A stretch of 64,000 bases of DNA from a virus. Taxonomy: Duplodnaviria; Caudoviricetes. Below the pieces are notes generated by a model. The model made no database searches. It worked only from the letters and a program-made list of their open reading frames with translations, and had not been told where the DNA came from. Location: the IMG/VR virus record IMGVR_UViG_3300044723_005784, positions 28,488-92,487 of that record, one strand, 5' to 3'. Within the stretch, counting starts at the first letter, position 1; every line of letters begins with the position of its first letter. The position numbers and the translations under genes are program-made. Below, in pieces: positions 1 to 64,000 of this stretch.

Positions 1-30
1 TTTGTTATTAAGATACTTTTTACGTCGCAT
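1..30 (-). CDS. 5' end (partial) of a probable T4 gp55-like late sigma factor
   Basis: Reverse strand reads ATG..MRRKKYLNNK after an AAGGA SD. This resembles the gp55 N-terminal Y(V/L)NNK motif; only 10 codons are visible. Confidence 0.5.
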   Translation of the reverse strand, partial: MRRKKYLNNK

Positions 31-65
31 GTTAATCCTTTATAATATACTACTATTATACTGTC

Positions 66-73
66 TATAAATA
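66..73 (+). promoter_or_regulatory. T4-type late promoter TATAAATA
   Basis: Exact T4 late consensus, 27 nt upstream of the first structural gene. Confidence 0.65.
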
Positions 74-100
74 CAAATAGCAAATTATAAAAGGTATATA

Positions 101-955
101 ATGGCAAATTTATTTGATAATTTAGGTAGCAAGATATTTAGTAGATCAACAAGAATTGTTGATGAAGGGCTAAATCGTGCTATTCCTGGTGATAATTTTA
201 TTGCAAAAAGTGCCAGGTCCATTATAGGAAGTCAAGCGGAGAGGTTACTTTCCAATGCGTTAAACCCAGGTGGTGCTAGTTCCAGGGGCAACACACAAGC
301 AAACGTAAGTTTTAATGCTGAAAATGACATACGTGCAAGACTTGCACTAAGTCCACAGAGTGGGCCATTATTTTATAAAGATGGCAGTAATCAACTTATG
401 GCACCACTTGGACAAACAGATGGTGTGGTTTGGCCATATACACCAAATATAAACGTTAGTTACAGTGCAAGTTATGCCGGACAGAACCCTAGTCACACAA
501 ACTATACACAACAGAGCTATGGAATGAGCTCAGTTGATCAAATTAGTGTTGTAGGTCAATTTACAGCAAATAACCAAGACGAAGCCAGATACTTGCTGGC
601 TACACTCTGGTTCTTAAAGAGTGCAACCAAAAGTTTTTACGGCGCCGACCAAAACAGAGGCACGCCGCCGCCGGTGCTAAGATTTAGTGCGCATGGGGTC
701 CACATGTTTAAGAGCGTGCCAGTTGTAATTACAAACACAGTACAGGATTTTGAAAGCAACGTTGACTACATCGATACACCACTGCAACCAGGCAGCGGAT
801 CAATTGGTAATATGACACGAGTGCCTACACTTATAACAATTAACGTTACACTACAGCCGGTTGTTAGTCGCAGTGCGCAACAACGATTTAGTTTGGAAAA
901 CTATGCCAAAGGTAGATTGGTTGGTGGTAGCAGAGGACTAGGAGGTACTCCATAA
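101..955 (+). CDS. Baseplate/tail-tube-like structural protein (gp48/gp54-type tube fold)
   Basis: PYTP..., GTPPPVLRF and VPVVITN motifs typical of tube-initiator proteins; first gene of the baseplate operon. Confidence 0.6.
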   Translation: MANLFDNLGSKIFSRSTRIVDEGLNRAIPGDNFIAKSARSIIGSQAERLLSNALNPGGASSRGNTQANVSFNAENDIRARLALSPQSGPLFYKDGSNQLMAPLGQTDGVVWPYTPNINVSYSASYAGQNPSHTNYTQQSYGMSSVDQISVVGQFTANNQDEARYLLATLWFLKSATKSFYGADQNRGTPPPVLRFSAHGVHMFKSVPVVITNTVQDFESNVDYIDTPLQPGSGSIGNMTRVPTLITINVTLQPVVSRSAQQRFSLENYAKGRLVGGSRGLGGTP

Positions 956-1260
956 TGGCAACGGTTGAATACGAGCAAGATAGTCCTTATGCAAACACAG
1001 AAATGCACGGCAACTATTTGGATGTCATGACTTTTAGGCCTATCCCAAAATTAGACGATGATGTAATTTTTACTATTACTCAAACATATAAAAATCGGCC
1101 AGACTTACTTGCTGCTGACCTGTACAATAACTCCAATCTCTGGTGGGTATTTCAGATACGTAATCCTAATACTCTACTAGATCCAATATATGATTTTGAA
1201 GTTGGACTTAAAATTTATATTCCAAAGCAAGAGACACTAGAAAAAGCACTGGGGATTTAA
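955..1260 (+). CDS. Baseplate wedge protein, T4 gp53/LysM-like
   Basis: RPDLLAADLY..LWWVF..RNP motif; context. Confidence 0.75.
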   Translation: MATVEYEQDSPYANTEMHGNYLDVMTFRPIPKLDDDVIFTITQTYKNRPDLLAADLYNNSNLWWVFQIRNPNTLLDPIYDFEVGLKIYIPKQETLEKALGI

Positions 1261-1261
1261 T

Positions 1262-4114
<2,853 letters not shown>

Positions 4115-4124
4115 GGAGTAATCA

Positions 4125-6638
4125 ATGCCAACTAATACAAGAGGTGGCGCTAAAGGCGGTGACCAGGACTTTAAAACACAAGATGTCCGGGGCGTACGGG
4201 AAGACAAAGGTGTTGTTATTGGTGTTGTTAAAGTAAACAGCCACCCCACTCGTTCTGGCACAATGATGGTTTTTGTGCCTACCTTTAGTGATCAAGCAAG
4301 AGAAGAAGATAAAACTCAATGGCGTAGTGTAAAGTACGCCACGCCTTTTTATAGTCGCACTTCACAAACCAATTCCAATGGTAAAACAATCGACGCTACT
4401 GGTGACACCGTAGAAGCAGTTAAAAACACAAGTGGGTTTGTATTTCCAGCACCAGATGTTGGAAGTAGAGTACTGTGTGTTTTTCCAGAAGGCAGAAATG
4501 CTGATGGTTATTATTTTGCTTGTGCGCCTGATGTCTATATGATACAAAGCCTACCTGAAAGTAGCGCAAGTAAGAACTTTACAAAAAATCCTAATTTAGT
4601 TAGACACGACAAGGCACCAACGCTGGAGTTTAACGATACTGATAATGATGTTGGTAAGATTACTAACTTTTTAACACCCAAACGTGCGCTTGATACCCAT
4701 ACTGCTGGCTTCCTAAAAGCTCAGGGACTGGACCAGGACGAAATACGTGGACTTACCAGTAGTAGTTACACCAGAGAAACTCCTAGTGAAGTTATAGGTA
4801 TCAGTACAAAAGGCCGTAGGTTACTGCCAGGCGGACAAAAAATTGAATCCAAACCTAGTATTAATAAAGCATTAAATGAAGGAGGCACACTATCAGAGAT
4901 AGATGCAAAGGGCGTAGAAGCAAGACATGCTCGTGCCAAAGGTCACGCTCTTGTAATGGACGACGGAGATATAGAAGGCAACAATTCTCTTATGCGTTTC
5001 CGTACAGCCGCCGGCCACCAAATACTGTTACATGATACTGAAGATTTAATCTACATTGCTAATAGTAAAGGTACCAGCTGGATACAAATTGACGGACAGG
5101 GCCAGCTGGACATTTACAGTCAGACTAATATAAATTTACGAAGTAGAAATATTAACATGCATGCAGACCAAAATATTAAAATGCATGCAGGCCAAACTGT
5201 ACAGATAGTAGCAGGTGCTAACCTACACCTGGAAGGCACTAGTATGGCAAACCTATACAGTGACAAGGGAGCCACATTTATTCATGGCGGTTCTGCCGTT
5301 CATGTAAAAAGTGGCGGTGGTGTAAACATACAAGCAAGCAGCGGTATGAATCTAAAAGCAGGAGCCACTATTGCTATACAAGGCAGTTGTGTTGCGCTAC
5401 AAAGTTCGGCTGCTGGTGCTGGAAAGCAAAAAAAAGCAGTACAATTGACCCTAGAAGATACTACGCCTGACACCAAAGGATTTTATAATAGTGGCAAAGA
5501 ATTGCCAACCACTGTAGACAGAGTTCCTACTCATGAGCCTTATAAAAGCCATAACGTAGCAACGCCTCCATCTGTTTACGAGGCTGCTAATATTGACGAT
5601 ATAAAAAGCGGTGCAGATCTAACACCAGCTATACCAAAAGGCAAAGAGAAATTAGGCAAGACTGGTATAGAGCGAGCACTGGCCAATACAAACGACAAAC
5701 TAATTCCAGCACTTAGTATAGTTCAACAAAATGCGGCTGGAATAGCAATGGGAAATCTTAACAGCAAAGTAACACGTAACCTGGCAGCAGGAGTAACCAA
5801 TTTAGCTGGAAGCGGTGGGATGTCTAATTTTGTAAACAGTGTAACAGGCGCAGTTGGCAAATTTGGGGCAACTGTTGAAAATTTACAAAAAAATGGATTT
5901 GTTCGTCCTGAAGCACTATTTAACGGTCAATTGACAGATAGTAAGTTGTGGACTGGCAAAGATGGTATCAGTAGTGTAAGTAATTTTTTAAGCAATGATT
6001 TTACTCAAGAAAATATGTTTTATGCTGATACATTTAACAGTATGCAGGATGCATACAACAGCGGTGCTATTGACGAGTTTGACGATGAAGACACAATCGC
6101 AGGTATGACACTGGTAACATATGCCAGCGGCGATGCTGGCATTGCAGCAGATTATAGACAAGGAAACTATATTGATCCTAGGCCGCTAGCAGGTACTACT
6201 ATAGTGCCGGATAATAATGATATGACTAGCTATTACGACGACTATTTTCACACTGGTGTTGCAGCAAGTAAACAAAGCAGTACTGAAGATGGTCTGGGTT
6301 ACAGTTCAGGCTGGTATGAAAATATTAGTGGAGACGATAGTGCTACAGGTGCAAGAACAGTAGTAACACGTGACCCAGGGAAAAATGAAACTACTACAAA
6401 AGTTACAACTAGCGGAGGCACTACAACTCAGACAATAAAAACTGTATCTGGTGGCGGATCAATTACTCGAACGGCCGATGCCGCAAGTAGAGCTAGAGAC
6501 GAAGCACAGTTAGCGTCTGAAAGAATAGCAGACGAAAACAGAAGAAAACAAATTGCTAGAATAAAAGCAGAGACTGGGTTAAGTGGATCCGCCCTATTAA
6601 AAGAAGTACGACGCAGAGAAAATAATGGCACATTATAA
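4125..6638 (+). CDS. Baseplate central spike, T4 gp5/VgrG-like
   Basis: OB-fold motifs (GVVKVN.HPTRSG, PAPDVGSRVLCVF), AGHQILLHDT, beta-helix repeats (INMHA/IKMHA), RVPTHEPY. Confidence 0.75.
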   Translation: MPTNTRGGAKGGDQDFKTQDVRGVREDKGVVIGVVKVNSHPTRSGTMMVFVPTFSDQAREEDKTQWRSVKYATPFYSRTSQTNSNGKTIDATGDTVEAVKNTSGFVFPAPDVGSRVLCVFPEGRNADGYYFACAPDVYMIQSLPESSASKNFTKNPNLVRHDKAPTLEFNDTDNDVGKITNFLTPKRALDTHTAGFLKAQGLDQDEIRGLTSSSYTRETPSEVIGISTKGRRLLPGGQKIESKPSINKALNEGGTLSEIDAKGVEARHARAKGHALVMDDGDIEGNNSLMRFRTAAGHQILLHDTEDLIYIANSKGTSWIQIDGQGQLDIYSQTNINLRSRNINMHADQNIKMHAGQTVQIVAGANLHLEGTSMANLYSDKGATFIHGGSAVHVKSGGGVNIQASSGMNLKAGATIAIQGSCVALQSSAAGAGKQKKAVQLTLEDTTPDTKGFYNSGKELPTTVDRVPTHEPYKSHNVATPPSVYEAANIDDIKSGADLTPAIPKGKEKLGKTGIERALANTNDKLIPALSIVQQNAAGIAMGNLNSKVTRNLAAGVTNLAGSGGMSNFVNSVTGAVGKFGATVENLQKNGFVRPEALFNGQLTDSKLWTGKDGISSVSNFLSNDFTQENMFYADTFNSMQDAYNSGAIDEFDDEDTIAGMTLVTYASGDAGIAADYRQGNYIDPRPLAGTTIVPDNNDMTSYYDDYFHTGVAASKQSSTEDGLGYSSGWYENISGDDSATGARTVVTRDPGKNETTTKVTTSGGTTTQTIKTVSGGGSITRTADAASRARDEAQLASERIADENRRKQIARIKAETGLSGSALLKEVRRRENNGTL

Positions 6639-6667
6639 GATATGGGTATGTAACGGGTAAATACGGT

Positions 6668-7063
6668 ATGGCATTATACAAAGGATATAGTACACTAAAC
6701 AGTGAGTTTACTGGCAGTAAACTTGAAGATATAGAGTTGATTAAACGTGACTTGCTGAATAATTTTGGCATTCGGCGCGGTGAAAAACTAATGAATGCAA
6801 ACTTTGGTACTAGTATTCAAGATATTATTATGGATCCACTAACAGAAGACACTAAAAATTTAATATTAGACGAAATTCAACAAGTAATCGACTACGATCC
6901 CAGGGTAGAACTACAGGAACTTATTGTGGACGAGTTACCACAAGGAAATGGTATCGGTGCCCAAGTAAGTTTATTATATGTTCAACAAAATCAAACAGAA
7001 ACTATGCTTGTTAAGTTTTTGAATGTAGACGGAGTAATGAATACTTCCAGTGAGATTTTATAA
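6668..7063 (+). CDS. Baseplate wedge subunit gp25-like
   Basis: LLN.F.IRRGEKLMNANFGT...DPRV gp25 signature. Confidence 0.85.
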   Translation: MALYKGYSTLNSEFTGSKLEDIELIKRDLLNNFGIRRGEKLMNANFGTSIQDIIMDPLTEDTKNLILDEIQQVIDYDPRVELQELIVDELPQGNGIGAQVSLLYVQQNQTETMLVKFLNVDGVMNTSSEIL

Positions 7064-7083
7064 TATTAGTAGATAATTAATGC

Positions 7084-7091
7084 CATAAATA
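7084..7091 (+). promoter_or_regulatory. Late-promoter-like CATAAATA
   Basis: Intergenic TAAATA core upstream of the gp6-like gene. Confidence 0.5.
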
Positions 7092-7111
7092 CTTAAAATG
7101 GATTGTTAAAC

Positions 7112-10100
7112 ATGGCATCAACTGCACGACAGAGTAACTTATTTGCTAGCGAAGACTGGACTAAAGTCTATGAAACCTTTAGGGAAATAGACTTCCAGGC
7201 CTACGACTTTCAAACTATAAGAAAAACAATGATAGACTATCTCAGGACATACTATCCTGAGGATTTCAATGACTACATTGAGAGCAGTGAATATATTGCA
7301 CTTATTGATCTTATTGCATATATTGCACAAAGCCTGAGTTTTCGTGCAGACTTAAATGCTAGAGAAAATTTCCTAGAAACAGCAGAACGCAGAGATAGTA
7401 TTCTTCGAATTGCGAAAATGCTTAACTATCAGCCTAAACGTGCACAAGTCGCACGTGGTTTACTTAAATTTCAGGCAGTACAAACCACAGAAAATGTTAT
7501 TGATAGCAACGGCAATAATTTGCAAAACACACAGATTTTTTGGGGCGATAATACAAACCCTGACTTCTTGGAACAGTTTACAACGATCCTCAATGCTAGT
7601 TTTAATAAAACTCAGAGATTTGGCAATCCTTCCCTTAGTACCACTATAGTAGGTATCCCCACGGATGAATATCAGATTAGTACTGTGCCTAATACTGTTA
7701 GTGTTTACCCTTTTGAAACAGACCTCGGCGGCAATACATTTGGGTTTGAGATCGTTAACGGAACTCATGCAAATACAAACTTTTTATATGAGGTAAGCCC
7801 AAAGCCTGGGAATACACTAAATTGTATCTACAAAAACGACAGTCAAGGGTTTGCCAGTCAAAACAATGGCTTCTTCTTTTATTTTAAACAAGGCCAACTG
7901 CAAACTGTAGACTTCAACATAAATGAAAGTTTACCCAACCGAATTGTTGAATTGGATACTAATAGTATTGATAATAATGATGTTTGGTTATACCAACTTG
8001 ATGAGAATGGTTTAGAAGGCAAACAATGGATTAAGGTCCCTGCTATTAATGGAACTAATGTAATCTATAACAGCCTTGCCAAAGACAGTAATACACAATT
8101 TGCAGTAAACAGCAGATCAGCAGACCAAATTAGCCTCTCGTTTGGGGATGGGGTGTTCAGTGATATTCCGGTTGGAAATTTTCGTGCGTATTTTAGAACT
8201 GGCAACGGTTTAACTTATAAAATTACTCCCCAAGATGCACCAGACATAAGTTTGGATATTCCGTATATAAGTCATAGCGGACAAATTGAAACGCTTACTG
8301 TGGGTCTTAGTTTAGAGTATACTGTAGCTAATGCAAGCTCAAGAGAAAATTTAAATGATGTAAAACAAAAGGCACAGCAACAATATTATACACAACAGCG
8401 TATGATTACAGGTGAAGATTATCAAATTTTCCCCTTTACTAGCTTTAATAATGTTATTAAAACAAAAGCAATTAATAGAACTGCGAGTGGAGTCAGTAGA
8501 TACCTAGATGTTAGAGATACTACTGGAAAATATTCTAGTACTAATATTGTTGCAGAAGACGGAATTTTCTATAACGAAAATGTACTTAAAAACTTTGCTT
8601 TTACTTTTACAACAGCCAGCGATGTCAGTAACATTATTAGTAAAAATTTAGAACCAGTTATTCAAAACAAAGAAACATTGCATTATTACTACGATAATTA
8701 TCCTTTTGTTGGTGTTACTAATTTGGGTGTAGATTGGAATCGCAGTACGCAAGGCAGTGGCGCTTGTACTGGGTACTTTAAAAATGCAGTCAGTGATGGT
8801 CCATTGTCCATTGGTGGGTTTACTAGTAGTAACCTAAAACATGTTAAACAAGGCAGCCTTGTTAAATTTACAGCACCAGCTGGTAAAGTGTTTGATCTTA
8901 GTAACGCACTTATTACAGGCACAAGTGGCACAGCAAATACTAAAGATTATATTTGGAGCGGAATTACAACGGTGGTTGACGATGGTATTAACCAAGGTGC
9001 AGGTAATCTAGCAACTGGGCAAGGACCAATTTCACTTAGTGAAAATATTCCAAGTGATGCAGTACTCGACAGTGTAATTGCTCCCTGGAATACTGTGCTA
9101 CCAAGTGCTATTAGACAGACAATTGTAGATAACGTAATAACATTTAAAACATTTGGATTACGATATGATTATGATACAAACGCATGGGTAATTATTACAG
9201 GCGCTAATTTAGATCAAACTAATACATTTAGTCTAGACTATGCTGGTAATACCCAAAATCTCAACAGAGATGCTAGTTGGTTATTTAAGTTTACCAATGA
9301 CGGCAGTACATATACTGTAAATTACAGAAGTCTGTCATATATATTTGAGAGTTTTCTGGAAACACGATTTTACTTCGACAAGGACCTAAAAATATTTGAT
9401 CCTAGAACTAGCAAAACTATCAGAGACAAAGTAAACATACTTAAAGTTAACAGCCAACCTGACAGTAGCAATGCACTTAATAACAACTATATTATGAATG
9501 TAGACGATCAGATTATAGAAACAGACGGTTACGTTCTTAGTGAAAAAATTAAAGTAACTTTTCCTGACCAGGACGATGACGGTGTAGTTGATGACCCGGA
9601 AGTTTTTGATAAAGTTGTTGCTCCAGATGTAAATTCTAGTAGCAAGATTGTATTCTATAAAACATACCTAGACACAGATGGCTTTGAACGACTTGAAAAT
9701 ATACCAAGCACAAGTATTGACGTATCCTATACCAGTCTAGCAGATATTGAAGCCGCTAAAAACAGTTTTAATAGTGGGCAATTATTTTATATTACAAGTA
9801 CTGCCAAGTTTTACATACTGAGTATTGATGCAACTAATGCAAAAATTATTACAGAAAGTACTGACTATATCACTAAAACTGGACGTAGTAACTTGTTATT
9901 CCAGTATACGCACAACTCTCCAAACAACAGGCGTATTGATCCAAGTCCTACAAATATCATAGACATGTTTATGCTAACAACAGTTTATGACAATGACTAT
10001 AGGAACTTTATACAAGATATAACAGGCAGTACGCAAAAGCCAACCAAGCCAACAACTACAGAACTTAGAGACGCATTTGGATCCCTGGATCAATATAAAA

Positions 10101-10648
10101 GTATTAGTGATACTATTGTGTTCAATAGTGTAACATACAGACCATTATTTGGCACAAAGGCAGATGAAGAATTGCAAGCAAGTTTTAAAGTTGTAAAAAA
10201 TAAAAGCACACTAATAAGTGATAACGAAATTAAAGCCAAGACAATTGGTGCTATAAACCGATATTTTGCAATAGAAAACTGGGACTTTGGCGACACATTT
10301 TACTTTAGTGAACTGAGTGCATACTTACATAATGTGCTAGCACCAGATGTGCTTAGTATTATTATTGTTCCCCGTGCTAGTACTGCAAGTTTTGGTAGTT
10401 TATACCAAATACAAAGTCAGAGCGATGAAATCTTTATTAGTGCTGCTCAAGTAAGTGACGTTGATATAATTGATGTTATAACAGCATCACAACTACGTGC
10501 ATCTGGCACAGTTGTAAATGAGACTGCTAGCAACGTTATAACAGAAAGCGCAAGTGGCACAGGTACTAGTACACTTGCAACCACTACAAATACACTCACC
10601 GTAAATAACAATGTTGGCATTACCAATAGCGGAGGGTATAGTTATTAA
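7112..10648 (+). CDS. Baseplate wedge protein gp6-like
   Basis: DFQTIRKTMIDYL, ENFLETAERRDSILRIAKML.Y.P, FGDG.F, QQRMITGEDY; ATG at 7112 preferred. Confidence 0.8.
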   Translation: MASTARQSNLFASEDWTKVYETFREIDFQAYDFQTIRKTMIDYLRTYYPEDFNDYIESSEYIALIDLIAYIAQSLSFRADLNARENFLETAERRDSILRIAKMLNYQPKRAQVARGLLKFQAVQTTENVIDSNGNNLQNTQIFWGDNTNPDFLEQFTTILNASFNKTQRFGNPSLSTTIVGIPTDEYQISTVPNTVSVYPFETDLGGNTFGFEIVNGTHANTNFLYEVSPKPGNTLNCIYKNDSQGFASQNNGFFFYFKQGQLQTVDFNINESLPNRIVELDTNSIDNNDVWLYQLDENGLEGKQWIKVPAINGTNVIYNSLAKDSNTQFAVNSRSADQISLSFGDGVFSDIPVGNFRAYFRTGNGLTYKITPQDAPDISLDIPYISHSGQIETLTVGLSLEYTVANASSRENLNDVKQKAQQQYYTQQRMITGEDYQIFPFTSFNNVIKTKAINRTASGVSRYLDVRDTTGKYSSTNIVAEDGIFYNENVLKNFAFTFTTASDVSNIISKNLEPVIQNKETLHYYYDNYPFVGVTNLGVDWNRSTQGSGACTGYFKNAVSDGPLSIGGFTSSNLKHVKQGSLVKFTAPAGKVFDLSNALITGTSGTANTKDYIWSGITTVVDDGINQGAGNLATGQGPISLSENIPSDAVLDSVIAPWNTVLPSAIRQTIVDNVITFKTFGLRYDYDTNAWVIITGANLDQTNTFSLDYAGNTQNLNRDASWLFKFTNDGSTYTVNYRSLSYIFESFLETRFYFDKDLKIFDPRTSKTIRDKVNILKVNSQPDSSNALNNNYIMNVDDQIIETDGYVLSEKIKVTFPDQDDDGVVDDPEVFDKVVAPDVNSSSKIVFYKTYLDTDGFERLENIPSTSIDVSYTSLADIEAAKNSFNSGQLFYITSTAKFYILSIDATNAKIITESTDYITKTGRSNLLFQYTHNSPNNRRIDPSPTNIIDMFMLTTVYDNDYRNFIQDITGSTQKPTKPTTTELRDAFGSLDQYKSISDTIVFNSVTYRPLFGTKADEELQASFKVVKNKSTLISDNEIKAKTIGAINRYFAIENWDFGDTFYFSELSAYLHNVLAPDVLSIIIVPRASTASFGSLYQIQSQSDEIFISAAQVSDVDIIDVITASQLRASGTVVNETASNVITESASGTGTSTLATTTNTLTVNNNVGITNSGGYSY

Positions 10649-13600
10649 TGGCTACTAGAAAAAGTTCTACACTACTGCCTGAAATTTTCAGGAGTAGTAA
10701 GAATAAAAAATTCCTTAACGCTACGCTTGACCAGCTAATAAGCGAACCAGCGCCTGTAAAGATCAATAGCTATATAGGTAGGAAAAATTCTGCTGGGTAT
10801 GTGGTTGGTGATGGTTATCTTCAAGAGACCACTGTTGAACGACAAAATTTTCAGTTAGAGCCAGCAGTAATTTATAAAGATAGTAATAAAAAGATCGATT
10901 CAGTACACATGTACACAGATATGCTGAATGCAGTAAATTACTACAATGGGAATAGTACAAAAACTACAGACTTATTTGCTCAAGACTATTACAACTGGAG
11001 CGGCTTTGTTGATTACGACAAGTTAGTTAACTATGGTGAATATTTTTGGCTACCAGAGGGACCAGATAGTGTACAAGTTTTCAGTAGTGCGGTTGACACA
11101 CAGGATAGTTTTAAAGTACTCAGGGAAAGTGTAAATTACGAACGCTATCCGTTTGATAGCACCAACTTTGATGCACAGCCGTTTGATGGGGTTACCACAG
11201 ACATAGCGGTAGGCGAACCATTCTATAGGTTTGATGATGTAACAAGCAATCCTAATCCGACGCTTTATCTAGCACGTGGAGGCGAATATACATTTGAGGT
11301 TGAACAGGAAGGTGTACCATTTTGGATCCAAACTGAGCGTGGGCTTAGTGGAGAAAGTACTACACAAGGAAACGTAAGCACCAGAGAAGTAGCAGGTGTT
11401 ACAAATAATGGTGCAGAAGTTGGAACAATTACTTGGCGAGTACCAACTATTGATAGTCAAAATAGTCTTGTAGAAATGGTACAGCAACACACAGTTGACT
11501 TTGCAACACATCACACATACAAAGAATTACAAAACCGAGTACTCAGTGACTTTTTTGCAGAGCATCAGACTGGTATCGACGGCGTCACACAAATTGATGG
11601 TAAAACAATTATTTTTGCTACCACCAATCCAGATGCTGACGAATGGGAACAAGGCAGCTTGTATGACAGCTATGGTTATGATAGCAACACAGATCCAGTA
11701 ACACTCGCCCCGGGATCGTTTGATACAACAACAACACTTACATTTGACGAACGATATGGTGTCTTTCGTGTAAACATCGTTAATATTAGCGGGACAGACA
11801 CAATCCAACTTACTAGACTTGCGGATATTGATAGACTTAAAAAAGTAGGCGTTAAAAGTGGCGTTAACTATGGTAATAGAGAGTTTGAACGTACAGCAGA
11901 AGGCTTCTTACAACTTATTCCACCTATCACTGCTATACAGGACACACTATTCTACCAAGATGGTGTAGATGCTAACCGCTTTGGTAAGATTGTTTTAGTA
12001 GATCCTGGCAATAATGCAAAAATTAACGTAGTAGACGATATACTAGGCCAACCCAGTTATGCTAGTCCCAATGGCGTGAACTTTATTAATGGGCTCAAAG
12101 TTGAGTTTAATAGTGATGTTATTCCAAGCACATATGCTGGAGAATGGTATGTAGAGGGAGTAGGCACAGAAATTCAACTAGTTAACGTTGATAGCCTAAA
12201 AACACCTGAGCCGTATTCAGAAACCCTTGTTAACGGATACGACAGTGATCTGTTCGATAACGGAGGACTAGAGCAAACCAAAGATGCCCCAATTTTACAA
12301 GATTATATATTAATTAACAGAGCTAGCTCTGACTTAAATGCTTGGAGCAGATACAACCGTTGGTTCCACCGCAGAGTTATTGAAGCAACCGCGACATTAA
12401 ATGGATTCAATCCAACAATTGAAGAAACTGCCAGAGCAAAACGGCCAATTATTGAATTTGATGCAGGACTCCAATTATTTAACTATGGTACAAATGGTAA
12501 ACGTTATGTTGATGTGATTGATGTTACGCAAACGGATGCACTTAGTAACGTAAACGGTGCTGTTGGATACTTTAGTGAGCAATTCAATCTTACTCCTGGT
12601 GTTACCGTTGTGTTTACGCAAGACTTAGACACTAGACAAAATGTCTATCAGGTTAAAAAAGTAGACGAGGATAACGACAGTACTACTAGTAAAATTATTG
12701 TACTAGAACGCATTGATACAATTGAGCCTGGAGACGTACTAGTTAGTAACTTTGGTGCGGGTGTACAAGGCAAAGCATACCACTTTAAAGATACAACTTC
12801 GGGTTGGGTTTCAGCACAACAAAAAACTAAAATTAATCAGGAGCCGTTGTTTGATATATTTGACGCTACACACACTAGTTTCAGTGATGGTACCAGATAT
12901 CCAAGTAGTACATTTGTCGGCAATAAGTTGTTGAGTTACAAACGAGCTACAACTGGCAGTGCAGACACCAAGTTAGGATTTGCGTTAACATATAAAAACT
13001 TTGATTCCATTGGAGACATTGTCTTTGAAAACAACTATATTAAAGACACATTCCAGTATACTAAATCTGACACTGGTGCTACAAATTTAATTGTTAAAAG
13101 TGGACACGTACACAAATTTAAAAAACAATCTGACGGTACTACCAAACGTACCTTAGAAAATGGTTGGCGTAAGGTTATGCGCCCAAGTGAACAATGGCAA
13201 ATTGTCCAGTATGACGTCGACACAGAATTTTATAGTTTTGAAATAGGCAGTGCCAAGACTGAAATGTCCGGGTTCAGCACACTCAAAGTTTATTTAAATA
13301 ATTTGTTTGTCGATCCTAGCAAATATACAGAAGTAACTATTAATGACAAATATTTTGTAACATTTACTGATGCACTGAACAAAGGTGATGTTGTTACGAT
13401 CAAAGTTATTAGTTCTACAGTTAATTCATTGGGCTATTACGCAGTGCCACTTAACTTGGAAAACAATGCTAATAACGAAGATTTTACCGAGATTACTGTA
13501 GGCCAAGCACGTAACCATTTAACAGAATTAGCAACAAATATTCCAACACTGGTTGGCAACAGCCTGGGATCAAATAATATTCGTGATATTGACTATAAGA

Positions 13601-16600
13601 AATATCCTGGCAAAATATTGCAACATAGTGCAAGTAACATGCTTCCTCAGTACTTGCTTACAAGCAAAGATGTTAACTTTGAAACTGCAATGCGTTATGG
13701 TATGGAAGAATATACCCGATTTAAAACTAAGTTTTTGGATAACATAAACAAGTTAGATATTGATTTGCGTAATCCTAGTGAAGCAGTGGATACTATTATT
13801 AGCCATATGGCAGGAACCAAGACTGATACTTTCCCATTCTTTTATACGGATATGATTGCTTGGGGTAGTCAAAAAAACGTAGTTTATCACCAGATAGATG
13901 ATACCAAACAAAAAGAATTTGAATTTACTACAGAGTACAAAGAAAATACCGTCAGTGATCAATCTGTTCTAGTATATATTAAAAGAAATTATGAGTTTAT
14001 TCTACTAGTAAATGAACAGGATTACACAATTTTGACCGACAAGATTGCCATCCAATTAAGTAAAAACTACGTTACCCTAGTAGGTGATGAGTTACAAATT
14101 GTAGAGTATAATAATACCAATGGTAGTTTTGTGCCACCTACTCCAACTAAGATGGGGTTATGGCCCAAGTGGTATCCTCAAAAATACACTGACGATAGCT
14201 ACAGTAACAGTCAGACAGTTGTACAAGGGCATGACGGAAGTATCTGGGTAGGATATGGTGACATGCGAGACGATATCGTCCTGGAACTAGAAAAGCGTAT
14301 CTTTAATAATATAAAAACAAATTATACCAGAGATTTGTTTAATTGGGATGATGTTATTCCTGGCTATTTTAGAAATACACTAGAGGATAGAAATACATTT
14401 GTTAACATCTATAGAAAATATTTTGCTAGCTGGGCATACAAGAACAGACTAGACTATACAACCAACACTAGCTTTGATAAAGATGATTCCTTTACCTGGA
14501 ACTATTCTAATACCACGTTTACAAATAAGTGGAGACTTCCTGGTTACTGGAGAGGGGTATACCGTTGGCTATATGATACTGATACCCCACACAGCACCCC
14601 CTGGGAAATGTTTGGATATAAAATTAAACCCACCTGGTGGGAGCAACGTTATGGACCAGCACCATACACTGCCGGTAATACTGTGCTCTGGGAAGATTTG
14701 CGTGACGGTAAAATTTATGCAGACGGCACATCTACCACTTATACAGTAGATACTAAAATTAAACGTACTGACATACTAGATATGTTGCCTGTTGATGCAC
14801 AGGGCAACCTAGTAAGTCCTAACGATAGTGTTACGATTACCAGTGGTGGCGACAATGCCAATAGAAACAGTTGGACGATCGGTGACGCTGGTCCAGTGGA
14901 AAATGCTTGGATACGCAGTAGTGAGTGGGCGTTTACATGTCAAATTGCTGGTGCACTTATTAAGCCTAGTAAATATTTTACACTATTATTTGATACAAAT
15001 CTTTTTTCCTACAATGCAGATTACGATCAAATACTACAAAAAGATAGAACATATAGACCCAAAATAAATGACTTAAGAATTAATGGTGTAACAGTCAATG
15101 GTGTAGTTAATCGTGTGGAAGGTTACAACCAATTTTTAGAAAACTATATGACAGGTTATGGCAAAAATAAAAGTGACTTGCAAACACGTATACAAAACTT
15201 AACTCAAAATCTTGCATATAAGGTTGCAGGGTTTACGGATAAATCACAACTTAAAGTTATTATAGAAGTAGCGAGCCCTAGCAGTGTCAGTCAAAACATC
15301 TTTTTACCTGATGAAAACCTAGCAGTGCATCTACAGGAAAGCCAGCCACTTGATAGAGTGTTTTACAGTGGTGTTAATATTATTAAACGTATTAATGGTT
15401 ACGAAGTTAAAGGGTTTGATATAGATGATCCTGTTTTTAGAATTATACCAAGTCAGCGTAGTCAGAATGTAAGACTAAAGACCATTGGTTCTACAACATT
15501 TACACTTTATGATGACTTTAAAAGAGAAATTGCATTAGTACCATATAATACACTGTTTACAAGTATTAATCAGGTTGCAGACTTCCTTAATGCGTACAAT
15601 CGCTATCTTAACTATAAGGGTATTACCTTTGAATCACAAAATTCAAATGGCAAACTACTAGACTTTAATACTGGGATAGATGAATTTGGTCTTTGGATTG
15701 AACAAAACTGGGAACCTGGCACTGTGTTGAGTATCAGTCCAGGCCTACAACAACTCACTATTGACAGACCTCTTACAACAGTTGCTGATCTTTCTAAAAC
15801 TATTGCACTACGAAATAACAACAGTGCTCCTATCAAAGTAAAAGATTATAATGTTGAAAGAATCGATAATAAAACCATTGTGTCTGTTAACAACGAAAAC
15901 GAGTATATGTATAGTGCTAAATTGGATCCTGTGCAGTATGAACACGTACTTGTGTTTGATAACATTACAATCTTTAATGACATAATATATCAACCCTCAC
16001 TCGGTAACAGACAGGAACGACTTAAAATTGTTGGCACACGTAGCGGCAATTGGAATGGTACACTACAGGCACCCGGCAGTACACTAAGTCAGGACACTGT
16101 GGCCGTTTGGCAGTCACAACAGGATTACAAACGTGCAGATACAGTAAGTTTCAGAAACAAGATATATGTAGCAAGCAAAGATCATACCGGATCAATCACA
16201 TTTGATAATGCCAACTGGTTGCTTGTAAAAAACATGAAGTCAGGACTGTTACAAAACACAGCATCCAAAGCCAACAGTTTCCAAAGTTTTTATGATACTG
16301 ACAGTATCAATTTAGAAAGTGCTACAGACAAGGCAGGCAAAGGACAAATAGGATTTAGAAATAGAGAATATTTAGAAAATTTAGGCTTAGATGACACAAG
16401 TCAGATAAAATTCTATCAGGGCATGCTTAAAAATAAAGGCACCACAGCGGCCCTAGATAAACTTATCAAAGCTAAGTTAACCAATCTTGAGCAAGAAATT
16501 AATGTTTACGAAGAGTGGGGATTTAGAGTAGGCGAGTATGGAAGTATTGGCAGCAACCAGGTGATTGAACTTGAAATTGATGAAGCCAATGCACAGAAAA

Positions 16601-19600
16601 ATCCATTTAATTTGCAACTTATTGACAATGGCGAGGCTGTAGACGCTGATGTTATTGGAGTTATAGAAAAAAGCATATACAAAAAACCCGATAACTATAC
16701 TAAAAATATTTTCCTCGATAGGGGCACCGGTACATTTAAAAATGACTTACTAAGCGCAGGTTTCCCTAGACTAGATGATGTAGACTTTACTGTATTCAGT
16801 ATTGACGATTTAGAGACAGAACTTACAGAAAATATAGATACAATTGGCCGTGCTGATAAAATATGGATTGCTAGCCGTAATAGCACATGGGATATGTTGC
16901 GTGTCAGTGAAACAGCAGTAAATATTATAACTGTTGAACAAAATGTAGAACCACAGATTACTTTTAGTACAGATGGTAATCATGGACTTGTTAAAGGCGA
17001 TTACGTTATTGTTAAAGGAAGTAACATTGTTAAAGGGTGTTACAAAATAATTAGTGTGCAATCCCCCACGCAATTTACTGTCATTGACGAGAATTTAACT
17101 GTTGATGCCATTAATAACACACTGCTGCCGTTGTTTAAATTAGAAAGTGTGCGTTATGCCACTCCTAACCTAATTTCAACAACTAATCCACTTTATGGTT
17201 GGGCGCCTAACGAAAAGATTTGGGTAGATTCTACTAGTACAGGAAAATGGGCAGTATTTAACAAACGCAATCCATATGATGCAAGCACGCAAATTAGTGC
17301 AAACAGTATTAGTGCTAGTGATCAACAAGGCGCTAGTGTAGATGTTAGTGCGGATGGGCTGACTTTTATATCAGGAAGTCCAGGCAGAACAACTGTTGTA
17401 AACTTTGCCAAAGATGAAAATGGTACGTTTAATGAAACAGGCGAAAAAACTATTAGTAGTATTAGTAGTACGCTGGACGGGTTTGCAGATAGTGTAGCTT
17501 ATGGTAAAGAATGGGTAGCAGTTGGTGCTCCTAGTACAGATACAAACAGGGGCGCAGTATTCATTTACAACAGAACCACAACAGGTGACATTAATATTAA
17601 ACAAGCCATTGTTCCTAGTATTGGGGCACAAAATGATGAGTTTGGCTATAGTTTAGCAATTAGTAATGATGATAGATTTTTATTTGTTGGATCACCTGGC
17701 AGTGACGAAGTATATATGTATAGTTTGACTACTCATGCAGATACTGAAGATAATATTGCAACACTTACATGTGATGGAAGTACTACTACTTACGCTCTTG
17801 GGTTTACTCCTGTTGGTGGAGACGAATTACTAGTACAGGATAGAAACGGAAAAACTTATCTAAACGTAACTGACTATACTGTTAGCGGAAGCAATATAAC
17901 GTTCAATAGTGTTCCAGTTGCTAGTCTTGTCGTTGTTGTTAGGCGCAGTAGTCACTTTAAGTTCCTACACCGAATTAGCGGCACAGCTTCAAGCAGATTT
18001 GGCCACAGTATTGCAGTAGATGCTATTGGACAAACCCTAGTAGTTGGAGCACCGCACGATAGTTCTAGTGTTAACAAAGCAGGCAGTATTAGCATTTACC
18101 ATCAAGAGATTGAAAGATTTATTGGTGATGGCACCACAACAGATTTTACTACTACAGGTACTATTCCAACCAATATGGAATTTATTGAAGTAAACGGAAC
18201 AACACTTATTCCGGCAGACGGAGCTTTTGGCGGATTTACTAGCGACAGTAGTGCAAATAGATACCGACGAAGTGGAAATACTATTAGTACACAATTTATT
18301 CCCAGTACTGGAGATATAATTGAAGTATATATTGGACAGTGGAATAAAGTACAAGATAGTGCACAAGGTGATGATTATGGATTGTTAGCAAGTGAACTAA
18401 AATCGGACTCAGAGTTGTTTGGCTGGAGTGTTAGTATAGACACATATGGTGCAATAATTGCTGTTGGTGCGCCTGGTGAAGATAGTGTTAATGTAAACAC
18501 CGGATCTGTTTACGTCTTTATAGACGAAGCACGGAGATTTGGCAACACCACAACAAAAGCAACTAGTTTTGATACTGACTCTGGCAGTACTATCTTTATT
18601 AACAACGTAGAAGTTGCACTAACTAATACAAGTGATCCTGCCACAGTTAAAGCAACTATTGATGCTAAAAATATTAGTGAAGTAACAACTAGTGTTGCAG
18701 GAAATCTACTAACAATTAGTAGTACAAATAAAACAACGAATAATAAGCTAAGTGTGCGGCCTGGCACTGGTGCTGACTATGAGAGTACTAGTAAATTAAA
18801 CTTTGAACCTTTTGTAATGGCACAACGATTTAATAATCCAAATGGTAGCGATAATGAGAACTTTGGTTTAGATGTAAGATTTGACAGATTTGTTCCTGTT
18901 GGAAATGATGCAGAGCAAACTCTAGTAGTATCGAGTGACCGTGCAACTACACTGTTGTCAACAAGATTTGATGTTGTTGACACCGCTGACACAACAACAT
19001 TCGATAATGGCAGCACTCAGTATATAGAAAATGTTAACGAAAGTGGTGCTGCATATGTGTATGCACTATTAGAACCAGCCGGAGTTGCTGGCGTAAATAA
19101 CAGTCCACTATATGCATACGGACAACAGTTGCGTAGTACAACGATTGACCAATTTGACAGTTTTGGCTGCGCAATTGCTGTATTAGATAACAGGATTTAT
19201 GTAGGTAGTAAAAACGACGACCAGTTCAAAACAAATGGCGGTAGTACTTATGAATTTACTAATACTACTAGAACCGCAGTATGGAATATGCTGCGTACTC
19301 AAGATGATAAAGTAGACATTGGCAGTATCAACAGAGTTATTACATATGATAAACGCAATCAGCAAATTATAAGTTTTCTTGATACTATAGACATTGCCAA
19401 AGGTAAACTACCAGGACGGGCCCAGGCAGAGCTAGATTTTATAACAGAGTACGATCCCGCAATTTATAGTATTGGCAACAGTACTCGCTTACAGGTCAAT
19501 ACCAATAATGCCTGGAATAATGAATACGTTAGCAAAACTTGGTGGGATATTACCCAGTGCCGTATTTTAGATTACGAACAAGGTGAATTAGCATATCGTA

Positions 19601-22600
19601 GAAATAATTGGAATGCGTTCTTCCCAGGAAGCGAAATTGTAGTTTGCGAATGGGTAGAAAGTCAGGTATTACCAAGCGAATATGTTGCCAATGGTGGCGA
19701 AGGTGTTCCACTATATCCAGATGACAGTGCTTACAGCCAAAATCTACAATTCAATAGTATTAGTAATACTACTAAGACACTTTACTATTATTGGGTAACA
19801 AACAAAGACAGTTATCCAAATAACGATATTCGTACAATGAGCACAAATAGTGTTGAAGCCCAGATCACTGATCCAGTTGCTGCCGGCATCAAGTTTATGA
19901 GCTTGATTGGTCAGAATGCAATGATGTTTAATAATATAAAACCTGATCTTAAAGATAAAAATACTATTGTTGCTATAAATTATGATAAACTCCTAAATGA
20001 CGGAGTGCTACATAGTGAATTTGATTTAGTTGCTGAAGACGACCCAGACCAAATTATACCTATTAGAATCTGGAATAAAATTGTAGATAGCATGTCAGGC
20101 GCAGATATCCAGAGTAACATTATCCCAGATCCCACACTGAGTGCTGGCGAAAAATACGGAATAGGCATACGTCCAAGACAAACAATGTTTGTTAATAGAC
20201 AAGAAGCTGCTAAAGTGATGGTAGATTTTGTTAATAAAGAATTTGCAAAGTTGCCAATTGTGCGTAACAATGTTATTACTGGCTTTACGGTAAGCGATCC
20301 AATCCCAACAAAAAATAGTGGGGAATGGAATCAGAAAGTTGCTGATATAACAACTAGAGATTATTTAAACACTGAAATACTTAGTGCAGGATATCTAGTG
20401 TTAGTGGAACAAGATACTAACTTTGATAACCAGTGGACAATATATATTCTTGAGGGTGAAGGAGATCAGAAATCCTGGGCCCTACGCAAAATACAAGGAT
20501 ATGACACTGCTCGCTACTGGGATTACGTAACTTGGTATGCAACCGGTTATGATGTGCATACAGTTCCTAACTATCAGGTAACTAACGAACCACAGTTATT
20601 AACACTTACACAAGCAACAGAAGGACAGATTGCAAAAGTACTTTCCAATGATGATGGCAACTTTAGTTTGTTTTGTAAAAAAGGTGGTAATTGGGTCGAG
20701 GTTGTTATTGAACGTGGCACAATAAAACTACGTGATACTATCTGGGACTATAGTAATGCCAATTATGGTAGTTATGTTGGTTATGATAATAGCAACTTTG
20801 ACTTTGGGCAATTTGATAGAATCCCACAGATTGAATTACGCCAACTATTAAACACCATTAAAAATGATATCTTTATTAATGAACAACGGCTACTTTTTAA
20901 CACACTATTCTTTAGATTAATTGAGTATAGTCTACATGAACAAAACTTTGGTGTTGATTGGGTATTTAAAAGCAGCTTTATTAAAACTATACACAAACAG
21001 AGAGATCTAAATCAATATCCTACATATAAAAACGATAACAGTCTGTTCATTGAACAGTTTATTCAAGAAGTAAAGCCGTACCATACTAAAATTAGAGAAT
21101 ACATCACAGCATATGACGGAAATGACAATTTTAACGGAGACATAACAGACTTTGACGTTCATACATTTTACGATGAGAAATTGGGATACTTCCGCAAGCC
21201 AAGTGGGGACTACCAAGGCGATAATATTACAAGGATTGCCGGTGTCAACAAGCCCTGGGCTGACAACTACGGCTATTACCTAAACACAGTAGAAATATAT
21301 GCTGCCGGCACAGGCTACACATCTAATCCTGAAGTAACAGTGAGTTTACCAGATTTAGTTGGAGGCACACAAGCAACTGTACAGGCAATCTCAAACGGTG
21401 ATAGTATTGTTAGCGCACAGGTGCTAAACAAAGGAAGTGGCTATACCAAGACCCCAACAATAACAATTAACACTGGTACAGCAGGTACAGGTTGTGTATT
21501 ACTCCCACGTATTAAAAATGACACACACCGTGAATTTGATACGACACTTAAATTTGACAGGATTACATACAGTAGTAATATTAAAACATGGTCGGCTAAC
21601 ACTGCATTTGAGTATGAAGATTTAGTAGTATATCAAAACCCAGACACAAAAGTGCAGGAACTTTATCAAGTCCACGTAACGGGCGGAACAACGACAGGTG
21701 CTACGTTTAGTACTGAAGATAGCACAGGTACAGTAGTATTTGTTGCATACGCTGACGAAAATGTAGCAAGTGCAGCAGATAGAATAGAGGCATACTATGT
21801 ACCATCAACTGGAATGATTGGTGATGATTTAGCTCTACTACAAGAAGGCACTGATTACACTAGCACAAGAGTTGGCGGGGTAGGCTTTGATAAAGAGCCA
21901 GGATTTGACAGTGCAAACTTTGACACATTAGGTTTTGACGATTTTGAAATTGATGTGGATGGATTACGTGTGCTCAGTGGTCAAAGTGCATTTGATACTA
22001 CAATAAGCAGTACATTTAAAGACCTTGCACTAGGTACACGCCCAGAAGATATTAACATAGATGGCGGCGCTTTTGTAGACGAATACAATAGTCATGCACC
22101 AGAAGAAGTTGTACCAGGCAGAGTATTTGATACACTCGATATGGAGGTTTATACTGATCCAAGTGATGACTTTGAAGCCGACGGTAATAGTTTCCCAATT
22201 ACTTACAGAACATATTTAGGTGACGGTAGCACTAAACGATTTAATTATGCAGGCGATATACAAGCAGATCAGGTTACACTAGTAATTGCTTATTTAGGTA
22301 GCACGCCAGAGCGTAACTTTACTATTGATTATGAAACTAGAGAACTAGTATTTGATACTGCTCCGGCAGCCAATAGTAATATTTTTATATACGGGTACGG
22401 ATCAACAGGCGAAAAACTAACACATGAAGAAACAATTATTGCAGATGGTAGTACACTAGCATATGCTCTTGCAATTCCATTTACTCGTGTAGCACAAATG
22501 CAAGTACTAGTGGATGGCCAAGAAACAACAGACTTTACATTTACAGAGGTAGATGGACGCACAGTTGTGTCATTTATAAGTATAGTTCCTGGAAACGGAC

Positions 22601-24084
22601 AAGAGTTGCATTTCCTTACAAGCTCACTCGCTGCTGGCAGACTGCCATTTACAACGCCAGTACAAAAGACATTTACTTTAGATGGCAGTAATAGAACAAT
22701 TGCTATTGGTGAAACTGTACAGTATGGAGAACCACTAGAAGGTAATATTATTGTAGAGCTCAACGGTATAAGACTTACTCCAACAAATGCTAGCCACTAC
22801 ACATTAGATGGTAGTACGACATACTATAGAGCACCAATTAGTAAAGGTGAAACAATTGCAAATACAATTGATGGACAGATTGGTGTTACACATATTAAAA
22901 AGAGTACAAACCAAACAGTAAACCTTGACAGATATCAGGACTATAATATAACTACACTGGCTGAGGCATTTGACGTTACGGCAGATAGCAGTGTAACTAC
23001 TGTAGACGCTGATAGTGTTACTGCTGACCAAGATGGCAGCGGCACAGATTACCGTGCAGTTCAATTAAACAGTGCACTCACATCTGGTGATAGCCTAATT
23101 GTTTATTATAACAATGGTGAATACACTACAGACGGCACCAACCTTTATATTAACGAAGAGATTAGTATTAGTAATGGTGACGAACTAGTAGTAACAATGT
23201 TTAGTAACCATGATCCGCTTAGAATACAAACACAGGTATTCAAAGGGTTGGGCACTGATATTACAACTGTTGCTTTTGATTATGATGGAAATGCTTACGA
23301 TAGCAACATCTATGATGGACTAACAGAATCTGGCACCGCACAGGCAAGATATAGTTTAGATAGAACGCTTACAGCAACTAGTAACCTTAACTATCTCTGG
23401 GTTACAGTTAATGGTACAAAATTGCATCCAGGACAATATGGTGTAGATGGCACAGGTAGACTTGATCTAAGTAACTTTGATGGTGTAACCTTGGATGCTG
23501 ACAGTATCATTACTATAACTAGTATTAGTGAAAATATAGTGCAGCCAACAACAGGATTTAGAGTATTCTATAACATGTTAGGCGAAACTGAGTACTTTAG
23601 ACTTTGTGCAGACACATCAACTAAACTTAGCGTGGAACTTAAACCTGCAGATACAAGAGTTTATGTCAGTAATGCGAGCGTTCTAACTCAAGTAACACCA
23701 ACCAGTCAATACCCTGGAGTGCTATTTGTAGGTAACGAGCGCATTACATATTGGGAAATTGACACTACCAATAATTATGTTACAAATATTAGACGTGGCA
23801 CAGGCGGAACAAGGTTTGCTACAGAACATAGAGTAGGAACAACAGTTGTTAATAGTAGCGAAGACGAACGTTTACCACAAATAAACACTCACACAAATAC
23901 CTGGTATGATCTAGGAACAGGAACGGCTGCAAACGGGCTTGGCTTGCAACAATCTGCTGGTTTAAATGCACAATTCCTCAAGGACTGTGAAGCGATTATA
24001 CCAAATTATCTAGTAGAACTCAGTGCTAATAGTTATATTGTAGATGGTTATGTTGCCGAGGGCTACATTGAGGAACAACAATAA
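10648..24084 (+). CDS. Giant (4478 aa) virion/baseplate structural protein with FG-GAP propeller repeats
   Basis: Follows gp6; gp7-like VKPYHTKIRE motif; FG.S.A...VGAP repeats; GDGST-type small beta domains. Confidence 0.7.
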   Translation: MATRKSSTLLPEIFRSSKNKKFLNATLDQLISEPAPVKINSYIGRKNSAGYVVGDGYLQETTVERQNFQLEPAVIYKDSNKKIDSVHMYTDMLNAVNYYNGNSTKTTDLFAQDYYNWSGFVDYDKLVNYGEYFWLPEGPDSVQVFSSAVDTQDSFKVLRESVNYERYPFDSTNFDAQPFDGVTTDIAVGEPFYRFDDVTSNPNPTLYLARGGEYTFEVEQEGVPFWIQTERGLSGESTTQGNVSTREVAGVTNNGAEVGTITWRVPTIDSQNSLVEMVQQHTVDFATHHTYKELQNRVLSDFFAEHQTGIDGVTQIDGKTIIFATTNPDADEWEQGSLYDSYGYDSNTDPVTLAPGSFDTTTTLTFDERYGVFRVNIVNISGTDTIQLTRLADIDRLKKVGVKSGVNYGNREFERTAEGFLQLIPPITAIQDTLFYQDGVDANRFGKIVLVDPGNNAKINVVDDILGQPSYASPNGVNFINGLKVEFNSDVIPSTYAGEWYVEGVGTEIQLVNVDSLKTPEPYSETLVNGYDSDLFDNGGLEQTKDAPILQDYILINRASSDLNAWSRYNRWFHRRVIEATATLNGFNPTIEETARAKRPIIEFDAGLQLFNYGTNGKRYVDVIDVTQTDALSNVNGAVGYFSEQFNLTPGVTVVFTQDLDTRQNVYQVKKVDEDNDSTTSKIIVLERIDTIEPGDVLVSNFGAGVQGKAYHFKDTTSGWVSAQQKTKINQEPLFDIFDATHTSFSDGTRYPSSTFVGNKLLSYKRATTGSADTKLGFALTYKNFDSIGDIVFENNYIKDTFQYTKSDTGATNLIVKSGHVHKFKKQSDGTTKRTLENGWRKVMRPSEQWQIVQYDVDTEFYSFEIGSAKTEMSGFSTLKVYLNNLFVDPSKYTEVTINDKYFVTFTDALNKGDVVTIKVISSTVNSLGYYAVPLNLENNANNEDFTEITVGQARNHLTELATNIPTLVGNSLGSNNIRDIDYKKYPGKILQHSASNMLPQYLLTSKDVNFETAMRYGMEEYTRFKTKFLDNINKLDIDLRNPSEAVDTIISHMAGTKTDTFPFFYTDMIAWGSQKNVVYHQIDDTKQKEFEFTTEYKENTVSDQSVLVYIKRNYEFILLVNEQDYTILTDKIAIQLSKNYVTLVGDELQIVEYNNTNGSFVPPTPTKMGLWPKWYPQKYTDDSYSNSQTVVQGHDGSIWVGYGDMRDDIVLELEKRIFNNIKTNYTRDLFNWDDVIPGYFRNTLEDRNTFVNIYRKYFASWAYKNRLDYTTNTSFDKDDSFTWNYSNTTFTNKWRLPGYWRGVYRWLYDTDTPHSTPWEMFGYKIKPTWWEQRYGPAPYTAGNTVLWEDLRDGKIYADGTSTTYTVDTKIKRTDILDMLPVDAQGNLVSPNDSVTITSGGDNANRNSWTIGDAGPVENAWIRSSEWAFTCQIAGALIKPSKYFTLLFDTNLFSYNADYDQILQKDRTYRPKINDLRINGVTVNGVVNRVEGYNQFLENYMTGYGKNKSDLQTRIQNLTQNLAYKVAGFTDKSQLKVIIEVASPSSVSQNIFLPDENLAVHLQESQPLDRVFYSGVNIIKRINGYEVKGFDIDDPVFRIIPSQRSQNVRLKTIGSTTFTLYDDFKREIALVPYNTLFTSINQVADFLNAYNRYLNYKGITFESQNSNGKLLDFNTGIDEFGLWIEQNWEPGTVLSISPGLQQLTIDRPLTTVADLSKTIALRNNNSAPIKVKDYNVERIDNKTIVSVNNENEYMYSAKLDPVQYEHVLVFDNITIFNDIIYQPSLGNRQERLKIVGTRSGNWNGTLQAPGSTLSQDTVAVWQSQQDYKRADTVSFRNKIYVASKDHTGSITFDNANWLLVKNMKSGLLQNTASKANSFQSFYDTDSINLESATDKAGKGQIGFRNREYLENLGLDDTSQIKFYQGMLKNKGTTAALDKLIKAKLTNLEQEINVYEEWGFRVGEYGSIGSNQVIELEIDEANAQKNPFNLQLIDNGEAVDADVIGVIEKSIYKKPDNYTKNIFLDRGTGTFKNDLLSAGFPRLDDVDFTVFSIDDLETELTENIDTIGRADKIWIASRNSTWDMLRVSETAVNIITVEQNVEPQITFSTDGNHGLVKGDYVIVKGSNIVKGCYKIISVQSPTQFTVIDENLTVDAINNTLLPLFKLESVRYATPNLISTTNPLYGWAPNEKIWVDSTSTGKWAVFNKRNPYDASTQISANSISASDQQGASVDVSADGLTFISGSPGRTTVVNFAKDENGTFNETGEKTISSISSTLDGFADSVAYGKEWVAVGAPSTDTNRGAVFIYNRTTTGDINIKQAIVPSIGAQNDEFGYSLAISNDDRFLFVGSPGSDEVYMYSLTTHADTEDNIATLTCDGSTTTYALGFTPVGGDELLVQDRNGKTYLNVTDYTVSGSNITFNSVPVASLVVVVRRSSHFKFLHRISGTASSRFGHSIAVDAIGQTLVVGAPHDSSSVNKAGSISIYHQEIERFIGDGTTTDFTTTGTIPTNMEFIEVNGTTLIPADGAFGGFTSDSSANRYRRSGNTISTQFIPSTGDIIEVYIGQWNKVQDSAQGDDYGLLASELKSDSELFGWSVSIDTYGAIIAVGAPGEDSVNVNTGSVYVFIDEARRFGNTTTKATSFDTDSGSTIFINNVEVALTNTSDPATVKATIDAKNISEVTTSVAGNLLTISSTNKTTNNKLSVRPGTGADYESTSKLNFEPFVMAQRFNNPNGSDNENFGLDVRFDRFVPVGNDAEQTLVVSSDRATTLLSTRFDVVDTADTTTFDNGSTQYIENVNESGAAYVYALLEPAGVAGVNNSPLYAYGQQLRSTTIDQFDSFGCAIAVLDNRIYVGSKNDDQFKTNGGSTYEFTNTTRTAVWNMLRTQDDKVDIGSINRVITYDKRNQQIISFLDTIDIAKGKLPGRAQAELDFITEYDPAIYSIGNSTRLQVNTNNAWNNEYVSKTWWDITQCRILDYEQGELAYRRNNWNAFFPGSEIVVCEWVESQVLPSEYVANGGEGVPLYPDDSAYSQNLQFNSISNTTKTLYYYWVTNKDSYPNNDIRTMSTNSVEAQITDPVAAGIKFMSLIGQNAMMFNNIKPDLKDKNTIVAINYDKLLNDGVLHSEFDLVAEDDPDQIIPIRIWNKIVDSMSGADIQSNIIPDPTLSAGEKYGIGIRPRQTMFVNRQEAAKVMVDFVNKEFAKLPIVRNNVITGFTVSDPIPTKNSGEWNQKVADITTRDYLNTEILSAGYLVLVEQDTNFDNQWTIYILEGEGDQKSWALRKIQGYDTARYWDYVTWYATGYDVHTVPNYQVTNEPQLLTLTQATEGQIAKVLSNDDGNFSLFCKKGGNWVEVVIERGTIKLRDTIWDYSNANYGSYVGYDNSNFDFGQFDRIPQIELRQLLNTIKNDIFINEQRLLFNTLFFRLIEYSLHEQNFGVDWVFKSSFIKTIHKQRDLNQYPTYKNDNSLFIEQFIQEVKPYHTKIREYITAYDGNDNFNGDITDFDVHTFYDEKLGYFRKPSGDYQGDNITRIAGVNKPWADNYGYYLNTVEIYAAGTGYTSNPEVTVSLPDLVGGTQATVQAISNGDSIVSAQVLNKGSGYTKTPTITINTGTAGTGCVLLPRIKNDTHREFDTTLKFDRITYSSNIKTWSANTAFEYEDLVVYQNPDTKVQELYQVHVTGGTTTGATFSTEDSTGTVVFVAYADENVASAADRIEAYYVPSTGMIGDDLALLQEGTDYTSTRVGGVGFDKEPGFDSANFDTLGFDDFEIDVDGLRVLSGQSAFDTTISSTFKDLALGTRPEDINIDGGAFVDEYNSHAPEEVVPGRVFDTLDMEVYTDPSDDFEADGNSFPITYRTYLGDGSTKRFNYAGDIQADQVTLVIAYLGSTPERNFTIDYETRELVFDTAPAANSNIFIYGYGSTGEKLTHEETIIADGSTLAYALAIPFTRVAQMQVLVDGQETTDFTFTEVDGRTVVSFISIVPGNGQELHFLTSSLAAGRLPFTTPVQKTFTLDGSNRTIAIGETVQYGEPLEGNIIVELNGIRLTPTNASHYTLDGSTTYYRAPISKGETIANTIDGQIGVTHIKKSTNQTVNLDRYQDYNITTLAEAFDVTADSSVTTVDADSVTADQDGSGTDYRAVQLNSALTSGDSLIVYYNNGEYTTDGTNLYINEEISISNGDELVVTMFSNHDPLRIQTQVFKGLGTDITTVAFDYDGNAYDSNIYDGLTESGTAQARYSLDRTLTATSNLNYLWVTVNGTKLHPGQYGVDGTGRLDLSNFDGVTLDADSIITITSISENIVQPTTGFRVFYNMLGETEYFRLCADTSTKLSVELKPADTRVYVSNASVLTQVTPTSQYPGVLFVGNERITYWEIDTTNNYVTNIRRGTGGTRFATEHRVGTTVVNSSEDERLPQINTHTNTWYDLGTGTAANGLGLQQSAGLNAQFLKDCEAIIPNYLVELSANSYIVDGYVAEGYIEEQQ

Positions 24085-24090
24085 AATGGA

Positions 24091-24098
24091 AATAAATA
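24091..24098 (+). promoter_or_regulatory. Late-promoter-like AATAAATA
   Basis: Intergenic TAAATA core upstream of the fibre gene. Confidence 0.45.
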
Positions 24099-24117
24099 AC
24101 ATAAAGGTTAACCTAAA

Positions 24118-27100
24118 ATGGCAATAGTACTTCGTAGTCAAAAGACATCACCCATAACGTTTGAAGAAATGGACGGTAACTTCACTGACATTAATGGTAG
24201 GGTGACTACTGTTGAAGCTAACCATATAAAAAATGTTAATGGTTTAACTGCTGACAGTAACAATGCTATTGTTTTAGATACTGACGATATCAGTGAAGCA
24301 AGTGGTGGCGCAACAAACATTTGGTTCACTAACGCTAGAGCAAGAGCAGCTATTAGTATTACTGATAGTGGCGGGGATGGTAGTTTAAGTTACAACAGTA
24401 CAACAGGTGTCATTACATATGTAGGACCAAGTGCTAGTGAAGTACGTGCACATATCAGTGCTACCTCGGCGACTGGTGTAACATATACTGCTGGCACTGG
24501 CGTTATCGCTCTTGCAAGTATTCCTAATTCAAGTATTACAAACAGCACAATCACAGTCACAGGCGACAGTGGAAGCACTGCTATTGATCTAGGTGATACA
24601 CTAACTGTAACAGGCGGCGAAGGTATTGATACTGCACAGAGTGGAGACACATTAACCATAAGCGCAGAAGATGCCAGCAATAGTAATAAAGGTGTTGCAA
24701 GTTTTAGTTCAGATCACTTTACAGTTACATCAGGTGCAGTTGTACTTAAAATAGATGGCATTGATGAATCTTTAATTGATTTCGGAACAGGCGCTGGTCA
24801 AGTTAATACAGCAAATGTTCCAGAGGATCCTAGCGCAACAGGAAGTACAGGCACACAATATTATACAGATGCTAGAGCAGATGCTCGCATCGCGTCGGCA
24901 AGTATTGATGATCTAAGCGATGTAACTCTAGGTTCATTAACCGACGGTTATGGTTTAACATATAATGCGTCATCTGGTAGACTAGAGCTTGCAGAACTAC
25001 CGGGCGCAACAGGCGGTGAAGCAAACCGTGCTGTTAACCAAGCAGTAGCAAATAGCGTAGGCCTATTCAAAGAAAAAGTCGGCGTCGAACTTAGATTTAG
25101 AAGTATTACCGGCGATAGTAATATAGTTCTTACACAAAATACAGATGATGTAAACATTGCACTTTCTAGTTCACCAGAGTTTGGCAACATTAAAATTAAC
25201 AGTGCTGCAAACACTATTGAAAATACAAGCACTAACGCAGACTTGATCCTAGCACCAAATGGTACAGGATCTGTTTTAATTGATGGTACATTAGAACCTA
25301 ATGCAGATAGCAGTTACACACTAGGTGCAAGTGGCAATGAATGGTCACAAGCCTATATTGATACAGTTACAGCAACTAACGTTGCAGGTACACTCACTAC
25401 CGCTGCACAGACAAACATTACAAGTGTTGGTACACTCGATGGTATTACGATTGCAGGCAGTCAAACAATTAGCATGGGTTCAAACAGAGTAACAAACGTT
25501 ACAGATCCAAGCGGTGCACAAGACGCTGCAACTAAAAATTATGTTGACAGTGCATTAAGTAGCGGTACAACAATTTTTACACTACAAGCAGATAGTGGAA
25601 GCAATGATGCCGTAGAGACAGGCAATACAGTTGATTTTGAAGGCACCGCAAACGAAATTGAAACTACAGTAAGTTCTAACAAGATTACTATTGGACTGCC
25701 AACTAATGTTACAGTTGCAAACGACTTAACAGTTGGTAACGCACTTACAGTCACCGGTAACCTAACAGTTAATGGTACAACCACAACAGTCAGCAGTACA
25801 GAACTTGCTATCGAAGATGGTAAGATTCAGATTGGTGTAAACAACGAAAGCAGTGATGCAATTGACATGGGTTTTGTTGGACACTACTACAATGGTGTAC
25901 GCAGAGGACATGCAGGTCTATTCCGTGATGCAACTGATAAAAAGTTCAAGCTCATGGGAGACTATGGACCAGAACCAAACCAGACAACCATAGACACAGA
26001 TGATGAACATTTTCAACTTGCTGATCTGGTGTTACGCAGTTTGGAAATAGGCGACACAGACAATCCAAGCATGGCAATCAGAGGTTCAAGACTGGAAACC
26101 ATAAACAGTAACCAGAGCATTGAATTGGAAACAAGTGGCACAGGCATTGTTGATATTGGTGCAGATGTACGACTAAAAGCACAAGCAGATTTACGTTTTG
26201 CTGATGCAGACAGTAGTAACTATGTAGCGTTTCAAGCACCTGCTACAGTAGCAAGTAATATTATTTGGACACTACCAAGTGCAGATGCAGCAGTAAGTGG
26301 TTATGCACTAGTTAGTAATGCTGCTGGCACACTAAGTTGGGCTGCTGCTGGCGCAACAACAACCAGTGATACAACAACAAATGCTGAAGAACAACTTTAC
26401 TTTGGCGATATAACAAGTGGTGCTGTTACAGCAGTTCATCACGATGCAGATTTTACCTATAACCCTAGTACTGGCACACTTACTGCTGATACGTTTAATG
26501 GCGCACTCAGTGGTAACGCTAATACTGCTACGTCAGCAACAACTGCTACAAACGTAACAGTAGCAGACGAAAGCACAGATACGTCTTGTAATGTTGTATT
26601 TGTTACCGCTGCAACTGGTAATTTGCCTCCTAAGACAGGAACAAACTTAACATTCAACAGTAGTACTGGCGCATTAACCGCAACATCATTTAGTGGTTCA
26701 CTTACTGGTAATGCCAATACAGCGACCACTGCAACCACAGCTACAAACGTTACAGCAACAGCAAACAATGCTACTAACGAAACTGTATACGTTACATTTG
26801 TTGACGGTACAACTGGTGCACAAGGTATTGAAACAGACACTAGCTTAACTTATAATCCTAGCACCAATACACTTACAACAAGTATTTTCTCAGGTACTGC
26901 AACTAATGCACAATACGCTGACTTGGCAGAACGTTATCTACCAGATGCAGAATATCCATTTGGTACAGTAATGACAGTTGGTGGCGGAGCAGAAGTAACA
27001 TATTGTACACAAGACAGCATACCTGTAGGCGTGATAAGTACTGCACCAGCCTATCTAATGAATAGCGATTTAGAAAACGGTGTTGCTGTCGCACTAGTTG

Positions 27101-27267
27101 GTCGTGTCCCAGTTCGTGTAGTAGGTTCAGTTGTAAAGGGTCAAGCGGTTTATGCGGATCACGACGGAGTCGCTAGTGCGACAGCAGAAGGCGAGCGTGT
27201 TGGTATTGCTCTTGAAACAAATGACGACACAGGTGAAAAACTTGTTGAATGTGTACTAAAGGTATAA
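24118..27267 (+). CDS. Tail fibre protein with C-terminal YADLAE chaperone/peptidase-like domain
   Basis: Thr/Ser/Gly-rich repeats, DAATKNYVD motif, YADLAERY...PAYLMN...GRVPVRV C-terminus. Confidence 0.75.
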   Translation: MAIVLRSQKTSPITFEEMDGNFTDINGRVTTVEANHIKNVNGLTADSNNAIVLDTDDISEASGGATNIWFTNARARAAISITDSGGDGSLSYNSTTGVITYVGPSASEVRAHISATSATGVTYTAGTGVIALASIPNSSITNSTITVTGDSGSTAIDLGDTLTVTGGEGIDTAQSGDTLTISAEDASNSNKGVASFSSDHFTVTSGAVVLKIDGIDESLIDFGTGAGQVNTANVPEDPSATGSTGTQYYTDARADARIASASIDDLSDVTLGSLTDGYGLTYNASSGRLELAELPGATGGEANRAVNQAVANSVGLFKEKVGVELRFRSITGDSNIVLTQNTDDVNIALSSSPEFGNIKINSAANTIENTSTNADLILAPNGTGSVLIDGTLEPNADSSYTLGASGNEWSQAYIDTVTATNVAGTLTTAAQTNITSVGTLDGITIAGSQTISMGSNRVTNVTDPSGAQDAATKNYVDSALSSGTTIFTLQADSGSNDAVETGNTVDFEGTANEIETTVSSNKITIGLPTNVTVANDLTVGNALTVTGNLTVNGTTTTVSSTELAIEDGKIQIGVNNESSDAIDMGFVGHYYNGVRRGHAGLFRDATDKKFKLMGDYGPEPNQTTIDTDDEHFQLADLVLRSLEIGDTDNPSMAIRGSRLETINSNQSIELETSGTGIVDIGADVRLKAQADLRFADADSSNYVAFQAPATVASNIIWTLPSADAAVSGYALVSNAAGTLSWAAAGATTTSDTTTNAEEQLYFGDITSGAVTAVHHDADFTYNPSTGTLTADTFNGALSGNANTATSATTATNVTVADESTDTSCNVVFVTAATGNLPPKTGTNLTFNSSTGALTATSFSGSLTGNANTATTATTATNVTATANNATNETVYVTFVDGTTGAQGIETDTSLTYNPSTNTLTTSIFSGTATNAQYADLAERYLPDAEYPFGTVMTVGGGAEVTYCTQDSIPVGVISTAPAYLMNSDLENGVAVALVGRVPVRVVGSVVKGQAVYADHDGVASATAEGERVGIALETNDDTGEKLVECVLKV

Positions 27268-27274
27268 TATAATA

Positions 27275-27934
27275 ATGAATGAAGAGAAAGATATGGACAA
27301 CAAAATAGAAGAGCCTGAAACACCCTTCAAGGAAAAGGGCGGAGTTCACATGGAAGGACACATTCGCATCTTTGACCCAGATAGTGGTGAAGAATATGTA
27401 AACAAGCGCAATGCTATTCACTATGAAAATATGAGTGAAGCATTAGCACTAAGTTTGAGTAATAAGACCACAGGGTTTGTTCATGAAATGGCATTTGGAA
27501 ACGGTGGAACAAATGTTGACCCAACAGGCGTAATTACATATCTACCTGCCAATAGTACAGGACAAAGTTCTAGTCTATACAACCAAACATATTATAAAGT
27601 GGTTGATGATAACAGCAGTTTGAACACTGATGCTGGCAGAAATAAATTAACTGTTAACCACGTCAGTGGTAACATTTATAGTGATATTGTTGTTAGCTGT
27701 TTGCTAGACTATGGCGAACCAAGCGGACAGCAAGCATTTGATAATACAAGCAATTTTAATGATACATATACATTTGACGAGCTTGGGCTTAAAAGCTGGA
27801 TTGGCACAGTTAATACAGGTAAGTTAATAACACATGTTATCTTTCACCCTGTGCAAAAGAGTCTAAACCGATTAATTCAGATAGATTACACGATTAGGAT
27901 TCAAACTTTGACTAATCTGAGCAGTATTAGTTAA
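27275..27934 (+). CDS. Conserved virion structural (baseplate) protein
   Basis: GHIRIFD...NAIHYEN, FDELGL, HPVQKSLNR; structural context. Confidence 0.55.
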   Translation: MNEEKDMDNKIEEPETPFKEKGGVHMEGHIRIFDPDSGEEYVNKRNAIHYENMSEALALSLSNKTTGFVHEMAFGNGGTNVDPTGVITYLPANSTGQSSSLYNQTYYKVVDDNSSLNTDAGRNKLTVNHVSGNIYSDIVVSCLLDYGEPSGQQAFDNTSNFNDTYTFDELGLKSWIGTVNTGKLITHVIFHPVQKSLNRLIQIDYTIRIQTLTNLSSIS

Positions 27935-27953
27935 CAGTATATATATTAAGACT

Positions 27954-27961
27954 GATAAATA
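27954..27961 (+). promoter_or_regulatory. Late-promoter-like GATAAATA
   Basis: Intergenic TAAATA core upstream of 27988. Confidence 0.5.
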
Positions 27962-27987
27962 AAATAAAGTTTGTGGAGAACAATTAA

Positions 27988-29448
27988 ATGGCCTATACAA
28001 TTAATAAGACAAATGGCGCGGTCCTTAGTACGATTTCCGACGGAACAGTTGATAGTACTACAGATCTTACGCTAATTGGTAAAAACTACGCTGGTTATGG
28101 TGAGTTTCAAAATGAAAACTTTGTAAAATTACTTGAAAATTTTGCTAATTCTAGTGCACCAGGTGCGCCAGTTGCAGGACAGATGTGGTGGGATACAGCA
28201 AATAGCCTACTAAAGGTATATACCGGAACAGCATTTAAAACTGTAAGTTCCAGTACTGCAAGTGCTAGTACACCAAGTAGCAGTGTTACTGGTGACCTTT
28301 GGTGGGATACAACCAACGGACAGTTGAAAGTTTACAACGGTAGTGGATTTACCACAATTGGTCCTGCGTTCACAAGTGGCACAGGAACATCCGGTGCTAT
28401 TGTTGAAACTGTCACAGACAGTGGCGCAACCGATCACGTTGTTGTTAAACTTTATGTTAATAACACTGTTGTTGGTACAATTTCAAAAGACGCACAGTTT
28501 ACTCCACAAAGTGCAATATCTGGTTTTGCTACAATTGATCCAGGTTTCCAAGTTAGCTCAACAGTTAGTGGTGCTAAATTTGTTGGTACAGCAACTGATT
28601 CAGATGCACTTGGTACAGTAGCAGCAAGTGCTTATCTAAGAAGTGATCAAAGTGATAGCACATCCGGCGTTTTCAGTGTCCTCAACGACACAGGGTTGGT
28701 TGTTGGTGTTGATAGTGACCTTACTGTTGGCATAAGCGGAAGTAACGTACAAGTTAAGAACGTAGCCAGTGACGGTGACATTATTTTTAATGTAAACGAC
28801 GGCGGCGTTGATACAATGGCACTAACCATTGATGGCGCAACTGCAAGAGTTCAAGTAGCAGGTGCTCCAGTAGCATCTCTTGATGTTGCAACAAAAGCAT
28901 ATGTAGACTCAACAGTTAGTGGTGCAGGCGCACTAGCAGCAGACGGTAGCGTAGCACTAGCAGGAGTATTGAGTCCTGATGCTAACAACACACGTGATAT
29001 GGGTACAGGCAGTTTAAGATATGCCACAATTTTTGCTACAACGTTTAACGGTACAGCAACATCAGCACAATACGCTGACGTTGCGGAGAATTTCTCAGCA
29101 GACGCTAGTTATTCTCCTGGTACAGTAGTAGCACTTGGTGGTGCACAAGAAATTACTCGTGTAAACGAGGAAGCAAGCGATCAAGTGTTTGGTGTTATAT
29201 CAGAGAAGCCAGCATATTTAATGAACGCTGGTCTAGAACATGGACTTCCAGTTGCTGTAACAGGTCGTGTACCAGTTAGAGTACTTGGTATGGTAAATAA
29301 AGGTGAGAGACTTGTTAGCGCAGGCGATGGGCTAGCAAGAAGAGCACAACCAGGCGAAGCAACTTCATTTAATGTAATTGGCCGTGCAATTGAATCCAAA
29401 ACAACACAAAGCGAAGGGTCAGTTGAAGCCTTTGTGACAATTAACTAA
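27988..29448 (+). CDS. Baseplate-attached short fibre protein with YADVAE C-terminal domain
   Basis: GKNYAGYG..QNENF..LLENFA, two G(Q/D)(M/L)WWDT repeats; C-terminal domain paralogous to that of 24118. Confidence 0.7.
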   Translation: MAYTINKTNGAVLSTISDGTVDSTTDLTLIGKNYAGYGEFQNENFVKLLENFANSSAPGAPVAGQMWWDTANSLLKVYTGTAFKTVSSSTASASTPSSSVTGDLWWDTTNGQLKVYNGSGFTTIGPAFTSGTGTSGAIVETVTDSGATDHVVVKLYVNNTVVGTISKDAQFTPQSAISGFATIDPGFQVSSTVSGAKFVGTATDSDALGTVAASAYLRSDQSDSTSGVFSVLNDTGLVVGVDSDLTVGISGSNVQVKNVASDGDIIFNVNDGGVDTMALTIDGATARVQVAGAPVASLDVATKAYVDSTVSGAGALAADGSVALAGVLSPDANNTRDMGTGSLRYATIFATTFNGTATSAQYADVAENFSADASYSPGTVVALGGAQEITRVNEEASDQVFGVISEKPAYLMNAGLEHGLPVAVTGRVPVRVLGMVNKGERLVSAGDGLARRAQPGEATSFNVIGRAIESKTTQSEGSVEAFVTIN

Positions 29449-29462
29449 TAGGAATTTTATGA

Positions 29463-30404
29463 ATGGCATATACTAGCGGAGACACAATTGAAGCTGCACA
29501 CTACAATGGTTTTGTTACCAGTGTTAATGCACTTTGGGGAACAGGAACAAGTAATAGGGGCATTGGACAAACCACTACTGTTAGTACAGTTAGTTCAACA
29601 AATACTATTACTGCAACACAGTGGAGCACGCTGCTAGATAGAATTCGTTCAATTAGCGACCATTACGGTCAAGACGGTAGTATTACAATTGATACAGTAA
29701 CTAACCCAAGTGCAACTGATACAATTAGTGCACTCGCAACAGTAGCAACTGATATTGGTACTATTGATAGTGCACAAATTGCTGTCGGCGCTGTGGCAGC
29801 GGGTTATCAAACAGCCGTTACAGATACAGCAGTAGTAAGCGGAACATTTACAAATACAATTACACAAACCGATACACTTACATTTGCTAGTGCTAATGCA
29901 ATGCGTTACTTCTTTAACGCAGGCGGCCGTGTATACGTAGATTGGACAATTAGTGGCGGTACTGCCGACGCCAAGTACAATGAGTGGGTAGATCTAGTAA
30001 GTAAGTGTGGTAGTTATTACATTTACAATACCACAGGCGGTAAGAGTGGTGGCAGTGGTAGTCCAACAACAAACCTAACAACCACAGGTTTCTGGGACTT
30101 GGGTACAGGCACAACAACAATGTTCAAGCAGCTTGCAGATACCTCACCCTACACAGCTAACTATATTCAGCTACAAGCGTCATTGAATGCCGCAGCAGGT
30201 AGTTCAACTATAATGACACTAACCAGCACTTGGAAGGATGATGCAGCAGACCAAACATCATACAACAAGAACATTTATAACGTTCTTGACCAAGTTAATG
30301 GTAGCAAGACAACAACATTCGGTTATCAAGCACCAAATACAACATACATTAGTGCAACCTGGGGCACACCCAGCTGGGCAACAACAGTTAACACAGAATC
30401 TTAA
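29463..30404 (+). CDS. Virion structural/fibre-associated protein
   Basis: MAY..GDTI start, RYFFNAGG motif, Thr/Gly-rich; last gene of the structural block. Confidence 0.55.
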   Translation: MAYTSGDTIEAAHYNGFVTSVNALWGTGTSNRGIGQTTTVSTVSSTNTITATQWSTLLDRIRSISDHYGQDGSITIDTVTNPSATDTISALATVATDIGTIDSAQIAVGAVAAGYQTAVTDTAVVSGTFTNTITQTDTLTFASANAMRYFFNAGGRVYVDWTISGGTADAKYNEWVDLVSKCGSYYIYNTTGGKSGGSGSPTTNLTTTGFWDLGTGTTTMFKQLADTSPYTANYIQLQASLNAAAGSSTIMTLTSTWKDDAADQTSYNKNIYNVLDQVNGSKTTTFGYQAPNTTYISATWGTPSWATTVNTES

Positions 30405-30410
30405 TAGTAA

Positions 30411-30439
30411 TTGACAGAGCTATATAGCCCTGTTATACT
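30411..30439 (+). promoter_or_regulatory. Sigma70-type promoter TTGACA-17-TATACT with extended -10 TG
   Basis: TTGACA 30411-16, TG 30431-32, TATACT 30434-39; the ATG is at 30446. Confidence 0.75.
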
Positions 30440-30445
30440 ATATAA

Positions 30446-30772
30446 ATGACCTTAGAAACATTTGAACAATTCGCACGCCAGCGACTTGACCACAATCGTC
30501 AACGCTTGGCTCTTAAAGAACAACAGGAACAACGTCTAACACTGGCATATGATGGTGGGCAGTTTAGAGTTACGGTAGAACTAATGGCGCTACTAGCAAC
30601 ATGGCCCGCAGATGAACTGCTATATATCGTAGACGACTACGATAATCCAGTAAAGATTGTTGATGCTTGTGACATGCTAGTACACTGTAGACAACACTGG
30701 TACGAAGTAATGAATGATTGGCACAATCAACATGCTGAATTAAAAAAGGTTAGACGTGTAGAACAACTATGA
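30446..30772 (+). CDS. Hypothetical protein, first gene of the modification operon
   Basis: ORF coupled (ATGA) to the next gene. Confidence 0.7.
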   Translation: MTLETFEQFARQRLDHNRQRLALKEQQEQRLTLAYDGGQFRVTVELMALLATWPADELLYIVDDYDNPVKIVDACDMLVHCRQHWYEVMNDWHNQHAELKKVRRVEQL

Positions 30773-31554
30773 GCAAGGGTGCACTACTACTTGCTACACC
30801 ACATGAAACAATAGACTACATAGGTTTTGCTAAACTAGCTGCCAAACTTGTAGAAAAACACTTAGACATTGAAACACATATACATGTAGGTGAAGCACGG
30901 CCAGGTAATACTAGAGCGTTCCGCTGGCACAATGGCGAAGTTGTTACAGTGCCATGGTATAACAGTGATAGAACACTAGCATATGATTTAAGCCCTTATG
31001 ATGAAACACTGCTAATAGACGTAGACTACCTTACGTTTAATGACAATCTTAAACAGTACTTTGGTAGTGCAAATGAGTTTTTATGTTATGATCAGGTATG
31101 GGATGTTACCTCCACAAATAGTTTCCGTAACGATCAAAGGATGACCAGGGCCGGCCATCCAATGTTATGGGCTACAGTCGTTTACTTTCGCAAGTGTGAA
31201 TTAGCATATAACATATTTGAGATGATGAAGAACGTACAACTCAACTGGCAATACTATTCAAAGTTTTGGGGATTTATGGCAGGAAAATATCGCAATGACT
31301 TTGCCCTCACTATTGCACACCAACTAATGTATGGCTACAGTGCTGGCACATACTTTAATCATAGGCTCGCAAGTCTGAGCACAATGGATACTATCTATAG
31401 TACGAAAGATGATGAACTTAACATACGCTATCAAGACGGTGACAAGTATAATGCTGTTAAACTTAAAGGTGTAAACCTACACTGTATGAACAAAGCCTGC
31501 TTACAGGATCCAGAAATATATGGAGCACTAGATGCGTATGCAACCCAAGGATGA
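30769..31554 (+). CDS. Glycosyltransferase-like protein (GT-A fold)
   Basis: LSPYDETLLIDVDYL (DxD), WATVVYF, RNDFA. Confidence 0.6.
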   Translation: MSKGALLLATPHETIDYIGFAKLAAKLVEKHLDIETHIHVGEARPGNTRAFRWHNGEVVTVPWYNSDRTLAYDLSPYDETLLIDVDYLTFNDNLKQYFGSANEFLCYDQVWDVTSTNSFRNDQRMTRAGHPMLWATVVYFRKCELAYNIFEMMKNVQLNWQYYSKFWGFMAGKYRNDFALTIAHQLMYGYSAGTYFNHRLASLSTMDTIYSTKDDELNIRYQDGDKYNAVKLKGVNLHCMNKACLQDPEIYGALDAYATQG

Positions 31555-32380
31555 GCCACAGGGTTGGCTAACATTTGCACAAAACAGTGCTGATACCAAT
31601 TATGTAGATCTTGCCTACTTGCTTGCTCTTAGTATCAAGGCAACGTGTAAACATAATAGGTTTGCAATAGCTGTTGACGAGGAGAGTGAATCTAATATAA
31701 ATACACGACAACGTAAAGTATTTGATCACATTATTGTTGTCCCTCACATGGAACCTTTTTATAACGAGGCTCTTGCACTAGACATTACTCCTTTTAAAGA
31801 AACATTTAAAGTAGAAAGTGATATGATTGTTCCTCGCAATTTAGATCATTGGTGGAATGGTTGCAGAATACAAGATGTATGTTATACTAATAATGTAAGA
31901 GATTATCGTGGCAATATTGCCACTAGTAGGAAATATAGAAAGTTTTTTGATGCCAATTATCTTGATGATGCTTATAATGGGTTTTCATATTTTAGGTTTA
32001 GCCGCACTAGTGTGGACTTTTTTAGTGCTATGCAAACTATCATACACGGGTGGGACAATTTACGCAATAGTGTTCTTAATAATAGTATCTATGATAAACC
32101 TGATACTGATGTTTTATATGGGCTGGCTCAACAGCATCTGGGATTACCTTGCTCAAATAATTTGAGTTACCCAACGTTTACGCACATGAAGCCAGCAATA
32201 AATGGTTGGAAAGAAAGCGTAAACTGGCAGGATGCCGTGCCCTGGACTCTTACAAACGACTTTGATTTTATAGTTGGAGGATATGCACAACAGTATCCAT
32301 TCCATTATTATGATAAAACATTTTGCACACCAGAAATGACAGACAGATATGAGCATAGAGTTAGAACAAGCACTAATTAA
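31532..32380 (+). CDS. Glycosyltransferase-like protein, paralogue of 30769
   Basis: YVDLAYLLALSIK, TPFKETFKVESDM, FTHMKP, PFHY. Confidence 0.6.
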   Translation: MRMQPKDEPQGWLTFAQNSADTNYVDLAYLLALSIKATCKHNRFAIAVDEESESNINTRQRKVFDHIIVVPHMEPFYNEALALDITPFKETFKVESDMIVPRNLDHWWNGCRIQDVCYTNNVRDYRGNIATSRKYRKFFDANYLDDAYNGFSYFRFSRTSVDFFSAMQTIIHGWDNLRNSVLNNSIYDKPDTDVLYGLAQQHLGLPCSNNLSYPTFTHMKPAINGWKESVNWQDAVPWTLTNDFDFIVGGYAQQYPFHYYDKTFCTPEMTDRYEHRVRTSTN

Positions 32381-32663
32381 TACCACCAAGCGTAAAAAAG
32401 TCGTTAATGAAAGACGTTTGCGCTATAATAGTGATACAGGTGAAGTTATAGACTACTGCCATGTAGATAAAACAGATGTATGGGGCGAGCCTTATATTAT
32501 CATACAAGATGATACACAGGTCTATCCTATAAGACAACGTGTACGTGAAGGTAAACTCGTAGATATTGATACAGCTATACATGTATACTGGCAAGCAACA
32601 CCAGCAGAAACAATTATTAACAACCCTTATTTTTGTAAGAGAGAACTAGAATGGAAGCAGTAA
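32349..32663 (+). CDS. Hypothetical protein
   Basis: Overlapping ORF in the operon. Confidence 0.6.
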   Translation: MSIELEQALINTTKRKKVVNERRLRYNSDTGEVIDYCHVDKTDVWGEPYIIIQDDTQVYPIRQRVREGKLVDIDTAIHVYWQATPAETIINNPYFCKRELEWKQ

Positions 32664-33454
32664 GTGATGTACCACAGGTAGAACGTGATAAGGCATGGAC
32701 TACTATTAGGCCGTTTGGACCAAGTATTATTCGAGGACGAATGAGCGACGAATTGCAATCAGTATTGTGTGGTTTGTTTAAACAGCAGGGTGACAAAGAA
32801 GAGCTAACACCAGAAGAAGACAATGCTTGGACACTGGCAGGCAATAACAAACGTGAGTTTTTAATCACACAAGACCTACTGGGAGAAAATGCACAAATGT
32901 TCCAGGACTGTATTAACAAAGGTGCTAGTCAGATTTATCTAGCTCATGTTAACGTAACCTGGGAAAGTCAGAAGGGCGTAGCAACTCCCAAACATATAGA
33001 ACTAATAGAAGAAAATCTTAACAATATTAATCTTACAGTGGGTATTCACACAGCCTGGGGAAACATTAGCGTAGCAGGAGATTTTAACCCTGCACATCAG
33101 CATACAGGAGAAGTAAGCGGCGTGGGCTACCTCAAAATGCCTGACGATATTGAACGTGAATGGCTGTTAGAGGATCATGATCCCAGTGCAGGTATGATTA
33201 ACTTCCATGATGGTAGACCCAACACTGGTGCAGTACACATGTATAGAATTAAACCAGTTGTGGGAGATATTTTCTTCTTTCCAGCATGGCTACCGCACAG
33301 CGTTCATCCTTTCCGCAGCAAAGGTGAACGCTGGAGTTTTAGTTTTAATCTAAGCATCCAGAACTTAAATGAAGATATCAATTTAACAGATTTACAAAAA
33401 GCAGAGTTACGTGTTGAGCGTAAAAGATTATTAAAGGACTTTAAAAATGACTGA
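32651..33454 (+). CDS. 2OG-Fe(II) oxygenase-like protein
   Basis: HQH..SGVGYL, FFPAWLPHSV.P, R.SFSFN motifs. Confidence 0.8.
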   Translation: MEAVSDVPQVERDKAWTTIRPFGPSIIRGRMSDELQSVLCGLFKQQGDKEELTPEEDNAWTLAGNNKREFLITQDLLGENAQMFQDCINKGASQIYLAHVNVTWESQKGVATPKHIELIEENLNNINLTVGIHTAWGNISVAGDFNPAHQHTGEVSGVGYLKMPDDIEREWLLEDHDPSAGMINFHDGRPNTGAVHMYRIKPVVGDIFFFPAWLPHSVHPFRSKGERWSFSFNLSIQNLNEDINLTDLQKAELRVERKRLLKDFKND

Positions 33455-33674
33455 AATATACATTCCTTATCCGTTTGAGGTAAACCAAGCAGACAAAATT
33501 ACATATGAAAAAGCACAGGTAGCAAAAGAGTTAATTGAACAAGTTCAAGCCTTTTGCGAGTCTAACTTAACTGAGTCATATGAAGTTAGTCACATTGCAT
33601 ATGCAAAAGGTATTCGCGTTGATGTTGATGCAACCGATGATGTAGAAAAGTTACTAAGATTTCAGGATACGTAA
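33447..33674 (+). CDS. Hypothetical protein
   Basis: Small coupled ORF. Confidence 0.55.
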   Translation: MTEIYIPYPFEVNQADKITYEKAQVAKELIEQVQAFCESNLTESYEVSHIAYAKGIRVDVDATDDVEKLLRFQDT

Positions 33675-33677
33675 ACA

Positions 33678-34592
33678 GTGTTAGTTGATGTTGCAGACTT
33701 GGATTGTATCTATCTTAGTTACGACGAGCCTAAGAAAGAAGAGTTCTGGGCACAAATACAAAACATCGTACCTTGGGCTAAAAGAGTAGATGGAGTGCAA
33801 GGCAGTGATGCGGCGCACAAGGCTGCGGCATCAGAGTCAGAAACAGACCGCTTTATACTAATAGACGGCGACAACATTCCAGACCAACACTTTTTTGACA
33901 TACAGTTAGACATTAAGGAAGAATACAAGGATTTCGTCTTCCGCTGGAAAGCCCGTAATGATATTAACGGACTCATGTACGGCAATGGCGGACTAAGTTG
34001 CTGGACTCGAGAGTTTGTGCAAAACATGCAAACACACGAAGCAACTGACGGCACTGATGAGACTGTGGTGGAGTTCTGTTTCGATAGCAAATACATTTCC
34101 ATGAACAATGTGTATAGTACCACGTATCCTAATGGTGATGCCAAACATGCATGGAGAGCAGGCTTTAGGGAAGGTGTTAAAATGTGTCTTAACAAAGGAC
34201 GCAAGCCTAGCCTAGAGGAGTTTCACGAACAAGTTCATGCTAAGAACTATGACAAATTGTGTATATGGCATAGTGTGGGTCAAGATAGTGAGTACGGCTT
34301 TGAAGCGATGGTTGGCGCCAGATACGGTACCTATAAGCTAATGTGTACTGAATGGGATTGGCATGAAGTTAGGGACTTCCAAGCATTGGACACCCTATGG
34401 GAAGAACATGAATACACGGTCGACGAATACATAGAATGGGGTGCCATTTTAAGACGAAAACTACTTCTTCCCATCGTGAACTACACAGCAGAAGAGAGTC
34501 GATTCTTCAAACACTATTACAGTCAGACCTATCATGAACATGAACCTATGACTACAGAACTAGAAGTTATTAGGAGGATTGAAGGGTGGTAA
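33678..34592 (+). CDS. Glycosyltransferase-like protein (GT-A)
   Basis: RVDGVQGSDAAHKAAA, ILIDGDN (DxD), NGLMYGNGG, AWRAGFREGVKM; GTG start. Confidence 0.65.
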   Translation: MLVDVADLDCIYLSYDEPKKEEFWAQIQNIVPWAKRVDGVQGSDAAHKAAASESETDRFILIDGDNIPDQHFFDIQLDIKEEYKDFVFRWKARNDINGLMYGNGGLSCWTREFVQNMQTHEATDGTDETVVEFCFDSKYISMNNVYSTTYPNGDAKHAWRAGFREGVKMCLNKGRKPSLEEFHEQVHAKNYDKLCIWHSVGQDSEYGFEAMVGARYGTYKLMCTEWDWHEVRDFQALDTLWEEHEYTVDEYIEWGAILRRKLLLPIVNYTAEESRFFKHYYSQTYHEHEPMTTELEVIRRIEGW

Positions 34593-34598
34593 TGGTTT

Positions 34599-35972
34599 AT
34601 GAGTGATTATCTAGACGATGCACAAATAGCAAAAGCCAGGCTCGCCGGCATAAGTGGCAGTTTCTGTTTGGCTAAATGGAAGCAAACAAGCCTGCACTTA
34701 ACCACAGGACATACTAACAGTTGTTACCATCCGCCATTGCATAAGATTCCTGAAGAGTCTCTTGCAGATAATCCAAGTGCCTTGCACAACACTGCGCATA
34801 AAAAAGAACGCAGGGCTGAAATGGTTGACCCGTTTACTAAAGTAAAGCATAGTGAATGTGACTACTGTTGGAATATAGAAAAACAAGGCAACATGAGCGA
34901 CAGACATTATCGTAGTGGCGAGCCCTGGGCAATGGACAGTTTTGAAGAGATTGTCGCTAATCCATTAGCAGACATTAATCCCAGCTATGTTGAGGTTAAC
35001 TTTAATAATGCTTGTAATTTAGCGTGTAGTTATTGTAGCCCACAGTTTAGTAGTACCTGGACAGCGGAAGCAAAAGAACATGGTGCATGGCCCACTAGCA
35101 CTCCACATAACGACCCAGCACACTTTACTGGAGAACGTAGAGCTATACCCAACAAGGACACTAACCCATATCGTGAAGCATTCTGGAAGTGGTGGCCCGA
35201 CCTTTACAAAGATCTCAAGCACTTTAGGATGACAGGTGGTGAGCCACAGATGGATCCCAATACATACAAGGTGTTTGACTATGTACTGGACAACCCCAAA
35301 CCTGACTTACACTTAAACGTTACCAGTAACTTTAGCACAGAACCCCGGGTATGGGACAAGTATAAAGAATATGTGCAACGATTAACAGCACAACCAGGAA
35401 CAGTGGAACACTTTATGCAGTTTGTCAGTCTGGATACCTGGGGCAAACAAGCAGAGTACATACGTCACGGACTGGACTTTGGCCTGGCAATAAATAGATG
35501 TGAAGAGTTTATAACAGACGTCCCCGAGCGTTCAAGTTTAACCTTTATCATAACAATGAATAACCTAAGCATTGTTAACCTCAAACGGTTATTGGAACAT
35601 ATCTTATACTTGCGCAAAACCCACACTACTACGTACCAACGCATATGGGTTGACACTCCGTTGTTACGCACACCAGAATGGCAGAGTATACAGATACTTC
35701 CCAAGAGCTACCAACAATGTTTATGGGATTGCATTAATTTTATGACAGATAATCAGGATGAGATGCATGGATTTAAAGACTACGAAGTATTAAAAATGCG
35801 CCGTGACTTGCAATGGATGCAACAAGGAACATCTGATATAGAACGAAAACAAGCAGACTTTTACCGATTCTTTAATGAACACGATCGTCGAAGAGGCACT
35901 AACTTTATTGAGACTTTCCCAGAGATGGCAGAGTTTTGGAGTACATGCGAATATAATGCAAACAGACCTTGA
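34599..35972 (+). CDS. Radical SAM protein 1 with N-terminal Twitch/SPASM-like domain
   Basis: CNLACSYC, TGGEP; N-terminal C...CYH...CDYCW. Confidence 0.85.
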   Translation: MSDYLDDAQIAKARLAGISGSFCLAKWKQTSLHLTTGHTNSCYHPPLHKIPEESLADNPSALHNTAHKKERRAEMVDPFTKVKHSECDYCWNIEKQGNMSDRHYRSGEPWAMDSFEEIVANPLADINPSYVEVNFNNACNLACSYCSPQFSSTWTAEAKEHGAWPTSTPHNDPAHFTGERRAIPNKDTNPYREAFWKWWPDLYKDLKHFRMTGGEPQMDPNTYKVFDYVLDNPKPDLHLNVTSNFSTEPRVWDKYKEYVQRLTAQPGTVEHFMQFVSLDTWGKQAEYIRHGLDFGLAINRCEEFITDVPERSSLTFIITMNNLSIVNLKRLLEHILYLRKTHTTTYQRIWVDTPLLRTPEWQSIQILPKSYQQCLWDCINFMTDNQDEMHGFKDYEVLKMRRDLQWMQQGTSDIERKQADFYRFFNEHDRRRGTNFIETFPEMAEFWSTCEYNANRP

Positions 35973-37275
35973 ATACAAGCAACAAATCCTGGACCCAAAG
36001 AGTGCTAGTTTCTGTGGTGCTAAATGGTATAACGCTACTGTATGGCTAGGGTCAGGCATGACTACTAGTTGTCATCATCCACTGCCTCATAAGATTGATC
36101 CAATAGCAGTGCAATCTAATCCCAAACTCCTGCACAATACTCCAGAGAAAAAAGAACAGCGCAGACAAATGCAATGTGGTGAACGTCCTGCGGGCTGTCA
36201 ATACTGCTGGAAGATTGAAGATATGGGAGAGACCTATATCAGTGACCGCGTATATAAAAGTAAGGTATATACTGATGAGGAACTTAATGATGCATATACC
36301 ACAGATTTTAATGAAGACATTAACTTACATACACTTGAGATTGCCTTTGACAGAACTTGTAATTTTGCTTGTAGCTATTGTAATCCTGCTTTTAGTACTA
36401 CTTGGGTAAAAGATTTAAAGAAAAACGGCAGCTATACTGATCTTGTTAGTGATGGGCGTAATCATTTTACACACGAACATAGCAGTTCACAACTATTTGG
36501 ATTGAACGAATACAATCCTTATGTGGAAGCGTTCTTTAAATGGTGGGATACAGACTTACATCGCACGTTACGTGAGTTAAGGATTACCGGCGGTGAGCCA
36601 CTTATGAGTCCTGAACTTTGGAAGTTACTAGATTGGTTTAAGAAAGAGGATAATACATCAGACTGTAGTATTGCTATTAACAGCAACCTAGGTAGTAAAC
36701 CAGAGTTGATTGATCGGTTAGTTGAAGCAAAACAACACTTGCCTAGCCTAGACGTTTATACAAGTTGTGAAGCGACAGGATCCCAAGCAGAGTATGTACG
36801 CGATGGGTTAGACTACGAGTATTGGTGGACTAACCTGGTAAGACTCAGTGAGTCAGGAATAAACACACATTGCATGATGACTATTAATGCATTAAGTTTA
36901 CCTTCGTTGCCTGATTTAATCTTCCGCATACTAGAAGAACGAAAGACGCGGGGTAAAGACTTTGCAGTTTTTAGTTTAAATATTCTTAGATTTCCTAGTT
37001 TTCAGAGTTGTTTAGTATTACCACAGACTGTTAAAGATACATGTGCAGGCAGGTTAAAATCAATACTATCCTGGGGCTTACATGAATTTGAACGAGGACA
37101 AGTTGAGAGACTTATTGAATACTTGCACACAGTAGAGACACCACACAGTGAAAGTTTTGAAATGCCCAAACTACACAACGATTTTAAACAATTCTACCAA
37201 CAATATGATGTAAGAAGAAATAAAAATTTTGAGATAACATTTCCAGAGTTAAAAGATTGGTTCAATGCACTATGA
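35956..37275 (+). CDS. Radical SAM protein 2 with N-terminal Twitch-like domain
   Basis: CNFACSYC, TGGEP, CHH...CQYCW; ATG at 35956 preferred over 35875. Confidence 0.85.
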   Translation: MQTDLEYKQQILDPKSASFCGAKWYNATVWLGSGMTTSCHHPLPHKIDPIAVQSNPKLLHNTPEKKEQRRQMQCGERPAGCQYCWKIEDMGETYISDRVYKSKVYTDEELNDAYTTDFNEDINLHTLEIAFDRTCNFACSYCNPAFSTTWVKDLKKNGSYTDLVSDGRNHFTHEHSSSQLFGLNEYNPYVEAFFKWWDTDLHRTLRELRITGGEPLMSPELWKLLDWFKKEDNTSDCSIAINSNLGSKPELIDRLVEAKQHLPSLDVYTSCEATGSQAEYVRDGLDYEYWWTNLVRLSESGINTHCMMTINALSLPSLPDLIFRILEERKTRGKDFAVFSLNILRFPSFQSCLVLPQTVKDTCAGRLKSILSWGLHEFERGQVERLIEYLHTVETPHSESFEMPKLHNDFKQFYQQYDVRRNKNFEITFPELKDWFNAL

Positions 37276-38567
37276 CAGAAGAAATCGAAAACATATATAG
37301 TGACTTTGACTATGGACAGAGAAAACCTCTGCATATTAAAGAGTCAGAATTAACAGAGCAAGAAACAGATCTTCTCATTAACAGCGATACATTCTGCATG
37401 TTACCCTGGATACATCTGCATGCTTACCCAGACGGCAAGGCATATCCATGTTGTTTAGCAAAGTATGAGCATCCTGTGGGGTCACTCAAGGATAACACTA
37501 TTGACGAAGTATGGCGTGATAAGCCCATGCAACAGATGCGACAGAACATGCTTGAAAACAAGCCTTGTGTGGAATGCACCAAGTGTTATGAACAAGAGGA
37601 GTCAGGTTTCTTTAGTATGAGAAACTCAAGTAACCAGACGTTTGGACACCACATTAAAGAATCTCTTAACAGCAACGAGTTAAAGATCCGTTACTATGAC
37701 ATCAGGTTTAGCAATCTTTGTAATTTTAGTTGTCGTAGTTGTGGAGATATCTTTAGTAGCAACTGGACAAAAGAGTATAAAGAGTACGGTTGGTTGCCCA
37801 AAGATGCTCCAAATGTAACTTATGCAGGTAGATTTAAAACAGATATCTGGGAACAAACATTGCCGCATGTGCCTTACTTCCAGGAAGTTTACTTTGCAGG
37901 TGGCGAGCCACTAATGATGCAAGAGCACTGGGACTTGTTAGATGAGTTAATTAAACAAGGTCGCACAGATGTTAAACTGGTATACAATACTAATTTTAGC
38001 GAGACAGAATTTAAAGGCAGAGACGTTTTTGAAATTTGGAAAGAGTTTGATGAAGTGAGCGTGGGGGCTAGTTTAGATGCTAGTTATGCGAGAGGTGAGC
38101 TCATGCGTAAAGGTACTAAGTGGAGCCAAACAGTAGCTAACCGTGAACGTATGCTAAAAGTTTGTCCTGATGTAGACTTTTATATTTCAAGCACACTGAG
38201 TATCATGAACAGTTATCATATTCCAGATTTCCACAAAGAATGGATTGAGATAGGGTTATTAGAACCAATGGATTGGAATATTAATATATTACAAAGTCCA
38301 GAGTATTATAGAATTGATGTATTACCAGAGGTAATGAAACAAGAAGTTCTTGCAATTTATAATGACCACATTGCTTATCTAGAAGACAAAGATCGATTTA
38401 AACGTGCCATCAATGGATTTAAAAGCGCAATGAACTATATGTCAGGAACAGACAACAGTAGTTTAATCCCTGAACTATTGAAAAATTTAGATAAGATGGA
38501 TAACCTGCGTAAAGAAAACTTCTTTGATATATTTCCAGAATTGGTGAGGTTAAGAGATCATGGATGA
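37272..38567 (+). CDS. Radical SAM protein 3 with N-terminal Twitch-like domain
   Basis: CNFSCRSC, AGGEP, CMLPW..PCC..CTKC; ATGA overlap. Confidence 0.85.
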   Translation: MTEEIENIYSDFDYGQRKPLHIKESELTEQETDLLINSDTFCMLPWIHLHAYPDGKAYPCCLAKYEHPVGSLKDNTIDEVWRDKPMQQMRQNMLENKPCVECTKCYEQEESGFFSMRNSSNQTFGHHIKESLNSNELKIRYYDIRFSNLCNFSCRSCGDIFSSNWTKEYKEYGWLPKDAPNVTYAGRFKTDIWEQTLPHVPYFQEVYFAGGEPLMMQEHWDLLDELIKQGRTDVKLVYNTNFSETEFKGRDVFEIWKEFDEVSVGASLDASYARGELMRKGTKWSQTVANRERMLKVCPDVDFYISSTLSIMNSYHIPDFHKEWIEIGLLEPMDWNINILQSPEYYRIDVLPEVMKQEVLAIYNDHIAYLEDKDRFKRAINGFKSAMNYMSGTDNSSLIPELLKNLDKMDNLRKENFFDIFPELVRLRDHG

Positions 38568-39738
38568 AGATAAAAAATGTATACTTCCTTGGATTAGTTT
38601 AGAAACTACCCCATTAGGAAAAGTTAGGCCCTGCTGTTTGTCAACAGTTGAAATACCTGACATAGATTTAACCACTAACACCCTGCAGGATGCATTCTGT
38701 AGTCCATTCATGAACGGTCTGCGAGAAGCATTTAGTAAAAATAAACAACCTGGGTCGTGTGAACGGTGCTGGTCAGAAGAAAAAGCTGGCAAAAAAAGCA
38801 AGCGTGAATACATGTTGGAAAAATTTAAAGATACAGATGTTGACTACGAAAATATACTTGGAGAAAAACTGCAATTCCTAGATTTAAAACTGGGTAACAT
38901 ATGCAACCTAAAGTGTCGTATATGTGGTTCATGGAGTAGCAGTAAGTGGGCCCAAGAAGAAATAGTACAACATGGTAAAGAAAATATTGCAAGCCAATGG
39001 CTTAAACAAGGACAATGGCCCAGGAAGAGCAATAAGTTCTGGGAACATGTTGACAGTATTCTTCCTGATATTAAATATTTTGAATTTACTGGCGGCGAGC
39101 CTTTCTTAATCAAGCAACACTTTGATTTACTAGAACGTGCGGTATCAACTGGGTATGCACAGGACATAGACATACACTACAACACAAACGGAACACAATA
39201 CCCCAAGCAACTTCTGGTATGGAAACACTTTAAACATGTTCAGATTGCGTTTAGCATTGACAATGTAGGTAAACGGTTTGAGTATGAACGCGATGGAGCA
39301 AAGTGGGCTACTGTTAATCAGAATATTAACAAATTCCTAGCATTAAAAGAACAAGGGTATCCACTAAGTTTTCAGATCTGCGTTACTTGGAATGTTCAAA
39401 ACATTTTCTATATGAACGATTTCTTAGCCTGGGCGAAAACCAGTGGTATTGACGATATACATTTTAATCTAATGCATGATCCCTGGGAGTTTAGTTTATC
39501 TAGATTACCCAGGTCAATGGTGGCACCACTGATGATGGTATTACAAAAATGTCAGATCCTGCATCCACAATACAAGGATCAGATCATTAGTCTTAAAGAG
39601 TTTGCAATGACTAGTTTGAACGACGGCAATGCAAACACAGGCGAAGCATTAAGGAAGAAGTTAGATCAGACTGACACGCAGCGTGGTGTTGTATTCGCTG
39701 AAACTCATCCTGAAGTAGCAAAAATGATTGGCTATTAG
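38560..39738 (+). CDS. Radical SAM protein 4 with N-terminal Twitch-like domain
   Basis: CNLKCRIC, TGGEP, CILPW..PCC..CERCW. Confidence 0.85.
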   Translation: MDEDKKCILPWISLETTPLGKVRPCCLSTVEIPDIDLTTNTLQDAFCSPFMNGLREAFSKNKQPGSCERCWSEEKAGKKSKREYMLEKFKDTDVDYENILGEKLQFLDLKLGNICNLKCRICGSWSSSKWAQEEIVQHGKENIASQWLKQGQWPRKSNKFWEHVDSILPDIKYFEFTGGEPFLIKQHFDLLERAVSTGYAQDIDIHYNTNGTQYPKQLLVWKHFKHVQIAFSIDNVGKRFEYERDGAKWATVNQNINKFLALKEQGYPLSFQICVTWNVQNIFYMNDFLAWAKTSGIDDIHFNLMHDPWEFSLSRLPRSMVAPLMMVLQKCQILHPQYKDQIISLKEFAMTSLNDGNANTGEALRKKLDQTDTQRGVVFAETHPEVAKMIGY

Positions 39739-39740
39739 TT

Positions 39741-40241
39741 ATGTCAAATAAGATTGCATTTGGGTGTAGTCATACCTATGGTACAGGCGTTCAACCAGAT
39801 GAAGCTTGGCCTGCCTTACTAAGGGCGGTTAATTGTGGCAAACCAGGATGCAGTACTGATTATATTACTAGGATATGTGAGGAACAAATAGTTAAACATA
39901 AGTCTACTATAGCGTATTTTTTCTGGCCAGACTGGACTAGGTTTGAACATAACCACGAACAAATTATGCCTAATACCCATCCACATATGTATAAAGATCG
40001 TACAGATAAGTGGCTACAAGATAACAGAGAAGATAAGATAGTTAGAATAGAAAATATTTGCAGCAAGCACGATGTGTTAATGGTGAGTATATATATGGAA
40101 GATTTGTTTGGTATCATCGATAATTGTGACAGGTGGCCTTTAGGCACAGACAGAAGCCATTTCGGCCCGCAGTGGCATAAGTGGCTATCTGATATATTTC
40201 AAATTAAACAGAGTTTTAAAGAATATGAAAAAACCAGATAA
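39741..40241 (+). CDS. SGNH/GDSL-hydrolase-like protein
   Basis: AFGCSHTYG block I and C-terminal DRSH.GP..H. Confidence 0.55.
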   Translation: MSNKIAFGCSHTYGTGVQPDEAWPALLRAVNCGKPGCSTDYITRICEEQIVKHKSTIAYFFWPDWTRFEHNHEQIMPNTHPHMYKDRTDKWLQDNREDKIVRIENICSKHDVLMVSIYMEDLFGIIDNCDRWPLGTDRSHFGPQWHKWLSDIFQIKQSFKEYEKTR

Positions 40242-41523
40242 CCTCTGTATGGCACCTTGGACACATACCTATCTTAGTCCACAGACAGAAAGACGCCTAT
40301 GTTGTGCGAGCAGAGAACCTGCACAGAGTTTTACACAATACATTGACACTAATGCTGGTGATAACGTATACACTCCGCAGAGTTTGGATGAATACTGGAA
40401 CAGTGAACGTATCCGTAGAGTAAGACGTGATATGATGAATAATATTGTTCCAGCTGAGTGTGAAGTTTGTGATAAGAAGTTGCTTAACACCAACGTTTAT
40501 CGTGATTACTTTGGTCATTTGTTTGCACACAAATATCCCGAGGTTGTTGCTAGCACAGACGATACTGGTTATACTACAATGAAGCCAGTTAGCTGGGACT
40601 ATCGTTTCAGTAACTTGTGCAACTTTAAATGTCGTATGTGTGGCCCTATGCTAAGTTCAAGCTGGGAAACAGAAGCACGTAAACAAGGAAAAATAGAACC
40701 TTGGATGGAGCCAGCAGTAAAAGAACAAATTAGCAACTATCAAGACACACAAATAGAAGCTGAGTTTAGTCAAGCAGTCGAAGAACATCGCATAGAAGAG
40801 ATATACTGGGTAGGCGGAGAGCCACTAATGTACGAACAGCATTGGCGATATATGCAACGTATTATTGAACTGGGAGATGGCCCAGGATTGTATGCTAGAT
40901 ATAACACCAATCTCAGTAAGGTCGACTATAAAGGCATTAACCTGTATAATGATATATTAACTAAGGTAAGAGACTGGCAAATTTGTGCAAGTCTGGACGG
41001 TGTAGGAGAAGTGGGCGAGTATATCCGTACAGGATTAAATTACGATAAATTCATAGCAAACTTTAAACAAGGGTTGCGTTATACTAAAAACCGTAGACAA
41101 ATGCGGTTGGACTTTACACTAACAACTCCTGGGCTTGGGCAAATACTAAAAATACAAGAGCTAGCACGAGAATTAGATGTAGACTTATTAGTAAAGGTAT
41201 GCTTTTCGTTTGGACCAGACATCGCAATGAGTCCTTTGTTCTTGCCCAAAAGAGAACTTCATGCTATAATTAATAGAGTATTACCATTGACCGATACTGC
41301 AATGCGTGATGTGTTAACAAACTTACTTGAACGCCCGACGTTCGAAGAGGAATACCCAGAAAAATATGTCCAAGCTAGACGCAGGGCCAAAAAGCGTATG
41401 GAAAGTCTAGATACACGTAGAAAAGGGATAACGTTTGTTGATACATTACGTATTGGCAATGATCCATGGATATACGGCAAACTAAAAACATGGTGGAATT
41501 CAATTGATACGAATAGTCCTTAG
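40225..41523 (+). CDS. Radical SAM protein 5 with N-terminal Twitch-like domain
   Basis: CNFKCRMC, VGGEP, CMAPW..LCC..CEVC. Confidence 0.85.
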   Translation: MKKPDNLCMAPWTHTYLSPQTERRLCCASREPAQSFTQYIDTNAGDNVYTPQSLDEYWNSERIRRVRRDMMNNIVPAECEVCDKKLLNTNVYRDYFGHLFAHKYPEVVASTDDTGYTTMKPVSWDYRFSNLCNFKCRMCGPMLSSSWETEARKQGKIEPWMEPAVKEQISNYQDTQIEAEFSQAVEEHRIEEIYWVGGEPLMYEQHWRYMQRIIELGDGPGLYARYNTNLSKVDYKGINLYNDILTKVRDWQICASLDGVGEVGEYIRTGLNYDKFIANFKQGLRYTKNRRQMRLDFTLTTPGLGQILKIQELARELDVDLLVKVCFSFGPDIAMSPLFLPKRELHAIINRVLPLTDTAMRDVLTNLLERPTFEEEYPEKYVQARRRAKKRMESLDTRRKGITFVDTLRIGNDPWIYGKLKTWWNSIDTNSP

Positions 41524-42520
41524 TAATGAAACAGATGATGATATAGATTATACTATAACACCAAATGATACACAACTTGCACATGATTGGCAAGTGGCAT
41601 TAAAAGATAATATTAGGGCAAACCTGCGTCTAGAAAAAAACTTCTGTTTTTTAGGCTTTCCTAACGGAGTGCGCAGTATTCGTGTTATTTGTGTTGAGTT
41701 AAATCAGCATATTGATGTTGTTAATTCTAGTAATATAGGATATCGTATTCCAGAACATTTCTGTAAAGACTCTGTTATGTACGACCTTGAAAAGTTTAAT
41801 TTTGATAGTGATACTAATTACTTCAAGCATGATATATTAAATCAATTACATAATCATTTTGAAGTACTACAAGGGACTGTGGAACATGTCAGTGACTATT
41901 ACATAAATGCTAACGATAAGGTTAAAAATAGTATTAAGCATTTGAATTATCTATGTCATGAGTTAGAAAATCAAATACTTGCAACGATAAAATCTGTTCG
42001 TAATCCAGAATGGGTAAGGCCCAGTCAAATTACCCAATTTGATAATGCACCTCGCTTACATTTAACAGACGAACATAGACAAGGCTTCGCTGTAAACGGC
42101 TATGATCGTGTATTTGGTGGGGTATACACACACTGGTGTCAAATTGGCAAGACCTATTTTGAAGTCTTCAGGGATGAGGGTGCTCCAAAACTAACAGATG
42201 CGGTATGCGATGCTATCACGGACTTACAGTATTACAGCGGAGAGTTTGATATTGAATGGGGCAGAGATGTTGTTCGTAACGGTGAAAACAAATGGCACAA
42301 TTCCCAAATAGATAGATATTACGAATGGTTAGAAGAAAACAATAAAGATATCACTGACCCTAAACTAAGTTTGGGATATTTACCGATTGGCCAGGTGGAC
42401 TTAATGTCTAGTTTTGGATCTACTGACCCCGATACGATTTGGAAATTATTAAGCAAGTACTTAAATATTTCTAAGATAGAAATAGATGGCGTAATAGCAC
42501 ACTACGATTATGGATGGTAA
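41504..42520 (+). CDS. Hypothetical protein (LNQLHNHFE / LNYLCHELE possible metal-binding helices)
   Basis: 338-aa ORF in the operon; TTG start uncertain. Confidence 0.65.
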   Translation: MIRIVLSNETDDDIDYTITPNDTQLAHDWQVALKDNIRANLRLEKNFCFLGFPNGVRSIRVICVELNQHIDVVNSSNIGYRIPEHFCKDSVMYDLEKFNFDSDTNYFKHDILNQLHNHFEVLQGTVEHVSDYYINANDKVKNSIKHLNYLCHELENQILATIKSVRNPEWVRPSQITQFDNAPRLHLTDEHRQGFAVNGYDRVFGGVYTHWCQIGKTYFEVFRDEGAPKLTDAVCDAITDLQYYSGEFDIEWGRDVVRNGENKWHNSQIDRYYEWLEENNKDITDPKLSLGYLPIGQVDLMSSFGSTDPDTIWKLLSKYLNISKIEIDGVIAHYDYGW

Positions 42521-42527
42521 CAGACTT

Positions 42528-42629
42528 ATGAAATGGATTAAAAATTTAATTAACAGAATTAAACTTGAGATACAATATCGCAAGAGACTTAAAGAACTTA
42601 GAAAAAGAGATCCTTTTATCTACAAATGA
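42528..42629 (+). CDS. Small basic 33-aa peptide MKWIKNLINRIKLEIQYRKRLKELRKRDPFIYK
   Basis: Translated by hand; fills the intergenic gap and overlaps the carbamoyltransferase start (ATGA). Confidence 0.7.
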   Translation: MKWIKNLINRIKLEIQYRKRLKELRKRDPFIYK

Positions 42630-44152
42630 AAAACAAAACAATTATGGGCGTGAGTGCGGGGTTTCATGATGCTGGTGTCAGTGTCGTAGACGGCGACGGC
42701 AACATATTATTTGCAGGCCACAGCGAACGCTATAGCAAAGTTAAAAATGATGCTACCTTGAACCCAGGCATAATGGACGAGGCACTCGGCTACGGTATGC
42801 CTGCTGAAATAGCTTGGTATGAAAGACCATGGCTAAAAAAGACACGCCAAATTTATAGCGGTGAATGGCGAAAGGCGTTATCTGATAAAAGTCCTCGGGC
42901 GCATCTATCTCCGTATTTTGACGATATACTGGTAAAATCTGTTAACATAGACAGTACACCTACTAGAAGAATTCGTACATACAGCCATCACTTGAGTCAT
43001 GCAGCAGCAGGATTTCAAACCAGCCCATTTGAAGAAGCAATGGTTGTCGTCATCGATGCCATAGGAGAATGGGATACTATTACAGCATGGCGAGCTTGGT
43101 ATGACGACGATGGTCATGCACGATATCAGAGGGTCTATAGACAGTTATATCCTCATAGTTTAGGTTTGTTTTACAGTGCTATGACACATCGTATTGGTCT
43201 CAAGCCTATGGAAGAAGAGTATATTCTAATGGGTATGGCTGCATACGGTACAAAAGATGCATATCGTGATGTATGGGAAATGGCTATTGATCAGGATCAC
43301 AAACAAAAATTTAAACGAAACTTTCATACAGGCATAGAATACGAGTTTGGTGCACAGTATGGTAAGGAGACTCTTGCTCGTGCAACTCAACTTGTTACCG
43401 AACGTTTTTTAGGAACTTTTATGCGACAACTTGCAGGCACACGTTGGGGTTTACACTTACAAAATTGTGTGTTCATGGGTGGAGTTGCTCTTAACTGTGT
43501 AGCAAATAGTCACATAAGAGACATATGGAATGACATGTGGATCATGCCTAACCCAGGAGATTGTGGTTCAAGTTTGGGCGCAGCCGCACTAGCATATGGT
43601 AAAAAGTTAAACTGGCAAGGCCCATACCTAGGTACAAACATCCCGGGAGAATATCCAAGCGAAGAGATAATTGGCGAACTACAGCGTGAAGGCATAGTAG
43701 GAGTTGCAAGTGGTCGTGCAGAGTTCGGACCACGTGCGCTAGGTAATCGTAGTTTACTTGCAGATCCTAGAGGCGAAGATATAAAGGATCGTGTAAACGA
43801 AATTAAACGCAGGCAAAAGTTTAGGCCGTTTGCTCCTATGATACTTGAGGAGCATGCAGAAGATTATTTTGTTATGGATGGTGATAAAAGTCCATACATG
43901 CAACATACCTATAGATGTAAATATCCTGAACGTTTTCCTGCTATCGTGCATTATGATGGTACAAGTCGTGTGCAAACCGTTGGTAAGGATGATAAGACCG
44001 GCGCTAGGGATTTGTTAGAGAAATGGTACGTGCTAACAGACTGCCCTATGCTACTAAACACTAGTCTTAATATTCGTGGAGAGCCTATGGTTAATGATCG
44101 CACAGATGCAGATCGTTTTGAGAAAAAATATGGAGTAAGAGTATGTTCCTAG
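42626..44152 (+). CDS. Carbamoyltransferase, NodU/CmcH/TobZ family
   Basis: HDAG, ERYSKVK, HHLSHAA, GGVALNC, EFGPRALGNRSLL, RPFAP, LLNTSLN. Confidence 0.93.
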   Translation: MKNKTIMGVSAGFHDAGVSVVDGDGNILFAGHSERYSKVKNDATLNPGIMDEALGYGMPAEIAWYERPWLKKTRQIYSGEWRKALSDKSPRAHLSPYFDDILVKSVNIDSTPTRRIRTYSHHLSHAAAGFQTSPFEEAMVVVIDAIGEWDTITAWRAWYDDDGHARYQRVYRQLYPHSLGLFYSAMTHRIGLKPMEEEYILMGMAAYGTKDAYRDVWEMAIDQDHKQKFKRNFHTGIEYEFGAQYGKETLARATQLVTERFLGTFMRQLAGTRWGLHLQNCVFMGGVALNCVANSHIRDIWNDMWIMPNPGDCGSSLGAAALAYGKKLNWQGPYLGTNIPGEYPSEEIIGELQREGIVGVASGRAEFGPRALGNRSLLADPRGEDIKDRVNEIKRRQKFRPFAPMILEEHAEDYFVMDGDKSPYMQHTYRCKYPERFPAIVHYDGTSRVQTVGKDDKTGARDLLEKWYVLTDCPMLLNTSLNIRGEPMVNDRTDADRFEKKYGVRVCS

Positions 44153-44157
44153 CACAT

Positions 44158-44490
44158 ATGAAAAAATGGATTGGTGCATACCTACTAGCACTACTAGTTC
44201 TAATGATTGTAATAGATGAACCCAATGACGACTATCCACAGTGGATATGGTGGTTAACCATACCTATAGTGCTCTGGAAGGTTCCTCCCTTTAGTGTAGG
44301 TGATTGGTTCTGGGGTAAGGTAACTAATATGTTGGCATGGATATTGCGTCCCTTTACACGTTGGCAAACAACTTGGCCACGTTGGGTGCAATGGGTATTT
44401 GGCATTGTTTTAATCGTACTGTTTGAAGAGTTCGTCTTACGTCCTCTTGGCTATACAATGTATCCATGGAGAATGGATTTAGGACTGTGA
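44158..44490 (+). CDS. Trp-rich membrane protein
   Basis: Two to three hydrophobic segments. Confidence 0.6.
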   Translation: MKKWIGAYLLALLVLMIVIDEPNDDYPQWIWWLTIPIVLWKVPPFSVGDWFWGKVTNMLAWILRPFTRWQTTWPRWVQWVFGIVLIVLFEEFVLRPLGYTMYPWRMDLGL

Positions 44491-44930
44491 AAGACAAGCA
44501 CAAACGAGCACATATGAAGGCAGCGTTTGCATACGCTGAATGTAGCACTGCGGTTAGACTACAGGTTGGCTGTGTAATTGTAAAAGACAATCGTGTGATT
44601 AGCATTGGCTATAATGGCATGCCTAGCGGCTGGACTAATGAATGTGAGACACAATTTATGACAGGCAATGGCACTGCGGATCATATTGAGTTAGTGACTA
44701 AACCAGAAGTGCTTCACGCAGAGTCTAATGCTATTGCTAAACTAGCTCGTTGTAGTGAGAGTGGTGAAGATGCTAGTGCTTTTATCACACATCAACCTTG
44801 TATGGAGTGTGCTAAACTCCTATACCAAAGCGGTATTCGAGAAGTGTATTACGTCCATCCCTATAGACTAGACGCTGGACTAAAGTTCCTTAAAGAATGT
44901 AAAATACCTGTTGAACAAATGAATGTTTGA
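44487..44930 (+). CDS. dCMP deaminase
   Basis: IGYNGMP, HAESNAI, PCMECAK zinc motifs; GTG start overlapping the previous stop. Confidence 0.9.
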   Translation: MKDKHKRAHMKAAFAYAECSTAVRLQVGCVIVKDNRVISIGYNGMPSGWTNECETQFMTGNGTADHIELVTKPEVLHAESNAIAKLARCSESGEDASAFITHQPCMECAKLLYQSGIREVYYVHPYRLDAGLKFLKECKIPVEQMNV

Positions 44931-46164
44931 TATCTTTTGCATGCAGATCACAGACGATCCTGTGGATTTGCCTGCTCACACACAATACACCAGATGGAAC
45001 GGTACTCACTTGGACACCATTCGCAGATGTGTGAATCGTGCTCAAACAGAGTATGTGTGGATAGTTGCAGACTGTTGCAATTATGCAACATTTGATTTTA
45101 CATGGCAACCAGTGCCCTGGGAAGCAGATCAGATACACTGTTGGGCAAGCGGTAACCAACAGTTTGGGGATACTTTCCTAGTGCCTGTGAGTGCTTTTAA
45201 GCGTCAACAAGAGGGCCTTAAGTTACTAGAGTGGTACGAGCATATTAACTGGCATACAGAGCCCTATATACCCCGCTATGAGTGGCCTACAGTTGATAGT
45301 TTGGATGAACAAACAAGCCTATATGCATGGCACAAGCAAACCTCCGCAGACATTGACTATGAACCAAGTTTATGGAAAAAACGTGATTTACACGCCTTTA
45401 CACAAAGTGGCAGCGTACTACTAGTGCCTAGGGACTGTAAACAGAATTTTAAGGACCAATTCTATGACTACCCATACATATTGCGTCATACGGACTATAA
45501 TATAGAAGAAAAGCCACTAGATGTTGTATATCTTAGTAATGGTGAAAAAAACGCCGATAAAAACTGGTTTCTACTCAAGTGTATCTGCCCTAGAGCAAAG
45601 CGTATAGACGGCGTAACAGGTAGAGCACAAGCATATAAAGCCTGTGCAGAAGTCAGTGAGACACCCTGGTTTTTTAATGTGTTTGCCAAGTGTCGTGTAG
45701 AACCAGACTTTGATTTTAACTGGCAACCAGATTGGCTACAAGGACCCAAGCACTGGATATTCCATAGTCGCAATCCTGTTAATGGATTAGAGTATGGACA
45801 CATGGGTATTATTGCGTACCACAAACAAATGGTTTTAGATGCTACAGAATGGGGATTGGACTTTACGCTAAGTGCTAGACATGGAGTTGTACCCGTATTA
45901 GGAAGCACTGCTGACTTTAACACCACGCCCTATGAAACTTGGCGTACAGCGTTCCGCGAATGTGTTAAACTTACTCAACAGTCGGACATTGAAAGTCGTT
46001 ATAGACTAGAGCAATGGAGCACAGTTGGTAATGGTGAGAATGGCAAGTGGAGTGTACGAGGGGCTGAAGATGCAGTCAAGTATGTTGAAGATGGAAATGA
46101 TCTACAGCAAACCTTCGAGTGGGCTTTCCTCAAAGAATTCTTTAATAGCAAGTATGACTTCTAA
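44923..46164 (+). CDS. Two-domain glycosyltransferase-like protein, paralogue of 33678
   Basis: AKRIDGVTG, RNPVNGLEYG, TWRTAFRECVKL. Confidence 0.6.
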   Translation: MFDIFCMQITDDPVDLPAHTQYTRWNGTHLDTIRRCVNRAQTEYVWIVADCCNYATFDFTWQPVPWEADQIHCWASGNQQFGDTFLVPVSAFKRQQEGLKLLEWYEHINWHTEPYIPRYEWPTVDSLDEQTSLYAWHKQTSADIDYEPSLWKKRDLHAFTQSGSVLLVPRDCKQNFKDQFYDYPYILRHTDYNIEEKPLDVVYLSNGEKNADKNWFLLKCICPRAKRIDGVTGRAQAYKACAEVSETPWFFNVFAKCRVEPDFDFNWQPDWLQGPKHWIFHSRNPVNGLEYGHMGIIAYHKQMVLDATEWGLDFTLSARHGVVPVLGSTADFNTTPYETWRTAFRECVKLTQQSDIESRYRLEQWSTVGNGENGKWSVRGAEDAVKYVEDGNDLQQTFEWAFLKEFFNSKYDF

Positions 46165-47100
46165 TACTTCTTCGTCAGTCATATATGGATCACATGGTAT
46201 TTGTAAGAAGTGATCACAATTGAGCACGGCTTGTTCAGTATCTGATATAGGATTTGCATAAGCACGTTTGGTCTCAATTTTACGATGATGTAAATGCTCA
46301 GCCAGTACCGCCCGCCATGGTGTGCTTATAACAAACTTACTAACCTGGCCCGAATGCTCAGTAATACAATCTACATACTCACCTAATTGACCGTGATAGT
46401 CTCTAGCAATCTCCTGTCTACGCTCCTGCCAAAAAGGAAAGTGATCCAACTTAACACACATTTCAGCGCACTCGCGTTCACTCATTATGCTGTTGCCACC
46501 CGTGTGTCCGTTTACAGTATGATGTCTACGTAATAGTTTTACGTCATCAATTACACGTTTGTCATTGCTTACAACTGCGCCGCCATTACCAAAGTTGGGT
46601 AGGCTTTTTGTAGGATCAAAACTATAAGCGGCAGTGTTTGCTTGTAAAGGTGCACCAAAGTGCTGAGCACCATCTTCTACTACAGCAATAGAGTCTGGTA
46701 TCTCATCATGGTTACCAAACAAGCCTACCCATACTGCACAATCTATACCTTGTGGTATAAGATCCCATCGCATAAGTCCTCGAGTGTTTACATCAATAGC
46801 TACCGGTGAACAACCTGCTCTTATTATACTGTTACTGGTTGCTATGTAAGTGTGTGCAGGCATTGCTACTAATCCTGTAACGTTCTCTGCTACTAGAGCA
46901 TACATTAATGCGTCACTACCGCTACCAACTACTGCTGCGTATTTGGATCCTGCTACTGTAGCAATTCGTTGTTCCAAATACTGCGTATAGTCTCCAAACA
47001 TATGTATGTTCGAGAGTAAGACACTTTCTTGTACTGCAACTAGTTGCTTACGTATTTCAGAATAGAGTCTATCAAGGTTGTGAAGGCGTATCATCTTCAT
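46102..47100 (-). CDS. DegT/DnrJ/EryC1/StrS PLP-dependent sugar aminotransferase
   Basis: GSGSDAL, EDGAQHFG, SFDPTKSL..GNGGAV. Confidence 0.9.
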   Translation of the reverse strand: MKMIRLHNLDRLYSEIRKQLVAVQESVLLSNIHMFGDYTQYLEQRIATVAGSKYAAVVGSGSDALMYALVAENVTGLVAMPAHTYIATSNSIIRAGCSPVAIDVNTRGLMRWDLIPQGIDCAVWVGLFGNHDEIPDSIAVVEDGAQHFGAPLQANTAAYSFDPTKSLPNFGNGGAVVSNDKRVIDDVKLLRRHHTVNGHTGGNSIMSERECAEMCVKLDHFPFWQERRQEIARDYHGQLGEYVDCITEHSGQVSKFVISTPWRAVLAEHLHHRKIETKRAYANPISDTEQAVLNCDHFLQIPCDPYMTDEEVLEVILAIKEFFEESPLEGLL

Positions 47101-47353
47101 CTAATTTAAGCACAGGTTCAGATTGTATTTGCTTTGTTTGAAGTGATTCAATCAACATTTCTCGAGCTTGCTCTCTGCTTACTTCGCCTGATTCTAGTAA
47201 TAATAATGCAGAACTTGCAGAAATTTTCCTACTACGTGCAATAGCGCCAGCTAATCCACAAAGCTCTAGTCTTCCTACATTTAATAATTGTGTTATACCT
47301 TCGATGTCGGGTATTGTTCTTATTTTTTTTGATTGTGCTTTAACATATGTCAT
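47072..47353 (-). CDS. Hypothetical protein
   Basis: Tiles the minus-strand operon. Confidence 0.5.
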   Translation of the reverse strand: MTYVKAQSKKIRTIPDIEGITQLLNVGRLELCGLAGAIARSRKISASSALLLLESGEVSREQAREMLIESLQTKQIQSEPVLKLDEDDTPSQP

Positions 47354-47354
47354 T

Positions 47355-47609
47355 CTACTTGCTCCTATGTTCTGCTAACCACCTAATAGTCCAGTGTAGC
47401 ATCTCGTTACGATCTTCGAAGCTTATTCGAGCTTCTTTTGTATTAGGATCAAACCACCAACCCCATCGATGTTTACAAGTATTGCTGGCCCACGCTATAC
47501 TGATACCTATTACTCCTTCGGTTTCTAAAGGAACATCATATTTAAAATGTTTGTTATATCCGCAGTCTAAGCGCGGCATGTGTGTTAATTTGGGATTATC
47601 TATTTCCAC
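47355..47609 (-). CDS. Hypothetical protein
   Basis: Tiles the operon. Confidence 0.6.
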   Translation of the reverse strand: MEIDNPKLTHMPRLDCGYNKHFKYDVPLETEGVIGISIAWASNTCKHRWGWWFDPNTKEARISFEDRNEMLHWTIRWLAEHRSK

Positions 47610-48274
47610 TCAAATATTTCGTTAGCAAGCGGAAATACGTCAGCAATAACTTTTGCACAAGCGTGAGCAATTTCCATATGTTCTTTCTGTGTACCATTCG
47701 CACCACGTAACTGAATATAATGCACCCAACTACGAATCGTGCCATTCATATACAAGCGTGTTTTTGTAAGACCTTCAGGCAATACTTTACGTGCTTGTTC
47801 TTTAGCAATACCTTGCTTAATAGCCCAATCATATTCTTTTTTGGCTAGTACTGCTATACGTCTTTGTGCATGTTCCCAATCAAGTTGTAATTTTGCATCG
47901 TCAACATCAATACTGTTTTGTCTGTTCTTTGGATCCTGTAAACGTGCTTCAGAGTATTCAAACATCTCACCCTGTTCTTTAGGATCAGCATACCGTTGAC
48001 TAAACTCTTGAAAAGCAAAACTACGATGACGCACAATTTGATGTGCAATATCTCTTGTAGTTTCAATTTCTAATACAGCATTAACCATTTCTAAAGGTGA
48101 CCAATGTTGGTGTTTAATCAAATACTTAATTAAACGTTCACTTGTTTCTGTATTAATTTGTGCGGCAGGGTTTGATACCTTTGCACAAAACGCAATTAGT
48201 TCTTGAAGGTCTGTTAACCCTTCTGTTTGAAATTCGTCTGTTGCTTTGCTATAACTTAGTAGCTTAACGTTCAT
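47600..48274 (-). CDS. thyX: Flavin-dependent thymidylate synthase
   Basis: HWSPLE, RHRSFAFQEFSQRY, EQARKVLP motifs. Confidence 0.95.
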   Translation of the reverse strand: MNVKLLSYSKATDEFQTEGLTDLQELIAFCAKVSNPAAQINTETSERLIKYLIKHQHWSPLEMVNAVLEIETTRDIAHQIVRHRSFAFQEFSQRYADPKEQGEMFEYSEARLQDPKNRQNSIDVDDAKLQLDWEHAQRRIAVLAKKEYDWAIKQGIAKEQARKVLPEGLTKTRLYMNGTIRSWVHYIQLRGANGTQKEHMEIAHACAKVIADVFPLANEIFEWK

Positions 48275-48931
48275 TTATGCTGATGCCTTTGCTGGACGAC
48301 CACGCTTCTTTTTAGGAGCGAGACTTGGATCCATTGAGATTGCTTGTTCTGTTAGGCGTAAAACTTCCTTTTGGATACCTTCCATCTGAAGTTTAAACCC
48401 GTCTGCCTGCTTTAGTAGATCCTTTGCAATATCTGCATCACTAAGTACACCCGGGGTAGTAGTTGATGCTGCCGCATTTGTGCTCGCTGCATATGCAGTG
48501 TCACTGAGTGACTTGGCAGGATCTGCAATGCCGGATTGTGCATCTAGTTGCGCCAGACGCATTGCTGCATCAGCACCTGATTCCATCTCTTTAATGATCT
48601 TGTTAATCTCATCAAGACGTGCACCTTGTTTGTTGGGCACTGGTGTCATAATTACATCCTGGCAGCGTACCTTTTTCATCCAGCGTTGTGTGTGAGCCGC
48701 GGCAAGTAGATTACGCCCATCAGTTCCCACTACTCTTTGCATAGCTTCACCTAGGTGACTTGATGCTTGTCCTGCATCGCTTTCAATGCATTTCATTAGA
48801 TCATCATGGTATGTTGTGGGTAATTGGTCTGGATATATAACGAGACACATATGATCTTCGTTGGGGACTTCGCGAAACACCGTAACAACTTTTTGCTCTG
48901 AGTGTTTACCTACGTGTTTAATCATTTTCAT
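48275..48931 (-). CDS. Hypothetical phage protein with C-terminal KKRGRP (AT-hook-like) motif
   Basis: Start moved to ATG 48931 with a GGAG SD. Confidence 0.7.
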   Translation of the reverse strand: MKMIKHVGKHSEQKVVTVFREVPNEDHMCLVIYPDQLPTTYHDDLMKCIESDAGQASSHLGEAMQRVVGTDGRNLLAAAHTQRWMKKVRCQDVIMTPVPNKQGARLDEINKIIKEMESGADAAMRLAQLDAQSGIADPAKSLSDTAYAASTNAAASTTTPGVLSDADIAKDLLKQADGFKLQMEGIQKEVLRLTEQAISMDPSLAPKKKRGRPAKASA

Positions 48932-49247
48932 TTTCTCCTGTAATTTTGTTTTCTGCGGTTGCTTCTTCTGCGGGTGCAGTTTCTTCACTACCTGGCGCTT
49001 GCCGGATGCCATTTAAAATAAGGAAGTGATTGAGTTTAGTGTACAGTTGACCAACAATTTGCATTTCATTTGCTTGAATTGCACCGCGTTGAGCAGTCGC
49101 TTCAATAACAGTAGCCATTGTGTTAAGGTCACTAGCCTGTAGGGAATTTGGATCTTGTACCGCTTCTTCAGAAGCAGCTTCTTCCACTACTTCAACGGCA
49201 TCCATCTCTTCTGCTTCCATAGTTTCTTGTTTAGTATTCTTAGCCAT
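48918..49247 (-). CDS. Acidic hypothetical protein
   Basis: ORF with GGAG upstream; QRGAI..E motif. Confidence 0.65.
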   Translation of the reverse strand: MAKNTKQETMEAEEMDAVEVVEEAASEEAVQDPNSLQASDLNTMATVIEATAQRGAIQANEMQIVGQLYTKLNHFLILNGIRQAPGSEETAPAEEATAENKITGENEND

Positions 49248-49306
49248 TTTATTTCTTTTCTCCAATTAAGTTATTACAATAAGTACTATTATAGGGTATT
49301 TTTATC

Positions 49307-49777
49307 ATGAAATCAATATATATTTTACTAGTTTCATTTTTTATTTCAATATCTCCAGCAAAGTCTGATATTGCTCCGATAGCTGATGAGTTGTTAACTG
49401 CCTACAAACAGGCAGTTTCTTGTCAAGCGGGGTTTAAAATAGTAGCATATTATACTGGTATTTATAATTCGTTGTCTTTGCTTCTGGATAAAAATGAGTC
49501 GAGTGCTAATGCTAACTCGCTGGATACTAAACTAAGAGCTGATTTTACTAAGTTTGAGTACATGTTAGAGGCCTTAAAAAAACGTCTGGCTGAGTTAAAT
49601 GTAGATGTGCAATTTGAAGAAAATTTCTATAAACAGTCCCAAATAGGTATTGTTATCGACGGACTATCAAACCCAAGCACACCTAAGCATGTAGTAACTC
49701 TAATGACGTTTGTTAACGCCTGTAATGATATTAAAGTTAAAGTTGAAGAGTATATGAAAGAGAATCAAAATCCTTAA
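49307..49777 (+). CDS. Putative secreted protein (lone plus-strand gene)
   Basis: N-terminal signal-peptide-like MKSIYILLVSFFISISPAKS. Confidence 0.6.
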   Translation: MKSIYILLVSFFISISPAKSDIAPIADELLTAYKQAVSCQAGFKIVAYYTGIYNSLSLLLDKNESSANANSLDTKLRADFTKFEYMLEALKKRLAELNVDVQFEENFYKQSQIGIVIDGLSNPSTPKHVVTLMTFVNACNDIKVKVEEYMKENQNP

Positions 49778-49779
49778 TA

Positions 49780-51081
49780 TTAATTAGCCTTCTTCTCGTC
49801 GTAGTACGCATAATTACCAAACGGAGGCTTAATTGAATCTGGGCCGTGAATCACAAACACTGTATCGCAATAGAAATCATCACCCCATGACCCACAAGGG
49901 TAGCCATCAGTAAACATAATAAACCGGTTGGGCTGAATTTCTTCCTGCTTCATGTAGGCCCAGTTACACATAAAGTCTGTTCCACCACCGCCCATTGGCT
50001 GGTAGTCTAGGATCTCGTCGATATTAGTAGCATTAAATTCAGCGTAGTTATAGACACTGGTGTCAAAGCACCAGAGCTTGATAGTAAAGTCTGTGTACAT
50101 ATCCATGATAGCTTTAATTTCGCTAAAGAAATCCTTGGCCTGCTGGTCACTAATTGATCCACTCATATCAACTGCAATAGCAACGTCAATGGTCTGTTCA
50201 GCAATCAGTCCGGGAAGCAGTACACCACTGTCCCAGCCCTTGCGTGAGGGACGCTGAAAACTATAATCACTCTTAATAGAACTTTCAATGCTCATAGCAA
50301 GCAGAGCACGCCAGTCCATCTTGGGTTCTGTGAGGTCTTTGATAATACGTGCAACACCGCCTGGGATATCACCAGCACCGCTTGCCTGTTTGGCACTGTT
50401 AATTAGTGACTCCTTGATCTCATCACGGATTTGCTTCTTTTCTTCGTCGGTGTACTTGGGCTTGCTCTTACTTACAAGGTTGCCGTTCTCATCTTCTTCA
50501 GGCTTGCCACTGCCTTGGTCGCCCCCATCATTGCCTTCCAGATGCTCGTCCAGCAACTGGTCAATCAGTGAGTCCATATCAATAGTTTCAGCATTGGCCA
50601 TTAGATCATCGTAAATCTCTTCCATGCTCATGTCATAATATTTGGTGTCATGGAGTGCTGGGACAGTGGTAATCAGCTGGCCAATACGGCTTTTAACAAG
50701 ATCACCATTCACAGCATAGTCAGCCGCAATATTAGCAACCTGTGCGTTATGTTTGTTCATCTTACTACGACCCAGATGCTCGTATACATTGTGTAGCACT
50801 TCGTGTCCGAAGAGGAATTGTACTTCTTTCTTCTTGAGCATGTTGATAAACTTGCTATTGTAGTAGAAGTACCTGCCGTCTGTAGCCGCTGTGGGCAACC
50901 ACTCATCAGCATTTACCAGGGGCAAACGAGTAGACATATTGCCAAACCAGGGTGCTTTCATAAGCAGAGCAACACGAGCAGTTGTTAACTTTTCGCGAGC
51001 TTCATGATCTTCAGCAGGAACAGTCTCAAATCCTACTGGCAGTTGAGGCATGTCTTTCTTATTCGCAGTCGTAGTCGTCAT
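49780..51081 (-). CDS. HExxH metallopeptidase-like + VWA domain protein (DUF2201-like)
   Basis: TAATDG, HEVLH, MIDAS DMSGS, GGGTDF, FTDGY. Confidence 0.85.
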   Translation of the reverse strand: MTTTTANKKDMPQLPVGFETVPAEDHEAREKLTTARVALLMKAPWFGNMSTRLPLVNADEWLPTAATDGRYFYYNSKFINMLKKKEVQFLFGHEVLHNVYEHLGRSKMNKHNAQVANIAADYAVNGDLVKSRIGQLITTVPALHDTKYYDMSMEEIYDDLMANAETIDMDSLIDQLLDEHLEGNDGGDQGSGKPEEDENGNLVSKSKPKYTDEEKKQIRDEIKESLINSAKQASGAGDIPGGVARIIKDLTEPKMDWRALLAMSIESSIKSDYSFQRPSRKGWDSGVLLPGLIAEQTIDVAIAVDMSGSISDQQAKDFFSEIKAIMDMYTDFTIKLWCFDTSVYNYAEFNATNIDEILDYQPMGGGGTDFMCNWAYMKQEEIQPNRFIMFTDGYPCGSWGDDFYCDTVFVIHGPDSIKPPFGNYAYYDEKKAN

Positions 51082-51104
51082 ATGTTCACTCCTTAACTAT
51101 ATGT

Positions 51105-51132
51105 ATAGTAGCACATATAGCGAGATTGTCTA
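51105..51132 (-). promoter_or_regulatory. Sigma70-like promoter TAGACA-16-TACTAT
   Basis: Upstream of the VWA gene, followed by an AAGGAG SD. Confidence 0.5.
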
Positions 51133-51148
51133 CCAAAAGACATAAAAT

Positions 51149-51592
51149 TTATACGTTTTGATTGCTGGGAGTCATTGTATCTCCATGAATTACTGTCTTT
51201 ATAGCATGACAATCTAAGCACAGGGTTTGAAGATTTTCATCATTATTATTCTCATGATTACCATCAATATGATCCACTGTTAGTAAAGTACGAATTAAAC
51301 GGTTTCTTATTTTAGGATCTTCAACTGACTGTACACGATCATCAGTAAGAGGAGTGTAACCGCAATGCTCACAATGAGTTTTACGTTGGTGACTATATAC
51401 TTTTTTAGTAGTAGCTAGTCCTCCATACTCTGCTAGATTTTTTTGATGATCTCTGCAAAGATGTTCACTTCCTGGTCCTTGATAGGCTGTGAGAAAATTC
51501 TCACAGCCCCCAGCACTACAGCGTGTTTTTCTAGCATTTCTTAGTGCTACCCCTTCTTTAAGAAGGTCCATGTTAGGATCACGTAATGCCAT
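51149..51592 (-). CDS. Zn-binding HNH endonuclease
   Basis: CEHCG...VDHIDGNHENNNDENLQTLCLDCH. Confidence 0.85.
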   Translation of the reverse strand: MALRDPNMDLLKEGVALRNARKTRCSAGGCENFLTAYQGPGSEHLCRDHQKNLAEYGGLATTKKVYSHQRKTHCEHCGYTPLTDDRVQSVEDPKIRNRLIRTLLTVDHIDGNHENNNDENLQTLCLDCHAIKTVIHGDTMTPSNQNV

Positions 51593-52860
51593 TATCCTAA
51601 CTCCCTATCATCGAAATCGTATGCAAACCTACCAGTAAAAATTGGCAAGTCTTTGGAAAATCCTGCTTTGGCAATCGCCTGACAAATCCAAGTAGGAGCA
51701 ACTTCTGTCTGATTACAGCGGCTATTTAATGTAATACGGACTTGTGAGTCCTGTCTATTAAACCAACTCTTGTAGGCACTAGAAACTAACTTGTGTTTTA
51801 GTTGCGAATTCGTATATCCCTTTGCCCAAGTATTCTGTGTAACAGCAGCAAGATACTTGCCAAACTCACGCACATAATCATCGTCTACAACAATGCCCTG
51901 CTGATCGCAAGCACGGAAAATGTGTGCCATGTTGTCGATTTCCAGAGGCTCAATGGGCTGATCTGCAAGGTACATGTTGTGATACTGGAAAACTCGCCGT
52001 AACACACTACTCTTCCATTTATTAACATCTCGTCCTGTGGGGAAAATTTCTGTAGGACGGGATACGGCACCTGGCTTGTCTGTGTCTCCAAACTTGTCAT
52101 GCGTAAAGAAGCAATTGAATTCTTCTAGAGCGCACTGGATTTCTTCAAAACGCATGCTCCAAGGATCAGCATCTCCATTGTTTCGTACTGCCCATACATA
52201 CTGCATGTACAGATCAATCTTATCTAAAGGTTTGGTCATAGTGTCATCATGCACACCTATAAACCTTTTGCGTAACTTTGCAACATCTCTGCCAGGATAT
52301 ATTGCTGTTGGTATCTCCAGTTCCATAGCATCTTCAAAGCTCATATCGAATGCGTACATAGCAATGCAGAGCAGACTGAATGTTGTGTGCTGACCGTCCC
52401 AGATAGCAAACAATTTACGCTCATCTTCTGTGTTTATTAAGGGATACAATCGGACAATGTTTACAAAGAAAGGATCAAACTTTCCAACAATAGTTAGCAC
52501 CCATTCAGGATCCACTTCACGCTGGATTGTTGCATTAATAAGCATCTGCTTGAGCTTAACTCGTTCTGTTTTATCAGCAGACATTTGTACCATATCTGCA
52601 TACATGTCAGCAAACTCTTTGTATTGGGGATTGCGATCACGGAACTCCTTGCCTAGTGCACTAAGAAAGTCTGGTAGGGAAGGATCTTTTTCTACAATAG
52701 CCTGAACAAACCGTTCAGCCAGTTCTACAATTGTATCTTCTTTTGTGTTGAATTTCTCGTTAACCTGCTGAGCATAGCTCAAAACAGAATAAGAAGTGTC
52801 TGTTAACTCTGCTTTTGGTCGCGATGTATCTAGAAACAGACCAATAGTGTCTTTTTTCAT
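51592..52860 (-). CDS. ParB/Srx-fold (DGQH-motif) protein
   Basis: IQR...WDGQHT motifs; TAATG-coupled to the HNH gene. Confidence 0.55.
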   Translation of the reverse strand: MKKDTIGLFLDTSRPKAELTDTSYSVLSYAQQVNEKFNTKEDTIVELAERFVQAIVEKDPSLPDFLSALGKEFRDRNPQYKEFADMYADMVQMSADKTERVKLKQMLINATIQREVDPEWVLTIVGKFDPFFVNIVRLYPLINTEDERKLFAIWDGQHTTFSLLCIAMYAFDMSFEDAMELEIPTAIYPGRDVAKLRKRFIGVHDDTMTKPLDKIDLYMQYVWAVRNNGDADPWSMRFEEIQCALEEFNCFFTHDKFGDTDKPGAVSRPTEIFPTGRDVNKWKSSVLRRVFQYHNMYLADQPIEPLEIDNMAHIFRACDQQGIVVDDDYVREFGKYLAAVTQNTWAKGYTNSQLKHKLVSSAYKSWFNRQDSQVRITLNSRCNQTEVAPTWICQAIAKAGFSKDLPIFTGRFAYDFDDRELG

Positions 52861-52949
52861 TTTTTTTCTCCAATAAGTCCTAAAACGGACGGGTAAAGTA
52901 TGCCCTAGTACGGGCTAATTTTGTAAGACACACTGCCTTACTATCAATA

Positions 52950-52978
52950 ATGATACTACATGTATCGTAATTTGTCAA
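52950..52978 (-). promoter_or_regulatory. Sigma70 promoter TTGACA-17-TATCAT
   Basis: Read on the reverse strand; followed by a ~85-nt structured leader. Confidence 0.65.
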
Positions 52979-53249
52979 CACTTTCTGGCATTTTAACTAC
53001 AGGAAACTCAGCATACTTGGCTCGGCGCATACCACTCTCACTGCGACCATGTCTGAAGCCTACTGCAAAACCGTTCTCAAGTTCTACCCAGTAGTCTACG
53101 TCACGATCTTCTCCAGGCCAGCCACGGTTGCTGGCATTTTTATAAACGATTTTTTGATTACCAAACTCCTTGGCAGGAATATCATGTTTGCGATACTTGG
53201 GCATATCCCACCATATTTCAAAGTCTTCAGCGAGTGTTAGTTTGTTCAT
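52956..53249 (-). CDS. Hypothetical protein
   Basis: ORF with an AGGAG SD. Confidence 0.65.
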   Translation of the reverse strand: MNKLTLAEDFEIWWDMPKYRKHDIPAKEFGNQKIVYKNASNRGWPGEDRDVDYWVELENGFAVGFRHGRSESGMRRAKYAEFPVVKMPESVDKLRYM

Positions 53250-53265
53250 ATTTTGTCTCCTATTG

Positions 53266-53691
53266 TTATTTGGTTATTTCTTCTATATCTCTTACCATTT
53301 CACCATCACGAACAACATGCATATGAATCGGACACATGCTTGACTTAATATATGCTCTACCACCATCAATCATGTTACCATTCTCAAACAGTTTGTAATC
53401 ATGACGATGGGCACTATACTGTAGATCACCAGCATCATCTTCTACAAGCCCAAACTCTGCTTGTTCAATCCTATCAGCATTGGTAATCATTAGATTGCCT
53501 CTCAGATAATGATAAATGCCAAAATACTTGTTACCAAACTCAGGATGTGGCGTATCACGATAGAAGATATCCATCGCTTGTGCTTCGTCTCCTAGTGCAG
53601 ATGTACACACATACTTAATTGGAACTCCATCTTTCTCTGAATAGATTTTACAAATCTTATCAGTATCAAATTGTGGTTCGTGCTTGATCAT
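53266..53691 (-). CDS. Hypothetical phage protein
   Basis: HRHDY...IDGGRAY motif. Confidence 0.65.
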   Translation of the reverse strand: MIKHEPQFDTDKICKIYSEKDGVPIKYVCTSALGDEAQAMDIFYRDTPHPEFGNKYFGIYHYLRGNLMITNADRIEQAEFGLVEDDAGDLQYSAHRHDYKLFENGNMIDGGRAYIKSSMCPIHMHVVRDGEMVRDIEEITK

Positions 53692-53819
53692 TTTCTCTCG
53701 TCCTTTGAAACAATATTATTCCACAGTTCAAGACTTGAACTGCTCTTAATTCTTGGACTACGGTCGCACCCTGATAGCCAAATTGCTACCAAGGCACTTA
53801 GGATGAGTTCAATCTTCAT
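53688..53819 (-). CDS. Small lipoprotein (43 aa) MKIELILSALVAIWLSGC...
   Basis: Translated by hand; basic N-terminus, hydrophobic core, LSGC lipobox; overlaps both neighbours. Confidence 0.6.
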   Translation of the reverse strand: MKIELILSALVAIWLSGCDRSPRIKSSSSLELWNNIVSKDERK

Positions 53820-54918
53820 TAGCCGCTACAACATACTTGCCAAAGCGATCAAAGAATTCTTTAAAGTGCTTGAGCTTGTTAGCCTCAAACGGGAGATTAT
53901 AGTTGCTGATTGCAGTCCGTGCACCCATAACCGTCATCTCTGTAGGGAAGAAGTCCATCATAAAGCGGAAGAAGTTATCTGCAAGCTCGTGCCACTTCTT
54001 GCTGTCCTTTTTGCCAAACTTGTCGTAGGCATCCTTGAGCTCGTAGCACATGCCAATTGTAAGAGCATACTGAGCACTGATCTCTTTGATCTTGCACTCT
54101 TTGACCTTACCAGCTAGGATATCCTCAGGCGTTGGCATGTCCTTAGCAACCTTGCGGTGAGTCATAAACTTGATTGCAATGCCTTCACCAACACAACCAG
54201 AGACTAAATCAGTCAGCTCGTTGTCTGAGATACCGTCATCATCAAGGAACTCGCTAACAAAACTCCAGCTACGAGGTGTAGCAAACGAACGTCCGCTAGA
54301 GCGAGGATCAAAGTCGCAAAGGTCTGCTTTAGCAAACGAGCAGTACCCAACAACGTCTTCGTGGATACGATTGGTCACAGCCCAATCCAACCAGCTATTA
54401 AAATCTACCCGTACTTCCAAGTGCACAAAACGGTTAGCAAGCGGCGTAGGCATGCGGTAGGTAACGCCCTTGTCGCTCTCGCGGTTACCAGCCGCAACAA
54501 TCACAACGTTGTCGGGCAGTGCATACTGACCAATGCGACGGTTGAGGATAAGCTGGTATGCCGCAGCCTGCACCCCAGGCGCCGCACTATTCATCTCGTC
54601 CAAGAACAAGATAATAGTGTCGTTATCTGCTGCCTGCTCTTCTGTGGGGAGATCGCTAGGTGGAAGCCACTGCATCTGACCAGTTTGCACATTAGGAACA
54701 GGATAGCCACGCAAGTCAGTGGGCTCAAACAGTGCAACACGCAGATCAATTAGCAGGGTCTTGCCCAGATACTCTTTGTCTGCAATCTGTTGCATGAGAT
54801 CGCTCTTGCCTACGCCTGGCAGTCCCCAAAGGAACACTGGCCGCTTGATTTTGAAAGCACGAACGATACGCTGTTCTGCTTCCTGGATAGTAACTGTTCT
54901 TGCGTCAACTTCTGACAT
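53809..54918 (-). CDS. MoxR-like AAA+ ATPase
   Basis: GLPGVGKS Walker A, LFLDEMN Walker B, AAGNR, LANRF, TPRSW. Confidence 0.9.
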   Translation of the reverse strand: MSEVDARTVTIQEAEQRIVRAFKIKRPVFLWGLPGVGKSDLMQQIADKEYLGKTLLIDLRVALFEPTDLRGYPVPNVQTGQMQWLPPSDLPTEEQAADNDTIILFLDEMNSAAPGVQAAAYQLILNRRIGQYALPDNVVIVAAGNRESDKGVTYRMPTPLANRFVHLEVRVDFNSWLDWAVTNRIHEDVVGYCSFAKADLCDFDPRSSGRSFATPRSWSFVSEFLDDDGISDNELTDLVSGCVGEGIAIKFMTHRKVAKDMPTPEDILAGKVKECKIKEISAQYALTIGMCYELKDAYDKFGKKDSKKWHELADNFFRFMMDFFPTEMTVMGARTAISNYNLPFEANKLKHFKEFFDRFGKYVVAANED

Positions 54919-54950
54919 TCCTAAAACTCCTCAGTTTCAATTTATAATTC

Positions 54951-54978
54951 ATAATAGCACAATTGTGCTATCTGTCAA
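54951..54978 (-). promoter_or_regulatory. Sigma70-like promoter TTGACA-16-TATTAT containing an 18-bp palindrome
   Basis: ATAGCACAATTGTGCTAT at 54954-54971. Confidence 0.6.
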
Positions 54979-54994
54979 CCGTTTTACGTTGCTT

Positions 54995-55516
54995 CTACCA
55001 AATTGGACTTGGGGTTTCTGTAATACGAAAACTCTGATATAAACTCATGCGTTTATCTATTACAGGTGAACGCATGCCATGTTTATTCTGTGTGGGATTA
55101 AACATTAAATACCCGTGATTAGAAACATAAGGTACACTGTGCCACTTATCATCTATAAAACAATGTGTACCCATGCTAGTATCCCCTTCACACAAATATA
55201 TCTGTACGTTAGCACTTAGGTTAGGAGACAAATCACAGTGAATGTTGTTAATATATCCTTCATGATCATACCACAACTGCGTTGTGTTTGGGTATGAATA
55301 TGTACTAAAATAGTTATCTACTACACTGCTTATCTCATGATGTAACTGTTGTAGATTAGTATCTATAGGATTGCCTTCTAATCTAATATGCCCGTCTTGT
55401 GACAGTTTATTCCAGTTATGTTTATTATCAAACTCTCTGACAAGGCTCTGTAACGTAGCGTCATCAAATGCGTCTTTGATTAAATAAAAATCATCGTGTA
55501 AATGTGTTAACTGCAT
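54995..55516 (-). CDS. 2OG-Fe(II) oxygenase-like protein
   Basis: HCD...QIYL...HG...RMS. Confidence 0.65.
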   Translation of the reverse strand: MQLTHLHDDFYLIKDAFDDATLQSLVREFDNKHNWNKLSQDGHIRLEGNPIDTNLQQLHHEISSVVDNYFSTYSYPNTTQLWYDHEGYINNIHCDLSPNLSANVQIYLCEGDTSMGTHCFIDDKWHSVPYVSNHGYLMFNPTQNKHGMRSPVIDKRMSLYQSFRITETPSPIW

Positions 55517-55522
55517 CCTGAC

Positions 55523-55873
55523 TTAATGTCCTCTTATTCCAGTATATGTTGCTTTGGTTTTGTGACTATACCACCTGCCCAACGGATTAAGTTTACTAGG
55601 AAAAGTATGACACATGGTAAACTGAGCAGCATCACTAGCATTATCAAACCTTATATCTGCGCCATCGTCGTTCCAGCGTAGATTCCAGTGAAGATCCTGT
55701 GCACCAAAGTGTTTTATCATTAGGTCTAAAAACTCAGTACGGATTATCTTATATGCAATAACAATGTCAGCATTTTTTTCATGGATCTCATAATCAAAAT
55801 ACACACTTATAAAATGCTTCCATTTAGGATCGGCTATAATTTTACTACGTTTTAGTTCGAACTTTGTTTCCAT
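55523..55873 (-). CDS. Hypothetical protein
   Basis: Start estimated at METKF. Confidence 0.5.
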   Translation of the reverse strand: METKFELKRSKIIADPKWKHFISVYFDYEIHEKNADIVIAYKIIRTEFLDLMIKHFGAQDLHWNLRWNDDGADIRFDNASDAAQFTMCHTFPSKLNPLGRWYSHKTKATYTGIRGH

Positions 55874-56228
55874 CCAAAAACCTCTGAAAGTCTCCATGTA
55901 GGGTAGCCCAAAAATATGTTTGCTCATCAAAAAGTAGTATTCTAGGCCAGCGTCCCAGCTGCACATAGTAGGGCACTCGTAATTGTTTATCCAAATCTAA
56001 TAGGAATTTGTAGTTAACCTCTATGCGACTACTATCGTCCCAGAGTTTTATATCATAAGATGTAAGGTCTAGATCATCGATAAGACACCTAAATCCCTGT
56101 TCAGTTAGACGAAGCCCGCCATCGTTCCGTATGTTTTGCCAGAAGAACACCATCTCAGTTCCGCTAGGGATTCGTGTATGCTCTATATTTTTAAGAAATA
56201 CGGCCGTGTATTGTTGCTTAGTTTTCAT
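55845..56228 (-). CDS. Hypothetical phage protein
   Basis: GGLRLTEQG motif; start at MKTK. Confidence 0.65.
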   Translation of the reverse strand: MKTKQQYTAVFLKNIEHTRIPSGTEMVFFWQNIRNDGGLRLTEQGFRCLIDDLDLTSYDIKLWDDSSRIEVNYKFLLDLDKQLRVPYYVQLGRWPRILLFDEQTYFWATLHGDFQRFLDGNKVRTKT

Positions 56229-56517
56229 TCTCTCGATATACTGTTGTTCCAGCATCAACGAGAACAACAGTAAAATCTTGAGTCTGAAATTTGTTGTTTA
56301 ACTTTTTACATAAATTAATAGCATGACCAGGATTGCTAAAACTAACCTTGTTATATTTTGGACCGGGATAGGTTGTTAGTATATTGTAGCTTTTTAAGTT
56401 AATAGGCTTATCATCGTAAAAGACACTCCATATACCTTTGCTTGCTAGAACCTGATGTGTTTTATAACAAGATTTATCTACTTTTTCTAATAGGACAGTT
56501 GGTTTAGGTCTACTCAT
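56218..56517 (-). CDS. Hypothetical phage protein (MSRPKP...FSNPGHA)
   Basis: ORF preceded by GATAAATA on the minus strand (56543-56550). Confidence 0.7.
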   Translation of the reverse strand: MSRPKPTVLLEKVDKSCYKTHQVLASKGIWSVFYDDKPINLKSYNILTTYPGPKYNKVSFSNPGHAINLCKKLNNKFQTQDFTVVLVDAGTTVYRENEN

Positions 56518-56565
56518 GTTGTTTCCAATTATATGCTAGTATTATTTATCTTAGTATATAATAGC

Positions 56566-56778
56566 TTACCAGGAATCAGACTGTATATCAACCTCAATAA
56601 CAGGGTTTTCTTGTAATTCTATGATCCTTGATTGAAGGTCTACTGTATATGCTAGTAGATTTTGGTACTCACGTACTATACCCTGTGCTTCTTGTCTCGG
56701 AATAGTTAAATTTTCTGTGTTGCTCCCAGCACATCTACTAACAAACTTTTCTAGATTACCAAAGTTAGGTCTTTTCAT
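56566..56778 (-). CDS. Hypothetical protein
   Basis: Tiles the operon. Confidence 0.55.
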   Translation of the reverse strand: MKRPNFGNLEKFVSRCAGSNTENLTIPRQEAQGIVREYQNLLAYTVDLQSRIIELQENPVIEVDIQSDSW

Positions 56779-57250
56779 TTCTGCCTGCCCTTGGATGAGC
56801 TAATCGTAGTTGCTCTTGCATCTCAAACTTTGTTTTATATGGACCTTCAAACTTATTACGTGTTAGTGTAATCAGCTTTGGGCAATAGGCTTTCATCCAA
56901 CCATTTTCAAAGTTAATGATATAGTATCCTGCACAATAAAAGCTCTGACTCTTAGGTGTTTTAGTGTATAGAGGTAGTTTACGCTTCACATCAAAGATTT
57001 CATTATGTGGATTTGTCTTACATGGATACTCATGAACGTTGAAATTGTTCTTTACGGGAACTGTTGACTCTATAAGATTATTAAAACTGATCTTCGTCTT
57101 TTCTGTAAGTGTATCCTGATCAGGAAATCTAGCATTTTTATTATTAACAGTTAACACAAAATCTTTGTCTTTGCGAAGTGTACCAACCTTTTCCCCATTT
57201 TTCTCTACAATCCAAAACTTGTCTTGTACAATAGGTTTAGCCTGTAACAT
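56765..57250 (-). CDS. Hypothetical phage protein
   Basis: LPLYTK..KS.S.YCAGYY...CPKL motif. Confidence 0.65.
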   Translation of the reverse strand: MLQAKPIVQDKFWIVEKNGEKVGTLRKDKDFVLTVNNKNARFPDQDTLTEKTKISFNNLIESTVPVKNNFNVHEYPCKTNPHNEIFDVKRKLPLYTKTPKSQSFYCAGYYIINFENGWMKAYCPKLITLTRNKFEGPYKTKFEMQEQLRLAHPRAGRNEKT

Positions 57251-58235
57251 GATATCCTCTCTGTAACCATTCTGCATATTTCGTAGCATCATCAGCAATC
57301 CTATTCAGTTCGTATTTCCCACAGAACTTTAAAAACTTAGCACCAACCATTTTGTTAGTTTTAGGCTTCATTTGACTACGCATCGTTGTATCGATGTACT
57401 CTTTAAGTTCTTCAGGTTGTGCAGTAAGATCTACAAGCGTTCTATTCCGCTCGTAGTCGTCCAACACACGGTGCTCTTCACCGTTATGATCAGTCCAGCG
57501 TTGTAGCATCATGTTATTCCAGTTAAAGCCTTTACTGTTACGATCTGCAAAAGCCTCAAGTAACCCAACTTTATTTTTAGTACCTTTTTTACGAACACCA
57601 GGGTAAGCACTAAACACATTGTCACTAGTGTCACCACGCATGCACTTTTCAAACAGCAACCATTCTGGATCTGGAGCGTCCTTTACCTCGCCTGTTTTCT
57701 TGTCTTTAACAGGCTTACCATAATCGTCTACAATACCTTCTAGTGACATCATATGATTTTGGATGCCATTGTACTGCTTGACATTGGGTGCAATAAGTTG
57801 TGCAAAGTCACTATCACTACTTACAACAACATGATTGTCTTTAGGATGCATATTAATCCAACGTGCAATAATATCATCTGCTTCAGCAATATCGCATCTT
57901 AGTACACTGCAATTAGCACTGTCCTTTAAGAATGTTGTCATATCATCATAGGTATCCCAGAACAACTGATCCTCTTCTTGCTGTTGTTCTGTGAGTGCAT
58001 CACGAGCTACTTTGCGATTCTTCTTGTAAGGCTCATAGTAGTCCTTGCGCCAGGATCTTCCTTCAAGTGCAAACACAACATGATCAGCACCAGCAATACG
58101 CCAGGCCTTGTTAACTGCACTCATAGTAACATGCATAGCAAACCCTAGTCGGGTCCATTGATCCATACCGCGATGTGCAGCATGGCGTGCTCTAAAAAAT
58201 GTATTAGCAGTATCTACTAGCAGATAAGTTGTCAT
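57237..58235 (-). CDS. rnh: T4-type RNase H / 5'-3' exonuclease (FEN/PIN fold)
   Basis: LVDTAN, SWRK..Y..YK.NR, EADDII, SSDSDF.QL, GDTSDNV. Confidence 0.88.
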   Translation of the reverse strand: MTTYLLVDTANTFFRARHAAHRGMDQWTRLGFAMHVTMSAVNKAWRIAGADHVVFALEGRSWRKDYYEPYKKNRKVARDALTEQQQEEDQLFWDTYDDMTTFLKDSANCSVLRCDIAEADDIIARWINMHPKDNHVVVSSDSDFAQLIAPNVKQYNGIQNHMMSLEGIVDDYGKPVKDKKTGEVKDAPDPEWLLFEKCMRGDTSDNVFSAYPGVRKKGTKNKVGLLEAFADRNSKGFNWNNMMLQRWTDHNGEEHRVLDDYERNRTLVDLTAQPEELKEYIDTTMRSQMKPKTNKMVGAKFLKFCGKYELNRIADDATKYAEWLQRGYHVTG

Positions 58236-58993
58236 TTAATACGCCTTGGTGTTGGGTTAATCTTACGTGGCTTTATTTTTACTATATTACTACTACTTGT
58301 GGCATTTGTCAACCTAGGCAGGAGATATTTTGCCCATGCATTATGTGCATCTTCTCCATAATGGTACCCGTTGTTAACTGTTTTGAAGCCTTGGGCCTCG
58401 CACCAATGCCAGTATGTGCCTGCTTGTGTATACGGGTCTAGATAACAATTGTCCCAGTCTACTTGCTCTTCTATATTTCCAAAATGGTTATAACTATTAA
58501 AGAAAAGGTGTTTAATTTCTTTTTCTTGCAGGAAGGTATGTAGATTATATAATGCTGTATGCCATTGCTGTTCTTTTTCTATAAGCACTTCTATTGTTTG
58601 ATCTATTACCCATTTTTTATAATAGTCCTGCAAAGACTCTGGTAACTGATCAGTTCCGCTTGCTGTTACTTGGAATGTTTGATCTTCGTGTTTCCACTCT
58701 TCACGTTCCCATGTACTCCAACCAATAATAATAAAATTTTGACTAGCGTGTCTTTGATCTAAAAAATCACGGGTAGTGCGTAAAATGCGATGATTACTAC
58801 TTGCACTAATTGCATCGCAGTTATATCCAGCATTAAGAATCTTTGCTAGTTTATATCCAAAACTTTTGGTTAAACATCCAGGATGAGCCAGTTCTCCCAT
58901 GTGTTTTAGGCCAGGATCATCACTTGCAAAGCAATAGTCCGCGACGAGTTCTGCACCAGCAGTATGGCTATCACCATTAAAATATAACTTCAT
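58232..58993 (-). CDS. SGNH-hydrolase-like protein
   Basis: FNGDSHTAG, SN.RI.R, H...AH. Confidence 0.6.
   Translation of the reverse strand: MKLYFNGDSHTAGAELVADYCFASDDPGLKHMGELAHPGCLTKSFGYKLAKILNAGYNCDAISASSNHRILRTTRDFLDQRHASQNFIIIGWSTWEREEWKHEDQTFQVTASGTDQLPESLQDYYKKWVIDQTIEVLIEKEQQWHTALYNLHTFLQEKEIKHLFFNSYNHFGNIEEQVDWDNCYLDPYTQAGTYWHWCEAQGFKTVNNGYHYGEDAHNAWAKYLLPRLTNATSSSNIVKIKPRKINPTPRRIK
58284..58312 (-). promoter_or_regulatory. Sigma70-like promoter TTGACA-17-TAATAT upstream of rnh
   Basis: Lies inside the 3' end of the upstream gene. Confidence 0.45.
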
Positions 58994-58995
58994 TA

Positions 58996-59367
58996 TTATC
59001 TATATTCTGTGCGGCCGTCACCTAAATCATTTTTGGTGACCATTGCCTGGTCATTTTCGTAACTTTCTAATACAACGTGTCTACAAACATCTTGGAACCA
59101 ACGATCAACTATATCGTTTTCATCATCGTCTTTGTATCCTGCACTCCATAATTTTTTAATAAAGTGTTCATTCCAATCAAGTTCAAACGCACCATTACCT
59201 GGATTATCTGGATCAACTTCTACTTTTAAAACACCAACCCAGGCTTCACCTGCTTCTGTAGCAATTTCTTTTTCAGATTTCTTCTTCTTTTTAGGCTCCG
59301 GCTTGGGCTCTACTTTCTTAGCCTGTCCCATACCCATTGCTTTTTTAGCATCATCTAACAATCCCAT
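58996..59367 (-). CDS. Hypothetical phage protein
   Basis: GAFELDWN...GY...IVDRWF motif. Confidence 0.7.
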   Translation of the reverse strand: MGLLDDAKKAMGMGQAKKVEPKPEPKKKKKSEKEIATEAGEAWVGVLKVEVDPDNPGNGAFELDWNEHFIKKLWSAGYKDDDENDIVDRWFQDVCRHVVLESYENDQAMVTKNDLGDGRTEYR

Positions 59368-59915
59368 TTTACAAATTCTCCTGTTTCTATTTCCCAGTCA
59401 CGTACTGATTCAGCAGTATTTTTTCCAAGCACTACACTTGCTGCTCTAATTGTATTGCCGTGACATACAATAATATGAGGTAGACTAGGGGAGTCTTCTA
59501 GTCCGTTTATAAATGTGGCAACTCTCGAAGCACATTCTTTAAGACTTTCGCCATCTTCTGGTTTGTTATTCCAGCCTCGTCTAATATTTAAAAATTCTTT
59601 TTCACCTAGTTCATTAACAAGATCTTCTTTATTGCGTCCACTCCAGATTCCATAGTCTCTCTCACGGATTAGCGCATTTATTTTAAGATCCTTAAACCAG
59701 GGCGTATTATCAAGAATAATCTTTGCTGTGTAAAAACTTCTACGTAAGTCACTACAATGGATTTCTGCAATAAACTGATATTTATTTGCTAGTTCTGTAG
59801 CAGTAGTCATTGCCTGCTCAATACCAAGTTGGGTAAGATCTGGATCATGCCAGCCTGTGCTACGATTTTCTTCGTTGTATTCTGACTGGCCGTGACGTAC
59901 CCAAACTGTTTTCAT
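59355..59915 (-). CDS. Histidine phosphatase / phosphoglycerate-mutase family
   Basis: RHGQS, SDL.R, ERDYG, GESL, CHGN. Confidence 0.88.
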   Translation of the reverse strand: MKTVWVRHGQSEYNEENRSTGWHDPDLTQLGIEQAMTTATELANKYQFIAEIHCSDLRRSFYTAKIILDNTPWFKDLKINALIRERDYGIWSGRNKEDLVNELGEKEFLNIRRGWNNKPEDGESLKECASRVATFINGLEDSPSLPHIIVCHGNTIRAASVVLGKNTAESVRDWEIETGEFVKWDC

Positions 59916-59948
59916 ACTGCGCCTGCTTTACGAAATCTATCTTCCTGA

Positions 59949-60812
59949 TCAAGTTCCCCAGGCGTTACCGAAGACGTCGACGTGGAGTCGAGGGCTATAT
60001 CTGTAGCCTTTTTCGAGGGCGAGCTCTGCGACTTGACGACCGTTTTTGAAGTAACTGTCTGTCGTACCGCCAACAGGCATGAGGTAAACCGGCGCTTCAA
60101 GTCCCGCAGATCTATATTCTGCAACAGCTCTATCAACTTCTGCCACGTCAACATCATCAGAAACAACGAACTTAAGATACAAGTGGCTGTTAGGAACACT
60201 AGCGTACTTAACAGCAACATCAGGCTTGATAGCATCAACCCAGGTATGTCCACTAACCGATAGTTTAGGGGAACAAGAGAATGTAATGTGTACCTGTTGA
60301 TTATCTGTGAGGTACGTTTTGAAATCCTCTGACAGAGATTGTGTAGTATTGGTTTCGAACGTGACATTCTTCAAGTCCTTCATGCGTGGATGTTCTAGCA
60401 ACTGTATATATGCTCGTTGCCAACCTAATAGAGGCTCACCGCCTGTGATTACCAAATGGATATCCTGACCATTATCCAATGACCATGCGCCTGTTGGTGT
60501 AAGTGCAAGTAGATCATCAACTAGCTGATCAATGTCTACATCATGTTGAAAACGTTTGAATGCAGGGTGCCAAGCAGCATAGCTATCGCACCCTACAGTC
60601 ACAAGTGGGAGATCCTCAAGTGTATCATAGTTATCGATCTCATCTACAATCTTTTGGATCTGAGGCTCTGCTGTTTCGTCACTGTTCCTAGCAATACCAA
60701 ACTTAGGACAAGTAAAGTTACAACCATACATACGAAGGAATACACTAGGCACACCTGTCCAGCGACCTTCTCCTTGTACACTATAAAATGCTTCTGTGTA
60801 TCTAACTTTCAT
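59949..60812 (-). CDS. queE: 7-carboxy-7-deazaguanine synthase (radical SAM)
   Basis: FYSVQGEG..TGVPSVFLR..GCN..C...CDS, TGGEP, ETN, SPKL, SPRLH. Confidence 0.88.
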   Translation of the reverse strand: MKVRYTEAFYSVQGEGRWTGVPSVFLRMYGCNFTCPKFGIARNSDETAEPQIQKIVDEIDNYDTLEDLPLVTVGCDSYAAWHPAFKRFQHDVDIDQLVDDLLALTPTGAWSLDNGQDIHLVITGGEPLLGWQRAYIQLLEHPRMKDLKNVTFETNTTQSLSEDFKTYLTDNQQVHITFSCSPKLSVSGHTWVDAIKPDVAVKYASVPNSHLYLKFVVSDDVDVAEVDRAVAEYRSAGLEAPVYLMPVGGTTDSYFKNGRQVAELALEKGYRYSPRLHVDVFGNAWGT

Positions 60813-60821
60813 TGACGCCTC

Positions 60822-61010
60822 TTAATCTACAATAATGTTTTTCTTTAGTTCGTTGATCATCTTAGCCTTTGTAAGACGACGATCAAGGTTAATACCATGA
60901 TCTGCTGCCCAGTCATCAACTTGCTTCTTTGTCATCTTGTTAAGCTCAGCTTCTGTAATAACAGCAGGTGTGTCTCCAACTCCTAGCCATTTCATAATGC
61001 ATTTAAACAT
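60822..61010 (-). CDS. Small protein with Rho-N/HeH-like motif
   Basis: LNKMTKKQV...GINLDRRLTKAKMI. Confidence 0.55.
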   Translation of the reverse strand: MFKCIMKWLGVGDTPAVITEAELNKMTKKQVDDWAADHGINLDRRLTKAKMINELKKNIIVD

Positions 61011-61476
61011 CGAATTCTCCATCTTCTCTGTGACCAACTCGCATAGCCATATTTGAGTCAGTTTCTCTTACCTCAACCTTACAGCACCATACCCTAGTGC
61101 CAGGTTCCCAACTAGGTAAAAATATTGTGTTTACGTATTCATACAAAAAGTCTGACAGACCTTCACATCCAGTCTTTTCAACTTCTGTAATCTTTGCTAG
61201 GCCTTTCTTGCCTAGTTCTAGTAGCGTGTCGCGGTCTGGATCATCCTGTGCTACTAGCAGAGTGTGATCAAACCAATCTTCTAAGCTGTCCTTTAGTGGA
61301 CGTAATCCACCAAAGTCTACTACCCAGTTACGAGCATCTAGGTCATCAGTTTCAAATTCAAAATGGAAACTTAATGCATATCCGTGGATAAGATTGCAGT
61401 GTGAATCTGCTCTCCACTGTCTGTATGCTACTGGACCTAAATGCCTGTATGTTTTTGTACTAATATATTTTGCCAT
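61003..61476 (-). CDS. queD: 6-carboxy-5,6,7,8-tetrahydropterin synthase
   Basis: HCNLIHGY, VVDFGGL, FDHT, EVRET. Confidence 0.88.
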   Translation of the reverse strand: MAKYISTKTYRHLGPVAYRQWRADSHCNLIHGYALSFHFEFETDDLDARNWVVDFGGLRPLKDSLEDWFDHTLLVAQDDPDRDTLLELGKKGLAKITEVEKTGCEGLSDFLYEYVNTIFLPSWEPGTRVWCCKVEVRETDSNMAMRVGHREDGEFDV

Positions 61477-61483
61477 GTTTATA

Positions 61484-61543
61484 CTCCTTGGTTATAGAGT
61501 GCGCGGAATATTTAAAGAGGGTCGAACACCTTAGTCCTCTATA
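61484..61543 (-). ncRNA. Candidate preQ1-I-like riboswitch/pseudoknot leader of queD
   Basis: AGAGG/CCUCU stem, AU-rich tail, loop-tail pairing, alternative stem, next to the SD. Confidence 0.4.
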
Positions 61544-61548
61544 GTAGT

Positions 61549-61577
61549 ATTGTAAGATATTTATGATAGCGTGTCAA
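61549..61577 (-). promoter_or_regulatory. Sigma70 promoter TTGACA-17-TACAAT with an embedded CATAAATA
   Basis: Upstream of the queD leader. Confidence 0.7.
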
Positions 61578-62146
61578 CTTTTATTTAAACGTGCCTTGAG
61601 TGCGTCCGTCTGCACTGCTTGGAAAGCAATAATACTACGCATCTCTTTACAACGTCGTTGTGGACCTGAACCAATGTGTAGAACGCTAGCATCAAATGTA
61701 ATTAGTTTTCGTGGTTCGTATTCACTTGCACCGTATTCATCGCCTTGCTTGAATTGTGTGCTACCGCCCCAATTGGTATCCCATTCTTTATCCGTATAGA
61801 GAACACCGGTAATACTTTGTTCTGGTACAGGCCAATCAGTATGGAAATCTCCATCTATACCAAATGTGTTTGAACTAGCCATACAGCGTACAAGCATATA
61901 ATCATCTGGTACCATATCCATGAAACGGTCAGCTAGTGTTTTAACAAGCTCTGGGCAATCTTCTTTAAAGTCCCAGTTTTGATGCGTGTAGAAGTTTTGA
62001 AACCAACAAGGATAATTAGGTTCTATATTACTATCGCTAGTTTGTCCAAAGCGCCACTTTGGAGCATATACCACGTCTGCAAGGAGTTCCACATGTTCAT
62101 TTTCTGAAATCCATTCTTTATGTGTATCAAATAAGACCACGTGCAT
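61574..62146 (-). CDS. 2OG-Fe(II) oxygenase (prolyl-hydroxylase-like)
   Basis: HTD, LY...W...WGG.T.F, H...P, R. Confidence 0.8.
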   Translation of the reverse strand: MHVVLFDTHKEWISENEHVELLADVVYAPKWRFGQTSDSNIEPNYPCWFQNFYTHQNWDFKEDCPELVKTLADRFMDMVPDDYMLVRCMASSNTFGIDGDFHTDWPVPEQSITGVLYTDKEWDTNWGGSTQFKQGDEYGASEYEPRKLITFDASVLHIGSGPQRRCKEMRSIIAFQAVQTDALKARLNKS

Positions 62147-62489
62147 AACTCCAAATAGCAACATATGTTAACATATGTAATAGTTGATCAAAACCAAACA
62201 ATATCCAATACTGCGGATGTGCTGTTGTTAGTTTCATAATACGCGATACTAGTTCTTTACAATAATCAATAGTGTAGTGTACGGCGAAATCAGCTAACCC
62301 AACAAATAGAGCAAAAGGCCAACCAATAAAATAATAACAAATAACAAATGTAAAGACACCGTGTATAGCTGCATGGATCAGTCCACCTAGACCGAATAGT
62401 TTACTTTTTGCCTGGATCATCCACGGAGTTTGTAAACAGAAGTCGCTGAGCCAATGCTTAACTAGCAGTGCTATTAAGAGTTCAATCAT
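62127..62489 (-). CDS. DUF3307-like membrane protein
   Basis: H..DF.LQ, HA.IH, HY.ID..K, DQ.LH. Confidence 0.75.
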   Translation of the reverse strand: MIELLIALLVKHWLSDFCLQTPWMIQAKSKLFGLGGLIHAAIHGVFTFVICYYFIGWPFALFVGLADFAVHYTIDYCKELVSRIMKLTTAHPQYWILFGFDQLLHMLTYVAIWSYARGLI

Positions 62490-63001
62490 CACCACCACTC
62501 CTCATAGGGGAATACGACCCATGTATCTTCTTCAGCTTTGTTAATTTCAATGCTTGTATAATCGATGTTAAATGGACTTGCTAGATTGTTTACGATAGTT
62601 GCAAAGCGAACATTCTGATTCCAAACTTTATCCCATCGATGTTCATTTGGATGACAGCCTGACGGCCAATCTTCTTTGATCCATTGGAATGTAGCACCAC
62701 TATCGTTAATATCGTCTAGGATAAGAATTTTCTTATCTTCATATGTGCCACCCATTTGGAAAATACCAAAGGCATCTTCTGCCATCCAGCAATTAGATTC
62801 CTGTTCATTGCCATTACGCAAACGAACATCCAGTGTGTGCATTTTAATACCTGTAAGATGACTCATTAGAACAGCAGGAATTAATCCACCTCTGGTAATA
62901 CCTACAATATAATCGGGCCGCCAGTTGTCAGCATACATTTGCTTTATAACGTTATGTACACCCTTTTCAATATCTCGATTAGACAGATATAGTTTGTTCA
63001 T
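62489..63001 (-). CDS. Type I phosphoribosyltransferase (xanthine/guanine PRT-like)
   Basis: GITRGGLIPA, ILILDDINDSGAT, WVVFPYE. Confidence 0.88.
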   Translation of the reverse strand: MNKLYLSNRDIEKGVHNVIKQMYADNWRPDYIVGITRGGLIPAVLMSHLTGIKMHTLDVRLRNGNEQESNCWMAEDAFGIFQMGGTYEDKKILILDDINDSGATFQWIKEDWPSGCHPNEHRWDKVWNQNVRFATIVNNLASPFNIDYTSIEINKAEEDTWVVFPYEEWW

Positions 63002-63416
63002 CTCTTACCTTCTGCTTTCGCCATTCAAAATACTTTTCATTGTGCATCCATTTGCCGTTGACAATGAAACCCCACTCACGTAGTTTAGGACCAGGAACGA
63101 ATAGTGACCAAGCACATACTCCTGGTTCTAGTTCTACACGATGCAGACTCTTAGGACCGCTAAAACGCATGTGTCCTGGTCCACGCCAGAAACATCCTTT
63201 AGGAGTAGTCTCCCAATAACCTCCACGTAAGATTAGCGTGAAGTAGGGCCAGGGATGATCGTGTAGTTCATCCGGATCGCTTTGTAAAAACTTGTGTAAG
63301 AATACGTTAAATGGAAACCATTTACGATCTTTTAGAAACATGTAATACCTAACCAAGTAGGGCTTCTGCCCAATGCGATCTAGGATTACACGTTTCCTAT
63401 CTTTGAACATATTCAT
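62979..63416 (-). CDS. Cupin-like protein
   Basis: LHDHPW..ILRGGYWE...HRV...WGF. Confidence 0.65.
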   Translation of the reverse strand: MNMFKDRKRVILDRIGQKPYLVRYYMFLKDRKWFPFNVFLHKFLQSDPDELHDHPWPYFTLILRGGYWETTPKGCFWRGPGHMRFSGPKSLHRVELEPGVCAWSLFVPGPKLREWGFIVNGKWMHNEKYFEWRKQKVRDEQTISV

Positions 63417-63871
63417 AAACTGTATTCGTAGTTATCAGTTGCAGTATTGTTCTGCAAAGTAACTGCTCCATTGTTTAAGTGAAACCTACGTGCCATATCC
63501 GTTTTTGGACTTAGTGTAATAAGACGTTTGACTTTAGCATTTGCACGACATTCATCTAGCAACCGAAAAACAACGTCTCTGCCAGCACGTGGCGCACGAC
63601 TCCAAACTGTATATGCTACGCAAATAGAACCGTGTTGATCTTCCTGACAAGCAGCCTGACTCATAAGGTCAAGTTCCTTTACAGTAGTTGGTACTTCATT
63701 AGTATAGGCAACGCAAATTGCTGCCTGATACTTACCGTCCGTTTCCAACACATAAACCCGACGACCCGGGCCCAACCTAAAGTCTAGGTCAAGCTCGGGT
63801 CTCACGGGGTCGTGGTTGGTATCAAACTGTAGTGCTTCTACATTTTCATATGTCAGCGTAGTTAGGTTCAA
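63413..63871 (-). CDS. GNAT-like fold hypothetical protein
   Basis: YTVWS...GR, TLSP.T.MA.RFHL.NGA. Confidence 0.55.
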   Translation of the reverse strand: MNLTTLTYENVEALQFDTNHDPVRPELDLDFRLGPGRRVYVLETDGKYQAAICVAYTNEVPTTVKELDLMSQAACQEDQHGSICVAYTVWSRAPRAGRDVVFRLLDECRANAKVKRLITLSPKTDMARRFHLNNGAVTLQNNTATDNYEYSL

Positions 63872-63883
63872 TACCTTTTCTCC

Positions 63884-64000
63884 TTAGAACTTCAAGTTCA
63901 CTTTCATGCCTAGGTTAACTTCATTGTTACCTGAGACACCTGCAACATTGCTACGATGCTCTGCATAGCCAGCAAGTGCAACATTGTTTACATTATATTT
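63884..64000 (-). CDS. 3' end (partial) of a probable outer-membrane beta-barrel protein
   Basis: Reads ...NEVNLGMKVNLKF-stop: amphipathic strand with terminal Phe. Confidence 0.45.
   Translation of the reverse strand, partial: KYNVNNVALAGYAEHRSNVAGVSGNNEVNLGMKVNLKF

Follow-up and report, generated by a model that had tools for sequence, protein, structure and literature searches.

The window (the whole 64-kb stretch of DNA that was analyzed) belongs to a 92-kb viral record rated 26% complete, and the features described here are located on its minus strand. A 157-aa protein of the QueD/PTPS family is encoded at 61476–61003; it was recognized by PF01242 (53.7 bits, cut-off 22.4) and scored 32.7 bits on TIGR03367, below the cut-off of 89.25. 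The gene is followed by a 71-aa ORF of no known family (61037–60822), which shares 35 nt at its 5′ end with the 3′ end of queD, and then by a gene for a 287-aa QueE-like radical-SAM protein (60812–59949), which is probably co-transcribed with queD. Five QueE models matched the latter protein at 36.6–44.8 bits, below their cut-offs of 200–300 and over the N-terminal ~35–60 residues only, and its only matches in the PDB were the QueE structures 6nhl and 4njg (E-values of 2e-5 and 2e-4). The first-pass annotation had named this arrangement queD–queE; the PF01242 match sustained the queD half of the name, and the queE label was retained as tentative because it depends on N-terminal matches below the cut-offs.

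Upstream of queD, an ORF for a 2OG-Fe(II)-oxygenase-like protein (62164–61574) ends in a TGA stop codon (61576–61574), which is overlapped by the −35 hexamer TTGACA (61577–61572) of a sigma-70-like promoter. The −10 hexamer TACAAT (61554–61549) follows after a 17-nt spacer. The first-pass annotation had already pointed to this promoter, and it was recovered at 61577–61549 with 11 of 12 matches as the best of the 19 promoter-like sites in 56000–64000, the number of such sites being not above the shuffle expectation of 22.7. Transcription would start at about 61543–61541, just ahead of the leader structure. Six runs of RNA libraries contained a part of the stretch, and contigs of two runs covered queD together with the leader up to 61501 and 61528. 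Four RNA-library runs gave no contig over 61548–61581; such contigs are blind to transcript ends, and DNA carry-over is possible, so that neither the coverage nor the gap was taken as evidence.

Anatomy of the queD Leader

The leader occupies 61540–61496 and was read, in order, as AGAGG-ACU-AAGGUGUUCG-AC-CCUCU-UUAAAUAUUC-CGCGCACUCU, followed by the Shine–Dalgarno (SD) sequence and the ATG at 61476. The 5′ strand of the first helix (P1), AGAGG (61540–61536), pairs with its 3′ strand CCUCU (61520–61516). The loop L1 starts with ACU (61535–61533). The 5′ strand of the second helix (P2), AAGGUGUUCG (61532–61523), contains the variable part GGUGU (61530–61526), which pairs with GCACU (61502–61498), as well as the mismatched U61525 and the bases C61524 and G61523 of two inner pairs. 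The loop L2 at the P1/P2 junction consists of A and C61521 (61522–61521), the latter being directly 5′ of the P1 3′ strand. L3 is the AU-rich UUAAAUAUUC (61515–61506), and it is followed by the P2 3′ strand CGCGCACUCU (61505–61496). This strand contributes C61505 and G61504 to the inner pairs and C61503 to the mismatch, and its variable part is GCACU. The SD sequence AAGGAG is located at 61489–61484, and ACUCU of the P2 3′ strand has its complement in GGAGU (61487–61483). The 5-bp AGAGG/CCUCU stem, the C before its 3′ strand and the AU-rich tail were therefore all present in the sequence, as the first-pass annotation had described them.

When the leader of the window was folded alone, a minimum free energy of −10.6 kcal/mol was obtained (z-score +0.58), and 139 of 200 shuffled sequences folded equally well or better. 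Folding of a single sequence is blind to a pseudoknot, and this result was discarded as evidence for or against the structure. It is the comparison of homologous leaders, not the single-sequence fold, that places the leader above chance.

Covariation in Homologous Leaders

A search of IMG/VR with the QueD-like protein of the window gave 421 confirmed places, 80 of which were kept, and the regions upstream of many of these relatives shared the leader, with both helix strands changed. A scan of viral sequences with a pattern (CCCTCT...TCYGC) limited to the 3′ strand of P1 and the tail found at least 117 further stretches. The window, the QueD loci and the scan together supplied 108 distinct copies, selected by a regular expression that required P1 and the tail but not P2, and aligned with MAFFT; the gathering patterns hold the tail and the 3′ strand of P1 constant.

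The 7-bp P2 and P1 were paired in 86.7% of the alignment cells, compared with 66.9% in shuffled alignments. The covariation score was 0.478 versus 0.123 in the shuffles, which ignore phylogeny and none of which (0 of 500) reached the observed value, and registers slid by 1–3 columns scored 0.04–0.20. Hence, the covariation to be sought among phage queD leaders was present in the 108 distinct copies, and the covarying pairing proved to be the very GGUGU/GCACU pseudoknot of the H-type that had been proposed for the window. The core pairs of P2, 18–50 to 21–47 (columns 18–21 with 47–50), were paired in 88–99% of the copies, with 5–6 pair types each, and the P2 pairs occupied the top ranks of an all-versus-all mutual information analysis together with pair 5–30 of P1. 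Among the 49 distinct P2 core combinations, 39 kept at least four of the five pairs, as compared with 21% of 2240 non-cognate combinations.

The alignment also revealed three features of P2 that had not been seen before. The inner pair 24–44 was A-U in 66 copies, G-C in 41 and another combination in one, the inner pair 23–45 was C-G in 107 of 108, and a U·C mismatch at position 22/46, between the inner pairs and the variable helix, was found in 107 of 108.

P1 was paired in 96.3% of cells, pairs 4–31, 6–29 and 7–28 without exception, in copies in which P1 was required by the regular expression. The closing pair G7–C28 was present in 108/108, and pair 5–30 was A-U in 95 copies and C-G in 13. 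Column 37, within L3, was an A in the 95 copies with A-U at 5–30 and a non-A base in the 13 copies with C-G; this link, seen in one lineage only, would be consistent with L3 lying in the groove of P1. As the pairing of P1 was built into the first set, a separate scan was made that named CCCGCT and the tail but not the 5′ strand. It gave at least 120 viral stretches, and among the matches listed the complementary GCGG was located upstream in 110 of 112 unique ones (AGCGG in 109), which confirmed P1. The two exceptions were a chance match and a copy cut by the end of a contig. In the CCCUCU scan, the full motif was found in 108 of 117 loci among the matches listed.

The refined anatomy of L1, L2, L3 and the mismatch placed invariant unpaired bases around the P1/P2 junction. 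In the consensus, P1 has 5 bp with the invariant G-C closing pair. L1 consists of one variable base (A in 81 copies, U in 21 and C in 6), an invariant C and U (108/108) and then 0–7 variable bases. P2 is formed by 6–10 bp, including the fixed inner pairs and the U·C mismatch, and L2 by 2–3 nt, of which the last, abutting the P1 3′ strand, is the invariant C (C61521 in the window; C in 108/108) preceded by U in 52 copies, A in 38 and C in 18. L3 has 10 nt with three invariant A residues and an invariant UC at its end. The start codon was located 17–45 nt 3′ of L3 across the homologous leaders.

The position of the promoter was kept as well: a sigma-70-like site ending 3–14 nt before P1 was found in 47 of 108 copies, compared with 7 of 419 control positions. 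The aptamer would therefore be the extreme 5′ end of the mRNA in many lineages; in other lineages, the motif was located inside operons. The aligned sequences thus indicate that the short queD leader is a small RNA pseudoknot, maintained by compensating changes in hundreds of sequences of uncultured phages. As in a riboswitch, the 5′ leader of a metabolic gene contains a conserved and covarying aptamer-like element in cis.

The mutually exclusive UAUAGAG (61543–61537)/CUCUAUA (61499–61493) helix noticed earlier next to the SD can be formed in the window. As a conserved switch helix it was rejected, since at least six contiguous pairs were retained in just 9 of 108 copies. An alternative register for the CCGCU group, with P2 starting 3 nt earlier, was also dropped, since every aligned group was accommodated by the common register.

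Distribution and Gene Association

A covariance model of 47 model positions with two helices was constructed from the P2 pairs. With this model, the whole 92-kb record, the window included, was found to contain one copy of the motif (59.8 bits, E-value 5e-11; next best 13.5 bits), and each of five large contigs with the motif (190–283 kb, two of them rated complete) likewise had a single copy. The 80 loci found by QueD homology contained 47 full-length matches of at least 37 bits and one more that was cut by the end of a contig. The leader motif was absent from 32 of the 80 close QueD homologues, and the element is therefore dispensable.

The association with queD was nearly complete. In the first set, a QueD-like ORF came first after the motif in 104 of 108 cases. 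In three of the exceptions, a short ORF (58 aa in two, 88 aa in one) preceded queD, and in the fourth the motif was followed by the ORF of a 306-aa PTPS-like protein. In the second set, derived from the CCCGCT scan, the first ORF was QueD-like in 104 of 110 cases, four further copies had queD 346–934 nt downstream, and two were short of downstream DNA. In most of the exceptions of the two sets, queD came next and had the same orientation.

The same pattern was used to scan cellular DNA, one genome per prokaryotic species (596 billion bases), and at least 120 matches were obtained, about the number expected by chance. Among the 120 cellular matches listed, the full motif was found in 10 by the regular expression, in contrast to 108 of the 117 viral matches listed, and in one by the covariance model (53.4 bits with a threshold of 37 bits; next best 28.7). 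This sole full copy was identical to the motif of a viral contig, and it was located on a 31.9-kb contig of a marine metagenome-assembled genome labelled Rickettsiales. The contig is packed with small ORFs on the same strand and appeared phage-like. The cultured phages ACP17, X1, BUDD, Phosso and Moby, taken from the tblastn list (QueD 72–41% identical), carried no leader motif (best covariance-model score 9.1 bits), and a blastn search for cultured phages with three motif-plus-gene queries did not find the motif either.

Comparison with Known RNA Families

At the gathering thresholds of Rfam 15 nothing was found in the window, and nothing was found in 61400–61650 at E ≤ 10. The preQ1-I model RF00522 (cut-off 39 bits) gave three weak matches elsewhere in the 92-kb genome (17, 12.3 and 8.5 bits), which were set aside as chance, and none at the leader; in 13 variant loci it gave no match. 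Five other Rfam matches in the variant loci (snoRNA, miRNA, lncRNA and sRNA families, 19.7–23.6 bits) were also rejected as chance. The search with the Rfam preQ1 models suggested in the first-pass annotation therefore came out against membership, no match being obtained at the leader even at E ≤ 10.

In the published account of preQ1-I riboswitches, the features described include an H-type pseudoknot, a G-C floor topping P1, and a specificity cytosine before the P1 3′ strand that is preceded by U in type I and by A in types II and III (PMC11625349). The same account describes U6 in L1 (or a UU motif), an A-rich L3 that ends in A30 and is docked in the groove of P1, and a short P2 of about 3–4 pairs, in which SD bases are buried or which competes with an antiterminator, the mechanisms described there being all gene-off (PMC11625349). 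The type III RNA of E. coli is likewise treated as a preQ1-I type in the cited report (PMC10622847). The phage motif resembles this family as a small H-type knot in the leader of a queuosine-pathway gene, with a 5-bp P1 that has a conserved G-C closing pair, an invariant cytosine 5′ of the P1 3′ strand that follows U or A in 90 of 108 copies, and an L3 rich in A that might occupy the groove of P1. With type I in particular, the motif also shares a conserved cytosine in its 3′ tail. In contrast to preQ1-I, L1 of the phage motif contains a variable base and an invariant CU instead of U or UU, L2 has only 2–3 nt, and the 10-nt L3 has UC in place of A at its end. P2 is longer (6–10 bp) and contains the fixed C-G pair, the covarying R-Y pair and the U·C mismatch. 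The SD is outside the knot, the P2 3′ strand is an anti-SD/anti-AUG element in an ON design, and, within the sequences searched, the motif was confined to phage contigs.

The likeness to preQ1-I in size and topology noted at first sight thus held for the H-type knot, the junction C, the G-C pair and the A-rich tail, whereas the U after P1 was missing, L3 ended in UC and RF00522 gave no match. With the first three preQ1-I features and the gene link present, and U6, A30, the P2/SD relation and the covariance-model match absent, the motif was not assigned to the family, although its junction would work as a pocket of the preQ1-I type; it may be a variant with a different ligand, as suggested in the first-pass annotation. 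It is probably related to preQ1-I, and the candidate ligand probably has a guanine-like pairing face. By analogy with the specificity cytosine described for preQ1-I (PMC11625349), C61521 is a candidate ligand-pairing base. A guanine-like face is suggested by this conserved C together with the tail cytosine; 7-deazaguanines, guanine and pterins all have one.

Other compact RNAs were also considered. The SAM-II and SAM-V riboswitches of marine bacteria are compact H-type pseudoknots that control translation as OFF switches. The H-type aptamer, the control of translation and the aquatic microbes are common to them and the phage motif, but the conserved bases and the genes are different, their switch is OFF, and no Rfam match was obtained. 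The leader pseudoknot of T4 gene 32 and the RegA-type operators bind proteins and repress translation. They are similar in having a 5′-terminal pseudoknot on a phage mRNA that is engaged in translational control; unlike them, the phage motif tracks a metabolic gene and has invariant junction bases resembling a ligand pocket.

The preQ1-II and preQ1-III classes (RF01054 and RF02680) are similar in that they are pseudoknotted, read a 7-deazaguanine by a cytosine and are linked to queuosine genes, as far as the cited account describes them (PMC11625349). They differ as HLout pseudoknots of ~80–100 nt with extra helices (P3/P4) that control queT, and the phage motif had no match to either in Rfam. 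Phage-carried riboswitches have been reported as rare, and those known to the cited report are copies of bacterial classes, among them the glutamine riboswitches (glnA RNA) of marine phages (PMC9004378). A riboswitch on a phage of aquatic bacteria regulating a phage gene is the common point with the latter (PMC9004378), in contrast to which the motif described here has no cellular counterpart among the 120 cellular matches listed, save on the one phage-like contig. In the main texts of the open-access papers searched, no description of an RNA motif before phage queD was found.

Expression Platform

The P2 3′ strand was complementary to the translation start region in every major lineage. In the window and its relatives, AC(A/G)CUC(C/U) pairs with GGAGU of the SD, the ACUCU of the window being 61500–61496. 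In the CCGCU group, a hairpin begins with UGCCUAUG and has CAUAGGA(G) as its second arm. The P2 3′ strand and the next AUC pair with GAUG(A/G)C at the start codon in the AAGUC, GUGUC and AUGCC groups, and up to eight perfect pairs are reached in the AAGUC group. In addition, AUAUUCC of the window (61511–61505), formed by L3 and C61505, can pair with the SD region GGAGUAU (61487–61481) in a knot-free fold.

The mean energy of pairing between the P2 3′ strand and the start region was −7.47 kcal/mol for cognate, −6.12 for non-cognate and −4.78 for shuffled combinations, and values of −7 kcal/mol or lower were reached by 73%, 38% and 15% of them, respectively; the contrast between cognate and non-cognate is modest and confounded by relatedness and by the CAU/AUG complementarity common to many lineages. 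In a thermodynamic model, the mean unpaired probability of the SD and AUG was 0.36 in the knot-free state and 0.64 with the aptamer locked. It was below 0.5 in 82 of 108 free leaders and above 0.5 in 93 of 108 locked ones, with the P2 3′ region as the main partner. P2 and the site-sequestering helix were mutually exclusive in these models, so that the pairing of the expression platform excludes that of the aptamer, as in a riboswitch. As the P2 3′ strand serves as the anti-SD/anti-AUG element, formation of the knot would free the ribosome site, which corresponds to an ON design. P2 alone had a mean of −5.59 and was weaker than the sequestering helix; therefore, something must stabilize the knot. 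The CGUU subgroup has a P2 of only 3–4 bp, an anti-SD pairing of −2.5 to −7.7 kcal/mol and a knot ending 4–10 nt from the SD. The case for an ON switch is weak there, and steric repression is possible.

Pathway Context

The 92-kb record, rated 26% complete, contained no match to QueC, FolE or TGT. In the five large motif-bearing contigs, FolE and a QueE-like homologue were both found in 5/5, a TGT-family gene in 0/5 and a QueC-like match, which was weak, in 1/5. On one large contig, queD with the motif was located ~72 kb from queE and folE, from which a control specific to queD follows. We infer that such control favors a substrate or intermediate of the pathway as the inducer. These phages thus have genes for FolE, QueD and QueE-like proteins but no recognizable QueC or DpdA.

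Proposed Mechanism and Alternatives

On balance, it was considered moderately probable that the leader comprises the aptamer and the expression platform of a translational ON riboswitch of a new class, found so far in phages only. Transcription from the sigma-70-like promoter would begin a few bases upstream of P1. In the nascent RNA, P1 (AGAGG/CCUCU) would form first, and its loop would then pair behind the A-rich tail, giving P2 and the H-type pseudoknot. The P1/P2 junction would be lined by C61521, the CU of L1, the UC ending L3 and the U·C mismatch, and a small ligand with a guanine-like face would dock against C61521 and lock the knot. It may be guessed that this ligand is a 7-deazaguanine or pterin intermediate of the FolE–QueD–QueE pathway, such as dihydroneopterin triphosphate (the substrate of QueD), CDG or preQ0. 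In the locked knot, ACUCU of the P2 3′ strand and AUAUUCC of L3 would be kept off the SD, and queD would be translated; when no ligand is bound, ACUCU or AUAUUCC would pair with GGAGU(AU) and the ribosome site would be closed. Small-molecule binding, the molecule's identity and the stabilization of the knot by binding are all conjectural steps of this scheme. It is unusual for a biosynthetic gene to be under an ON switch, and no clear physiological logic picks one ligand.

A more specific form of the proposal was also considered and appears possible but somewhat unlikely. The motif would then be the first virus-confined riboswitch class, a preQ1-I-like knot turned into an ON switch that senses dihydroneopterin triphosphate, CPH4 or CDG and not preQ1, and QueD would be made only once the phage FolE fills the precursor pool. 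The pathway, lacking QueC and TGT/DpdA, might be an undescribed route to 7-deazapurine nucleotides.

The structure, its conservation and the exclusive pairing would suit any trans-acting stabilizer, and the knot might thus regulate queD with no metabolite involved, either as a protein operator (autoregulation by QueD or a repressor of the RegA/gp32 type) or as a ligand-free co-transcriptional timer or thermosensor with a transiently open site. Protein-bound leader pseudoknots exist in phages (T4 gene 32), the motif is restricted to phages, and ON logic on a biosynthetic gene is easier to understand as the timing of expression. However, the element tracks one metabolic gene across differing queD neighborhoods, behind its own promoter in 47 of 108 copies, inside operons, and near to or far from queE and folE. 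The invariant unpaired junction bases also speak against such a knot, as they include a cytosine placed like that described for preQ1-I (PMC11625349). This explanation was judged rather unlikely, and the ligand-responsive ON switch was preferred to it. The leader could also be a divergent but genuine preQ1-I riboswitch that binds preQ1 or preQ0 and exerts feedback repression on queD through steric hindrance of the ribosome by the knot. The published description of that family (PMC11625349) agrees with AGAGG/CCUCU, the closing G-C pair, the invariant C that follows U or A in 90 of 108 copies, an L3 rich in A and the queuosine gene. The knot of the CGUU subgroup, which ends 4–10 nt before the SD, would also favor this reading. 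Nevertheless, no RF00522 match (E ≤ 10) was obtained at the leader when 251 nt, the whole genome or the 13 variant loci were searched, and U6 and the terminal A of L3 are absent. P2 has 6–10 bp and never contains the SD, and its 3′ strand is the anti-SD/anti-AUG element, so the knot opens the site. The five large contigs contain no TGT-family gene (0/5) and only one weak QueC-like match. Feedback repression by a preQ1-I riboswitch was thus considered improbable.

Chance complementarity, or mere sequence conservation of a promoter-proximal leader that has no structural role, would agree with the single-sequence z-score of +0.58 and with promoter-like sites not exceeding expectation in the region. 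This reading is contradicted by the covariation counts in the aligned leaders, with compensatory changes at six or more pairs and 49 distinct P2 combinations. In a scan that left the P1 5′ strand free, this strand switched together with its 3′ partner, and the full motif was found in 108 of 117 viral matches as opposed to 10 of 120 (regular expression) or 1 of 120 (covariance model) cellular ones, among the matches listed. It is hardly credible as an explanation of the leader.

If the ligand-responsive ON switch is correct, a widespread class without a cellular counterpart would mean that phages evolve metabolite sensors of their own, and an ON design on the preQ1-I scaffold would widen the range of that minimal fold. 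The identity of the ligand would indicate which metabolite limits 7-deazapurine synthesis during infection by many uncultured aquatic jumbo phages. The RNA is shorter than 50 nt, and its binding and structure are directly accessible to tests.

Gene Neighborhood and Possible 7-Deazapurine Pathway

The neighborhood of the queD-like and queE-like genes was examined by protein-family profile matches at positions 59355-63416 of the window, on the minus strand. The genes around them, all on the same strand, encoded a histidine-phosphatase-family protein (59355-59915), a 2OG-Fe(II)-oxygenase-like protein (61574-62164), a DUF3307 protein (62127-62498) and a protein with a phosphoribosyltransferase domain (62489-63001). 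The queD and queE-like genes flanked a 71-aa ORF (60822-61037, minus strand), the first 35 nt of which overlapped the 3' end of queD. The searches of Pfam and NCBIfam gave no match for this ORF.

Since neither QueC nor TGT was found in the 92-kb record, the gene set of the window seemed closer to a nucleotide-level 7-deazapurine route than to the DpdA base-exchange route, and may be comparable to the deazapurine nucleoside pathways. FolE and a QueE-like gene were both present in all five large IMG/VR contigs bearing the leader motif (190-283 kb; those with loci L125, L133, L176, L194 and L198). No TGT-family match was recorded in any of these five, and a QueC-like match, a weak one, was recorded in one. 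In the L125 contig, queD and its motif were separated from queE and folE by ~72 kb.

Distribution of the Leader Motif

The leader motif was absent in 32 of the 80 close QueD homologues (80-90% identical; e.g., L023, L028, L035 and L044), and in those 32 loci queD directly followed the upstream gene. The motif has been gained or lost repeatedly.

Among the 120 cellular pattern matches listed, a single full motif was observed, at positions 2019-2070 (minus strand) of a 31.9-kb contig (L303) from a MAG labelled Rickettsiales. This motif was identical to that of the viral contig L184, and the contig carried densely packed small ORFs on the same strand. The contig probably derives from a phage, either through binning with the MAG or as a prophage, and is therefore a possible hint at the host.

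Elsewhere in the window, a weak match to the Rfam preQ1-I model RF00522 (3029-3055, plus strand; 17 bits against a cut-off of 39) and a weak match to R1, the covariance model built on the P2 pairs of the motif (930-954, plus strand; 13.5 bits), both appeared to be chance matches.

Sequence Variants of the Proposed Expression Platform

At window position 61496, a C instead of U on the RNA strand was found in contigs from two RNA-library runs. The C results in ACUCC at the end of the P2 3' strand, the form of most relatives, which pairs perfectly with GGAGU. The U of the window results in a G.U pair and a weaker anti-SD; it also creates the alternative helix UAUAGAG/CUCUAUA described in the first-pass annotation.

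In the copies with CCGCU as the P1 3' strand, the SD-sequestering hairpin CCUAUG...CAUAGG often had the loop CUAUAAU, which in DNA contains a perfect -10-like hexamer (e.g., L059, 2976-3010, and many loci of the CCCGCT scan).
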